A stretch of DNA of 62,496 bases, counting the filler. It is 8 parts of 8 records of this genome, joined end to end, with 100 filler letters (N's around TTAATTAATTAA, not from the genome) between each part and the next. Parts side by side here need not be neighbours in the genome. Positions count along the whole stretch, not along the records: positions 34,072 to 40,138 come from SRR31147125_115947; 7 more parts are not named here. One strand, given 5' to 3'. Of the stretch, positions 1 through 62,496 are shown in pieces. Both the position numbers and the translations under genes were made by a program. The stretch's first letter is position 1. Each line of letters begins with the position of its first letter. Below the pieces are notes generated by a model. That model was not told where the DNA came from. It was given only the letters and a program-made list of their open reading frames with translations, and did no database searches.

Positions 1-233
1 AGGTGTTGAGGAAAATGATTCCGCGCCAGGAGACCCTCCACTCCCGCGTGGGGGAGGAGGGGGTGGTCCCCGTCCTCGTAGACCCTGTGGAGAACCTGTA
101 CGCCGCATGGCGACGGACAGTCTGGCCCCCCAAGAAACAGAGAGAAAGAACAAACAATGGGATGATCAAAAAATGACTTTCTTGAAAAAGCACTTTTCTG
201 TCATTGCTTCTTTCTGGGGTGGGCGAGTGGACG

Positions 234-2692
234 ATGCGGTTGGTGGGTGTGGTGTTGGTGACGAATGGAAGTCGTGGGCCACAGGTGGGCCCCAGTAAGC
301 ACAAGGTGTTGGGTTTCCGGATTCTGTTTCTCACGGTCTCCCGTCTGGCAGCTCTTGTTCTCCTATCCACCGCCCCACGCACCACTCCCAAAGGTTTTAA
401 ACGAGGAGACAAGCCCATACGCACGGCTGGTGCGTGAAGTGTGTGTCTCGGGATCATCTCCAACGCATGAGACAGGTGCAAGTTCGACGTGATAGCTCAA
501 TCTCTTCATCTCTTCCACTTTCTGAGGATGCCTCGTTCGTATAGTTGGGGTAATCGTGACACAAAGGCCAATGGTAGGGTCTACCTAGTTGTGAAACCTT
601 GTTTGGGATGCCTCTACACGTTCTCGCCGACCTTCTTTCCCCAAATCCCACTCTCTTCAATCAAGTATGTATGGAACAAGACAAAGATAGGATGAGATCT
701 AATAAGAAGAGGCAAGAATTTCGATTTGCTTGTCGACGATCTCCAGTTCATTGGGCGTCCCGTGGTCTGTCCCTCTGCACCACCTCAAGAACCAAGTGAA
801 GATGGAAGTGAAGAGGCAGAGGATGAGGTGGATATGCTATGGGGGTGGGGAACAAGACACACCCACACGATGTTCGTTTGGGACAGGAAACCTCAACATC
901 CTCCGGGCACCACAAGCTCTACGAAGAGATCAACATGTTCAATGTCGTATTTGTTCTCAAGGTCCGCAAGATAATGGGTGATCTGTGCCACATCATTCAA
1001 CCGCAAAAAAAAAGGAGGCGGAGAACGACGAGCGGCCCCTGGGCAACGGTGAGAATGGCTGTGACACATGCAGCTTTCGCGATAAGGGTAACGAGGAAGA
1101 CGATGGCGAGGATCTGGTTACCCTTCAAGCTTCCATTCAGACGGATCTAAGTGCGCGATACACAGAGGTGCGTCTTGTGTGCAAGGAATGGGTACAGAGT
1201 GCTCCTATATGCCACAGACAGCAGCAAGGCTTTCCCATGTGCTCCTTCATGAACAGGTGTGCAGCGTCCCCCCATGACTCATCCATGACTTTCTTCTTTC
1301 GTCCCGCTTTTCAGATTCGTTGTGGGTTTATTAGTCGCGAGGTTCAGCGAATCATGCACATTCGAGAGGTTTCAGCGCGTCCAAACGGAAACAAGGGAGT
1401 CTTAGTTCGTTTGCTTCGTTTGCTCCGCTTCCGAATTTGGCTGTGCTGAGAGATCTCATTCAGGCAGACACACACACCGTCACCGACACCATGCTTCAAC
1501 AATCATCGCTTGCACATGATCTCAAGAAGATCTACCACGGCCTTCGCGAGCATGGATGGGCTCGGATCCTAATCAACAATTGGATCGACCTACCCCTTGC
1601 GCTTGAGATGACCCCAGATACCTCCCAGATAGATGTGAGAAGGGGTTGCATGGGCTCGTTGCCACCAATCTTCACACCCCTCGTGCAGTCCATGAGGCCA
1701 TATCAGACACTTCTCCTCCTCAAATCCGATTCAAAGGTGGTGGAGGAGTTGCCAGTCGATCACTCGCCCCTCCTTTATCAATTCGTGCGCAAGTGCAATG
1801 CTCTTAACTCTTTCCTGGACCTGCAGGTCATCACCAATATTCCTCTCACACAACTGTGCGTATCAAAAAATCGCAGAGGGAAACTTACACGACGGATTCT
1901 GTCAGATATCGCCTCGCCGCCCACCTCGTCTTTTGGAAGAAGGCTCGAGTTATTGATACAGTGACAACGGAAAGCGTGTGCGTTGCCGTCTTGTTTACCC
2001 TCGGCTTCTCATTCTTTCTCAGGTATGTCGTTGATTCTCGGGCCAATCTTGATGCATCCTCTCCCTTGTGGTCATCCTTTGCACACAAGTTTCCCACCTA
2101 TGACCTTGCCGATGTGAGTTCTCTCTCTCTCTTTCTCTCTCTCTCATCATATGATTGCCCTACCCAGATCTTACACCGGCTTTCATCGCCTCATCACTTG
2201 GGTGATCATCTTCGTAGAATGTTTGACGACAAACAAAAGGAAGATTTCATTCAAGTATGATTATTGTCTTCAACACACATCGTAGCTTCTCACACAAGTC
2301 TACAGATTGTTGTGTGGTTGTTGAAACATGAAGTGGTTGTTCAGCTTCACACCTTCATCTACTTCTGGATGCCTGCTAAGACTTCTTACGATGTACGTGG
2401 AGTGGGTGCCTGTCTCCAGAAGCCAGCTAAGCGGTAAGGGAGTAGGATGCATCGGAAGATGCCTATCAGAAACTTATTGCATCACGGTCCCATGCAACCC
2501 TTTTTCATCGGTGCGTGGGGGTTGGGGTGCGTCGTTGTTCTGGCTCAGTGACTTCGGATAAGACTCCAACCATACTTCAATGGCAAACATCATCTGAAGG
2601 AAATCATGTGGAAAGAAAACCTACAACACGAAGATTTGAGCAATTTGTGCACAACCTACAGCGACCTTCTTGTCTTTTGTCGACATCCTTGA
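234..2692 (+). CDS. NPRL3: GATOR1 complex subunit NPRL3 (multi-exon eukaryotic gene)
   Basis: Splicing the GT-AG intron 285-351 gives MRLVGVVLVTNGSRGPQ|LLFSYP, matching the NPRL3 N-terminus. Later exons read FDLLVDDLQFIGRP, MFNVVFVL, MRPYQTLLL, LAAHLVFWKKARVID and RLQPYFNGKHHLKEIMWKENL...RHP*. Internal exon boundaries were only partly traced. Confidence 0.88.
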
Positions 2693-2765
2693 TGTGCACA
2701 GTGTGTAAACGACAACAAAGGACGTTCATTCCCCATGCACACACACACCCACACACACATCCTCC

Positions 2766-5700
2766 TCACACACGAGTCAACTTGAAGTCTCCAAAGAGCA
2801 GGGTGTAGTCTCCTTTCTTTTCTCCCATGGCGAAAAGCCCGATCCGTGGGTTGACAATGGTCTTAACAGCCTTCTTGATGGTTCCTACTGTCTTCCACGT
2901 CCTTCCTTCCAGCACCTTGAAGACCAAATCAGGGTAGCGCCGCTCAATCTTAACGCGAACTTCGGCCGTGTCCTTGTAGGGTCCTGTCAAACGCAATGAT
3001 TCCGCAGACATAATCTTTGTTCCCTTAACTCCTTTGGCACGAATGTCGCTCGTGCCGAAAGATTGAGACGGTCCGAATCCATACCACACCCAGTCACGTG
3101 CTTTGGGGCTGGCGGACATGATGATAAGACCGCAGAATGTGTTGGTCGGGATCTTGCGATGTGGCAGGAGGATGGATGCCTCCGCGTCAAAGTCTTGGTC
3201 AGGACACCAGTGAAGTAACTCGGCTCCCCGATCGACGCGATTCGTAAGCATGAGAGGTGCGTTCGTTTCATTCGCCTCAAGTGTGATGTCCAGCGCTCCA
3301 TCCTTGACACGAAACAGGGAATGGCGGGCCGGGTCACGGAGAGCCCATGGGCTGCCTGGAATTCCCTTCTTGTTGAATTCTTCATTGATGACAATGGGTG
3401 GAGGTTCCGTGTACAAGGGCTTCACAAATTCGAACGTTGATCGTTCACGCCACACTTGGGCGTAGTTGATCCACATATTGATGAAAAGATTGGCGCGATA
3501 CCTCCTGCGGGCCGCATAGTAGTTCTGGGGATTCATCGACATGAACCGTCCGAGGGACCGAGGGGACTCGAACGAGAAGGTGTCTGCACGACCCGATAGG
3601 CCTGGTACAAGAAGGAATGTTGTTTGTGGCGAGGTACCATCCTTGTCCAGGTCTAACCACCGATCACCGCGCATGCGAAGATAGTAGGTTCCCGGATAGG
3701 TGCCATTCTTCTCCACGAAACGGAACTGAACCAATGTGCCATACGCGTGCGAGAACCGACCCGAGGGAGCGAGGGCCACCTCGAAGGTGGCATCCTGTTG
3801 CTCTGACCACACACCGGATATCTGCATTTCCTCGGGACGTCGACCAGAGAAAGGCTCCCAAACACGAAGGTGCAAGCCTGTCTTAGGATCACGGATACTG
3901 TGGCGTCCCAGCACATCTGTACGCAATCCCTTCTCCACACACTTCCCGCCTGCCTTCCACTCACAATCCTTGTATGTCGTGGTGCCCACACGTGTCCCCA
4001 TGACAGGTGAAGCCAGGCCACTCGGCTTAAACCCAGCGCTGAGGGTACACCGGTGCAGGAAAACACGAGCATCCGCATTGGCCACGACACCTGTCTTCGT
4101 GCCCGCCGGCGTGACATTGACGCGATCCATACGTGAGAAGGAAACTCCCGTGAAGAACATGGCGGGTGCTTGATCGAGGGCCTTGTTGTTGACTACAGAA
4201 CCACCGTAATAGAGAATGTTCGCACTCTGAAGGTACGAGCCACCACCGTTTTCGGCCTTATTGCGGTCCAGTGTGCACGATTGCACACGTCCACTAGAGC
4301 CATAGTGGTAGATACCGCCACCATTGCCCTTGGCCGTGTTCCCACGAAGAGTGGAGGCATACAGCACCTGATAGCCCGCATCGAGGAACAGCCCACCTCC
4401 ATGACCCACTTGGGCCGTATTGTCTGTCACGGTTGCATAGTTGAGGACAAGGGTCGAGCGTCGGACGTAGATCCCACCACCATTCCCATTGGCTGCCGTG
4501 TTCCCAGAGATGGTGGTGCTGTGAATACGTAGATACCGTCGAGAGTAGATTCCGCCGCCGCCGCCAAGAGTGGCACGGTTGTTGAGGATCTTACTGTTCA
4601 TGATGCGCGGATAGGGACCAACCACGAGCACACCACCTCCGGTTTGTGCTTCACAGTTTTGAATCGTCACATAGCGCAGTTCGGAACCACCTGAAAGCTG
4701 AAGACCACCGCCTTCGGCCGAAACACCGTTCTCGAGAACGAAACCATGCAGGACACCACGTGAAACAGCATGAAGGGCTCGCGACGCCCGACGGCCATCC
4801 AGAGTTGCCCCGCTGCCATCCACGAGGACCCATTTGTTCACTTCCACATCATTCCAACCCACACCGCTGTAGGTCCCTTTGTGAACCTTGATGAGATCAC
4901 CATACACAGACTGGCTAAGTGCATATTTCAGTGTCTTGAACGGCTTATCGGGAGAGCCGGCACTCGGGATATCCTGACCCTCGTGGGACACATGGGCCGG
5001 TCGTTTCGTCCACAACTCCACATCATCCGACCATTCACTCCTGCCCAAGTTGCTAACGGCTTGGACCCGGTAGCGGAACTTCTTGTGCGAGAAGTTGATG
5101 TCTTGTTTGTTGTTATAGAATCGACGAATATCCACTCTCCACGCCCATGTCGTAAGACGACCTCCGTACACTCGCCTGAAGGCACCGCCCCGACCATCGT
5201 CGCGTTCCAGAATCCAATATCGGGTCACCGCACCACGTTCCATTCCTCCCCACGTGCACTCTTGAGAGGCGTCACGATCCCACTTCACCTTTTGCATGGT
5301 CGAGGAAAAGGCGAGCAGTGTTACATTTTGAGGCTTGCACGGCGGAAGCCCGTGGGTCCGAAGGTTGCTCGTCGGACTCGAGGAACTCCATCCCAGTGCG
5401 TTATGAGCCCTCACAGAGAAGGTGTACACAGCATACGGGTCAAGTGGTTCCTTCTTGTGCGTGGTGACATTGAAGCTCAATTCCAATCCGGTGTAGACAA
5501 TTTCCGCTGTACGGCCGTCACTCACCGTCAGTTCGTACTTGTCAATCGTCCGACCATTATCTTCCGGAGCATTCCACTGAACAATGATCCAGTGTGTCCA
5601 CTTTGCCACTTCGGTCGGACCGTTCGGGGTTTCCGGCACATCGTCCCGTGTCTGAACCTTCCCAGGAGACGACCAGACACCCCAACCAACGCTATTGTGT

Positions 5701-8700
5701 CCTCGAACACGGAAACCATAGGCGGTATCGGGCAAGGCCCGGACCCATCGACCGAGTTGGCGTGCGGATACCTGGACGGGAGACGTCCACTCGCCCGAAA
5801 CATTCAGATTCTGAGTCTGGAACTGATACAGATCAATATCTGCACCACGGCCATCCGGTTCCTTCCACTCAATCCAGAACTTCCGAGCAGAGACACGCGG
5901 TGTGGTTGGCTGGTCGGGTGGACCTGGAACCTGGGCAGCGGGTCGATGTTCCCCTGGAAGGGACATGGGACCCGAGCCCTTGGCGTTGTTGGCGCGCACA
6001 CGGAAGCGATACTTGTATCCTGGACAGAAGCCACTGACTATTATGTCCTTCTGGGTACCATTGTAAAGCAGTTTCCAGTCCCCGGGAGTATCGTAGGCCA
6101 CCTTCCAGTGGGCCACATCCCAATCCACATCAAATGACGTGATGGCTTCTCCGTTGTCCACAGGAGCCTCGAGATGAAGAAGTTCCGCACCGGTGCAGTG
6201 CGAGGGCGCATCCGGGTCCAATTGGATGTGAGGAGCCGTACGTGCCAGCTGACGACCCACAGCAGAGGCCTTGTTCAAGATCTCAGGTGGTTTGGCTTGT
6301 TCGGGCTCCGCTGTTTCGGTCGTGAAGATAAGCGCCGGGGTACACCACAAGGATGCTCCCATGCTGTTCAATGCCCTCACCCATACGTTGTAGCCTGTGT
6401 TGGGGGTCAAGTGTTCCAGAAGACGTGAGGTCCCACTCGCTTGTTGCGTGAGCTTGGTCTGGCCTTCCGCAGATCCATTCTGAAGATAGCGTGCTTGATA
6501 CAACGTGAGGGCCCGCCCGTTGTCCTCAGGTTCCTCCCACTCAATCTTTGTTTGTCGTGCACCCAAGGCCGCAACCGATGGAGTCTCCGGAGCCATGGGA
6601 GGCCCGACTGCCGTAACAAAGGAACTCTCCTTGCTCATTCCACCAACGCCCACCGAGTTTTCAGCCGACACGCGAACCCTGTAACGAGTTCCCGGTTCCA
6701 GATTTTCAATTGTGAAGGATTGATTCCCTGCAGCATACACTTCTTCCCATGTCGAATCCTTCCACATTTCCAAGTGGAACGTTGTGATCTCTTCCCCGTT
6801 ATCGTGCGGGGCATCCCATTTGAGAGTTAGCGAGCGGAGACTGACAGCGGCCGCAACAGGAGGAGTAGCTGCTTCGGGTTTGTCGGGCATCGTCTTGAAG
6901 GTTGCGGCAGCCGACGGCGCCGATTCGCCCTTGATGTTGGAAGCAAATACACGGAAGGAGTACTCGGTAAACGGGAGCAGATCTTGTTCACGGAACTCCT
7001 CATCCGCACCCTGGTACACACGTCGCCAGGGTCCAGTGGTACCCTCCACAACATCCGCCACTTCCACACGATAGCCCTGAACCTCTTCTCCATTGTCGGC
7101 AGGGGCCTTCCACGTCACCGAGAAGGCTCGCGGCTCAGCACCCCCATCCTCGGGGGGATCAGGGGCATCCGGTGGCGCGGTGTCCGTTTGGAAGCCCACG
7201 TCCTCCGTGAAGGGACCCTCACCAATCTTGTTCCATGCCGAGACACGGAAATTGTACTCTGTATTGGGCTTGAGATTGTCGGCTGTAAACTTGGTCTCGG
7301 GTCCCTCGAACACACGCGCAAAGTCCACTCCTCCACCGTCATCCATTTCCACAGTGTATTTGATGATAGGAGATCCATTGTCTCGTAGGGGAGGACGCCA
7401 CGCCATCGTAAGGGTGGTACCCGTTCGATCTACACCCGTGACGGCCACCGGAGCCTCTGGAACACTGAGTCGCATTGTGAACTCGCCGTAGGTACTCTTC
7501 TCGCCCCATCCCTTGGCATTGCGTGCACGCGCCCGGAAACGATACTTGCGACCGGGAACGAGTTCATCTACGTGAGCCTTGGTAGCGGTCCCCGTGTAGC
7601 GTACTTCGTACTCCCCGCCCATACCGTCGTCAACCTCCAGTTCGTGTTCTGTGATCGAGGCACCGTTATCATGAGGGGCATGCCATTCAATGTCTAGAGT
7701 ATAGGGCGTGTCGGCAACAACCTCAGGAGTTTCAGGTGCGAAGGGGGAGCGGTCTTTGTGTGGAAGGATGTCTCGGTCCAGTCGGACGGCCCCTTTGCGT
7801 TGATAGCCCGAACACGAAGCTTGAAGTCGGTGGCAGCACGAAGCTCACCAATTTGGGCATCTTGTGCCAAGTCGCTGAACACTTGCACCCACTCATCCTC
7901 CGGAGTGGACAAACCGGGTCCCGCCATCTCGACTTCATAGGTTGTCACATTCAAACCATTGGGTACTGCTTCGTCCCATGCAACACCAACCGTGAACGCT
8001 GTGACTGCTTCGTCCGGGATTTTCAAGGCCGCCACCTTTTCCGGACGATCCGTGAGTGTCACCACACTGAGTGGCTTGCTCCATTCACACGGTCCGACCC
8101 TGTTGATGGCCCGTACACGGAAGTTGTAGCGTGTCGCGGGTTTGAGTGCGGCCTTGTAGTACTCGAGCGGTTGATCCGCACTACACGCGAACGTGTCCTT
8201 CCACTCGCCTTCGGGACCCCGATACTGCACTTCGTACTGATCGATGGGCTTACCATTGTGATAGGGAGCCGTCCAGCGGATCATGGTGCCTCTCTCCTCT
8301 TTGCGAATAAGAAGGGGAGCGGGCGGTATATCGGGAACATCGGACAACATTTCCACGTGCACGATATCGCTCCAGCCGCTCTCCCCCACCGAGTTCACAG
8401 CTCGTACAGTGAAGTTGTAGAAGCGACCCGGTACAAGATCTGCAACCTCAGTTGCGGGGGAAGGCGAAAGGGGACCCAAGTCCACCTTTTTCCGTTCCAC
8501 AGGGGCATAAGGATTCGGCTCGGGATCCACGTCCTCATACTCCAGCCTGTAGTTTTCAATAGGCTCACCATTGTCGAAGGGAGCATGGAAGGAGATGCGC
8601 ACGGCACGAGAAGTGAGACGTACCACTTCTACGTCTGTTGGACGATTGGGTGGAAGCGGAACGGTGCGAATACGAGACACCTCGGACCAGTCACTGTCTC

Positions 8701-11528
8701 CCAACACATTTCGTGCTCGGACACGGAACTGATAGTACTGTCCCGGTGTCAGACTCTCCGTCAAACAGGCGAGCTCAAGACCCTCGCATTCAAAGGAAGT
8801 CGTCTTCTTGAACTCGTCACGTTTCTCCACAAGGAAGGTAAGAATGGGCTTGCCGTGATCATCCGGAGCCGTCCACGAAATGGAAATGTGATTGTCGGAT
8901 TTGTCCTCGAGGGCAACGGGATCCGGTGTAGCGGGTCGATCCGGATCCGTCCAGATACACACAGGCGCCGACCACACAGAGTCTCCGTGGTTCTTCGGTT
9001 TGGTATTCGTTGCCTTGAGGCGGAAGCAATAGTTCTTGCCTGGAATCAGACCCGAGACGACTGTACTGGTGTTCAAGCCCTCATAAACCGTACGCACGGA
9101 TTGGTCCCTCATGTAGGTAAGTTCCAGAGTGAGTTGGGTGATGGGAAGTCCGTTGTCCTCGGGAGCAACCCATTCCAGTTCGGCGGATCGTTTGCCCTTC
9201 TCCTTGACAATCGGAATCGCCGGTTGGTCGGGTACATCGGTAAGCGTGGTAATGCGTCCCACATCGGACCACTCCGAGCAGAGGGCTTCTTCGGTCGTAC
9301 ACGACTTGGCACGGAAACTGTACGTCGTACCACCCTTGAGATGTGCAAAGAGGTGGCGTGTCTCGTTGCCCCTGTAGTACTCTTGGAAGGGTCCACCCTT
9401 TCCGGTGTCCCGTTCCACAATGTAGTACGTCAGAATGTGTTGTGGATCGGCACCCAGCCATCCCACACGCAAATTCTTGACTTGCACTTCAAGGGAACCG
9501 GGGGCATCGGGTGCCTTGAGGCGAGCATAACACTGTCCCGGTTTGTACAGATGCAAATCCATCTGATCTCCACAGTGCACAGGGCTTGTACGATCATGGA
9601 AACGGTAGATGGGCATAATAGCAAATGTCCGCGGGATCACTTGCGAGGCAAGGACAGAGTCTCCCGGAACCGGTAGGGGTCCAGGGACTGTGGTACGTGT
9701 CTCACCGCTTTCGGAGAAGGAAATATGAGCCCCATCGTCCAGAAGGCGGAACCCGACAAGGTCCCCTTCTAACGCCACCACTCCGTAGCCGTAACACATT
9801 TGTTTTCCCACCACAGCATTCACTGTATCGTTGGCAACAAGTGTCAGCTCGGGTTTGTCATCCGTCGTTGTGGAACGGTACGCCTCGAACCGAAGGGGTC
9901 CCCTGCTCGTTGTATCGATCCACCACTTGCACACATCACCATCCGAGGCCAGAGGCTCCCCCTCCAGATACGTGACACCTGTTTCGTATTGACCCATTCC
10001 AGCATCCGCCGTCCCCAGTTCGGCCGGCCACTGAGTGCCGTGCTTGAACGACGTATCACGTGCACAGTCGTACCCCGCCCAGCCCATATCACAGACACAT
10101 CGCGGGCCACTGTCACTTTGAACACATTCACCATGTTGGCTACAGTGGTGTGGACCACAATCCGCAGGACACGTCTCAGTTGCCCACGTCAGCCCACTGC
10201 ATTCGTCAGCCTTCTCAACCCCCAGGCAAATGCTGTACTCGCCACACCACCCGCATCCACCCGACAAACAGCTCAGACAATTCGAGAAAATGGCACACGG
10301 TTCTCCCTCACACATGTCATACTGGAAGTTCAAGCAACTCTGCGCTGCATGACTTTCACGCCACACACACTGGCGATCATATCCACACCAGCCACACGCG
10401 GATTGCTGTAAGCATTCAGCACACGTAACATAGGAGTCACACAGCTTCTCTTCTTCCGTCATGCGATGAGGTCCCTGCAACGCGGCCACTTCTCCCTCCT
10501 CCTCTTCCGCCTCTGTGGCATTCCCACTTTGCACTCCCTGGGAAGAAACCGGAACCGATTCAACAGCCACGGCTGGGGCTGTTGGTGCACCCGCATAGTA
10601 ATCCTCACGAATCGCGTTCGGAGTCAGAACCGGGTGCCCCGCCACCCAGCGGAAGTGGGTTAAGAACCCTTGGAATCCACGTGAAGCGAAGCTTGCACCA
10701 AGATGAAGGTCACCATCGTTGAAGACAACAGGTTTCTCCAATTGCTTCCGCACCGCTTCCTTGCCGTTGAGGTAGATGGCGGCCGTATTGGTATCCTGAT
10801 CCACTGTGACGGCAACATGAGAGAATCGATTAAGGGGGAGTTGCTGTTTGGTCTTCACATCTGTGGTGCCGTCCTCGCCTGTGTTCAACCGCAGAAGCAA
10901 CCGTCGTGAGTGTGGAATGAACCACATGGCCGGTGTTCGTTCGGCGTGTTTCGTTCCCTTGTGAAAAATAGCTGCCCATGTTGTATCCGTGGCTGTTGGC
11001 ATGAGCCACACCAAAAGCGTGAACGACTTGCTCTCGGGGATGTCACGGTGAGGAATCAACACAGAGTCCGTCACTCCGAACTTTGTCAGTGCAGAGAGTA
11101 CGACAACTGTGTTGTTATCATGGTCTATAGATGGGATAGGACGGAGAAGGGGGAGGGGACAGAAGGGGGGAATGGATGAGGTGAGAAGAGAACACAGAGC
11201 CACGCTTCCCATGCTCCCCGCGTACCAAGGAGACCCTCCTCCTGGGAATGGGTTGGACCAACATCCAACCCTTCAGCAGCAGCATCGAGTGTGTCGGTAA
11301 GTTCGGTGTCAACCGATGACGCTTCGTCTTGCGTTTCCTGGCCGTCCTCTTGGAGTTCCACTGTAGAAGAAGTGTGTTACACGGTGTTCTGAACCGTGGG
11401 GCCAAGCACATCCCCACCGGCGGCACACGCACCCAGGAACGCGTCCCCCTCCTCGGGCGGGTAATGGGCACGCCGGTAGACCCCACAAGGAGCACCAAGA
11501 GGAGCACCCACACCACGCTCCGCCCCAT
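2766..11528 (-). CDS. Giant secreted multidomain protein (~2900 aa): signal peptide, LamG-like, PSI repeats, EGF, ~15 fibronectin type III repeats, parallel beta-helix, AbfB-like and C-terminal concanavalin-like domains
   Basis: ORFs 7694-11212 and 2766-7622 join by adding one base in the G5 run at ~7743-7747; the restored frame reads PFAPETPEVVADTPYTLDIEW...DDGMGGE. Hydrophobic leader MGRSVVWVLLLVLLVG starts at 11528, followed by two 5' GT-AG introns. Repeated W..P.DNG..I..Y and Y.FRVRA.N..G motifs, CAECL...CGWC repeats, and GGG(I/L)Y repeats. Confidence 0.85.
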
Positions 11529-11638
11529 TGGAGAAGAAGCAGAATGAAACGAAAGGGACAGGGGAAAAGAAAAGTTCATGGGAGTTCCGTCCGAGCGCCC
11601 CCTAAAGGGTTGTACACAAATTGTGGTTGAAGTAGCAC

Positions 11639-12798
11639 CTACATGTAGGGTGGACCCGGTGGTGGGAGTTCATCATTGTCGGGTCTACGAAGTGCATGAA
11701 CTAACAGCATACGTTATTCAATGAGAAAACACTCACCCGCTAGGAAAGAAGGGCTCTGGTCCGTAGGGATCGAATCGCGGACGCCCTCCCACACTGTAAC
11801 TCAGCACACAAAGAAATCGATCGTACTATCACACGTACGGTCGACCATGTGGATGCATTGGATTGAAGAATCCTGGATGTCCTGGGCCGATCAGATTGCT
11901 TGTAAACGGATCATCCACTCTGCTTATGCAATGTGTCATGACAAGAACAGACGAACGTGGAAATACACACCCTGCAAAAGGTCCATCGTGTTGTCCGATA
12001 TCGAATGGTGGACGTCTAGGATGGGAAGGATAGCGGATCGGAGGATAACGAAGAGGTCGAGGATACACCAACGCTCTGGTGTGCAAATCCTCCATCATAA
12101 GAGGAAAGAACCACAAAACAACAAGAATCAACACACTCGGGCACGGGTTCTGGTATCCTTGCTTCCTCGTGGTGTTCGCGTTCCTCCTGGGTCTCCGGTA
12201 CAAGCCCGTGGATGATGTGGGATCGAATAAGAGACGTAAGACGCTCTGCATCCTTGATAAGAGCAGAATAGTCTGTAAGGGGTACGTTGGATGCAATGAA
12301 TTGGTCCACGCTGGTACCGTGAGACATGAGTAGCCACGTCATCACCTCGGACCTTCCTCAAAACGCACTCCAGCTCAACGGAATAGAGCTTACCATCCTC
12401 CCTCCCCATTGCGTGAACAAACAGATGGGTATCCATAGCCAGGGCCTTCACCACAAACGTCATGCAGCTCTGAGAAAGGAATCTGTTACCCAGACGTATC
12501 GTCGTAATGCTCTGATACACACTTTGAAATGACGGTAGCGAAGCGAGTACGCCTCATCGGAGTGGTTCCACCCGTCGGGCACCGAACACTTCCTCTCGCT
12601 GGGTTCTACCTCAACGCGTGAATCCACCATCCACTCCAACACCAGACACGTACCTTGAATCACTCCTTCTTCTCCTGTGCCCACACAACGAAACCCATTT
12701 CCTGTCAGGACGGCATGGGTTGCAAACACTAACGCATCACGACGCGATCGCAGTGTGGGACGTTCGCTTTCAAACGCCGCCCCAACCACCTCCGCCAT
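11639..12798 (-). CDS. PSMF1: Proteasome inhibitor PI31 (multi-exon)
   Basis: Exons read DALVFATHAVLTGNGFRCVG, VPDGWNHSDEAYSLRY, TFVVKALAMDTHLFVHAM, a Pro-rich tail with LIGPGHPGF and PRFDPYGP, then PDNDELPPPG. This is the PI31 FP domain plus Pro-rich tail. Confidence 0.82.
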
Positions 12799-13060
12799 GG
12801 ACCCAGCGGCGGAGAAGTAATAAATGGTTAATGGTAAATTGTGAGATCCTATTCCATTAACCTCTTGTGAAATGGAGGAGCATCGCGGCTTCCCCAGACA
12901 TCCGCCTGTGCGTGTGGGGAAACGTCTATCGCGTCGTGTTGTCAACAAGAAAACGTTAGTTCCATATAGAGGCTGTAGGGACAGATGCGGTTCTTCTGGA
13001 GCGTCAGGCATCCTGGTCGGATACGTCTCTGTTGGAGGGAAACACACACGGACAGGAAAA

Positions 13061-13160
13061 NNNNNNNNNNNNNNNNNNNNNNNNNNNNNNNNNNNNNNNN
13101 NNNNTTAATTAATTAANNNNNNNNNNNNNNNNNNNNNNNNNNNNNNNNNNNNNNNNNNNN
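13061..13160. other. Artificial contig linker (N44-TTAATTAATTAA-N44)
   Basis: The identical 100-nt spacer with stops in all six frames recurs at 18625-18724, 26317-26416, 33972-34071, 40139-40238, 47357-47456 and 54597-54696. Composition and gene content change abruptly across each one. Confidence 0.99.
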
Positions 13161-13434
13161 ATTCCACTTTATTTTTAACTACAAAAACGCCGAGAATCGT
13201 TATTCATTAAATATATCAATGACTTACAGGCTGCAAAAAACCGAAAAACCGGAGCTCGAATTTTAGTTTCCGAGCCGAGATTGAGAAAAAATAGCCGGAG
13301 GGGCGGCATTTTTTGTAAAAAGCTAAATTTCATGAATTTCAGGAGAATGAATTAACTATTTACTTGGTAACAATCACAAGCAATGCTAGAGTTATGAAAA
13401 TTTGAATAATGCTAATGATTTCAATGGAATACAA

Positions 13435-15389
13435 ATGAGAATTCTTTTTCTTTGCAAGGATAATTCAGTTTTCAGCCAGATGGCAGAGGGACTTTTAAAA
13501 TCAGAACTCGATAAAAGCGTCGAGGTTTATTCAGTCGGCCTTAAATCGGAAAAAATTCATCCCTGGGTCAAAAATGTGCTTGAAGAAATCAATATCGAAA
13601 CGTCGAATTTGAGATCGAAAACAATCTCGGATCTCAGGCGAACGAGCTTCGATTTGCGAATCACGCTTGGCGAAGAAGAGAGACAAACATTTGAAATTAT
13701 TAACGAATTTTATTTAATCTCGCCCGATGGCAAAGCAACAAAAAATTCCGGCATTCATTCAATCTGGACGCCCTTTTCGCTTTATTGGAAACTGGCCGAT
13801 CCAAGAAAAGCCGAAGGCAGCGAAAGAAAGCAGCTTGGAGCTTTTCGCATACTTCGGGAAGAAATCGATGCAAGATTGAACTCGCTCATTGAAGATGGAT
13901 ATTTCGATACAATTTCCAAGCACAACAACTTTTTGGACAATATTTCCAATCTCATGGAAGACGGACTTGTGGCGCATGATGACAAGCGTCGCATCTTTTC
14001 TTCAACCACGAAATGGAAAAAATCACAGGAATTTCAAGAGACAAGGCACTTGGCATGGATTGCCACGAAGTTTTCAAGCCTGATGGATTGTGCGGCTCTC
14101 AGTGCCGATTTAAAGACGCTCCGCCGGATGAAACTAAGCCAGTCAAATATCAGGTGCCGATTGTCGATATTAAAGGCGAGAACAAAATTCTCGAAGTTTC
14201 CGCCGTGCCGTTTTTCATTGAAAAAAATCGACCTTCCGGCGTGATCGCGATGATAAAAAATGTAACTGAAATCGAGGACTTGCGCCTGAAAACGGACAAG
14301 CGCAACGATTTTCACGGAATAATCGCCGCATCATCCAAAATGAGAGAAATTTTCAACAGCGTGCGCTCGGTCGCCGCTTCGGATTATCCAGTGTTGATTC
14401 TCGGAGAAAGTGGCACAGGAAAAGAATTGACAGCAAGCGCGATTCACAAGGAAAGTCGAAGAAAATCAGGGCCTTTCGTTTCGATCAACTGCGGAGCTTT
14501 GCCTGAAAATATTCTTGAAAGCGAGCTTTTCGGGCATGTGCGAGGAGCTTTTACAGGCGCGATAAAAGACAAAAAAGGCCGCTTTGAACTCGCACACAAA
14601 GGAACTTTGTTTCTTGATGAAGTCGGCGAATTGACTCCGGCTTTTCAGGTGAAATTGCTGCGGGTTTTGCAGGAAGGAATCTTCGAGAAAGTCGGCGGTG
14701 AAAAGTCGATTTCCGTCGATGTACGAATTGTCAGCGCGACAAACCGCAACTTGCTCCAGATGGTCGAAAACGGTCAATTCAGGCAGGATTTGTATTACAG
14801 GCTTTGTGTCGTGCCGATAAATCTGCCGCCTTTGAAAGATCGAAAAGAAGATATTCCCGTGCTTGTCGATGAATTTTTGTCGCTGATAAACAAGGAAAAT
14901 GACAAGCAGATCGACTCGGTTTCAAACGAAGCCATGCGGCTTTTTATGGAGTTTCATTGGCCGGGCAATGTGCGTCAATTGCAAAACAGCCTGCAATTCG
15001 CCTCGATTCGAGCCGAGAAGAGTGTCATTCGTGCGAAGCATCTTCCACCGGAAATCTACAAGCAAATATCGGAAGTAGTTGATAATACAAATGTTTTCGC
15101 TGATTTGCAAGCAAACCAAAAACCTGATTTTATGCAAAAAAGTGCTAACAAAATTACAGGCAACATGCCACATAACTCCAGTTCACGCCCACTTGACAGC
15201 CCAACAAATGCCCCAAAAATAACCAACAAATCCAGACGTTGGCAGAGAAACAAACTTGAGGTTGATTTGGTCAAAAATGCCCTTGCCGAAACAAATGGCA
15301 ACAAGATTGAAGCGTCAAAAATCCTTGGCGTCGGTCGAGCAACTTTATATCGCTTCCTTGCAAAACATCCGGAAATAGAATCGAAATAA
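13435..15389 (+). CDS. Sigma54-dependent enhancer-binding activator with N-terminal ArsC/LMW-PTP-like domain, PAS, AAA+ and Fis-type HTH
   Basis: [18 protein letters not shown] and WKLADP (ArsC fold); [41 protein letters not shown]-terminal [14 protein letters not shown]. ORFs 13402-14244 and 14013-15389 join with one extra T at ~13996-14000 ([10 protein letters not shown]). Confidence 0.88.
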
Positions 15390-15581
15390 TATTTCATTGC
15401 CACTTCAAAGCATATTTTACACAAAAGTACGTCGCTAAAATACTTGTTCTATCAAATCGTTTGGGGTAGTATGTTTTTGAAATTTTCGATTACTTTTGGG
15501 GTTTTACCTGCTTATCGTTTTCAAACGATTTTCGATGCTTATTGAGTAGCGAATAATCTGGTTTATACGAGAGGAAATAAA

Positions 15582-18511
15582 ATGAAAAAGCTGCTTTTTG
15601 CACTGTTTTTGCTATGTTATTCAATAGTTGCATATGCCGATCCGGCGGTGTTTACACTCGAAGCACAAGTTTTCGATTCAACCGATCCTTACGCTTTTTC
15701 CTATAGTGGTGATGTTACTGTTCGTCTTTGCGATGCTGCCACATTCGGTAATTGTGCCTTATGGAATGAAACGATATCAAGTGCAGCAATCGATAATGGA
15801 TTTTTATCATTGCTGCTAGGTGCAACAAACGGAGCAACACTCAAAACCGTACTATCATCAAATGCTGGTTCACAGCTTTATTTGGATGTAACGCTTGACG
15901 ATCATGAATCTGGCTACACATTTCCGAAGCGCATTCCGTTAACCGGCGTGCCTTATGCCATGAGCGCGGAAACTTTGCAAGGAGTCGATCCTAGTGGTTT
16001 CGCAACAGCGACTCACGATCATACAAAAAGCGATATTACCGACTGGCCAACCGAGTTCACACCATCAAGTCACACGCATCCGATGAGCGAAATCAGCGAT
16101 TGGCCAACGATTTTGGACGACAGTAAAATCGCCTGGTCGGAAATCGATACCAAACTAGGAACAGTTTCCGGTAAACAGGCAAATCTGGTGACAGTTGCCG
16201 CAAGCGGTGGAGATTTTACAAGCATTCAATCGGCGATTGATTCGATCACAGATGCAAGCGCAGACAAGCCTTATCTTGTGTTGGTTGCACCGGGCAAAAT
16301 TTCTATCAGTAACAGCATCACCATGAAACCATACGTTCATCTATCCGGTCATGGAATTGGGACAACCATCCTCACTGGAACGACTAATCCGATGATCAAT
16401 ATGGCATCTAATACCACTCTTCGCAATATGAGTATAACCCCTCAACAAGCAGTGACGTACGTTCCGTATCTATATTTGCCGATGTTGATGTTACAGGTAT
16501 GCTTTTTGAAGACCTTGACATCACTCACACTAGCAACGGTACTGAAGGAATTACAATTGACTTTAAGCAGAATAACATATCAACCCTAAGACGAGTAATT
16601 ATAAAAGCAGAAGGTACAGGCGCTGACTCTCAAAGTATTCAGAATTCCTTAGGAGGTTCCACTTTCATTACACTTGAGGATTGCGAGATACACTCTACTT
16701 CCAATACAGTGACAAACAGAGGAATACTCACAAACGATGGAACCACTTTAAAAGCCTATAACACCAAGTTTATCACTACTGGCAGATATGGTGATGCAAT
16801 TATCAATTACGGAACTTCTCTTTTGGAATTTTATAACTGCCACTTTATTACATCTTCATCATGCGTTAAAATAGAAAATGCTGTTGGAGGAAATCCCAAG
16901 GTATCCTGTACAAACTGTATTTGCGAAAACTCAACCATCAGTAATGATCAAAAGACATTTTTTGGGTATTTTTTGACTTTGCAAACGAACTTGACACTTA
17001 CAGGTGGATCTATAGACATTGATGCTACCGGCTCGACTTGTACCGGAGCTTATGGTGTTAGCGATACTGGTACAACTGCTTCAAATATAAACATCAAGGA
17101 TACAAAGATTAACATCAATGGTACAGGCTGTACAACTGTTGCTGGTATCAACGCTGAATATAGCGGCAGTACTGTCAGTCTTGATAATGTGAAGATAACT
17201 GCTGCACATGGAACGAACAGTTATGGAATCAAGACAATAACTGCAGCAAAAGTATCTAATTCCTCAATTCATGCAAGCGGAGGTGCTACACTATCAAGAG
17301 CTTTTCATGTAGATGATGGCTATGTGCAAATTGTGAATTCGGATGTCAAAGTGTCAAACAGTACGGAAGCATACACTTTATTCAACGAAGGTGGCACTGT
17401 TGCTGTCGATACAAGTAGATTTTCTGCTAATGTTCCTACTGCCTCTGATTCCGGTGGAGCAATTATCAACAAGAAAACGTTGAGTGTCTCCAATACTGAT
17501 CTCATAGTAACTGGTTCCGGTAACAGATACGGAGTTTGGGCAAAGACAGGAGCCACAAGCACTAAAGCTACACTTTGCAATATTTCCGCTGCTACAAATA
17601 GTATATTGCAGGAAGACGGAACCTTCAATGTAATTCAGTCGAGATTGTCCGGTCCTGTGAGCGGCACTGTAACGTCTGTTTTGAGTACGATTGAGGGGGA
17701 TAACACTCCATCGACGGCGGAGCTATTGGCAAGGTTGGAAGCTCTGGAAAACACCGATTGTCCCAAAAGCTACACTCGTGATACAACAGGCGATAATGCA
17801 AATTATATTGTATGCAAAAAAGGATCGGATGAAGTCGTTAAGGTCGGTGATTTCTGGATAGATCGCTATGAGGCGAGTATTTGGTCTGGTTCTGATTGTA
17901 CAGGTGATAAAAAAGGAACAACGAGTTCCGATGCTCATGATTATGGATTTTTCCGAAATGGAATGGATGATCCTCCCAACAGCAAAACTTCTGCCGATTT
18001 TGTTCCTATGTATGCTTGTTCACTCAGCGGTCACACACCATCTGAAAGTCTTACGTGGTTTCAGGCACAACGAGCCTGCAATCTTGCAGGAAAGCATTTA
18101 TGCACAAATGCTGAATGGCAAGCGGCAGCATATGGTACACCTGATGACAATACATCCTGTAATACCAATACAGGCTCTTTAGAAGACGGAACTGTTAGAG
18201 CAAATTGTATTTCGGATTATGGTACAGTAAACATGGTTGGAAACACTTTGGAATGGACTGCAAATTGGTATGGCCAAGGTCTTGATGCAGATGATGGAAA
18301 CCAACCAGCCGCAGGAGAGTTTCATGGAGATGATTATATTAATGTAGACCCGGCCCAAAGCAATGGAACTTATACCGAAGGTAATCCTGTCTTTTCAGCA
18401 GTTATGCGTCGTGGTGGAAGTTATAATAATGACTCAGGAGCAGGAGTTTTTGCTACATCTTTATCAAGTGGACCAGCACACAACGCAGGCTTCCGCTGCT
18501 GCATGAGATAG
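15582..18511 (+). CDS. Secreted fibre/adhesin-like protein with HxH repeats, pectin-lyase-like beta-helix and C-terminal FGE-sulfatase/Mtd-like C-type lectin domain
   Basis: RBS GAGG and signal peptide MKKLLFALFLLCYSIVAYA; HDHTKSDITDWP/HTHPMSEISDWP; VTVAASGGDFTSIQSAIDSI; FWIDRYEA, TWFQAQRAC, LCTNAEWQAAA, MVGNTLEW, RGGSY, GFRCC. The two ORFs join by one C in the C4 run at ~16438-16441. Confidence 0.75.
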
Positions 18512-18724
18512 TTTCAATGAGCAATGATTAATTATCAATGGAAGAAAAGAAAAATAGTAACGTGTAGATTGGGAATGTAGAGCGGCAAGATCCTGAATCA
18601 ACAGGATGTGTCGCAATTCGATTTNNNNNNNNNNNNNNNNNNNNNNNNNNNNNNNNNNNNNNNNNNNNTTAATTAATTAANNNNNNNNNNNNNNNNNNNN
18701 NNNNNNNNNNNNNNNNNNNNNNNN

Positions 18725-21492
18725 TTATTCACTATTTATTCCTGATTGTTTTTCTTACAATAATTTCTTCATGCCAAAATCAAAAGATGTATCAGGCTCC
18801 TTATGATTTGAAGATAAGTGAGGGTTTCACAAATCCAATCGGATTTCACGATCAAACCCCTACATTTTCGTGGAAACTTCCGGTAACTAAAAACATCAAA
18901 TCGCAATCGAGCTACCGCATAGTTGTGGCAAGTTCGCCTTCTCTTCTTCCAAATGAACCAGATTTATGGGACAGTAAAGAAGTAAAGTCAGACAAATCTA
19001 TTTGGGTAAAGTATGAAGGACCCGCATTACAATCCAGGCAAAAAGTTTACTGGCAAATAATGTTTTCCGATCAAGCTGGAAACTCATCTGCCTGGAGTGA
19101 AATAGCAGACTTAGAATTAGGACTTTTAAACAATTCCGATTGGCAAGCAAAATGGATTAGTTTAGAACCTGAAGCAAAACCGGACATTTCAGACAAAGGG
19201 CTTATAATCCATCGTCCTGAATACCTTAGAAGGAACTTTGTTGTGAAAGATGAGGTTGAGCAAGCACGTTTATATATTTCTGCAAAAGGATTGTTTGAAG
19301 CACAATTAAACGGTAAAAAAGTAGGTGAAGATGTATTGGTTCCCGGCTTTACACCCTACAAAAAACGCATTGAAACGTTAAGCTACGATGCTACAGAGCT
19401 TTTGCAAAATGATAAAAACACATTGGCCATTCTGCTTGGTGAAGGCTGGTATTCTGGTCGTTTAGCCTGGAGTAAAAATTATTGGATAAAAAAGCCGCGT
19501 CCTCAAGCAATTTGTCAGTTGGAAATAACCTATAAAAATGGCAAGAAAGAAACCATTCTATCAGATGATGAATGGCGTGGTACAAGAAGTGGTCCTATTC
19601 TTTCTTCTGAAATTTACGATGGTGAAGTCTATGATGCAAATTTTGAAATCCCAAATTGGAGCGCACCTGATTTTGACGATTCAAATTGGGAAAAAGTTAA
19701 AACTGCTATCCTCGATTCCGACGTTCAGTTGGCACCCAAAAGTCACCAAGCCGTTAGAAACAAAATTGAGCTTCCTACAATAGAAATTACCAATGACGAT
19801 TCTGGACGGTACATTTTTGATCTGGGTCAAAACATGGTTGGTGTGATGGATTTAAAAATACCTGTGATAAAGGATCAGGTTGTTACAATTCGATTTGCAG
19901 AAATGCTAAACCCCGATGGGAGCATGTATACAGAGAATTACCGAAATGCAGAGTCTACAGATTACTATACACCGAAGGACGACGGTACTATTAGCTATCG
20001 ACCAAAATTTACCTTCCATGGTTTTAGGTATGTAGAATTAACTGGATTTGATGAAAGCAAACAACCCGACAAAAGCTGGGTGACGGGTATCGTTCAACAT
20101 TCTGATTTCAATCAGACCGGAAAATTTAATTCTTCGCACGATAAGCTTAACAAACTTCAACAAAACATAACCTGGGGCTTAAGAGGCAACTTGCTAGACA
20201 TTCCAACAGATTGTCCACAACGTGATGAACGACTGGGTTGGACAGGCGATGTACAGGTTATTGCACCAACGTCTATGTTCAATAGCAACCTTCATGCATT
20301 TTGGTCGAGCTGGTTAAAAAGCGTACGCGAAGAGCAAGCAAATGATGGCAGTATACCTTATGTTGTTCCAAATGTTTTAGTGAAAAATGTAAGTACCGGT
20401 TGGGCCGATGTTGCAACTATTCTTCCTTGGGAAATTTATTTTAGAACCGGAGATATAAAAGTCTTAGAAGACAACTATGATATGATGAAGGGTTTGCTTG
20501 CTTATTACAAATCGAATTCACAAAATCATATTGTTGACGTTTATACTTTTGGTGATTGGCTCCAACCATACCCTAATGAAGATGAACGTAGGGGAGATAC
20601 GCCTAAAGAACTTATTGGAACGGCATACTACGCACGTTCAGTCGATTTAACCATGAAGACTGCAGAAGTTCTCGGAAGAACTCAAGATGTGTCCAGATTA
20701 AGAGCTTTGCGTGATTCTATTCGAACTACATTTGAAACAACATTTATAGATTCTCAGGGCAAACTAACTACTAAATATGAAACACAAACGGGCTACTTAA
20801 TGGCGCTTGGATTTGATTTGGTAACAGCAGAAACAGCGCAAAAAGTTTTGCCTCATTTAATTAGAAAAATTGGAGATGCCGACAATCACCTACGAACAGG
20901 GTTTTTAGGCACCCCCCTTCTTCCTACTGTGTTGGACAAATATGGTTTTACGGATTTGATGTACACAATTCTGTTTAAAGAGACTTACCCATCATGGTTC
21001 TATTCAATCAATCAAGGTGCTACCACCATGTGGGAGAGATGGAATAGCTATAGCCACAAAGATGGATTCGGAGATGCTAGCATGAATTCATTTAACCATT
21101 ACGCTTACGGAGCTATTGGGCAGTGGATGTACGAACGTATTGCAGGAATTAAACCCTTAAAACCGGGTTACAAAGAAATAGAGATAGCACCGCTACCGGG
21201 GGGACCACTTACATCCGCCGAAGCAAGTTACAATACGCCTTATGGTAAAGTGAGTTCAGCCTGGAAAATTAAAAATGGAGTGTTTGAACTAAAAGCTACA
21301 GTGCCACCAAATACAAAGGCAAAGATTGTAATACCGGCTAATACGGATGAAAGCCTTATTTTGAATAGCAATGTTTATTCTGATAATTTGAATGTAAAAC
21401 TATTGAAGAAAAATACAGGTAATTTTGAATTAACAGTAAGGCCAGGTTCTTATGTGTTTGAGTCAAAACTAAATGATTCAATTCTGAATTAA
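18725..21492 (+). CDS. Alpha-L-rhamnosidase, glycoside hydrolase family 78 (probable lipoprotein, 5' truncated)
   Basis: FDLGQNMVG, FTFHGFRYVE, DIPTDCPQRDERLGWTGD, GATTMWERW, MNSFNHYAYGAIG. An in-frame hydrophobic leader ending IISSC lies upstream of the listed Met. Confidence 0.95.
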
Positions 21493-21664
21493 AAATGAAA
21501 AATGTACTCTTGCATATTCTATAAAAAACATTCTGTCGTAAAATATAAAACAGCAGTTTGTAATTGAATCATAAACCATTAATTTCAATGAAAAGAGCAT
21601 ATATTATAAACACAAAAGGCGATATTTAAGCAGCGAGTTACCTGCCTACCGGACAGGAAGGCAT

Positions 21665-22621
21665 ATGATACCTGTGATAACTTACAATTTAAATCATATG
21701 AAAATCAGTTTCATTTTATGCTTTGCGCTTCTAATTTTCAGTCATCAACTTTATGCGCAACAAATAAATAGAGATCAGACTTTTCGTATTGATTCGCACA
21801 TTCATATATATGATACAAATCGTGAAGGCAGTAGTGTTTTTCTCAATCCCAACAAACATCAGAAAATATACTATCCGCATTTAGCTTCTGAATTTCTGGA
21901 GGTAGCATCGCCGGCAGGTGTGGATTATGCAATAGTAGTAGAGGCAAGCAAGCGTAGGGAGGACAACTTCTGGGTAATGCAGAAAGTTAATGAATCAGAC
22001 AATTTACTTGCATTTATTGCCAATCTCGATCCACGTGATTCTACTTTTGTCTCTGATTTAGATGAGCTTTCGAAAAGTGTGAAATTTAGGGGAATTCGTA
22101 TCCGACCAAAAACCGAAATTGACATTTCAAGTCAGGACTTCATCAATAAAATGGGGGAATTGGCAAAACGAAAATTGGTGTTGGAATTGCGGGAGAATTA
22201 TGGTCCAAGAGAGGCAATAGAAAAAATTGCACGCACCTATCCGAGCATGAACATTATAATGAATCACATGGCAGGAGGGCGCATTCAAAATGGGCAAATT
22301 ATTCCGGATACCTGGGATGATAGACTTATGCAATTGGCAGAACTACCTAATTTATATGTGAAAATATCAATGCTCTATACACTTTCCGGAGAATCTCCTG
22401 CTCCTGTAAAACCTGAATTTTATGAAGCATTTATCGATCGGGTGGTTAATGCTTTTGGCCCAAATCGTGTACTTTTTGGAAGCAACTGGACGCTTTCGGA
22501 GATGAAGGGTTCTTACCTGAATCTTATAAATATCTGCGATCGGTATCTTAATAAAAAACAAGACATATCTCCAAATCAATTTTATTCTGAAAATACCATA
22601 AAAGCTTATGGTTTAAAATAA
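21665..22621 (+). CDS. Amidohydrolase_2 family protein (sugar lactonase-like)
   Basis: IDSHIH, IIMNHM, LYVKIS, FGPNRVLFGSNW motifs; N-terminal signal peptide. Confidence 0.85.
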   Translation: MIPVITYNLNHMKISFILCFALLIFSHQLYAQQINRDQTFRIDSHIHIYDTNREGSSVFLNPNKHQKIYYPHLASEFLEVASPAGVDYAIVVEASKRREDNFWVMQKVNESDNLLAFIANLDPRDSTFVSDLDELSKSVKFRGIRIRPKTEIDISSQDFINKMGELAKRKLVLELRENYGPREAIEKIARTYPSMNIIMNHMAGGRIQNGQIIPDTWDDRLMQLAELPNLYVKISMLYTLSGESPAPVKPEFYEAFIDRVVNAFGPNRVLFGSNWTLSEMKGSYLNLINICDRYLNKKQDISPNQFYSENTIKAYGLK

Positions 22622-22651
22622 TCAAGTAACGAATGAGCAAAAAGCAGAATT

Positions 22652-23437
22652 ATGAAACAAATGATAAATAAAAGTATGACCATAGCTGCCCTTTTACAAC
22701 TATCCTTTTTTACTTTATTTTCTCAGCCAAAATTTCCTCAAGCAATATCGGAAGATAAAGAAGGATTTGTATCGATTTTTGATGGCAAAACACTGGATAA
22801 CTGGAAAGGAGATGCTAACTATTGGCACGTTGAAAATGGATGTTTAGTGGGGACGGTTACCCCAGAAACAATCTTAGAAAACAACACTTTTATTGTGTGG
22901 CAAGGTGGACAGCCTGAAGATTTTGAACTTAAACTTGAGTACCGCATTTCAGACTCGGGTAATAGCGGCATAAATTACCGTAGTACCTATTTAGAAGGCA
23001 GACCTTATGCCTTGCGTGGTTATCAATGCGATATTGATGGCAAGAACAGATATACAGGGCAAAATTACGAAGAGAAAAAACGTACAACCTTGGCGTACAA
23101 AGGAGAGAAGGTCATAATATCTACAACCGAGAATCCCGAGGTAACTAAAAACATTCGCAGCAATGTGCTTAAGAATTGTTGGCAAACCAGAGAGGTGGAT
23201 AGTCAATTGGGCGACATCGAGACCTTAAATTCTAAGATTAAAAACAATGATTGGAACCAAGTGCATTTGGTAATTAAGGGAAATAGCTTAAAGCACTATG
23301 TAAATGGAACTTTAATGAGTGATGTGACAGATAATGATACTATTTATAGAACAATAAACGGATATATTGGAGTACAGGTTCACGTAGGTCCTCCTATGAA
23401 GGTCGAGTATAAAAATATCCTGTTAAAAGAATTATAA
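22652..23437 (+). CDS. DUF1080 / 3-keto-disaccharide hydrolase family protein
   Basis: IFDGKTLDNW, DFELKLEY, GNSGINYR, GYQCDI, WNQVHLV, GYIGVQVH, VEYKNI. Confidence 0.9.
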   Translation: MKQMINKSMTIAALLQLSFFTLFSQPKFPQAISEDKEGFVSIFDGKTLDNWKGDANYWHVENGCLVGTVTPETILENNTFIVWQGGQPEDFELKLEYRISDSGNSGINYRSTYLEGRPYALRGYQCDIDGKNRYTGQNYEEKKRTTLAYKGEKVIISTTENPEVTKNIRSNVLKNCWQTREVDSQLGDIETLNSKIKNNDWNQVHLVIKGNSLKHYVNGTLMSDVTDNDTIYRTINGYIGVQVHVGPPMKVEYKNILLKEL

Positions 23438-23699
23438 ACCAATGAAACGAGCATAAATTTTAACTTGTCAAATTCACAAAAGGACATGTTTAAATTGGCT
23501 TAGGCCGATGTTTGATTCATGGCGAGTTTCATCCGTCAGCTGACGGACAGATAATTACATACAATGCGAATCAAGAGTTGAAAATAGTATAAAAAAGTTC
23601 AATTTGGATTTTTAAGGTATATAAGACTAATTATGGTTAATCGTTCATGTTCATTTGCTCCCTCTGGCTTCTCTATTCCTATCTCTTTCTTCAATTAAA

Positions 23700-25186
23700 T
23701 TAATCATACTGTGCCTGGACCTTGTCGAGGAAGGCGGAGTCGAGAAATGGATCTTCGGTCTGCCGGCGCCATTCGAGCAGCGCCTGGGTAAGACGCTCCT
23801 GAACCTCCAAGTGGTCTTCCTGCCCGGCCAGATTGTTGAACTCCCAGGGATCATTCTCCAGGTCATACAATTCGAACTCCGGCGGGTCGGCGTAGATGTC
23901 AAAGGCACGGCGGATGTCAGTACCGTCATACCGGGATTCGAGAGAGAGATCGTAGCCTATATCGCCATCGATACGGATAAAAGGTTTTAGCTCGCCCGCA
24001 CGAAGGTTGTGAACCAGCTTGTAACGGTGATCCCGGATGGCCCGCCGCGGAAAAAGGGAGGACCACCGTGCATATGGAACTCACCGGCCAGGTATTCCCT
24101 CCACTCGGCGTTCAGATCTTTCAGGACCGGCCGCAGCGAGCGGCCCTGCATTTTAACAGCGGGCTCTGCTCCGGTGGCGTCGATCACGGTTGGCAGTATG
24201 TCAACGGTGGAAACCATTGCATCACTTTTCATGGGCCGGGAGACTCCTGGCCAGCGCATCAGGAAGGGAATCCGTAGTCCTGCCTCATAGACGGTTGTCT
24301 TTGCGCGATCGAATGGTGGACCGTGGTCGCCGATAAAGATAATCAGCGTATTGTCAGCATGGCCGTGCTTTTCAAGAATATCCATGAGAAGGCCGACACC
24401 GACGTCCAGGCGCTTCACCTCATTGTAGTATCCGGCGACGCGGGCGCGCTGCTCGGGTGAATCCACGCGCTGAAAGGGCCACAAGGTCTTTTCGCTTGGC
24501 TCCACCAGGGTTTCCGGGACACCGTTATTGCGATCGAGAAAATCGTAGGGACCACGCTTGCCCGTCTTCGGATCCCGTTCCCGATAAGCGTGCGGGTCCA
24601 TGAAGTTGACCATGAGGAAGAAGGGCTGGTCTCCGGACTGGTTAAAGAAGTCGGAGGCATTTTCGGCGACAAGCTTCACATCCCAGGCATCATAGACGTT
24701 CGGCTTGTTGTAATCGAACTGAAACTTATTACCGGGAGCAACATGCAGCTTGCCGATGATGCCGGTGTGATAGCCGGCACGCTTCATAATGTTCGGCATC
24801 ACCGCGTCGTGGAGATGCGGATGCAGGCTGGTCCCGGACCCGGTGAGGCCGTACTGTCTATTGCTGTGCACATAGAGGCCGGTGAGCATGGCACTTCTCG
24901 AGGGACTGCAGGAGGCCTGGGCAATGTAAGCGACGTTGAACTGCGCCCCGCTTGCAGCCAGCCTGTCCATGTTGGGTGTTTCAATGACTGTTTCGCCATA
25001 GGCGCCGAGCTGTAATCCAAGATCGTCGGCGGTAATAAAGAGGACGTTGAGCGGCCCGGATCCGGTATCCTCATCACCCGGAGATACGTCCTTAATAAAA
25101 CTTGTTAGCATAAATGTAAGCGCTCCAGCAATGATTAAAAAGCTGGCACCCAGCAATACGTTTCTGAAATTCTTCATTATTTTCAT
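23700..25186 (-). CDS. Sulfatase (formylglycine-dependent, sulfamidase-like)
   Basis: NVLFITADD, CSPSR signature, GKLHV, GDHG. After a 1-nt indel at ~24050 the frame continues PRRAIRDHRYKLV...ELYDLENDPWEFNNLA...QAQYD*. Confidence 0.92.
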
Positions 25187-25263
25187 ATTAATTAGTTATT
25201 TCATTGCTCATTATGAAGTTCTATTACATAACCCGGTTTCAATGAGAATAAGCTTCTCGTGAA

Positions 25264-26316
25264 TTATTCACAACCTTCATTAAGCAGAATCCAGAGGCCT
25301 GACTCAGAGGGGGAAACGATATCAAGCCTGCCGTCGTTGTTGAGATCTGCAACAGCAATCTGCCTGCCCATGGCGATGCCCTCCTCCGGACTGGTTATAC
25401 CATGCCGGGTAAAACCCTGGGTTGCAGGATCCCAGTCGTAATAATAGACCACCGGAGCGTCGTCATACCCGGGATCTTTGCCGTTGTGCGCCCAGATGCA
25501 TTTCCCGGTAACCAGTTCCTCCTCACCATCATTGTCAAGGTCAGCCAAGTATAATACATGGGCCTGGGACCACGAATCATCAATGAGGTGTTCCTTCCAC
25601 CTGGTGGTACCGTCCTCGTGAGGCTGAAGCTGCTCCCACCAGAACAGGCCATAGTCGTGTGCTCTACCGAAGATTATATCGAGCCTGCCATCCTCGTTCA
25701 GGTCCTTGGCAACAAATGGACAACTTGGATGTAACTTGATCAGGTCAGTCTCAGGATGAAGGGTCCACGACTTTGCAAACGGATCACCTTCAGGCCGCTC
25801 ATACCAGCCGATCTCAGTTAGAAGGTCTTCCCTTCCGTCCCCGTTCACGTCTCCCCAGGTAAATCCATGACCACCACCCTCCGCTCCAAGAACAAAGGAT
25901 TCCAGCGCGGGTTTACCGCTGACTGCTTTCGTGAATCGATATATTTTCTGAGGCTCTTTCGGGGCATAGCAGCTAATATGGATTTCTGGAATTCCGTCTC
26001 CATTATAGTCATGAAGGGCGTACATTTCGTTTCTTCCACTGGTCGTTGTCAGGGTATCTATACTCCAGGCTTTATGCATTTCCCAAGGCTTTCCGCTATC
26101 AGCGGCGCTGTTTCCAGTATTTTTATACCATACCGGGCCCTCATTGCCCCAGGTCCCGATGATGATATCCGGTAAACCGTCTTCATTCACGTCGAATACA
26201 AAGTCACTATTGGCATGGATGTAATCGGGAGAAAGATGGTTCGATCTGAATGCCTGCGGGATAAAATCAGGCCCAAAGAAGATATGCGGGCTGGATACTA
26301 TATCCTGATGACCGTC
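25264..26316 (-). CDS. FG-GAP/VCBS repeat beta-propeller protein (5' truncated)
   Basis: Repeated D(V/L/Y)N.DG..D(I/L) motifs: DVNEDGLPDII, DYNGDGIPEI, DVNGDGREDL, DLNEDGRLDI, DLDNDGEEEL, DLNNDGRLDI. Confidence 0.88.
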   Translation of the reverse strand, partial: DGHQDIVSSPHIFFGPDFIPQAFRSNHLSPDYIHANSDFVFDVNEDGLPDIIIGTWGNEGPVWYKNTGNSAADSGKPWEMHKAWSIDTLTTTSGRNEMYALHDYNGDGIPEIHISCYAPKEPQKIYRFTKAVSGKPALESFVLGAEGGGHGFTWGDVNGDGREDLLTEIGWYERPEGDPFAKSWTLHPETDLIKLHPSCPFVAKDLNEDGRLDIIFGRAHDYGLFWWEQLQPHEDGTTRWKEHLIDDSWSQAHVLYLADLDNDGEEELVTGKCIWAHNGKDPGYDDAPVVYYYDWDPATQGFTRHGITSPEEGIAMGRQIAVADLNNDGRLDIVSPSESGLWILLNEGCE

Positions 26317-26416
26317 NNNNNNNNNNNNNNNNNNNNNNNNNNNNNNNNNNNNNNNNNNNNTTAATTAATTAANNNNNNNNNNNNNNNNNNNNNNNNNNNN
26401 NNNNNNNNNNNNNNNN

Positions 26417-26797
26417 CCCCCCCATTTTATTGAAAACCGGAGCGACAATGGTGATATCCGGCAGATGGGTGCCCCCTTTATAGGGATCGTTGAGCATCAC
26501 CATATCGCCCTCTTCAAATTCCACTGCTTCAATGGCCGCCTGAACGGACATGGGCATGGACCCCAAATGAACGGGAATATGGGCCGCTTGAGCGATCATA
26601 TGTCCCTTTGCATCGAAAAGCGCGCAGGAAAAGTCCCGTCGTTCCTTGATATTGGGGGAGAACGCCGTGCGATTGAGCGTGACGCCCATCTCTTCACAGA
26701 TGGATGAGAAGCGATTTTTGAACACCTCCAGCAAAACAGGATTTGGGGAAGTCATCGCCATTGACGGATCCCCATCCGGGGAATTAAATGAATTCAT
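26417..26797 (-). CDS. Hydantoinase B / oxoprolinase family subunit (3' truncated)
   Basis: EEMGVTLNRTAFSPNIKERRDFSCALFD, HIPVHLGSM, NDPYKGGTHLPD. Confidence 0.93.
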
Positions 26798-26824
26798 ATA
26801 TCAAACCTCCTCCGTATATTTTCG

Positions 26825-28813
26825 TTATCGATGCGATCGAGTGGATTGCGTGTGAATCAAGAGATTTCCGAATCGATCCACTCCGGCTCGGGTGCCGGGC
26901 GGCATGACAATGGTGGACGTGTATTCCAAAACAATGGCAGGGCCGAGCACCTCATTTCCGTGGCGCAATTTCTCCCGGTGAATCAGCTCCGTTTCATATG
27001 GGATGCCGTCAAATAGCACATGGCGTGTGCCTGCAAATGCTTCACCATCAGGTTCTGAACCGGCATGGGGTTCCGGAGACGGCTCCGGCTTGTCCGGAGT
27101 GCCCCGGACACGAAGACGAATATTGACGATTTCCATCGCCTTTTCACGACTGCAGTAACCGTAGCCCTTTTCATGAAGCCGATGGAAACCCTCTTCGTAA
27201 TTCATATCGAACGGTACCATGATTTCATAGGATTGCCCTTTGTATCGCATATCGAGGTATTTTTCCAAATGGATTCGATCCTCTGCAATGCCTTCCCGGA
27301 TGAGTTCATCAATTCCTTTGTTCACAAGGGGATCGAAAAGTGAATCCAACTGCCCAAAATCCGAATCCGCTGCAATCAGCATCACCGTGAGGGAGTAATC
27401 CTTGATCACATCCGCCATAAGCATTCCCACCGCAGACAGGATACCGGGATTTTTAGGAACAAAGACCGTCGGCATATTGAGAAGTCGCGCCAACGCCACC
27501 GCATGAAGCCCTCCGGCGCCGCCAAACGAAAAGAGGGCAAATTCGGACGGATCGAAGCCGCGCTCCACGGAGATCACCCGGATTGCCTTTTCCATGGCCG
27601 TATTGGCAACAGCCAGAATGCCTTCCGCAAGCTCGACCTTATCCAGACCTGCCGCTTTGGACATTTTATCGAAATAGTGTTCGAGCCGATCAAAATCCAA
27701 TGTCATCCGCCCCCCGAGAAAATGGTCGGGAACCAGACGCCCCAGATAGAGGTTGGCATCGGTGACGGTGATCTCATCTCCCTTGCCGTAACAGATGGGA
27801 CCGGGATCGGCACCCGCACTTTCCGGCCCGACTTTCAGCGATCCCCCGGCATCGATGGCTGAGATGGATCCGCCCCCGGCCCCCACCGTGTGAATATCGA
27901 TCATGGGCACTTTTACCGGAAAATCGGAAATGGCCGACTCAAAAGTGAGGGGCAGGGCGGTGTCGATGAGGGCCACATCCGTGGATGTGCCGCCCATGTC
28001 AAAGGTGATCAATTTGTCTATTCCGGCCATCCTACCGGTTTCAAACGCCCCGACCGCCCCGCCTGCCGGACCTGAAAGAATGGTGCGCACCGATTCATCC
28101 ATGGCAGTTGACGCCGAAATACTGCCGCCGTTGGATTGCATGATCCGAAGCTCGTTCCCACCAATGTTCTCGATAATATGAGTGATATATCGCTTCATGA
28201 TGGGAGACACATAGGCATTGACCACCGTGGTGGAGGTCCGCTCGTACTCACGGAATTCCGCCAATATTCGATGGGAAAGAGAAATGCTGACACCGAGTTT
28301 TTCCAGGGCCTTCTCCATTTTGAGTTCATCGGACGGATCCAGAAATGAGAATAAAAAACAGACGGCAATGGCATCTACCCCGGCCGTTTCCAGCCTTTTT
28401 ACCACTTCGGCTGCCGATGCATCGTCAAAAGGAATCTCAACACTGCCGTCACTGTTGATACGGCAGTTCACCCCGAATCGAAGGTCATCCGGAACAATCA
28501 GTGGGGGCTTTTTATAGTTGGGATTGTATAACTCGATTCGATTCTGACGTCCGATGGCAAACACATCTTCAAACCCGCGATTGGTTATGAGCGCCGTCTT
28601 TGCCCCTTTTCGCTCCAAAATGGCGTTGGTGGCCACTGTGGATCCGTGCACCACCTTATAGGCCTCCGATTGCGTGATATGAGCGATCCCGCTCAGCACC
28701 GACTCGGCCGGATTGGATGGGGTGGAGAGCTGCTTGAATACACCCCATTTCCCATCGTTTTTATATATAAAATCAGTGAATGTGCCGCCGGTATCGACGC
28801 CGATCAGTTCCAT
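26825..28813 (-). CDS. Hydantoinase A / oxoprolinase family subunit
   Basis: IGVDTGGTFTD, HGSTVATN, SGPAGG, FDMGGTSTD, GAGGGS, GPESAGADPGP, FGGAGGLHA, DMRYKGQ. Confidence 0.95.
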   Translation of the reverse strand: MELIGVDTGGTFTDFIYKNDGKWGVFKQLSTPSNPAESVLSGIAHITQSEAYKVVHGSTVATNAILERKGAKTALITNRGFEDVFAIGRQNRIELYNPNYKKPPLIVPDDLRFGVNCRINSDGSVEIPFDDASAAEVVKRLETAGVDAIAVCFLFSFLDPSDELKMEKALEKLGVSISLSHRILAEFREYERTSTTVVNAYVSPIMKRYITHIIENIGGNELRIMQSNGGSISASTAMDESVRTILSGPAGGAVGAFETGRMAGIDKLITFDMGGTSTDVALIDTALPLTFESAISDFPVKVPMIDIHTVGAGGGSISAIDAGGSLKVGPESAGADPGPICYGKGDEITVTDANLYLGRLVPDHFLGGRMTLDFDRLEHYFDKMSKAAGLDKVELAEGILAVANTAMEKAIRVISVERGFDPSEFALFSFGGAGGLHAVALARLLNMPTVFVPKNPGILSAVGMLMADVIKDYSLTVMLIAADSDFGQLDSLFDPLVNKGIDELIREGIAEDRIHLEKYLDMRYKGQSYEIMVPFDMNYEEGFHRLHEKGYGYCSREKAMEIVNIRLRVRGTPDKPEPSPEPHAGSEPDGEAFAGTRHVLFDGIPYETELIHREKLRHGNEVLGPAIVLEYTSTIVMPPGTRAGVDRFGNLLIHTQSTRSHR

Positions 28814-29159
28814 TTCAATCTATCCTTTCATTCTCAGCTGCAGCTGTTTTGTTATATGAAAGTCCCTGCCGTTTCAGGTTCTCGGACTTTTATGTTTTGT
28901 TGCGTCAGGCGGGCCTAGCCCGGCCGTTATTATGTAAAAGAAATGTATTAGCAGAAATCGCCCATTTATATCAACTGACTATGTGACTATTTTGTGATCA
29001 TATTGACCGGAATGATGAAACAGTGCGCGAACCACCGTTTGGCCGGTTTTATACAGTGCAACTTATTACGGCACATATTGTTTAAATTTGAAGTCATGAT
29101 GAATTTGATTTTGCAGTTTTGATGGATATGATATTTGTTAATAAAATGGAGTCGATCCT

Positions 29160-30962
29160 ATGGAAAATACGCCGAACACGCGTCTCACTTTGATGGGCGG
29201 AAACGCATTTGCAGAGTATCTCTCTACCTTGACTCCCATCGATGGACAGAGACCTTCCAGGTCGGTGATCTATCAAAGAACCATGGAGCTCGTTTCCAGG
29301 GACATGTTGGACGGCACATTGCCCGATACCATCCGCAAAATGCTTGAAATGGCCGGAGTCGATCGATTTCTGCCCCCGCAATATGCCAAATACCAAAAAG
29401 TTGTGATGGAAGGGGCGGTGTTCGTTCTGGCCCATCTGCCCAAAGAGCAAATCGTGGACAAACTGACGGATCAGCTCATGCTACCGTTGACGGCGACCCC
29501 TGGGGAACGAATCCGCACGCTGGTTCAGGATATGCCCACCCTTCACAAGCTAAGTCAGATCATCGGAAGAAGTCCGGGTATCGATGCGTCGCTCAAACAA
29601 TCGTTGATCGATCTTGAAGACAATATCACCACAGTCTCTTATGAGACAATGAAAACCGCCCTTTTGACTGGATTGAATATCAGTCGATTAAATGAAAATG
29701 ACGCGACCGATTCTCAAAGGAACCGGAACCCGACAACAATCTCCAAACGGTTATTGAATAAGCTCTCACCTAAGAAAAAATCATCACCCCATTCAAATAA
29801 CAGTTCGTCTTCAGATAAAAACGAAGAAACGTCATCCAATATTTCCGTTGATGGAAAAATATTGGCAGAAGCCAGTGTTTGTGCCGTTATTCCCGGAACG
29901 ATATCGGGTCAATCCGTCGTCTTCAAAATGGTGAAACCGGTGATCAAAACCCGCATGGCCGCAGAACTGGCGCTTTGGGCACGTCTGGGAGATTTTTTAG
30001 ATGAACACAAAGAGGAATGGGGACTGGGGGATTTTCGGTTTAAAGGCACCATTGATCAGGTGAGCCGACTGCTTCAAAACGAGGTCGATCTAAATCTGGA
30101 GCAAGAAAACCTCAATGCTGTGGCGACATATTATGAAGGGATGCCGAGGATTGCCATTCCTGAGAAACTTCCCCAGTCCACCCCGGATGTCACTGTGATG
30201 ACCCGTCTGGATGCCGTAAAAATCACCGATGTGGAAGGGCTCACGCAAGGCCAAAAGAGGGCGCTGGCAAAAAAAGTGGCCCGTCTTTGCATCCTGCAGC
30301 CCATCATCGATCTTGAGCGGGAAAGCATCTTCCACGGCGATCCCCATGCCGGAAATATCGCCTACCGACTCGATGACGGATGCAGAACCGGCGGAAAACC
30401 CGAGCTGGTATTTTATGATTGGGCCATGGTGGGGCGCCTCAATCGCCTGGAGCGATTGGCTGTTGTGTTGATGATCTCCGGCTTGATTCTGGAGAACACC
30501 ACAGTGATTTACTATGCAGCAGACATCATGTCCGGCGGGAAAATTACGTCAGACCCCGTACTGAGCAGACTGGTGATAGATCTCATTTCCCAAGTGATAC
30601 AATCTAGGGAAAGCCGAATCCAAGGCGTACTCGGTTCTGTGGAAAATCTCATCGAGCAGATCATGTACCTCGGCGTAGTCTTTTCACCGGACCTGCTGGT
30701 ATTTGAAAAGAGTCTGGTTACGTTGAAAGGGGTCCTGGCGGATATCGATCCCACCTTCGATCGGGATGAATATATCGTGATTGCCGCGGTGGCCCAGTTT
30801 GTCAGCGACGTGATGCATTTCAAAGTGCAGTCCATCATCATCAAAGAGGTGTGGTCTCTGTATAAATACAGCTTGTCTCTCTTTTTCGAAATCCAGAAAA
30901 CCTTGGTGCGGTTCGGATGGGAAATGGTGAAAATGTATGGGGTGGGAAGTCCTGCCACTTAA
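29160..30962 (+). CDS. ABC1/AarF/UbiB family atypical kinase
   Basis: PTLHKLSQ, AEASV, VVFK, EVDLNLEQENL, FHGDPHAGN, YDWAM. Confidence 0.8.
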   Translation: MENTPNTRLTLMGGNAFAEYLSTLTPIDGQRPSRSVIYQRTMELVSRDMLDGTLPDTIRKMLEMAGVDRFLPPQYAKYQKVVMEGAVFVLAHLPKEQIVDKLTDQLMLPLTATPGERIRTLVQDMPTLHKLSQIIGRSPGIDASLKQSLIDLEDNITTVSYETMKTALLTGLNISRLNENDATDSQRNRNPTTISKRLLNKLSPKKKSSPHSNNSSSSDKNEETSSNISVDGKILAEASVCAVIPGTISGQSVVFKMVKPVIKTRMAAELALWARLGDFLDEHKEEWGLGDFRFKGTIDQVSRLLQNEVDLNLEQENLNAVATYYEGMPRIAIPEKLPQSTPDVTVMTRLDAVKITDVEGLTQGQKRALAKKVARLCILQPIIDLERESIFHGDPHAGNIAYRLDDGCRTGGKPELVFYDWAMVGRLNRLERLAVVLMISGLILENTTVIYYAADIMSGGKITSDPVLSRLVIDLISQVIQSRESRIQGVLGSVENLIEQIMYLGVVFSPDLLVFEKSLVTLKGVLADIDPTFDRDEYIVIAAVAQFVSDVMHFKVQSIIIKEVWSLYKYSLSLFFEIQKTLVRFGWEMVKMYGVGSPAT

Positions 30963-31133
30963 CCCCTTCAACGCTTTGGACTCTCCATCGCCCGCCCATG
31001 GGGAGTCTGCTCTGTCTTCTTCTTTCCTTCCCATTTTCATAAAAGCTGAATCACGATTGAATTTTTTTGTTGGAGCTGACATATTGTCTGACGCAATTTG
31101 CCACTATGTCTCTAATGGAAGGAGTTAGCTTGA

Positions 31134-32851
31134 ATGCGCGTTCTTAACGAAGGTAATATCAGAAAAATCTTATTTGTCAGTTCCATCAGTTTAGTTGCTA
31201 TTCTCAGCATCTCGTTCTTTGGGCTTTATGTTCTGGAACGATATCAAAATTTGAAACAAAATATTCTCAAAATCGAACAGAATTTTGTCGATCACCAAAA
31301 GGAAATGCTCAGTTTTGTCGTTAATCTCCAAGTCAATCGAATCGAGTATGAAAGACGGCAAATCAAAAAACGAATTCAAGAGTATTTGAAAGAGCACATT
31401 GATGAAGCCAAACTGATTGCCCATACACTCCTGGAGAAAAATGCCCCTCAACAAGACGTAATACAGAGAAACATCGTTCTGGAGGCACTTGCTTCTCTTC
31501 GATTCAATCATGGGGAGGGATACTTCTTTTCCATTGGATTGGACGAGAAGATAAGATTCTTTCCTCCCAACAAATCATTTGAAGGAAAAAAATTTCCGAG
31601 TGCTTCAATCCGGAGCAACAACAAATCATCAGGAAGATGATTTCCATCGTCCAAAAATACAATGACGGTTTTTTGGAATATCTTTGGCCGCTTCCCGGAT
31701 CCGATCAAAAACAACTTTTAAAAAAAATGTCCTATGTAACCTATTGTGAACCGTTGAATGGATTCATCGGCACGGATGTACATTTTAAAACGTTTAGAGA
31801 GTTGACAAAAAGAGACATTGCAGCAAACATCGAACAATTCATGGGGAAAGACCCTAAAAATTATTTTTTTATCTATGATCTTCATGACATCTATGGCGGC
31901 AAGGAATTCGCCACAATGCTTGTCAATCCCAATCGGCCGGATCTTATTGGACGTAAGCTATCCGATGACTACAAGGATGCCCACGGCAAAACATTTCGAA
32001 AAGAATTTTTGAAACAATTAAGAGAAAAAGGAGAGGCGTTTGTCACTTATTGGTATAAAAAACCCGACTCTCAAGATCCCAAACAAAAGTTGAGTTATTT
32101 CAAACTTTATCCTGAGTGGAATTGGGTCGTGGCCAAAGGAGTCTATCTCGATGATCTGGAAAGTATGATCCAAAATGAAAAAATCGCGTTGGAAACTTCC
32201 GTTAAAAAGCGGTTCATCACCTTCTCCGTTTTCTTTCTCATTGCCGTGATTTTAGTTGTGCTCATAGCGCATTTTTTTACCAGAGGAATCAATGCTATTT
32301 TTGTTGAATACAAACGCATCCAGGATCATCATCATGCCGAGCTTGAATCGATCAATCAACAGCTTCATAAACAGGCCACCACCGACACCTTGACCCAGCT
32401 ATACAACCGCTGCCATTTCAATGAACAACTGAAGCTGGAAATGGGTATTGCAAACCGCTATGGCCGCTTCTTGGCACTCATCATTTTCGATATCGACCAT
32501 TTTAAAAGAATAAACGACACTTATGGACATATTTGCGGAGATACCGTTCTGAAAGAGCTTGCCGATTTAATGAGGAAAAATGTTCGCGGTTCAGACATCC
32601 TGGCACGATGGGGAGGGGAAGAGTTCGTTCTGTTAATGCATGAAGTAAACAAGGACGTGATCGCAGATCTTGCAACCCGACTATGTGACTCTGTTGCAAA
32701 TTTTGATTTTTCCATTGATTCGCAGGTAACATGCAGCTTTGGTGTGACGATGTATCAGGCCGGGGAATGTGAAATCGACTTTATCAATCGCGCCGACGGT
32801 GCCCTTTACAGAGCTAAAAGTGAAGGCCGAAACAGAGTTGTTATTATGTAA
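31134..32851 (+). CDS. Membrane sensor diguanylate cyclase (two Cache-type domains + GGDEF)
   Basis: TM-Cache-Cache-TM layout; DTLTQLYNR, DIDHFKRINDTYGH, RWGGEEF, ALYRAKSEGRN. ORFs 31134-31640 and 31637-32851 probably join via an indel near the A7 run at ~31586-31592. Confidence 0.9.
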
Positions 32852-32969
32852 TTGAAAAAATCCCAAAATGGTCAAGCCCCCTCTTCACCATGGAGAGGGG
32901 GGACCACTTTTTTCAAATGGGTCCCCCCCAAATAGAGTCGTGCAGATAACGAATTCCGAAATACAAATA

Positions 32970-33971
32970 TTAATCTGCCTCAATAACCGGTTTTGAAGAT
33001 TTCATCGATTTTGGAGATGATGCTTTCTCTTTTTCGAAAAAGGATCTTGTTTCACGAACCACAACAGGCGTCAGCAACAACAGACCGACCAAATTGGGAA
33101 TCGCCATTAGGCCGTTAAAGGTATCGGAAAGGTTCCACACCAACCCGAGCTTTGCCACAGCACCCACGCCGACGAACAGTACAAAGACAATCCGATAAGG
33201 CATCACAGCAACTTTACCAAAGATATACTCGATGGATTTTTCACCGTAGTAGCACCAGCCCAGAATCGTAGAGTAAGCGAAAAGCATCAATCCGATGGTG
33301 ACGACAAATGCACCGCCCGGAATACCGGCCTGGAAGGCAACGGTTGTCAGCTCGGCACCGGTATGACCGGAATCCCAGCTGCCGGTAAGGATAAGAACCA
33401 ACCCGGTCAAGGTACATACGACGATGGTGTCGATAAATGTCTGAGTCATGGAAACAAGGGCTTGGGAAACAGGATGCTTGGTCTGTGCAGCAGCCGCAGC
33501 AATGGGAGCACTTCCGAGTCCGGATTCGTTTGAAAATACCCCCGTGCAACACCCATTCGGATGGCCATCATAACGGATGCGCCAGCAAACCCACCTGTGG
33601 CGGCTGTGGGAGTGAACGCCTCTTTAACGATGAGCGCCAGAGCATCAGGAACGGCACTGATGTTGATGAAAATAATGACCAAAGCCCCAACCATGTAGAA
33701 AACGATCATCACAGGAACAAGAACTCCGGTGACCCGACCGATCTTCTTGATTCCACCAAGAATGACACCGGCTGTAAGAATCATCAATACAACACCTGTA
33801 ACCATATGGGGAATATGAAAAGTCGCCTCAACTGCATCGGCCACAGAGTTGGACTGCACCATATTTCCGATACCAAATGAGGCTACCGTTGCAAATACGG
33901 CAAACAGAACCCCCAACCAGGGTAGATTGAGACCTTTGGAAATGTAGTACATGGGACCACCGCTCATTTCG
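32970..33971 (-). CDS. Sodium:alanine symporter family (AGCS), 5' truncated
   Basis: [20 protein letters not shown](V)[17 protein letters not shown] restored across an indel at ~33540, [17 protein letters not shown]. Confidence 0.93.
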
Positions 33972-34071
33972 NNNNNNNNNNNNNNNNNNNNNNNNNNNNN
34001 NNNNNNNNNNNNNNNTTAATTAATTAANNNNNNNNNNNNNNNNNNNNNNNNNNNNNNNNNNNNNNNNNNNN

Positions 34072-34724
34072 ACTTCAGTAATTCCGAATGTTTCCAGCAG
34101 CGGGGGGAAATCCTCAACTATATTACCCATCTTGCAGTTCTGCCACATGGATCCTTTCAGAAACCGCACACCTGAATCAGTAAACTGAATATGGGTCAGT
34201 TCGGTTCCGAACATTTCAAGCTTTTCCTGAACCGCCCTAAGCAGCACGGTACTTTTCCCTGCTCCTGAACCGCCGAGTACCAGAATCAGGCGATCTGTAC
34301 CGGGAACGACAAAGCTGGTGGAGTGGAAGGAGAATATTCCGCGTTCCTCAAGTTCATGCACCAGAATCTTAGAGAAAATCCCCATATTGCCGAAAATGGA
34401 GGCTCGTTTATCGCCGCAGTTCTCTTCCAGATCACGTATGGGACCGCTGAACAGGTACTCTGTCACCTTGCCGGCTTCATCGGTAACGCGCTCAAAATTC
34501 AGTTCATCGGTATTATTGTCATCAATCCGCACGGTGAATTCGGGTTTCCAGTCCAGGTCTTGTTCATCAGCTTCGATTAATGCGTGGAAATTTGAGAGCA
34601 GTGAATGCAGGTGTGCTCCAACACTGAAAAAATATTCATCATCCTGGATTATCCCCTGATAATTGGATTCCAGAATAAATTTCATACCCAATAGGGAAAA
34701 TCTTCTTGAATACTGCTGCTTCAT
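34072..34724 (-). CDS. Uncharacterised P-loop protein, HPr-kinase/PEPCK-like (3' truncated)
   Basis: FSFHSTSF followed by LILVLGGSGAGKSTVL (His plus Walker A spacing as in HPrK-like proteins). Start overlaps the upstream stop (ATGA). Confidence 0.55.
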
Positions 34725-35978
34725 ACTTCCACCTCCGCATATTCCCGTACCATCGGCAGAACCGACGATCCGTTTTCAATTATTGCTGTATCACTTTTGA
34801 GCATTCTCATGATCTGCTCCAGATGTTTTTCATTCTCTATATACTGCATTCCGGCCGCTTCAACTTCTTCCCGCGGCAGTGATGACATGAACCAGACGTT
34901 GTATCCGCGAATAATCTTCAGTGCCATATAGAGTGCCAGGCCATCCATCGAAAAATCTTTCTGGAGGGTTCGGGCTATTTCTGCCAGATCCATTGAAAAA
35001 TAGCTGAACAGCTCTTCCCTTATTTCCCAGCCCTTTGTGCAGTCGGAAAGAATAATCAGATTCCCGCCGGATTTGCAGGCTCGGCTGGAATTGGTCAATA
35101 CTTTCATTGATTGGTAAAACGAGATATCAGAGGGGGTTCCCCCTGCCGACGCGATTACCGTATCGTACTGTTTTTCTATGCTGGCAGCATGCATTTCGGC
35201 AACATAGCAACAGCAGCGTTCCCAGACATCATCCACCATACCGCACGCGGCAAACTCAATCTCATTTTTTTCGGTCAGAACAACATTTAAGGCCCATACC
35301 TCTCCGCAATCTGCTGTTTTATCACGAATATCTTCGCTGACTGGATTCCCGGATATAGTACCGGGTCCTACTCCGTCATGTACTTGCACACCGTCAAAAT
35401 AACGTTGATGATTTGCATAGATATCCTCAGCCGATGCTATGCCGGGCAGCAGGCTTTTGCGTCCCCCCGGAAAACCCCGCCATGGGATGAAATGTAACTG
35501 CACCAGTTACAATTAGTTTGTCAGCCTGCATGGCTTCTGTATTGAAACGTGCGCTGCCGACGGTTGTCAGATTGTCATACGCCGAATGGTTGCAGACAGT
35601 AACGTCTGCCGGTAATGGTCCGCCGCAGATTCTCTCGATTTCCTGCCTGGTTGAAGGTCGATGCAGTCCCAGCGCTACAATGATCGTTATGCTGCCGACA
35701 CCGATCTCTTCCAATTTTTTCAGCAACAGCGGAATATAGATATTACTACCGGTCGGTCTGGTATGATCCGATGCCACTATCGCTACCGAATCATCGGGAT
35801 TGATAAAATTTACCAGTCCTGTTTGTGCCGAATCGATATCTGCTTCGGTTAAAATCTGAGAGATGAGTCCGCTCTGTTTGTTAGTCTGCTGCATGGATAC
35901 GGGGTGGTTGGCAATGGTGTCTGCAGCTACTTCTGCCAGAGAAATTACCGTTGATCCGTAGCGGAGGTTTCTCAGCAT
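34721..35978 (-). CDS. LarA-family nickel-pincer-dependent alpha-hydroxy acid racemase/epimerase
   Basis: SDHTRP, ALGLHR, FHPMAGFSGGRKSLLPG (restored by removing one base from the C6 run at ~35463-35468), ANH, FYQSMK. These include the His and Lys residues characteristic of LarA. Confidence 0.85.
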
Positions 35979-36880
35979 TGACCGACCCCCCTATTGCGCA
36001 GAGGTGACTGCGCCCATGCAGCGTGCAGTTCGTTGACTGCGGCATCTATATCGAATAGATATTCAGGAATATGTAATCCATCTGCCCCATTTTGGGCATC
36101 CAACACACTGATGGTTCCGGTCTCCATATCACTTGCTTCCCAATCCAGAACGGTGGTCCGGGTTGAGAAGTATTCGGGATGCACTGCGTAGAGTGCCGAT
36201 GCAGCCGACCACAGAAATGCTTCAGGTTTACCGCTTTCAGCCATGACTGCAGGCGAAAGCAGGTGCTCCTTAACCAAATAGTAGAGTTTATTACTGTATT
36301 GCCTGATTTGCATCAGGTCCTCCAGATTCAGTTTAAATAACTCCGCAGTCTGCATCGGGATAAGCGTGAGATTTGCAGGGTCCATTAAAATTTGCTCAGC
36401 TGCTGATGGATCGACAGAGAGTGTCAGATCGCTTTGATTTTCCCATAGTGCCCTCTGCAATGGAAAATATTGTCCGCCGAACACGATCAGTCTATCCAAT
36501 AGTGTGCGAAAGGTATTATCCATAGCAGTCGCCGCGCTTACATTCGTCAACCTGCCGGTGGTGATCAGGGTTATCTCGTTTGGATTATTCCGAACCTCGT
36601 TTACTATGAATGCTGCGGCATTTTTTCCGCTGCAGACAGGAATATCGGTTCTGCCCATCAAACGCAGCAGCCATGCGGCGGCATCTTCACGGGCCTGTGA
36701 ATCGAATCCATCGATTGTATTGTCGATTTCCTGCATGGTAATTGCCACAATATCGACCTGTTCCTGTGCAAGCAGATACATAAGGGCAAGACCCTCATCT
36801 ATGCTGCCTCCCGGGAGTCCGAATGTCATAGCAGTATCGAAAATCACCCGAATTTTCCGGTTGGGAAGTACTGGATTCAT
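35972..36880 (-). CDS. Nucleoside hydrolase-fold protein, degenerate active site
   Basis: RVIFDTAMTFGLPGGSIDEGLALMYLL and EITLITTGRLTNV are collinear with the intact NH domain of the upstream gene. Confidence 0.72.
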   Translation of the reverse strand: MNPVLPNRKIRVIFDTAMTFGLPGGSIDEGLALMYLLAQEQVDIVAITMQEIDNTIDGFDSQAREDAAAWLLRLMGRTDIPVCSGKNAAAFIVNEVRNNPNEITLITTGRLTNVSAATAMDNTFRTLLDRLIVFGGQYFPLQRALWENQSDLTLSVDPSAAEQILMDPANLTLIPMQTAELFKLNLEDLMQIRQYSNKLYYLVKEHLLSPAVMAESGKPEAFLWSAASALYAVHPEYFSTRTTVLDWEASDMETGTISVLDAQNGADGLHIPEYLFDIDAAVNELHAAWAQSPLRNRGVGQC

Positions 36881-39687
36881 TCGGCACCTCCCAATGAGTA
36901 GTTCGTCGTATTCAGTTCATCAAACCAGGGGCCTTGCGGGTCCATTTTCGGTTTTGACCAGGCTTCATACATAATTTCATAACAGCGGTTGATATCGATA
37001 GTGTAATCCGGCATATGCACCACAGCCCCGCCGTCACCCAATGTCAAATAACCGGCCTCAATCTCCTTGGGAGTCGCGGTAATAGCCACTTCCCTGTCGT
37101 GAAACAGTTCAGGGTATGAAATGTAGAGCGCCGGCAGCAGGTCCCAGAGGTAATCCTGCGCATCTTCAAGCTGATCGGCACTGGAAAGCAGCAGCTCTTT
37201 CATGATGAAGTACTGACGTCTGTCCATTGCCGCGATCGGAGCCAGTTCCGTAAATCCAAAAGGAAATGCGAAACAGATATGAGCATTGAAGATAACAACC
37301 GGGCATTCCGCTCTGAACACCATCCAGGCAGCTTCACCATCTCCCGAAAAATTCACTTCACCGACATTCGTCCAGCCTTTGTAGGGCAGACGATACAGGT
37401 AGCCGCCCATGGTGACGAGCTGTTTCAGATGTCCGAAAAAACCGGTATCATCCTGCTGAGCAACTTTCAAATTGGCCAGCGGGCCTATGGCAATCAGTTC
37501 GATTTCACCGGGATATTCCGCGGCTTTCTCCGCCAGAAATTGGGATGCTTCCGTTACTGCTCCGTCGTAGCCGGCAGCTCCCTTCAGTACCGGGATGTCA
37601 TTTCGCCCCAGCTGGTCCATAAGCCAGCATGTTGCCGGATAGACATCATCGATGGTGCTGTTTCCAAAGGTGGTGGTTATGCCCACAATTTCAATATCGT
37701 CGCGGCCAAGCAGATAGAGGATGGTTTGCCCGTCATCAATGGGTTTTCCGGGAACACCGAATGTATTGTCGCAGTCGATAATCACTTTATGCTTCAATCT
37801 GTAATTCCTCTTCTCAACCTTGTCCTCTGAAGATTTTTTCATCAATTCAGGGGCAGTCTTACCGTCAATATTTACTATATGTTCATCCGCGCCGGCCGCA
37901 ACCAGCATTTCGTATATTTTTTTGTGTCCAAAAGCCGCTGCTTTGTGAAGCGGTGTTCCTTCATAACGGGTATTCCAGAGTTGTGTCGCCAGTCTGTTCA
38001 CATCGACTTCCTGCTCTATCAGGTAGGCGGTGGATTCCTGGTAACCGCGCTCAACGGCATCGTGCAGCAGGCTCTGGCCGCAGATTCCAACTGAACCGAG
38101 CTGAACCTGGTTTGCCTGCAGCAGTTTCAGCATAGCGAGAAATCGTGTATCGCCGGTTTTTTCCTCGATTTCACGTAAGACAGACTGCGGCTGATTCAGC
38201 TGCCGGGAAAAGGTGAGTATTTCTACCACGATATCTGCATACTCTTTTCTCAGCGCATCATGGATTGCTGTCCAGCCCTCTCCCTCTGCCAGGTCGGCAT
38301 CCGTACCGTTATCCAGCAGGATACGTACACATGTCAGTTGGTTTTTCCAGGCCGCGAAATGAAGGGGCGTCGTTTCATTCTCATCCCGCGCGTTCGGGTC
38401 TGCTCCAAACAGCAGCAACATGCTCATGGCATCGGCTGATCCAGAAGCGGCAGCAATATGCATTGCTGTTTTACCATCCTGACCTTGCGCGTCCGGTTGT
38501 ATACCGTTATTCAAAAATTCCAGAACTTTTTCCCAGGCACCATCATGCGCGGCTGAAACCAGGTCGCTTTCCTGTTGTCCTTCCTCAGCAGCAACTCCAA
38601 AGAACAGCTGTTGCTGATTACACGCAACGGTGTGGAGACTGCGGTATCTGCGCATGGTAAGTCCGGTCAATTTTTCTGCCAGTGATTTGAGGGATGGAGC
38701 AGGATTCACCTTCTCTATCAGATCAATCCACTCCTGCTTTATAGCGGACGCGCCGTGCAGTGCACCCGCCACAGCTCCGCCGACTGCCGCTGAACTATCA
38801 TTATCCCGACCGAAATTGACACAGCCGATCACAGTTTCCGCAAAATCGCCCCGGGCGGCACAGAACATGGCAGCGGCAAGCGCCAGCGACTCACTGCCGT
38901 CCGCGAAAAATGGCTGCACCAGCGCGTCATAGAGCTGCTGCCGCAGATCATCCACAGATGCTACTCCAGCCCCCATTTCAACGGCTGTTCGGACCATCTG
39001 CTCGCTTTTCACGGCGACCACGGGATAGAGATTGCTGTTTCGCCAGCCGGATGCTTCTATCTCGCGTTTATAGGCACCGCAGGCCTGAAAAGCCTCTTCC
39101 ATTATCTGCTGCCAGGTAATTTCGGGCTGCATGGCTGCCGCGATCATAGCTGCCGCGAAAGCGGATGCGGTTCGCGCGGTACCGGTTGACAGATAGAGAT
39201 TTTTGAACACATGAGCGAAAGCTTCTTTCGGAGATGCCGGAAAAATTGCCCCGAGAGAAGCTATGCCCATAATGCCGCCGTTAGTCGGTCTGCCGCCGAA
39301 CACCTCTTTTTCATCGCCGTAGATTCCTTTGAGGTAGTACTCCTCAATGAATCCCCGTTCCATATCGCTTTCGGCAGTGAAATAGTATTCGGCAAGCACG
39401 TGGGTGATATCACCCTTTTTCGGCAGCCCGCCGGCATGCAGAGCTGCTTTACCCAGCAGTATTGAAATGCGGGTATCATCGGTGTAGGCACCTGCTTCTT
39501 TGGAGAATGGACCATGATAACTGGGGGTTACTTCGCTGTACGGCAGCAGTGAATCCACTCTGCCGTATCGTTCGGCTATCTCCGTGAAATGCAGACCTTC
39601 AACCGGACCGCCCATGGCATCGCCAATCGCGCTTCCGATCAGAGCTCCGTATATTCTGTCAAACAGTTTATTTGCTTCCACCTGCAA
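36877..39687 (-). CDS. Fusion: ADP-ribosylglycohydrolase + ~6 ankyrin repeats + inosine/uridine-preferring nucleoside hydrolase
   Basis: One uninterrupted 936-aa ORF. AIGDAMG, YTDDT, NGGIM and GRDNDS (ARH); TAMHIAA, TPLHFAA, TPLHKAA (ankyrin); IIDCDNTFG...IDDG, IAIGPLANL, EVNF, LWDL (NH). Confidence 0.9.
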   Translation of the reverse strand: MQVEANKLFDRIYGALIGSAIGDAMGGPVEGLHFTEIAERYGRVDSLLPYSEVTPSYHGPFSKEAGAYTDDTRISILLGKAALHAGGLPKKGDITHVLAEYYFTAESDMERGFIEEYYLKGIYGDEKEVFGGRPTNGGIMGIASLGAIFPASPKEAFAHVFKNLYLSTGTARTASAFAAAMIAAAMQPEITWQQIMEEAFQACGAYKREIEASGWRNSNLYPVVAVKSEQMVRTAVEMGAGVASVDDLRQQLYDALVQPFFADGSESLALAAAMFCAARGDFAETVIGCVNFGRDNDSSAAVGGAVAGALHGASAIKQEWIDLIEKVNPAPSLKSLAEKLTGLTMRRYRSLHTVACNQQQLFFGVAAEEGQQESDLVSAAHDGAWEKVLEFLNNGIQPDAQGQDGKTAMHIAAASGSADAMSMLLLFGADPNARDENETTPLHFAAWKNQLTCVRILLDNGTDADLAEGEGWTAIHDALRKEYADIVVEILTFSRQLNQPQSVLREIEEKTGDTRFLAMLKLLQANQVQLGSVGICGQSLLHDAVERGYQESTAYLIEQEVDVNRLATQLWNTRYEGTPLHKAAAFGHKKIYEMLVAAGADEHIVNIDGKTAPELMKKSSEDKVEKRNYRLKHKVIIDCDNTFGVPGKPIDDGQTILYLLGRDDIEIVGITTTFGNSTIDDVYPATCWLMDQLGRNDIPVLKGAAGYDGAVTEASQFLAEKAAEYPGEIELIAIGPLANLKVAQQDDTGFFGHLKQLVTMGGYLYRLPYKGWTNVGEVNFSGDGEAAWMVFRAECPVVIFNAHICFAFPFGFTELAPIAAMDRRQYFIMKELLLSSADQLEDAQDYLWDLLPALYISYPELFHDREVAITATPKEIEAGYLTLGDGGAVVHMPDYTIDINRCYEIMYEAWSKPKMDPQGPWFDELNTTNYSLGGAE

Positions 39688-39740
39688 TATTCCTTTTCTC
39701 TATCCTTGATTATCCAATTTCTCACTAGTAAAGTTGTAAT

Positions 39741-40138
39741 TCAGTCTTTCAGGTACATCTCAGCCTTAGGCAGTTCCAGCACCTTCAATCCCTTCCATGC
39801 CGCAAATTCACGCAGCGCGGCTTCATGATGTCCGCGCATGATGGGATAATGGTGCTCAAATCCATATTTCGCGACACCTTCCAGAAAATCCGCGCAGGAC
39901 ACTGATTTTCCGTCACACATCATATTCCCGATCCATCCACCTGACCCGGGGTACGGATCTGCTGGACCGCTTACTACTTCACCTTCAACGATAAAGAGTG
40001 AGCTGCCGTCGCCACTGACATGCAGCATGGTGACCGCACCCTTTTTAAATGATATATCTGATGAGAGTCCCGATTTTCGGGCTCCTTCAGGTATACGGCG
40101 GTTCAGGGTATGGTGATAATCAAGAGTCTGCCCTTTTC
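39741..40138 (-). CDS. L-fucose/L-arabinose isomerase family, C-terminal part (5' truncated)
   Basis: GLSSDISFKKGAVTMLHV...FIVEGEVV...GFEHHYPIMRGH. The terminal HH motif is typical of the FucI/AraA C-terminal domain. Confidence 0.65.
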
Positions 40139-40238
40139 NNNNNNNNNNNNNNNNNNNNNNNNNNNNNNNNNNNNNNNNNNNNTTAATTAATTAANNNNNN
40201 NNNNNNNNNNNNNNNNNNNNNNNNNNNNNNNNNNNNNN

Positions 40239-40837
40239 GAACTCTGCGCTACGATAAGAATGGGGAAGAACATTACAACCTGATATCAGCGCTGCACAAG
40301 AGCCTCAGGGATTCTGACCCGGACGGGGCACTTTACTGGTACTACCGGATGATTGAGGCTGGAGAAGACCCGCTGTACATTGGCAGAAGGCTGGTCCGGT
40401 TCGCATCCGAAGACATCGGTATCGCCGATCCCCAGGCCCTGGTCCAGGCCATGGCCTGTCGCGACGCGTACCACATCCTTGGTACCCCGGAAGGCGAGCT
40501 GGCACTGGCCCAGGCGGTCGCTTATCTGGCGACCGCCCCCAAAAGCAATGCCGTTTACAGCGCTTCGAAACAGATCCGTAAACTCATTCACAAAACGGGT
40601 TCACTGCCCGTACCTATGCATATCCGTAATGCACCGACATCTTTAATGAAATCTCTAGGATACGGGAAAGGATACAAGTACGCCCACGACAACCGGGACG
40701 GTATTGTCAACCAGGATCATCTGCCCGATAAAATCAGCGGCATCTCCTTCTATCAACCGACAAACCGAGGGTATGAAGCCGTTGTCAAAGACCGGCTGGA
40801 AAAATGGCGTAAAATTTTACAAAAGAAAAAACAATGA
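40239..40837 (+). CDS. rarA: Replication-associated recombination protein A (5' truncated)
   Basis: YDKNGEEHYNLISALHKSLR, RFASEDIG, APKSN, HIRNAPT, YGKGYKYAHD. Confidence 0.95.
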
Positions 40838-41961
40838 ACAAATCACTCCTCTCACTCCTTGCGCTTGCGACTCTCTTATTCATCCCCTTCCCCGTCTCGG
40901 CAAAGTCGATTGAAGAACCGCATCAGGTCCTTATGCTGTTCTCGAACAACGTGCACGGTGAACTCGAACCATGCGGCTGAGGATCCAATCGCCTGGGCGG
41001 TCTGTCCAGGAAAAGCGGGAAGATTTCTGATCTGGAGCGCAACTCTGACATTGTCCCCGTCCTGGTAGACAGTGGAAACCTCCTCTTCAAAAATGCCAGT
41101 GTCGATACGGCTAATCCGGCACAATTATTAACCGCAGAAGCAATCGCAGAGAGCTATGCGGCAATGGGATACGATGGCGTCGGGATCGGTGCCCGGGATC
41201 TGGGGGGTGGTCTTGAACTGCTGCAGAAAACTGAAGATCTGGGCCTGCCGCTGTTATCGGTAAATCTCTACGATAAAGATGGACAGCGACTATTTGCTCC
41301 ATACCGGGTAGTTGAGAGGTCAGGACTGAACATCGGCATTATCGCCGTCACTGGTCTGAATCCTGGAGTCGATGAATTTCTGATCCGTGAGGCGGAGTCA
41401 GAACTTGAAACGGTCCTGCCAGATCTGGAGACACGTTCCGACATGATCGTCCTCTTGTCAAGCCTGCCATACAAGCAGACCCTCTCGATCGTCAGTCGAT
41501 TCGAGCAGATCGACATTGCGGTAAGCGCCGACCGGTCAAAGGGAAACCTCATCCCCGTGCATAGCGGCAATGCGCTCGTCCTACAGACATCCTCACGCGG
41601 ACAGTATCTCGGAGTTCTGGAAGCCACCGTGCGAAGCGGTCCCTGGATGAAAAACAGGGACAACGAGGCGGCAAAACTGAAGCGGCAACTTCAGAACGTA
41701 ACCATGCGGCTCAACCATCTGCAAACCCTCCCCCCCGAGGCACAGGCAGGCAGAGAGGAGAAGCTGAACAAACAGAGCAGCCAGCTTCGAGAAAAAATTG
41801 CGGAGATAGAGGAGGGACCCGTCTCTGCCGGACAGGATCACCTCAGCACCTACCGGAATCGCTACCTGCCCCTGTCACAATCGACCAGACAGGACACGCG
41901 TGTGCAGGGAATAGTGGATCAATTCAAGAAACAGATCCGTACGACAAATCGTACACCGTAG
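40834..41961 (+). CDS. UshA-like selenoprotein (375 aa, CGU motif, Sec at codon 49)
   Basis: ATG overlaps the rarA stop. Signal peptide, then FSNNVHGELEPCG-TGA(40978-40980)-GSNRLGGLSR, continuing in frame into ORF 41164-41961. SECIS-like hairpin directly downstream of the TGA. Confidence 0.85.
40992..41010 (+). promoter_or_regulatory. Bacterial SECIS element
   Basis: CCTGGGC-GGTCT-GTCCAGG, a 7-bp stem starting 11 nt after the UGA. The apical GGUCU matches the E. coli fdhF SECIS loop sequence. Confidence 0.8.
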
Positions 41962-42037
41962 CTACACACGACAGTTGCACTCGAGCAAGGTATGCTACTG
42001 TCAGGTACGCAATAGATCGTACTAACAAGCAGGCGGC

Positions 42038-42070
42038 AAAAAAAAAGGCCCGGTTCTGATGAACCGGGCC
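42038..42070 (-). terminator. Rho-independent terminator after ppaC
   Basis: Perfect 10-bp stem GGCCCGGTTC-TGAT-GAACCGGGCC with a T9 tail on the minus strand. Confidence 0.9.
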
Positions 42071-42097
42071 ATGAATAACCAGCTTAGCAGGGTGCCG

Positions 42098-43027
42098 TTA
42101 GCAACCAAAAGCCTCCTGGAGATTCGGAACAGTCTGCTTCTTGCGGCTCATCATTCCGTCAATCCACATGGATGCGTTCTCGAGTTTACCGTTGAATGCC
42201 TTCTCGATCAATGCGGTATCGTCGGAGAGAACAACCAGGTCGGTTCCTTCTTTTACAACGTCGGTGAGCATCAGCAGTACGGTATGCCGTCCATCAGCCT
42301 TGACCTCTTCCATTGCCCCCATCAGCGCATCACGGACATCGGCAACCTGATCGATGGTCGCCAGTTCGAGCTGCCCTACACCAACTTTATTGCCGTTCAT
42401 ATCGAAATCCTTGTAATCTCTGAACAGCAGGTCTTTAGCGGGAACGCCGGCAACAGCTGATTTTGCCTTGAGCATGTCCATGAACAGCGCATCAGTGTCT
42501 TCGACGCCGGCGATACCTTTCAGCTCTCCGACTGCAACCTTGTCTTCCTCGGTGCAGGTGGGCGATTTAAAATTAACGGTATCCGAGAGAATAGCGCAGA
42601 GCATTGCGCCGGCGACGTCCTTCGGAATCTCAACGCCGGCGTCCTTGTACATCTTGGTAAGGACAGTGCCGGTGCAGCCTACGGGTTCAGCCCGGAAAAG
42701 AATCGGGTTGTTGGTGGTCACATCGCCGATCTTGTGGTGATCGACAATCGCGACCACTTCAGCGTCACCAAGATTTGCAGGTCCCTGTCCAATGTCGCTG
42801 AAATCAACCAGGGCGACCTGCTTGCCTGCCGCGTCGGAGATATATTCAGGAGCAGTGAGGCCAAAACGCTCGAGTACGAGCGTTGACTCGGGATTGAGAT
42901 CGCCGAGCTCACACTGCATACATGCTTTTGCATCGGTGCCCTGGGCATTGAGCAGCGTTGCATAGGAAATTGCAGACGTTACAGAATCGGTATCCGGGTT
43001 CGAGTGTCCAACTACACATACAGTCAT
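42098..43027 (-). CDS. ppaC: Manganese-dependent (family II) inorganic pyrophosphatase
   Basis: GHSNPDTDS, VDHH, EPVGCTGT, AILSDT, DYKDF, MSRKKQ. GGAGG RBS precedes the ATG at 43027. Confidence 0.95.
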   Translation of the reverse strand: MTVCVVGHSNPDTDSVTSAISYATLLNAQGTDAKACMQCELGDLNPESTLVLERFGLTAPEYISDAAGKQVALVDFSDIGQGPANLGDAEVVAIVDHHKIGDVTTNNPILFRAEPVGCTGTVLTKMYKDAGVEIPKDVAGAMLCAILSDTVNFKSPTCTEEDKVAVGELKGIAGVEDTDALFMDMLKAKSAVAGVPAKDLLFRDYKDFDMNGNKVGVGQLELATIDQVADVRDALMGAMEEVKADGRHTVLLMLTDVVKEGTDLVVLSDDTALIEKAFNGKLENASMWIDGMMSRKKQTVPNLQEAFGC

Positions 43028-43343
43028 CGTGATTCCTCCAGTAATTTTTTTAATGTTTAACACTTCAAATTAAAGCCATCACGGCTTAAATAAATCGTCA
43101 AAATAGCCTCTTAAAATAGTGTTTTCATCAGCTTGAGTCAAGTATAAAAGGGATGTAAAAACCCTAACGTATTCCTGTTTACCTCCCCGTATTTTCTTAG
43201 CTAACCCATTGAAAAGGTATCGGTTTAAGAGCGAATGAACGACATTTCCCTCGTGACTTCTCCAAGTCAAACCGGTATATTGGCACATGATGCCTCGAAT
43301 TTCAGCCTGATAAACACTGACAGCGAAGGTTTACCGGTACACA

Positions 43344-44342
43344 ATGAAAGAACAATCAATGGCACACCCTCCTCGAAACAGTTCCCAGAGAGGCTTCGCC
43401 TCCTATGTCGTAATCGCGCTATTAACCGTAATTATTATCGTACTGCTGTCTGTCTTCTTTTTTGCGCCTGATACCGTTACGAAGTTCAGCCAGACGGCCT
43501 TTCAATCTGCTGACCGGGGTCAAAACGATCAACCGGATGGTGACGAACCTGCGGTTAGGAACGGACCCTCCGGAGATAGTGCCGGGCAGGTCGAACTTTC
43601 AGATACGAAACTTTCCGGATCCCCCCTCCCGGACACCGAAGATTCAGACATACCGGGTATCGAAGAGAACAAGGATAATGAAACGGGTGAAGCAGCGACA
43701 CCTGCGTCCGGCAGGACGGATGAAGCCTACGAATCCCTCGCGGTCAATATAGATTCATTTTTTGAATCGCTGGACTCGAGGGACTACATCCGGGAATTCC
43801 AACTCGATGCTCCCAGCAACGAGTATTTTCCGGCTCTTATTCAGACTCTCGTCAACAATCCGCCCGTGGTGAGCGGTGAAACCGACGACCTTTTCACCAT
43901 CCTGCAGAACACCGCCCATTTTTTCCGAATTCTTGGTAAAAAAAACATTCTTCTGCTCAAAGGAATTCTCGACCGCGAACGAGATACATTCGAACGGACA
44001 CTTGCTGATTTTTATCTGCTCACCGACAGTCCGGATACCTTGAAGAATCACTTCAACCTCACCATCGGTCAGGATGAGCTCTATGCCTATGCCGGTTTTC
44101 TCAATACGATGGGAGGCCGTCTCTACCTGTTCCGCCGGGATTCCATGTCCCGCATGGTTGTCAATTTCTATGCGATCCAGGTCATCGACCGTGCCAATAG
44201 AGCAGGGCGTAATAAATACGGGATCGAAATCAAGGATGCTATCGACAATCTGATTCTCGAAATTGAGTCCAGCCGAATCAAGCTGAAAATGAGAGAAACC
44301 TATCTGGACACGCTGTACGATTTAAAGATCAGATACCAATAA
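43344..44342 (+). CDS. Hypothetical membrane-anchored protein
   Basis: 332-aa ORF with one N-terminal TM helix, an acidic linker and a helical C-terminal domain. No family recognised. Confidence 0.7.
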   Translation: MKEQSMAHPPRNSSQRGFASYVVIALLTVIIIVLLSVFFFAPDTVTKFSQTAFQSADRGQNDQPDGDEPAVRNGPSGDSAGQVELSDTKLSGSPLPDTEDSDIPGIEENKDNETGEAATPASGRTDEAYESLAVNIDSFFESLDSRDYIREFQLDAPSNEYFPALIQTLVNNPPVVSGETDDLFTILQNTAHFFRILGKKNILLLKGILDRERDTFERTLADFYLLTDSPDTLKNHFNLTIGQDELYAYAGFLNTMGGRLYLFRRDSMSRMVVNFYAIQVIDRANRAGRNKYGIEIKDAIDNLILEIESSRIKLKMRETYLDTLYDLKIRYQ

Positions 44343-44408
44343 CCGGCGGGACGCACGGAGCGTAGGGTTATACCAGGCAACCTAAGTCAGACAACCACAT
44401 GGCCGGAT

Positions 44409-45716
44409 ATGAGTGACGCAGACTTTAACCAAACATTATTCTCCTTCATCGAGTCAAGCCCCACTCCTTACCACGCCGCTCAAACAGTCGCCGCCGCACT
44501 GGAGCGTGCTGGTTTCGAACAAATCGAAGAACATACCCGTTGGAAACTCGAGGGGGGAGGCAAGTACCTGGTCGTAAGAAACGGGTCGGTAGCAGCATTT
44601 TCACTCTCTCAAGCGTACAGTACCGATGCCGGGTTCAGAATCATCGGTGCGCACACGGACAGCCCGGCTCTCCAGGTGAAGCCACACCCGCGTCAGGGGA
44701 ATCTGCCATACCTCCAGTTCGGCGTTGAAAAATACGGAGGAGCAATCCTCTCCAGCTGGCTCGATCGAGAACTGTCCCTTGCCGGAAGAATTACCGGACT
44801 CACCGCCAAAGGTGAAATTGTAACGTACCTTATCGATTTCAAACGCCCGCTCCTGACGATCCCCAGCCTCGCAATACATTTAAACAGGACGGCGAACGAC
44901 GAACTCAAGATCAATGCGCAGACCGAACTGTGTCCGGTACTGTCTCAGACAGCAGTCGACGGGGACGACTGGAATCAGCTGTTGATCGAACAGGTCAAGA
45001 CGCAATATACGGAGCATCCGCTCCAATCGGTACTCGGCCACGACCTATTCTGTTACGACTGCTCCCCTCCCCGGTTGTTCGGCACCCATGACGACTTCAT
45101 CTGCGGTCCGCGGCTCGACAACCTGCTGAGCTGTTTTATTGGGTTTCAGGCCATTCAACACTGCCATGATGATGCCAACTGCATGTTCATCTTCAATAAT
45201 CACGAAGAAATCGGCTCCATGAGCGAAAGCGGTGCGCTCTCAAACTTCGGCTCGCTGCTGATTGACAGAATTGTCGATGGTACCGAACGGCGCGCAATCT
45301 GCCTCAATCGCTCATTTCTCTTATCCCTGGACAATGCACACGCGACTCACCCCAACTATTCCGCAAAAAGCGACAACGATCATCTCGTGCTTCTCAACAA
45401 AGGACCGGTGATCAAGAACAATAGCTCGCGGCGTTATTGTTCTCATGCTCAGAGCAGCGCCCTGTTCAGGCTTATCTGCTCAGAGGTGGGTGTTGAAACA
45501 CAGGATTTCGTGATGCGCAGCGATATGCCGTGCGGTTCAACGATCGGACCGCTTACCACGTCATCACTGGGGGTGGATGGTATCGATGTCGGTGCCGCCA
45601 CCTGGGCAATGCATTCCATCCGGGAAGTAACCGGCTCGCGGGACCCGCAATTCCTTGCGTATGCCGTTGAGCATTTTTTTGATCGTGATACTTTTCCAAC
45701 CATATCAATTTTTTAG
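44409..45716 (+). CDS. apeB: M18 family aminopeptidase
   Basis: SPTPYHA, GAHTDSP, SWLDRELS, PSLAIHL, RLDNL, HEEIGS, DNAHATHPNY, CGSTIGP, MHSIRE. Confidence 0.93.
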   Translation: MSDADFNQTLFSFIESSPTPYHAAQTVAAALERAGFEQIEEHTRWKLEGGGKYLVVRNGSVAAFSLSQAYSTDAGFRIIGAHTDSPALQVKPHPRQGNLPYLQFGVEKYGGAILSSWLDRELSLAGRITGLTAKGEIVTYLIDFKRPLLTIPSLAIHLNRTANDELKINAQTELCPVLSQTAVDGDDWNQLLIEQVKTQYTEHPLQSVLGHDLFCYDCSPPRLFGTHDDFICGPRLDNLLSCFIGFQAIQHCHDDANCMFIFNNHEEIGSMSESGALSNFGSLLIDRIVDGTERRAICLNRSFLLSLDNAHATHPNYSAKSDNDHLVLLNKGPVIKNNSSRRYCSHAQSSALFRLICSEVGVETQDFVMRSDMPCGSTIGPLTTSSLGVDGIDVGAATWAMHSIREVTGSRDPQFLAYAVEHFFDRDTFPTISIF

Positions 45717-45950
45717 ACATCGCAGTACCACATCGTGGCGATTGACTTTCGAGCACGTTTACGGTAGCAAATAGAATACGGAATGGGATCCTATATTAGT
45801 AAGAATATTCATTTTCTATGCAGATCTCGCGCAGTCGGCTTAAGCGGGTCCGAAAACTTTCAGAGTCCAAGACGATGTCCATGCATCGTCTTGTATATGT
45901 TTTATTAACTTTGTTTCACACAACCACTAATTCTGACTAAAGGAGGAACC

Positions 45951-47294
45951 ATGAAAAAAGCTTTTACAGCTGGCTTTGCTGCCCTGGCATGCGTCGCGCT
46001 GATGGCGTTTAACGCCTACAGTGCCGGCGGACCGAAGCCGGAGCCGCTGCCCAAAGCAACAACCATTGCCGAACTGGCCGAACGCTATGATTCGGAACGG
46101 TGCGCAGACTGCCACGAGGACATTTACGATGAGTGGGAGAATTCGCTGCATGCCCGTTCAATCCTCGGAACGCCGCGTACGGCCCCGACCATCATCACCG
46201 CTATTGAAAAGGGGCTCAAGCTCTTCCCCTATTCGGGCGTCAAAAGTGACGAAGATGTCACGGTTGAACACCTGATGATGTGCGCCAAGTGCCATCTTCC
46301 GCAACTCGATGAAGCCACCGACGACGTGGCTCGTGAGATCGTTGCGACCATCAAGGGGTGGCAGCAGGCGTATCGTGACGAAGACTGGGACACGGCAGAA
46401 GATCTGGAAGAAACCATCGAAAGCCTCAACATCGGCTGTATGGTCTGTCACCAGAAAGTTGCGCTTATTCACAAATGGGCTGACGGGTATCCCCAGTACG
46501 ATACCGTATACGGTTCTATTGAGGGCGAACACGAGGACGAAGAAGCCGTCAACATGGCGGAAGCCCCTGCCCTGAATGAATCGATTTTCTGTGGCCAGTG
46601 TCACGGTCTCGGCCCCAATATGGAGCTTGACCATCCGTCACAGTGTGCAACGATTTACGGAAGTTACCTGTTCTCGTATGTTGCACATGGCGGAAGCGAG
46701 TCCTGCCAGGAATGTCACATGGAGAAGTCCGAACTCGGCCATGACATGCAGTCTTATCGAGACGATACGATGATCGAGATGGCTCTTGATGTCAAAGTTG
46801 AGGGCAGGTCGATGTTCTGGCGCAAGAACAAAGCCGACGGAGTTCTTCCCATCGGTATTATCGACGTATCCATGTACAACAAGGCGGGACATGTCATCCC
46901 GGACGGCTGACCGACTCCAAACCGGCTGGTCCTGGATGTGACCGCGAAAACCAAGGATGATGAAGTAGTTTATAACGATCAACGAATTTACATGCCGTTC
47001 CCGGGCAGGATGGGTAAAGGCAAAGAGATGGGCAGAGGACCGTACGAAAAGAGCGGCCTGCTCAGAGAAACGAGTCTTGTCCCCGGCAAGACCACTCACG
47101 AAACCTTTGAAATCACATTTCCGTTCGAAGACCAGGAAAAAGACGGAGCAACCAGACGTGAACTCCTCCAGGATGAACTCGTCGTGGCTGTTACGCTCTG
47201 GTACGTTCCCTTCGGTGAGTTCGATGGAAACGAAGTGGCCTTTTTCGAAGAGGAAAAGGTCATTGACATAAAGTCGGAGTGGATCTGGAGATAA
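45951..47294 (+). CDS. extKL: Five-heme c-type cytochrome selenoprotein, ExtKL family (447 aa, Sec at codon 320)
   Basis: AAGGAGG RBS, signal peptide, five CxxCH motifs (CADCH, CAKCH, CMVCH, CGQCH, CQECH). GHVIPDG-TGA(46908-46910)-PTPNRLVLDV continues in frame into ORF 46938-47294. Confidence 0.88.
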
Positions 47295-47320
47295 TCTCCT
47301 TCTCATATCCACCAACTCTC

Positions 47321-47356
47321 GAAAGCCCATGCATTATTTTGATGCATGGGCTTTTC
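47321..47356 (+). terminator. Rho-independent terminator after extKL
   Basis: AAAGCCCATGCAT...ATGCATGGGCTTTT inverted repeat; tail cut by the contig end. Confidence 0.8.
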
Positions 47357-47456
47357 NNNNNNNNNNNNNNNNNNNNNNNNNNNNNNNNNNNNNNNNNNNN
47401 TTAATTAATTAANNNNNNNNNNNNNNNNNNNNNNNNNNNNNNNNNNNNNNNNNNNN

Positions 47457-47480
47457 GATGATGATGATGATGATGATGAT
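47457..47480. repeat. (GAT)8 microsatellite at contig start
   Basis: Seen directly; probably intronic and the likely cause of the contig break. Confidence 0.85.
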
Positions 47481-47511
47481 GAGAAGGACGCTGAAGCGAA
47501 CAATTGATTAG

Positions 47512-48826
47512 GGAGCGCCCAGGGATCGTTTACTAGAGTGAAAGGTGAAGATTTGCAAGGTGTTTATGCTGCCCGATCCTTCGTGGGCTGGTACAATGGC
47601 GATCCCACGCATGCATCATGTTCCTTTGATTTGTCGCATGAGGATGCTGTGGTGATCGGACATGGAAACGTGGCCGTGGATGTTGCGCGGATGCTTCTCG
47701 TTCATGTAGATGCTCTGCGCAAAACGGACATTGCATCGTATGCCCTGGAAGCACTGTCACGTAGCCGTGTACGACGTGTCCATATTGTGGGACGTCGTGG
47801 ACCCGTTCAAAGGTATTTCTCCCTTCCCAGATCACTTCTTATACACGCGTGTACAGCTGCCTTCACTCCCAAGGAATTACGTGAGCTTCTGGCAATGCCC
47901 GAATGCCGTACACTTGTGCAATCTCGTGGTATGCATTTCGATCTGCAACGCTGGCCGTGATGTGTACCTCAGACATGGTTTTATCGAGTGTGGACAAGGC
48001 AGAGTTAGCGGATATCCGTGGCCGGAAACGCATTGTTGAGCTATTGCAGCGAATTCAGGATGACACGGATGTACCTGAGGGAAGTTCTCCAGAATCGATC
48101 GATCGAATCTGTGCACTTCGATTCAGAAGAAGCCCTATAGAAATTCTTGGGGAACAGGGTTGTGTATGCGGTGTACGTTTCCAAGTTAATCGATTGGAAG
48201 GGGAGGCTGGCCGTCAACGCGCAGGTAGGTGGGAGAGGATACTTCGTTGTATCTTGCGTGACATGGGAGAGCAACCTCAGTGGGCACGGGAGAACAAGAG
48301 GAGTTGCCGTGTGGTGCTGTGTTCCGAAGCATTGGATCCAAGGGATACCCTCCTGAACACGTTCCGTTTCATGAGGAGAGGGGAATCGTTCCGCACGCAT
48401 TGGGACGAGTGCTTGGACCGAATGATCAAGTAGAGAGGTGTGCGAGATCTTACCACCTTGCCACCCGACAACTCTTTCTTTCTTTTTGTGCGAAACAGGG
48501 GCTTGTATGTGACAGGATGGCTCAAGCGAGGGGCTCATGGTATCATTGCCATGAACAAACCTGACTCCGAGGAAACGATCAACTCGTTACTGGAGGATTT
48601 GCGTTTGGGGCACATAGGACGGGAACGCTATGATACGGATGGTATGGAAGTAGTGCAAACCTGCATGTTGGCGCAAGGGAAACAGGTTGTCGATACGGGA
48701 GGGTGGAGGAGAATTGACGACGAGGAAAAGAGAACGGGAGAAATGAAGGGAAAGCCACGAGAGAAGCTCACACAAGTGGAAGATATGCTGGCCATTGCAC
48801 GAGGCGATTTAGGGAGTATGCCGTAG
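47512..48826 (+). CDS. FDXR: NADPH:adrenodoxin oxidoreductase (multi-exon, 5' truncated)
   Basis: ARSFVGWYNG, VIGHGNVAVDVAR, TDIA, VGRRGPVQ|AAFTPKELRE, VFRSIG, GLYVTGWLKRG, GWRRIDDEE, KPREK. Confidence 0.92.
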
Positions 48827-51173
48827 ACAGGTTTTCACGCTTTGTAACTCCCTCATTTGGGGGGAATCGGACCCAAAGGAAACAGTCAGAATGGCCTCGG
48901 CTTGTGCGATGGCCTTGGCGGCTTCGTCCATTCGTTGTGCATTGAAGCAGAGGGTCGCCAATTTGAGATATTCGTGTCCCACTTCCACTCCACCCTCCCT
49001 GAACACGTTGTCAGGAGATAACAAGACCATGCGTCGTCCATGCACCCAAACATCTTTTCGGTGATCCACAGGGAAGCATAGCATTCCTCGGTTGCTTCGT
49101 TGTACTCTCCCAGAGATGCCAAACACTGAGCCAATGAATCGTGTGTGCGTGCTAGTGTACGATTCCTTCTGCAGATGGGTGTTATCGGCGAGATGAGCTG
49201 TTCCATTCACCTACGCATGCACGATTCGCTTTTGAATCTTGAGGCATTTCCGGAACATACTGGCAGCTTGGACAAGAAGGTCCCTTGCTTCGGTGTCCCA
49301 TGCTTCACAACACAATTCCTTGGCCCGGGTGAACAAGGTGTCCGCGGTGGCAAGTTGATGTGTTCTCTTTCGTGCAATTGTGCAATCCTCGACACAACCA
49401 CACCGATTACATCGTCTGCGTGGTTCTCGATCCTCCTCCGCCTCTTCCTCCTGATGCATAGAACCAGGACACGTTTCCACGAGACAGATCAATCCATCAA
49501 AATCTGCTTCGCTACGGTGTGTGTGTGCGTGCGTGCCAAACATCAAGCCATGGAGGTGACGTACGTTTCGCATGCTTGGCAGGAACAAACAAAGTGGTAC
49601 TGCTCCCACAAGGCCGCCTGTCGTTCTCGTCGACGGTGATGCCCCGCATGTGGCCCATAACAGTTGGTCACTTCCTCACCCGGAGAGATCTCCGAAGGAG
49701 CTGCACGCATTATCATCCTTCGGCCCTTGTAGAAAAGAAGGGTATTCGGACGACACGAGTGATTGATCATACTTGCGTTGAGGTAGATGGCTTCGGCAAT
49801 ACGTGATTGTTCCTCCTCCATAACACCATTGTCTTGTGTTGTCGTCGATTCAATCAATTCCGTGATGGAATGCAGATTGGAGCGCAATTGTAACAGGACG
49901 CGTGCTATAGCCTGTGCATCCAAGGCGCCATCCAAACAGCGCACAGCCAGATGTGCCAGGATGGCATGATCGGCACGTACAGCAGCAGATATACTATCTT
50001 CATGTGCCTGAAGTGACGAAACACAACGATCGTCCGTGAAGAGTGTCCGTGTCTCGGGATTCACACCCGCTGGAACGTCGAATCCCGCACGTGCTTGAAC
50101 GGGAAGTCCAGGGCCACCGGAAACGTCCCCATTGTCACCACGTCTTCGGACAACACGAAGTGCTACAACGAGTTCTGGGGGAGCGAGTCGGTAGAGAGCA
50201 CGACCACTGCGTGTAGTAACGTGTCAAAAGGAAGAGAATCTCCCTGCTAACGGTACCATTCATCTCGATGCTCAACCTTCCACGCCCGATCGGCACATGC
50301 AGCCGAGCAGTAACGTGCATGGCTACAATGCAAACATCTGTCGTTTTCCCGTGTCATGGAAGATTATCTCAAAGAGAAATCGCACGTACGGCCATGATGG
50401 TGAACCATGGCAAAGCGTGCGTAGGCACCAATGACAGCGCGTTCGTCTCCACTCGGGCAAAAGGACCAAAACATAGGGTTCTTCCTCGAGGATCACCGCT
50501 CCACGAGCGATCCCTTCCGTGGCCACAAGGTATCGTCCTCGTGGCTGTGGATCCACACGTACAACCAACCCCGGATGCAACAGCCCCCTTGTGGAGGGCA
50601 CCTGTCCATCATCCTCTCCTTTGTCTCGTAGGGCTTCCTGGCATTGAACAACACGACAATGGGCCTTGGTATAGGAAGGATCTAGAGATGCAGCGATCTG
50701 TGCATCCTTCAAGGCTTCTACAAGGCGGTTCATTCGCTGGAGAGTGGCAGCGCGGTTCTGGAAACACACAGCCATGAAGGAAGCATCCGTCTCTGTCCCA
50801 ACAAAGAGTGCCTTTCTTGGCAAGACGGAGGGAGGGATGAGAACAGACACACGACCCCAATCCCGAACACACACACACACACCTCTGTGTAATGTGTGAT
50901 CGCCTGCGACAAGTCTCCACGACGAAAGGCTGTGTTGCCTTCCTCCTTTTCAGTTCGTGCCCGAGCCATACTCTCCTCCTGCTCTTCCTTTCTCGTGCCC
51001 TGTTTGCGTGTGGCGTCCACCAAAGCCCACCACTCCTGAGCAGAGCCCAAACGTTCTGATCTGTCCCACTCTTCTAACACGCGCAACCGTTCGGGTATGG
51101 TGCGTAGCCTCCGAAGGGTATCCTGTACCTCCGAAGGGATAAGAGGAGATAGATAGAGTGGGGACAGAGACAT
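48809..51173 (-). CDS. TPR-SET-MYND lysine methyltransferase, SMYD4-like (multi-exon)
   Basis: KEEGNTAF and NRAATL (TPR); GRYLVAT, EEEPY, RCHWC, YCSAAC (split SET/MYND); ASMINHSCRPN, GEEVTNCYG, QYHFVCSCQAC; C-terminal TPR-like region. Confidence 0.87.
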
Positions 51174-51196
51174 GAGGGATGAGAGGGGAATGGCTT

Positions 51197-54100
51197 TCAC
51201 AGCCGCAGTTGTTGAATGTCGCTGGGTAGGAAATCGGAACGAAGCCCCAGCACCCCGCGGACCTCCTTCTTACTCAGACGCCACGTCAACGAGCCGGATT
51301 GATCACCCCAGTATTCCATTACCTCAGCAACCTGAGGAAGGAAGAAATGTGGGAACCGTGTGATCGATCCTTCTAGTTGACTGGCATTCATACCTTCTCT
51401 AGACTCAAGAGAGACGCAGTCTGACTGAGACGTGCAAACTTGTCTCGGACTGTTCGTTGTGTGATTCGGGAAAAGAAGTTGACGAGGCCTCGGATATCCT
51501 TGTCCAATTGAAGTCCACCCAACTGGTGTGTGCGTCATGTGTCATGTGTCATGTGTTATGCTCCGTCCCAAACCAGCGAAGAGCACCTGACTGAATTTCT
51601 TCTGAACGATTATTTGCTCTATTCGCCTCGTAACATATCTACATAGACACAGCGAGGGATAAGAAGCGAGAGATCAACAAGGCGACGGGCCTTACTGTGC
51701 TACATGCTGGACTAGCATATCAAAGTTGTTGCTTGTGAGAGAACCCTAACTCCGTCGTTAATGTCGTCCGTGGGCAGAGAAGGAACCACATACCTTATAC
51801 GACTTGAATTGTGTGTCCACCCCCATAGCAAACTTGTATACAAACGGGTCATTGATCTCATTCTCGGCAAAGTCCTGTTCGTTGTTGGGTATCCCTGCTA
51901 TCCCTGCTATCCCTCGCTACAACCAACACACATACCTGTTCATCAAGTTCGTAGTTGATATTGAGAAGTGTGTCCACCAGGGGACGAATTCGTGGAAGGA
52001 TGGTGTGACACAAACTCTCCAGTCCTCCCTTTTGAGGAAGATGTGATGTATGAGTTGCCTGTCCTTCCTCAACACAGCACAAAGACAACCTGAAGAACTT
52101 CCTTGAACAGGTTGGCGGTCTCTACAAAGAAGGCAACCGTGGCCTTCATCTGTTCGCACATCCATGAGCAGGGAATCCAAAGGTGAGATCTCAGAATTCT
52201 TACTTTCCTCTATCATCAGCCGACGAGAACGTCTCTTCAAAGTCCACCTCTAATTCGTTTCGCAGTTTCACCACATACTCCCCTGGAAGGACATCCGTGT
52301 AAGAAACCCCGCGAACGTCTTCCACACCATGCGTACCACTGACTTCAATGTTGTTCAGGATCGTCTGGTGGGTAACGACGAGTGAAGAACAGAACACCAA
52401 CCACATATGCCCGCCCCTACACACCGTCAGGGCAACCTTGGGTTTCGGAATGCTTCGTGTGGGATTAGATGCCATGATGGAGGGAAATGCACCGGATCCC
52501 TTTGTTGTGTGACGTCAATGTAAGGAGAGGGTGGACTCCAACCCAACCACCCACCCCTAACCCCATCTTCGATGCCAAGTCCTCGGGTTCCCTCAAACGC
52601 TTCTGTAGCACCTTATCGAAACACAAACGGTGAACTTCACACCGCTCAAAGGCGTCCGTCCCTCACTACCTCCAAATACTCTCGACCGAGAATGTTGTTG
52701 ATATGATTGCACACGGCCCCAGCGGCCTGAACATTCGCCGTTGACAAAGCACTGCCACGAAAGACAGGTGGGTGACCCATCTTACAAGAAACCGATAGGG
52801 GTGTATGCATACCGTCGCGCACACTTCTGGAGGACGTAGAACACATCATCAACAATGGTAGATGTTAGAGAATCCTCGACGGATTCATCAAGGCGAATGG
52901 CCTGCCGTGTTGTAAGTGTGTGCACGCAAGCCGATGGTGTAGTACCTTTTGTACGTTCTGTACAAGAAAGAACTCTTCCATTCCCGCAAAATAGGCAATC
53001 AACTCCTGCATACGCTCATTGAGACGGGTATCGTGCACGAATGACTCCTTGAAGAGATAAGTAGCCACGCGTTCCTTTTGTTCTGCCCTCGCCCGTGCAA
53101 TAGCCTCCTGGAGAGACGAAACAATCAACCAACAAAGTCGGCACGCTAGTCCTACTTACTACACGCACTGAGACGCGTTCACGCAAGAATGCATCGTACA
53201 CCTCGTATCGGCTGCTCAGAAGAGCGATTTCATCGAGTAAGACGTCAAGTTCCTGGGAAGGGAGGGAGGAAGGGATGCCTATGCAACAGAACAATACCAA
53301 CATACCTTCATTTCGGGATCCGTGGGCTCTTGGAGTCCGGGACTTCTCATTACGGAACACTCCTTCACCTAGTCCCATCCACACCATTGATTCCCTCCTT
53401 CGAAGATCTGACAGGGCGCACCTTGACTAGAAGTCGACGATCCGAAGTGAAGCGATCGAGGACCTTGACAGCCTGAAGCAACGGGGGTCATTTTGCATCT
53501 CCAAGACCTTCAAGACCTTACTTGCACGTCACATTGCTCCTGGAGTTCATGGATGAGCTGAAGCAGCGAATCGGGTCCACTACAACAAGTGCATGAACAA
53601 CGGGCGAGATCGATCTCTCCACGTACAGACTCGGTTCCGAGCTACACAATTCCTCAGTTTCCTCAACAAGACCGGCAATCTGTTGATATCTGTTGGGAGA
53701 AACACTCTGTCACACTTGCCAGCATTCATCACAGACAAGACGACTCACAGTTTCGTTATGACGTCTACATGGGGCACAAGTAGCACTCCCCTTTCCGCAG
53801 CTCCAATTTCCCGTGCTGAGGTGGTGGTGTGTGGGTGTGGGTATGGGTGTGGATCATCCTCGTGAACACAAAACCGCACAGAACAATCGTGCATACTCCT
53901 TGAAGTCCTCATCAGCTTCTTCAGCGATGAACTTACGAATGTATCGTGCATATCTAGATCAGAATCACAGCGTCTGTTTCCTCCATTCATCCCATAAATC
54001 ACTCGTACGTACCGAGACAAACCCTCTGGGAGCATATTCAGCTTGGGAAAGAGGCGAATGAATCTGAGTCTTGTAAGAACACGAACACTACAACGAACAA

Positions 54101-54563
54101 CCCTTCCAACCTTTGTACGGCTTCGGTGTCATGTGCTGTTGCAGCTTCCTCAAGCTTGGAGCGCACAACGTCCTTTACGCGCTGTTCCGCTTCGCGTAGT
54201 CCTTCCAGGGACGGATCATTCGATGGTACGATTCCCTGAAAAGGGGGAGAGGAGAGGGAAGGGAATTCAGCGATCGTTTCCCAAACACCCAACCCCAGGA
54301 TCATGCTCACCTGTACGCTGAGGTAGTGATGGATGTGGCCGGCGGCAGACTCGAAGTCTTCCCTCTCAAGAGCACTCTGAACCCCTTCATAGCTACTCTT
54401 CGTGTCGAGAATGTCCTCCACATACTTGAGAGCCTCTCGTACATGCGATTGAGCTGTGTCGAGTTCGCGGACCTTAACAGAGATGCTCTCCGCCAAGCGA
54501 CACGCGCCGTCAATTGTGTGTGCAAGCTGTTGCGCGGTGTTATACTCTTCTGAAAGGCGTTCT
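51197..54563 (-). CDS. COG4: Conserved oligomeric Golgi complex subunit 4 (multi-exon, 5' truncated)
   Basis: LAESISVKVRELD, DFESAAGHIHHYL, LDVLLDEI, VDDVFYV, GGLQLDKDIR, VRDKFARLSQ, and the C-terminus YWGDQSGSLTWRLSKKEVRGVLGLRSDF...QLRL*. Confidence 0.92.
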
Positions 54564-54696
54564 CTATGAAAGCACGTGTGTGGGGGGTGAGGAGGGNNNN
54601 NNNNNNNNNNNNNNNNNNNNNNNNNNNNNNNNNNNNNNNNTTAATTAATTAANNNNNNNNNNNNNNNNNNNNNNNNNNNNNNNNNNNNNNNNNNNN

Positions 54697-55078
54697 GAAA
54701 AGCAACTCGAATGGCAATGGTTGCTTCAGATTATGTGATCGTTCCTATTGAGTGTCAGGATTGGGCGATTAAAGGGAGCCGGGAAATGCTAACGTTTATT
54801 CAAAGAGTGAAAAAACGGGCCAATCCTGAATTAAAGTTACTGGGAGTCGTTATAAACAGGCTAAGCTTAAAACGCAAAATTGAAACGATTTATGCTCAAG
54901 TTCTCAGGGATACGTTCGGAGAGAATCTCTTTAAAACAGAATTTAAAGATAACGTTCCTTATGTTGAGGCGGTTACAAAAAGGACACCTATTACTTTATA
55001 CCAGCCACAATCTGAACAGGCTAATGTGTTTAGAATCTTTGCACAGGAGGTTTTGGATCGTGTCGAAAAAGATTTTGA
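54697..55078 (+). CDS. parA: ParA/Soj family partition ATPase (5' truncated)
   Basis: AMVASDYVIVPIEC, ANPELKLLGVVINR, EAVTKRTPITLY. The true stop is probably the TGA at ~55076-55078 once one A is restored in the run at ~55066-55070. Confidence 0.85.
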
Positions 55079-55915
55079 AGATCTTTTAAAAGAAGGATTG
55101 GAAAATTTCCAAATTGATCCCGATGACTCTGCTGAAGAGAAATCGTCAATAACAGTTAAAACCAGGCGAATAAAAAACGCTCGATTGATTCATATCGATC
55201 TTATTCATCCGGATCCTAATCAACCTAGAAAAAAATTCACCACGAATCAATCCAGGAATTAGCTGTCTCGATCAAGGAACACGGTATTTTGCAGCCTGTT
55301 GTTGTTGAGAAGGATGAAACAGAAGGAAGTTTTTATATTATCCACGGTGAACGTCGATACCGGGCCGCACAGTTTTTGAAATTATCTGAACTACCATGTA
55401 TTGTACAAATACCTGTTGATCCATCACGAAAGTTTGCTCAGCAATTGGTGGAAAATATACAGAGAGAGGATTTGACTCCCATTGATAAAGCACGCGCTTT
55501 ATTGGAATACAAGGAGATGTTGGGATATGAAGGGACGTGGGTGGATGTGGAAAAAGCAATTGGCATCAGTGAGATAATGAGAAAACGTTTCGTTGCGCTC
55601 TTAAAACTTCCGCAAGAGATCCAGAGTGAAATTGTTTCCAAAGGAAAAAGAACGACGAAGGTCAGCATTACGGAAAAACATGCCAGGGCATTGTTGATGC
55701 TGAATAAGTTACCAGAAAAACAAACTGAGTTATTCAGAAAAATGAAGGATGGTGGGCAGTTAACAGGTGAACAGGCTATTGAGATAGCCAAAAAGTTAAA
55801 GGGAGAGAAGGTTAAAAAAATCTTTCAGGTAACATATAAAGATATGAATGATTTGATCCATACTTTGAGAAAGAAGCTTCAAGAGTTAGAATCCAGTTAT
55901 TCCTGCCTTGAATAG
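55060..55915 (+). CDS. parB: ParB/Spo0J family partition protein
   Basis: AGGAGG RBS then GTG; IHPDPNQPRK, ELAVSIKEHGILQPVVV (restored across an indel at ~55240), HGERRYRAA, ENIQREDL, HARALL. Confidence 0.88.
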
Positions 55916-56787
55916 GAGGTACCCCAGGGTACCCCTATCATAATAAATCCAAACATCTTAACATTCCTACCTCTACATTAATTTTTTCATATTTTGTGCG
56001 AGTTAAATCGTTAAGGCACACATAGGATTTGTTTTAATACATACCTTGCTGACCTTCTTCAAAAGCATGCGTGTTTAATTATATAATCAAAGTGTCCTGT
56101 CAGGGTGTCCTGCCGGCAGGACAGTTAATATCTCCTAAGCCTATAATAATTAATTCAAATTTGAAAAATGAAGGGGTTATTATAGGATAATAAATAAGAA
56201 GGATTTGAATTGGGTGTTGGGGTGGGGATAATTGTTTTTTTTAATTCAGCTTCATAAGAGTTTAGGCTCTCCGAGGAGATCGATTAGGATATCTCTAGCT
56301 TTTATTTGGTACCGCTAAAATACGGGCTATCCTGTACTATCGTTTGTATTGTAGAATGCCATAAAAATGAAAAAAAATAATTCAAACGGGAATAATAAAA
56401 AAATAAAATTTATTGTTATGGGCATATATTTTTTAAAAGATGAATATTGGGGCAACATTGATGTACGTGAATCGTTCAAACAGATTCGAGAATTCGATTA
56501 TCATCTACCTACCGAATCTTTCTTCAGCTTTTATTTATCCCCAACTATTCGATTTAGAGGCAGTTTATTTCGAATAAAATCATATAGTTCTTTACCTGAG
56601 AATCATCTGCTTGAAAGCAGATAGTAAATATTTTCAATAATTGAAAATTTCTCGTGAAATTGAAGACAATTAATTGTCTTCTGTTTAAAAATACTATGGT
56701 TTTTTTATATCCTAAAAGATCATTACCATTTTCAAGTGAATTTCATTGTAATTAATCAAGTCATTTTAAATATTTAATGATGCTCTT

Positions 56788-59700
56788 ATGAATAAAAAAC
56801 TTGAAAAAAAGCAGCTTAACTCTCGATCGAACTCAACAAATGGATTGAACCCAACTATTCAAGAAAACGCCACCGAATCCAATGCCATCCAGATTCCGAA
56901 AATTTCCCTTCCCAAAGGCGGCGGTGCCATAAAAGGGATAGACGAAAAATTCACCGTCAATCCCGCCACTGGTACAGCAAATCAGAGCATTCCAATTTTT
57001 ACAAGTCCGGGGCGGTCAGACTTTGGTCCCAAACTCTCTCTGAACTATAACTCGGGCTCTGGCAATGGACCTTTTGGTCTTGGGTGGAGTTTAGATTTGC
57101 CAGAAATAGCCAGAAAAACAGACAAGGGTATTCCACAATACCGCGATGCTGAAGAATCTGATATATTCATACTTTCAGGTGCTGAAGATTTAGTTCCTTT
57201 CTTGAAAAAGAATGGGACGAACTGGGATCGTGTCGAAATCCCCGATAGAGTTGAAAATGGCGTTACTTATATTGTGACAAGATATCGCCCGCGAATTGAG
57301 GGACTATTTGCGCGGATCGAACAATGGAAACGCAATGATAATGGAAACATCCATTGGCGGTCTATCTCAAAAGATAATGTTACAAGTATCTATGGTAAAA
57401 ACCAGGAAAGGATTGATCAAAGTGGAAGTAAATACCGGCCAAACAGCATAATTGTAGATCCTAACAATGAAAAACACATATTTAAATGGCTCATCGAAGA
57501 GAGTTATGATGACAAAGGCAACGTTATTTTTTATGAATATAAGCAGGAAAATGAAGAACGACTGGATCCGCAAAATCTCTATTTAAAAAACCGCCTCGGT
57601 AACAATTTTGCGAATCAGTACATCAAGAGGATCAAGTACTGTAATCAAAATCCTAATGAGCGTACAGGATGGTTGATGGAAGTGGTATTTGATTATGGTG
57701 ATCATGACATCTTCGGCGGTAATCCTGAAAAGGAAGGGACCTGGAAGATTCGCAAAGATCCATTTTCGAACTATCGCGCAGGATTTGAAATACGCACGCA
57801 ACGTCTCTGCGAGCGTATCCTGATGTTTAACCATTTTGATGAATTGGGCAATAACCATTTGGTAAAATCCACAGATTTGACTTATGAACCAGGTGAAGCA
57901 TTCACTTACTTAATTGCAGCAACCCAAACCGGCTACAAAAAAGAGAATGGAACTTACCAGGCTAAATCTTTACCCCCGATTGTGTTTAGCTACACCAAAC
58001 CAGACATTAAAAATAAAATAAAATTTGTGAAGCCCGAGAACTTGGAAAATCTCCCAATCGGAGCGGATGGGCAAGAATACCAGTTTGTTGACATACATGG
58101 TGAAGGGATTAGCGGTATTTTATCGGATCAAAATGGTGCATGGTATTATAAGAGCAATTTGGGCAATGGCGACTTTGGAGCGCAGACGGTCATTGCTGAG
58201 AAGCCCTCCCTGGCCCAACTACAATCCGGCCAGGGACAAATAATGGATCTGGCCGGGGATGGCACAAAAGATGTGGCATTTTATGATAGCCCAGTACCAG
58301 GATTTTATGAGCATAAGGAAGATGAAGGCTGGAAAGAGTTTAGAAATTTCAAATCCCTACCAAACGTCAATTGGAAAGATCCAAATCTTCGGTTTGTCGA
58401 TCTCAATGGTGATGGCCATGCAGATATCCTGGTTACTGAAGACGAGGTCTTTACCTGGTATTCTTCTGAAGCTGAAGATGGATTTGACCCAAGCTCGTAT
58501 GTGAGAAAAACTCTGGACGAGGAAAATGGTCCAACACTGGTCCTTGCCGACGGAACCCAATCGATATTTTTATCTGATATGAGTGGTGATGGGCTTACCG
58601 ATCTTGTTCGCATTCGTAATGGCGAAATCTGCTATTGGCCCAATTTGGGCTATGGACGGTTTGGTAGGAAAATAAGCATGGATAATGCACCGCTTTTTGA
58701 CTTGCCGGATCAGTTCAGCCATGCACGACTTCGGCTTGCCGATATCGACGGGACAGGCACGACAGACATTTTTTATCTCAGTAATCAAGGCGTCAAATTC
58801 TGGTTTAATCAAGCTGGAAATAGTTGGAGCACTGAGAAAATCTTCACAAATTTTCCTCCCATTAATAATGTAATATCCGTTGATGTTTTCGATTTGCTCG
58901 GTACAGGTACAGCCTGCCTGGTCTGGTCATCCCCTCTTCCGGGTGATGCTGGAACGCAGATGCGTTATGTTGATTTTATGGATAGCAAAAAGCCACATTT
59001 GCTCGAAACTATTGACAACAACATGGGCAAGGTCACTATGTTAAAATACGTTTCTTCCATAAAATTTTATCTTGAAGATAAATCAAAAGGCAAAAAGTGG
59101 GTCACAAAACTGCCATTCCCAGTTCATGTGCTAGAGCGGGTGGAAGTGTTTGATGCCATCAGCAAAAACTATTTCGTCAGCCGTTATGCTTACCATCATG
59201 GCTATTACGATGGTTTCGAGCGAGAATTCCGGGGGTTTGGCCTGGTTGAGCAATGGGATACGGAAGATTATGAAAGTTTTAAAGAATCCCCTGCTTATAC
59301 TACCGGAAACGACAATTGGCAGGAAGAATCCCATGTGCCGCCTGTATATACCCGGAACTGGTTTCATACCGGCATTTATATGGGTGGTGACAGAGTCTCG
59401 GCATTTTACAAAAATGATCCGGATGAGTATTTTAAACATCCGGACGAATGGTATCTCCCGGATACAATCCTGCCTGAGGGTTTGACTGCAGCAGAAGAGC
59501 GTGAAGCCTACCGCGCATTGAAAGGACGTCCTTTACGACAAGAAGTCTATGCACTTGATGGTTCTGACAAAGAACATCTACCCTACTCGGTAACTGAGAA
59601 CAGTTTTCATATACGTCCCGAACAACCAAGGCTGGAAAACCGACATGCCGTCTTCTATGTTTGTGCATGCGAGAGCTTGAGTTTTCACTACGAACGTGAT

Positions 59701-62496
59701 CCAAGTGATCCACGCATCAGCCATCAATCATCACTCGAAATAGATGAATTCGGTAATGTCACAAAATCTGTAGCCGTTGTCTATCCAAGACGGGATAATC
59801 CAGCCACTTCCATTGTTGATCCCCAAAACGCTGAAGAAGTTTTAGCCAAATATCTTTATGAAAATGAAAACGCCCAGGACAGATTGTATGCTACCTGTTC
59901 GGAAGCTGGCTTTGCAGATAAGATAGACAATGATACGACTTTCCGACATTCTGTTCCAAATGAGAGCAAAACATTTGAACTCACTGGCTTGGAATACAAA
60001 AACAAACCATTCCCAAAGCAGGAGTTATTAACTTCTGTTGGAAACGCTGAGTCCATCGCGTTTGAGGATTCTGTCGTAAATATAGGGGAACAAATTCGAC
60101 TGGTAGAATGGTCGCGCATTCTTTATTATGCTGACGATCTTACAGCCCCGCGATCTTTCGGTAAATCCGGTCCCAAAGCCATTCCTTTTGAGACGTATAC
60201 CCTAGCCTATACCAACAGCCTCCTGGCATTGACAGAGCTTAATGGATATTTCACGACCGACTTGTTGACTGAAGGAAAATATTTAAACAACAAGTTTAGT
60301 GATATTCCAAACAACAACGAGTTGGTGGCTCCCCTCGGGAAGACAGCTCTACGATTTGACGAAAAATCCATTTTATATTCCTGTGGCGGTTAAAGATCCA
60401 TGGGACAATGTTACTAAGATCACCTACGATAAATATCACATGCTGGTGCAAAGCACAGAAGACCCACTAGCAATTACGATCACTGCAGAAAACGATTACC
60501 GCCTGCTTCAGCCCAAGAAAATTATCGATCCAAATGGTAACCAGACAAAAGTGGCGTTTGATATTTTGGGTATGGTTGTCGGGACCGCGGTGATGGGTAA
60601 AGCAGGAGAAAACAAAGGCGATTCGCTAGATGGTTTTAAGACCGATCTTTCTGACAGCGAAATCACCTCGCATATCGAAAATCCTATAGGCTATCCGCAT
60701 AGTATTCTTAAGAACGCAACCACTCGCCTGGTTTATGATTTAACTCGATATCAACGAACAAAAGAGACCGACAATCCATTGCCCAACGTTGTCTATACGC
60801 TTGCAAGAGAAGAACACCATTTCGATTTGGATTTAGGCGCTGGAGAAAAAAGCCTAATCCAGCATAGTTTTGTCTACTCCGATGGTTTTGGCCGCGAAAC
60901 TTTGACAAAAATCCAGGCCGAAGATGGCAACGCGCCGCAAAGGGACAGCGATGGTAAGCTGGTGAAAGTTGGGGGAATTGTTCAAGAAGCGCGGACAACT
61001 AATCGTTGGGTTGGAACCGGAAAAACAGTTTATAACAACAAAGGAAAGCCAATCAAACAATACGAGCCATTTTTTGACAATGGCCATGCTTACACTGACG
61101 AAACGGAACTGGTCGAATTCGGGGTGACACCGGTAGTCCATTACGATCCGTTGGAGAGAGTGATTCGCACTGACATGCCAAATGGAACTTACACCAATGT
61201 GGAGTTTACACCCTGGCAGCAGGTCACATATGATGAAAACGATACGACAATTCTTGAAGAAGATGGCGATCACATTGAAAGTCGATGGTATCAGGATCGT
61301 GGCTCGCCAGATCCTACCGGTGCAGAACCGACTGATCCGGAAACCAGGGCTGCATGGCTCGCTGCCAAACACGCCAACACGCCCACCACACAATTTTTTG
61401 ATACGCTTGGCCGGCCTTTTTTGACAGTTGCACACAACAAAAAGAGCGGCGCAGATGAATTCATTCCCACCTACACAGAGCTGGATATCGAAGGCAATCC
61501 CATTCGCATTTGGGATGCCCGGGATAACCAGGTTATGCATTATGTTTACGCTATTCATGGCGAGCAAATCTACCAGGATAGCATGGATGCCGGCAAACGC
61601 TGGGCGCTGAATAATGTTGCCGGAAATCCCTTGCTGAATTGGGATGAACGAAATCATCGTATTAAATCAGAATATGATAGCCTGCTTAGACCTACCCACA
61701 TTTATGTTGATACTTTAAATGCTGATGGTACTGTTGCAGAGACTATTCTGGCCGAACGAATGATTTATGGTGAATTGCTTGATGACAGTGATCCCGGAAT
61801 ACCTCTGGCTGAAAGCAAAACGAAAAACCGTTTAGGCCAGCTCTATTTACATTTTGATAACGCTGGGTTGCTCATCAATGATACTTTCGATTTTAAGGGT
61901 AACCTCACATCATCAAGCAGGCGACTTTTGCAGAATTATGAGGAACTGCCTGATTGGAGCGTTGTTGCTTCAACCGATAGCGCAGAAGAGCGAAACGCGG
62001 AAACCACTACTAATGACAACAATCTTTTAGAAGATCTGAGCAAAACCTATAACTCAAGAACAGAATTTGATGCTCTAAACCGTCCCATAGCGCTCACAAC
62101 TCCGGATAACAGCGTGCAAAAGCCGGAATACAACAAGGCTAATTTATTGGAGGTAGTGAAAGCAGAAATTCGAGGGGCGATAGATGACACCTACGTCACC
62201 AACATCGATTATAATGTCAAAGGGCAGCGGAAGAAGATTGAGTATGACAACGGGGCGATCACAAAATATGACTATGATAAAGAGACTTTTCGTCTGACGC
62301 GATTGCACACCTACAGACCAGATTTTCCAGCAGAAAAGCAGAATGTTCAGGATCTTCAATACTTCTATGATCCGGTGGGTAATATCACTGAAATCCGTGA
62401 TAATGCTCAGCAGACCATTTTCTTTGACAATGGAATAGTAGAGCCTAATAGCAAGTATGCCTATGATGCCCTCTATCGTTTGATAGAGGCAAAGGG
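56788..62496 (+). CDS. Fused TcB-TcC-type toxin shell protein (SpvB N-term, FG-GAP propeller, TcdB mid domains, RHS/YD repeats), 3' truncated
   Basis: PKISLPKGGGAIKGIDEKF, GNGPFGLGW, DPFSNYRAGFEIRT, YWPNLGYGRFG, EREFRGFG. After an indel at ~60310-60320 it continues WWLPSG...YSDGFGR...NNKGKPIKQYEPFF...YDPVGNI...YDALYRL to the window end. Confidence 0.92.

Follow-up and report, generated by a model that had tools for sequence, protein, structure and literature searches.

The sulfo-TK pathway is made up of the isomerase SqvD/SftI, the split transketolase SqwGH, SqwI, and SqwF or SqwD/SqwKL. SuyAB is the (R)-sulfolactate sulfo-lyase that yields pyruvate, and SlcC/ComC are a racemising pair of dehydrogenases. 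Strict anaerobes, among them Spirochaetes, are reported to have sulfo-TK, whose last sulfonated aldehyde is either oxidised or reduced (PMC12890257). The same source names SuyAB. With sulfoquinovose (C6), transketolase yields sulfonates of four and two carbons (PMC12890257), whereas ComA, the phosphosulfolactate synthase family, needs a C3 acid. The C2 sulfonates in which sulfo-TK ends leave the cell without desulfonation.

The gene set described here resembles sulfo-TK in having an isomerase distantly related to SftI, a two-subunit transketolase, and strict anaerobes as hosts, and its transketolase would likewise leave a sulfonated aldehyde. It differs in adding ribosyl hydrolases of the ARH and NH families and a protein resembling ketose 3-epimerases, in having a tungsten-type aldehyde:ferredoxin oxidoreductase (AOR) instead of SqwF/SqwD, and in having a LarA/mini-PEPCK/ComA trio, which requires a C3 sulfonate. 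The proposed net chemistry is that of SuyAB with SlcC/ComC: sulfolactate of the "wrong" hand would be inverted, and β-elimination of sulfite would then leave a C3 central metabolite. However, the protein families are unrelated, the inversion would rely on a nickel-pincer racemase in place of the two dehydrogenases, and the elimination would proceed from a 2-phospho ester to PEP, not pyruvate, with one ATP spent and repaid by PEP. Coenzyme M/sulfolactate biosynthesis (ComA and the phosphatase ComB) uses the same ComA family, with scores that reach or approach the equivalog cut-off, but the context here is catabolic (importer, hydrolases, pyruvate kinase), and a PEPCK-fold kinase stands in place of ComB; no ComC, ComD, or ComE was found in the annotated operon and trio loci. 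The clustering of ribosyl hydrolases (NH, ARH) with sugar-processing genes recalls the Bacteroides ribose-utilisation (RUS) loci, and the wider ARH/ABC modules, with an isomerase, a Dak kinase, a LacD/YihT-class aldolase, and a YihU-type reductase, recall the sulfo-EMP and fucose-type routes. Unlike RUS, import is of the YnjB ABC type rather than SusC/D and there is no ribokinase; unlike all of these routes, a 3-epimerase is almost always present, and the version to which our contig belongs uses the transketolase/AOR/ComA branch.

Organization of the contig and of the operon in relatives

The window, a stretch of 62,496 nucleotides, is eight contigs strung together via artificial linkers. Positions 34072 to 40138 are one entire contig, 6,067 bp, of this multi-contig record; therefore, both ends of its gene set are cut (Table 1). 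A sequence-only reading had recognized this truncation and a translationally coupled catabolic operon of five co-directional genes, and both descriptions held: all five genes are on the minus strand, with stop/start overlaps at 36877–36880 (ATGA), 35972–35978 (7 nt), and 34721–34724 (ATGA). The Pfam families were also as it named them (ADP_ribosyl_GH, ankyrin, IU_nuc_hydro twice, Lar_N, and LarA_C), the isomerase matching only below threshold.

Table 1 Features of the contig at positions 34072 to 40138 and its flanking linkers
Feature	Position	Strand	Evidence
Artificial contig linker N44-TTAATTAATTAA-N44, low contig end	33972..34071	.	
mini-PEPCK, N-terminal 217 aa, cut by contig end	34072..34724	-	Walker A GGSGAGKST
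LarA homologue, C-terminal frame, 260 aa	34721..35503	-	LarA_C 39.5 bits; 61% identity to L001 LarA residues 157-412
LarA homologue, N-terminal frame, 183 aa	35427..35978	-	Lar_N 115.6 bits; 55% identity to L001 LarA residues 38-168
G6 homopolymer with +1 frameshift splitting LarA in SGGRK	35463..35468	-	
NH2, second divergent nucleoside-hydrolase-family protein, 302 aa	35972..36880	-	IU_nuc_hydro 81.2 bits; motif FDTAMTFGLPGGSIDEG
NH1 domain, fused ORF	36877..37797	-	IU_nuc_hydro 111.2 bits; begins at TTG, the NH1 start codon of relatives
Read-through junction	37794..37839	-	A6 run 37834-37839 and conserved TTGA stop/start overlap 37794-37797, out of frame here
Ankyrin-repeat domain, fused ORF	37852..38574	-	Ank_2 119 bits and 4 more ankyrin families above cut-offs; alignment
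ARH domain (ADP-ribosylglycohydrolase)	38734..39648	-	ADP_ribosyl_GH 134.8 bits; ORF start is TTG 39687
FucI/AraA-superfamily aldose-ketose isomerase, C-terminal 131 aa, cut by contig end	39741..40138	-	68% identity to L001 Iso
Artificial contig linker, high contig end	40139..40238	.	

In relatives, the gene order is [NH] - YnjB-type ABC importer (SBP, 2 permeases, ATPase) - SftI-like isomerase - ARH(-ankyrin) - NH1 - [NH2] - LarA - mini-PEPCK - ComA - split transketolase (TK) - AOR - ketose 3-epimerase-like protein - GntR. Spirochaetota MAGs and metagenome contigs carry this operon of 15–17 genes, as does one genome from a different phylum. The complete order is present in genomes L001, L002, and L006 and metagenome contigs L090 and L097, and fragments of it in L089, L110, L121, and L107; a rearranged complete version (LarA-Ploop-ComA-TK-AOR-Epim-Iso-ABC-NH-GntR-ARH) is present in L126, L103, and G1003, the genome of the other phylum. 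All seven loci that hold the P-loop (mini-PEPCK) gene have the order LarA-Ploop-ComA. Most ARH modules lack LarA (of 160 loci matching ARH, 12 have it). The combination of ARH, NH, and LarA is conserved in other genomes, so it is not peculiar to this one. No characterised pathway combining the three was found in the literature, as had been supposed, nor was a published description of the 15–17 gene cluster.

The earlier reading had covered five of about 16 genes; the importer, ComA, split transketolase, AOR, and 3-epimerase-like protein were missing from it. We tentatively regard the contig as the middle third of the conserved catabolic operon, from an anaerobic bacterium whose nearest relatives are Spirochaetales MAGs.

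Frame changes in LarA and ARH-ankyrin-NH1

Two features of the sequence-only reading, a single nickel-pincer epimerase gene and an ARH-ankyrin-NH fusion, did not survive comparison with relatives. LarA is split into two ORFs because a G6 run within the conserved SGGRK motif has one G too many. The ARH, ankyrin, and NH1 domains form a single ORF of 936 aa on this contig only: all six relatives with ORFs listed (L001, L002, L006, L110, L088, and L089) encode ARH-ankyrin and NH in distinct ORFs, and an NH domain is absent from all 19 closest proteins (522–642 aa) in a search of 5.8 billion proteins. A DNA alignment of the start region showed that the TTGA overlap of the relatives is still present with its upstream frame shifted by one, and that beyond the A6 run, which is just upstream of it, the remaining two frames stop after 7 or 14 codons. 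The NH1 domain is 72% identical to the stand-alone L001 NH1. A one-base length change in the A6 run would account for the fusion, and for both frame changes an assembly error or a very recent mutation is likelier than design.

The ARH motifs GDAMGGPVEG, YTDDT, and GRDNDS are invariant in an alignment of 19 sequences. NH2, which is 39% identical to its L001 counterpart, had been called degenerate; only two of the four motif aspartates are indeed kept, but loss of activity does not follow. L001 LarA retains SDHTRP, GLHR, H..GFSGGRK, ANH, and YQSxK in an alignment with a solved LarA and Mar2. Malate racemases are among its nearest NCBIfam families, and sulfolactate is the sulfonate analogue of malate. 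A check of related genomes found larB, larC, and larE all above cut-off in one of three; these genomes are incomplete MAGs, so absence is not implied. None of these genes lies inside the annotated operon loci of relatives.

The P-loop protein and the isomerase

The protein previously called HPrK-like belongs with HPr kinase/phosphorylase at the superfamily level, but as a whole it fits PEP carboxykinase better. Its L001 homologue, to which the contig protein is 67–68% identical, gave an AF2 model with a pLDDT of 96.5. The best Foldseek matches of this model were ATP-dependent PEPCKs (E 3e-10); with VIA-align, PEPCK scored Z 12.4 over residues 1–330 (278 residues aligned) and HPrK/P Z 9.0–9.7 over the C-domain alone. 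The protein is thus, in its predicted structure, a half-size PEP carboxykinase with both domains; it shares with that superfamily the fold over both domains (PEPCK) and the Walker A loop, but has ~330 aa at full length in relatives, against 510–540 aa for ATP-dependent PEPCK. It passed no Pfam or NCBIfam threshold, and its orphan family is rare: 1.84 billion proteins include 135 representative clusters of it.

The isomerase, 473–478 aa in relatives, is represented on the contig by a fragment that scored 19.7 bits for Fucose_iso_C (Pfam cut-off 29.3), and its Atlas neighbours are FucI/AraA-like clusters. Full-length L001 Iso had one NCBIfam match, the sulfoquinovose isomerase SftI (150 bits, far short of the cut-off of 700; E 6.5e-44). 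In addition, one ARH/ABC module (L118) contains a YihU sulfolactaldehyde reductase (428.5 against an equivalog cut-off of 348). These matches suggest a sulfonate context for the upstream half of the operon.

An SftI-like isomerase with a split transketolase would also suit a variant of sulfo-TK, in which sulfoquinovose or another 6-sulfohexose gives sulfoerythrose and then sulfoacetaldehyde, AOR makes sulfoacetate, and the trio takes a separately sourced sulfolactate (aglycone or co-imported). The report of sulfo-TK from strict anaerobes, including Spirochaetes (PMC12890257), agrees with this, as do the weaker C3/C4 isomerase matches of the xylose-isomerase-fold protein (hydroxypyruvate isomerase, 80 bits; 2-oxo-tetronate isomerase, 70 bits) and the sulfo-EMP-like relatives of aldolase type, with LacD/YihT-class aldolase, Dak kinase, and YihU. 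We judge it improbable: the trio would be left without a substrate made in the operon, yet LarA-Ploop-ComA-TK-AOR is contiguous across phyla; the ribosyl hydrolase/phosphorylase families ARH, NH, and PNP would have no role; a gluco-configured sugar needs no 3-epimerase; and GH31 adjoins ARH in one locus only (L092), where it is α-glucosidase-like and below cut-off.

The trio in Chloroflexota

The mini-PEPCK family occurs in 16 of 401 genomes of Chloroflexota, the phylum of G404. All 13 of the loci fetched contain ComA, directly beside the P-loop gene in 10 and separated from it only by pyruvate kinase in one (L192), and eight contain a LarA homologue; no ARH, NH, TK, or AOR was found in any of the 13. 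L192 has the order GntR, TctA-type transporter, 2-hydroxyacid dehydrogenase, LarA, Ploop, pyruvate kinase (409 bits, cut-off 306), ComA, and L191 contains pyruvate kinase-ComA, an SsuA-like ABC importer, Ploop, and a YeiH-family exporter. One Chloroflexota LarA passed the malate-racemase cut-off (520 against 462), and malate may be its substrate. ComA matched the Methanocaldococcus jannaschii phosphosulfolactate synthase 1qwg over its full length (156.6 bits, E 8.6e-45). Against the arch_ComA cut-off of 280, two Chloroflexota proteins scored 337 and 286, and L001 ComA scored 267.6, just below it.

These loci bear on three other explanations. The sequence-only reading proposed that ADP-ribosylated compounds or NAD-derived ribosides are broken down, or a recycling route tied to the LarA nickel-pincer cofactor. 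The ARH catalytic motifs are intact, ribosyl bonds are the target of both ARH and NH, and the cofactor is made from nicotinic acid adenine dinucleotide (PMC7583248). Nothing in the wider operon points to such substrates, however: ComA, mini-PEPCK, transketolase, AOR, and the epimerase would have no role, ARH and NH are absent from all 13 Chloroflexota loci fetched, LarA is rare among ARH loci, and the operon is without larB/C/E. We consider it very unlikely.

Ordinary ribosides or nucleosides could instead be scavenged without phosphorylation, ribose passing through ribulose and xylulose to glyceraldehyde (transketolase) and glycerate (AOR), with LarA as glycerate racemase, mini-PEPCK as glycerate 2-kinase, and the ComA-like protein taking the place of enolase in giving PEP. 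AOR, glycerate kinase, and enolase make up the lower branch of the archaeal non-phosphorylative Entner-Doudoroff pathway. Glycerate racemases are known in the LarA family (PMC11770544), and Bacteroides ribose-utilisation loci contain ARH and NH (bioRxiv 10.1101/574913). This is quite unlikely, since the whole set would be redundant given ribokinase and enolase, D-glyceraldehyde gives D-glycerate with no need of a racemase, ComA looks orthologous to sulfite-adding enzymes, and what accompanies the trio on its own is transporters for acids or sulfonates, not sugar genes.

In a biosynthetic direction, ComA would join PEP and sulfite to phosphosulfolactate, mini-PEPCK would regain ATP and release sulfolactate, and the other enzymes would build a sulfonated sugar. 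Every characterised ComA works in this direction (coenzyme M biosynthesis; PMC9457059), and AOR and transketolase are in principle reversible. This is extremely improbable for an operon with an ABC importer, a GntR repressor, three hydrolases, and no glycosyltransferase or nucleotidyltransferase; moreover, pyruvate kinase adjoins ComA in two trio loci, and three closed trio-bearing genomes contain no sulfite-reductase domain as a sulfite supply.

Proposed organosulfonate pathway

In the catabolic route that we prefer, a charged riboside or nucleoside-like organosulfonate would be imported, and the ARH and NH enzymes would cut its ribosyl bonds to free a sugar blocked at the terminal carbon. 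PNP_UDP_1 and NH-like genes in ARH-linked modules fit such a ribosyl context. Taken together, the enzymes would best suit a 5-deoxy-5-sulfopentose, a hypothetical substrate because no natural example, nor a sulfonated nucleoside, was found in print. The isomerase would give a ketose, the 3-epimerase would set the threo configuration needed by transketolase, and transfer of C1–C2 to glyceraldehyde-3-phosphate would leave (S)-3-sulfolactaldehyde, to be oxidised by AOR to (S)-sulfolactate. LarA would racemise this to (R)-sulfolactate, mini-PEPCK would phosphorylate its 2-hydroxyl with ATP, and ComA in reverse, a direction we infer from context, would split (2R)-phosphosulfolactate into PEP and sulfite, the ATP being repaid from PEP through pyruvate kinase. 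ComA acts on the 2R compound, as the enzyme name states. Because sulfolactaldehyde from D-sugars is the S enantiomer (PMC12421959), the racemase LarA would have a role.

Several findings count against this route: L001 ComA and the isomerase fall below their cut-offs and larB/C/E were found together in one related genome of three, as given above, and the sulfite-reductase domain PF01077 is scarce (one of four operon-bearing genomes and one of five trio-bearing Chloroflexota genomes). TauE-type exporters adjoin ARH in one locus only, L008.

The same carbon route (isomerase, epimerase, transketolase, AOR, LarA, kinase) could serve catabolism or salvage of 5′-thio-nucleosides such as 5′-methylthioadenosine (MTA) or S-adenosylhomocysteine (SAH), the ComA-like enzyme finally removing methanethiol or homocysteine from 2-phospho-3-thio-lactate to give PEP. 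NH is present throughout, and ARH-linked modules also carry NH-like genes and PNP_UDP_1, the MTA/SAH nucleosidase family (with ARH in L012, L014, L098, L104, L118, and L128); L002 begins with an APH-family kinase with a weak methylthioribose kinase match (48.5 bits, cut-off 275); and a C5-blocked sugar would explain the isomerase/epimerase route in place of ribokinase. We nevertheless hold a thio-nucleoside to be unlikely. ComA is near genuine phosphosulfolactate synthases over its full length, the SsuA-like importer and YeiH- or TctA-type transporters of trio-only loci suit the import of a sulfonated acid more than that of a thioether, one ARH module has the YihU equivalog, and for MTA one nucleosidase would suffice.

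We conclude that the gene cluster is a conserved, undescribed bacterial system. Taken with the PEPCK-like fold of the P-loop protein, the operon partners missing from the earlier reading argue for an organosulfonate route whose end products are PEP and sulfite. That the operon serves catabolism of an imported ribofuranosidic organosulfonate, with sulfur leaving as sulfite via a new LarA/mini-PEPCK/ComA trio, is a reading to which we give somewhat less than an even chance.

Organization of the contig and its conserved operon

The finding is one entire contig (34072–40138) of the eight contigs in the window, each joined to the next by a linker of the form N44-TTAATTAATTAA-N44, so the genes at both of its ends are cut, as the sequence-only reading had said. 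The families of the contig genes were confirmed with Pfam and NCBIfam. That reading had also described co-directional genes with three stop/start overlaps; all of the genes are on the minus strand, and the positions named for the overlaps were exact. The overlaps are 4, 7, and 4 nt long, the arrangement of translationally coupled genes. The G+C content per 2-kb window ranged from 0.37 to 0.57 between contigs (approximately 0.38 at 18–24 kb and 0.56 at 4–10 kb), and therefore the record may mix organisms or carry islands.

Genes of the contig and their coordinates in the window
Feature	Coordinates	Strand
FucI/AraA-type isomerase, C-terminal 131-aa piece	39741–40136	minus
ADP-ribosylglycohydrolase (ARH) + ankyrin repeats + nucleoside hydrolase (NH) domain, 936-aa ORF, TTG start	36877–39687	minus
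Second nucleoside-hydrolase-family gene (NH2)	35972–36880	minus
LarA homologue, two frames	35427–35978 and 34721–35503	minus
P-loop protein, first 217 aa	34072–34724	minus

Scans seeded with an alignment of ARH-ankyrin proteins yielded 80 loci among species-representative genomes and a further 80 among metagenome contigs. The closest full-length relative of the contig was locus L001 of a Spirochaetales MAG, with identities of 68% for the isomerase, 72% for ARH, 72% for the first NH domain (NH1), and 67–68% for the P-loop protein. Its genes, spaced as tightly as those of the contig, are in the order ABC ATPase, isomerase, ARH-ankyrin, NH1, NH2, LarA, P-loop protein, ComA, transketolase N and C subunits, aldehyde:ferredoxin oxidoreductase (AOR), xylose-isomerase-fold protein, and GntR. 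Two further genome loci, L002 and L006, have the L001 order plus a binding protein and two permeases upstream, with the second NH gene at the head of the operon. The same order was found in metagenome contigs L090 and L097, and fragments of it in L089, L110, L121, and L107. A rearranged operon (LarA, P-loop, ComA, transketolase, AOR, epimerase, isomerase, ABC, NH, GntR, and ARH without ankyrin) is carried by L126, L103, and genome G1003, which belongs to the phylum of G405; the P-loop cluster nearest to that of G1003 has the source label Bacillota. The sequence-only reading would have been refuted had the combination of ARH, NH, and LarA occurred in no other genome; the combination is conserved in L001, L002, L006, the metagenome contigs, and G1003, and the five genes of the contig are only part of an operon.

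Three other features of these loci were recorded. Directly past the rearranged operon, L103:13504–19134 encodes an IstB-like ATPase and a DDE transposase, which hints at mobility. In the L002 genome only, the operon is headed by an APH-family phosphotransferase with a weak methylthioribose kinase match (L002:2383–3441). A P-loop homologue with one in-frame TGA is present on a 1.6-kb contig (L169; G130:C268:168–992) from a second genome of the phylum of G003.

The ARH-ankyrin-NH fusion and the split LarA gene

Both enzymatic parts of the fused ORF scored above the Pfam cut-offs of their families. Residues 14–318 scored 134.8 bits with PF03747 (ARH; cut-off 26.2), and the GDAMGGPVEG, YTDDT, and GRDNDS segments, which we take to be the acidic/Thr motifs holding the binuclear metal site, are invariant in 19/19 aligned sequences. 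The best solved relative of ARH by sequence was the uncharacterised protein MJ1187 (1t5j; E 2.3e-18). Matches to PF01156 (IU-NH; cut-off 34.2) scored 111.2 bits for the NH1 domain and 81.2 bits for NH2, and a profile of NH1 relatives matched solved NHs at E 1.8e-26. The canonical N-terminal aspartate cluster of NHs is DxDxxxDD. In NH1 (DCDNTFGVPGKPIDD) all four aspartates are kept with six extra residues between the pairs; in NH2 (FDTAMTFGLPGGSIDE) Ala replaces the second Asp and Glu replaces the fourth.

The ARH-ankyrin-NH fusion described in the sequence-only reading has no counterpart elsewhere. Among 5.8 billion protein clusters searched, no protein of 514–1638 aa had ARH, ankyrin, and NH together; the 19 closest relatives (42–67% identity, 522–642 aa) contain ARH and ankyrin without an NH domain. 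ARH-ankyrin and NH1 are separate genes in 6/6 related loci for which ORFs were listed (L001, L002, L006, L110, L088, and L089). The ARH-ankyrin stop overlaps the TTG start of NH1 as TTGA in L110 and L088, and L001 has a TGA stop 4 nt ahead of the GTG start of NH1. The window retains the TTGA at 37794–37797; the ARH-ankyrin stop is read through because the frame upstream is shifted by one. An A6 run at 37834–37839 sits in the short non-conserved tail, and both alternative frames terminate 7 or 14 codons past it, one of them exactly at TTGA.

A similar change splits the LarA gene. The two window ORFs gave 115.6 bits for Lar_N and 39.5 bits for LarA_C, so that the proposed nickel-pincer epimerase stood as to family; as a single intact ORF it did not, a +1 frameshift having divided it into two frames. 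Relative to the intact L001 orthologue, the G6 run at 35463–35468, within the conserved FSGGRK, is longer by one G. Within 6 kb the frame thus changes twice by one base, once inside a homopolymer and once beside one. The sole public run holding the contig (X1, share 0.13) has a low depth of 2–6; its contigs are identical to parts of the contig and span neither 35463–35468 nor 37794–37839. The LarA frameshift and the ARH-ankyrin-NH fusion are probably assembly errors or very recent mutations rather than architecture.

LarA belongs to an uncharacterised subgroup

When the intact L001 LarA was aligned to solved LarA and malate racemase chains (2yjg and 6d6z), SDHTRP, GLHR, H..GFSGGRK, ANH, and YQSxK were all kept; presumably these contain the catalytic His pair, the cofactor-tethering Lys, the Ni-ligand His, and the carboxylate-binding residues. 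Its equivalog scores were 245 for LarAH10 (cut-off 540), 244 for the malate racemase LarAH6 (cut-off 500), and 216 for LarA (cut-off 460), so no cut-off of a characterised LarAH subgroup was reached. From the conserved motifs and the sub-cut-off scores, we assign the protein to an uncharacterised subgroup of 2-hydroxyacid racemases or epimerases. The larB, larC, and larE genes, for which the sequence-only reading had advised a check, were all above cut-off in one of three related genomes (G003, in one cluster), with none in G001 and G002; these MAGs are incomplete.

The P-loop protein resembles a half-size PEP carboxykinase

The P-loop proteins of the window, L001, L002, and L006 matched no curated family in Pfam or NCBIfam, PF01293 and PF07475 included, and a sequence search of solved chains in the PDB gave nothing usable (best E 0.016). 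More distant family members had sub-threshold matches to PEPCK_ATP (7/17) and Hpr_kinase_C (3/17). Among 1.84 billion proteins, the family comprised 135 representative clusters at E ≤0.001, and every cluster that carried a name was "hypothetical".

An AlphaFold model built from 49 family members had high confidence (pLDDT 96.5). The top ranks in Foldseek were ATP-dependent PEP carboxykinases (E 3e-10, probability 1.0, approximately 370 aligned columns). VIA-align, an independent all-against-all method, placed seven PEPCK and HPr kinase chains at Z 12.4–9.0, with the next match at 6.3 and the rest at 4.9 or less; PEPCK (Z 12.4) aligned over residues 1–330, and HPr kinase/phosphorylase (Z 9.0–9.7) over the C-terminal domain only. 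Because the PEPCK match covers the whole model and the HPr kinase match only its C-terminal domain, the modelled fold identifies the protein as a half-size PEPCK, referred to here as mini-PEPCK.

The operon partner ComA, which lies outside the window contig, aligned end to end with the phosphosulfolactate synthase of M. jannaschii (E 8.6e-45). Pfam ComA (PF02679) scores were 248–253 bits in L001, L002, and L006 against a cut-off of 25.2. At the TIGR03849 cut-off of 280 bits, L001 fell short with 267.6, and two Chloroflexota proteins passed (L183, 337.4; L192, 285.9).

LarA, mini-PEPCK, and ComA form an independent module

The order LarA, mini-PEPCK, ComA was found in 7/7 ARH-seeded loci with a P-loop gene. 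When whole genomes were searched with the P-loop family profile, hits numbered at least 2/401 in the phylum of G003, at least 1/401 in that of G405, and at least 16/401 in that of G404 (a record titled Chloroflexi); these are lower bounds because scoring was limited to five first-look candidates in each genome. Of 18 Chloroflexota places, 13 were examined (L182–L194, from genomes G494, G646, G605, G622, G551, G542, G686, G726, G596, G514, G643, and G578). ComA was present in all 13, adjacent to the P-loop gene in 10, behind a pyruvate-kinase gene in one, and 5–9 kb away in two. A LarA homologue was present in 8/13, and ARH, NH, transketolase, and AOR in none of the 13.

Locus L192 contains GntR, a TctA-type transporter, a 2-hydroxyacid dehydrogenase, LarA, mini-PEPCK, pyruvate kinase (above the equivalog cut-off), and ComA; L191 has pyruvate kinase and ComA, an SsuA-like ABC importer, the P-loop gene, and a YeiH-family exporter. 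Because these loci combine import with a route to PEP and a pyruvate kinase, the Chloroflexota context argues for a catabolic role of the trio.

In L183, L184, and L187, the gene after LarA encodes an M20 amidohydrolase. Two candidates near the Chloroflexota trio were rejected: a histidinol dehydrogenase considered as an HpsN-like DHPS dehydrogenase, which has imidazoleglycerol-phosphate dehydratase next to it in L187 and belongs to a his operon, and a mini-PEPCK–ComA fusion in a long ORF of L182, for which the two matches were in different frames.

A proposed route from a ribofuranoside to PEP and sulfite

In the proposed mechanism, the PEPCK-fold kinase would phosphorylate sulfolactate on O2, ComA would run its known reaction in reverse to give PEP and sulfite, and pyruvate kinase would restore ATP from PEP. 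Sulfolactate is the sulfonate analogue of malate, and the characterised LarA subgroups nearest to the trio LarA include malate racemases. The ester used by ComA is 2R. Sulfolactaldehyde from D-sugars is S, according to PMC12421959. Because of this mismatch with the 2R-specific ComA, a racemase would be required, and LarA is the putative sulfolactate racemase. Counting against a sulfolactate substrate, one Chloroflexota LarA exceeds the malate-racemase threshold.

Upstream of LarA, transketolase would take C1–C2 off a ketose, leaving a 2-hydroxyaldehyde, from which AOR would supply the 2-hydroxyacid. Because the acid must be C3 for PEP formation, the ketose would have to be a pentulose with a leaving group on C5. 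Transketolase accepts the threo ketose, and the xylose-isomerase-fold protein, whose best score was to D-psicose 3-epimerase (190 bits, cut-off 300), may turn an erythro (ribulose-type) ketose into the threo form. The sole NCBIfam match of the L001 isomerase was sulfoquinovose isomerase SftI (NF048012; 150.4 bits, E 6.5e-44) with a cut-off of 700, which makes it a distant SftI homologue outside the family. By sequence, the isomerase had no usable match in the PDB, and the binding protein had only weak MalE matches. The ARH and NH proteins are, by family assignment, ribosyl hydrolases.

Together, the carbon logic of transketolase, AOR, and LarA, the epimerase, the SftI-like isomerase, and the ARH and NH proteins predict a 5-deoxy-5-sulfo-ribofuranoside as the substrate. 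This is the weakest step of the chain, because no such natural compound was found in print; a literature search for natural sulforibose, 5-deoxy-5-sulfo sugars, and sulfonucleosides found none. A thioether nucleoside such as MTA would satisfy the same carbon logic just as well. A sulfite-reductase domain was present in 1/4 operon-bearing and 1/5 trio-bearing genomes. Sulfoquinovose with transketolase would give C4 and C2 products, according to a 2026 review of sulfoquinovose catabolism (PMC12890257), a point against the proposed route. The sulfo-TK pathway uses an SqwGH-type transketolase together with SqwI and either SqwF or SqwD/SqwKL. The transketolase of the operon is split and matches generic transketolase models only; genes for an Fe-ADH, an acylating dehydrogenase, or a CoA ligase were not found in L001, L002, and L006.

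Wider distribution of ARH-centred modules

A YnjB-type ABC importer together with ARH (without ankyrin) and a ketose 3-epimerase-like protein is widespread in several phyla (L005, L008, L009, L012, L014, L019, L020, L021, L098, L100, L113, L116, L118, L128, L130, and L143). These loci variably add an isomerase, a Dak kinase, a LacD-class aldolase, PNP_UDP_1, an NH-like protein, a phosphotriesterase-family protein, and thiolase-like/DUF35 genes. Of the 46 loci that span 8 kb or more and whose ARH shares at least 35% identity with that of L001, 33 have YnjB-type ABC genes, 21 an epimerase-like gene, and 22 an isomerase. Other genes of these loci encode PNP_UDP_1 phosphorylase/nucleosidase-family and NH-like proteins, Dak1/Dak2 kinases, aldehyde dehydrogenases, and an aldolase of the LacD/YihT class, which in L012 exceeds the PRK12858 cut-off; L118 encodes the sulfolactaldehyde reductase YihU (428.5, equivalog cut-off 348). 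These modules again pair ribosyl-cleaving enzymes with sulfoglycolysis-type genes, and resemble an isomerase-kinase-aldolase version of the transketolase route to which the contig belongs. Among the papers listed by a literature search, none was a functional study of YnjB or YnjC.

In L108 (8533–11477) and L116 (596–1846), the ARH module has neighbouring MtaA/CmuA-type methyltransferase genes; L108 also carries a gene for a B12-binding corrinoid protein, and GH42 beta-galactosidase genes are nearby in L019, L108, and L116. L008:8363–9616 encodes the Bacillota sporulation protein SpoIVA (379 bits) in a record titled "uncultured Bacteroides sp.", a label that looks doubtful for this MAG. A TauE exporter regularly following ARH was rejected: it was found only in L008, and in L098, L104, and L118 the ORF of the same size encodes a PNP_UDP_1 protein.

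Novelty and significance

Literature searches found no report of a sulfolactate kinase, racemase, or epimerase or of a phosphosulfolactate lyase, and nothing linking LarA with sulfolactate or ARH with sulfonates. In the portions seen of the LarA literature, including PMC7583248 and two supplementary files, there was no mention of sulfolactate, ComA, or COG1809, and by title or abstract no phosphosulfolactate paper since 2019 dealt with catabolism. In its accessible portion, PMC12890257 describes cleavage of sulfolactate by the sulfo-lyase SuyAB and processing of other sulfonates by glycyl-radical enzymes and oxygenases; the terms "ribosyl" and "ferredoxin oxidoreductase" did not occur there.

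We rate the finding as a putative sulfonate catabolic operon in which the desulfonation module and gateway enzymes would be new. A broader reading joins three linked propositions, and as a whole we consider it rather unlikely. The first is a third bacterial sulfolactate desulfonation, ATP-coupled and without oxygen or radicals, in which LarA would be a nickel-pincer sulfolactate racemase, the half-size PEPCK-fold protein a sulfolactate 2-kinase, and phosphosulfolactate synthase would run in reverse. According to the second, ARH-family enzymes would be gateway glycosidases of the widespread YnjB-type import system, and according to the third, natural 5-deoxy-5-sulfo-ribosides ("sulfonucleosides") would be an undescribed class of substrate.

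Organosulfonates account for a large share of biospheric sulfur. If the trio acts in the proposed way, fermenting anaerobes would reach all three carbons of sulfolactate directly, as PEP; the orphan PEPCK-fold family would have its first function, and ComA a catabolic role. A sulfonate would join the substrate range of LarA, possibly explaining "malate racemases" without physiological context. The upstream half of the operon predicts a nutrient not yet known and a role in metabolism for the ARH proteins of bacteria.
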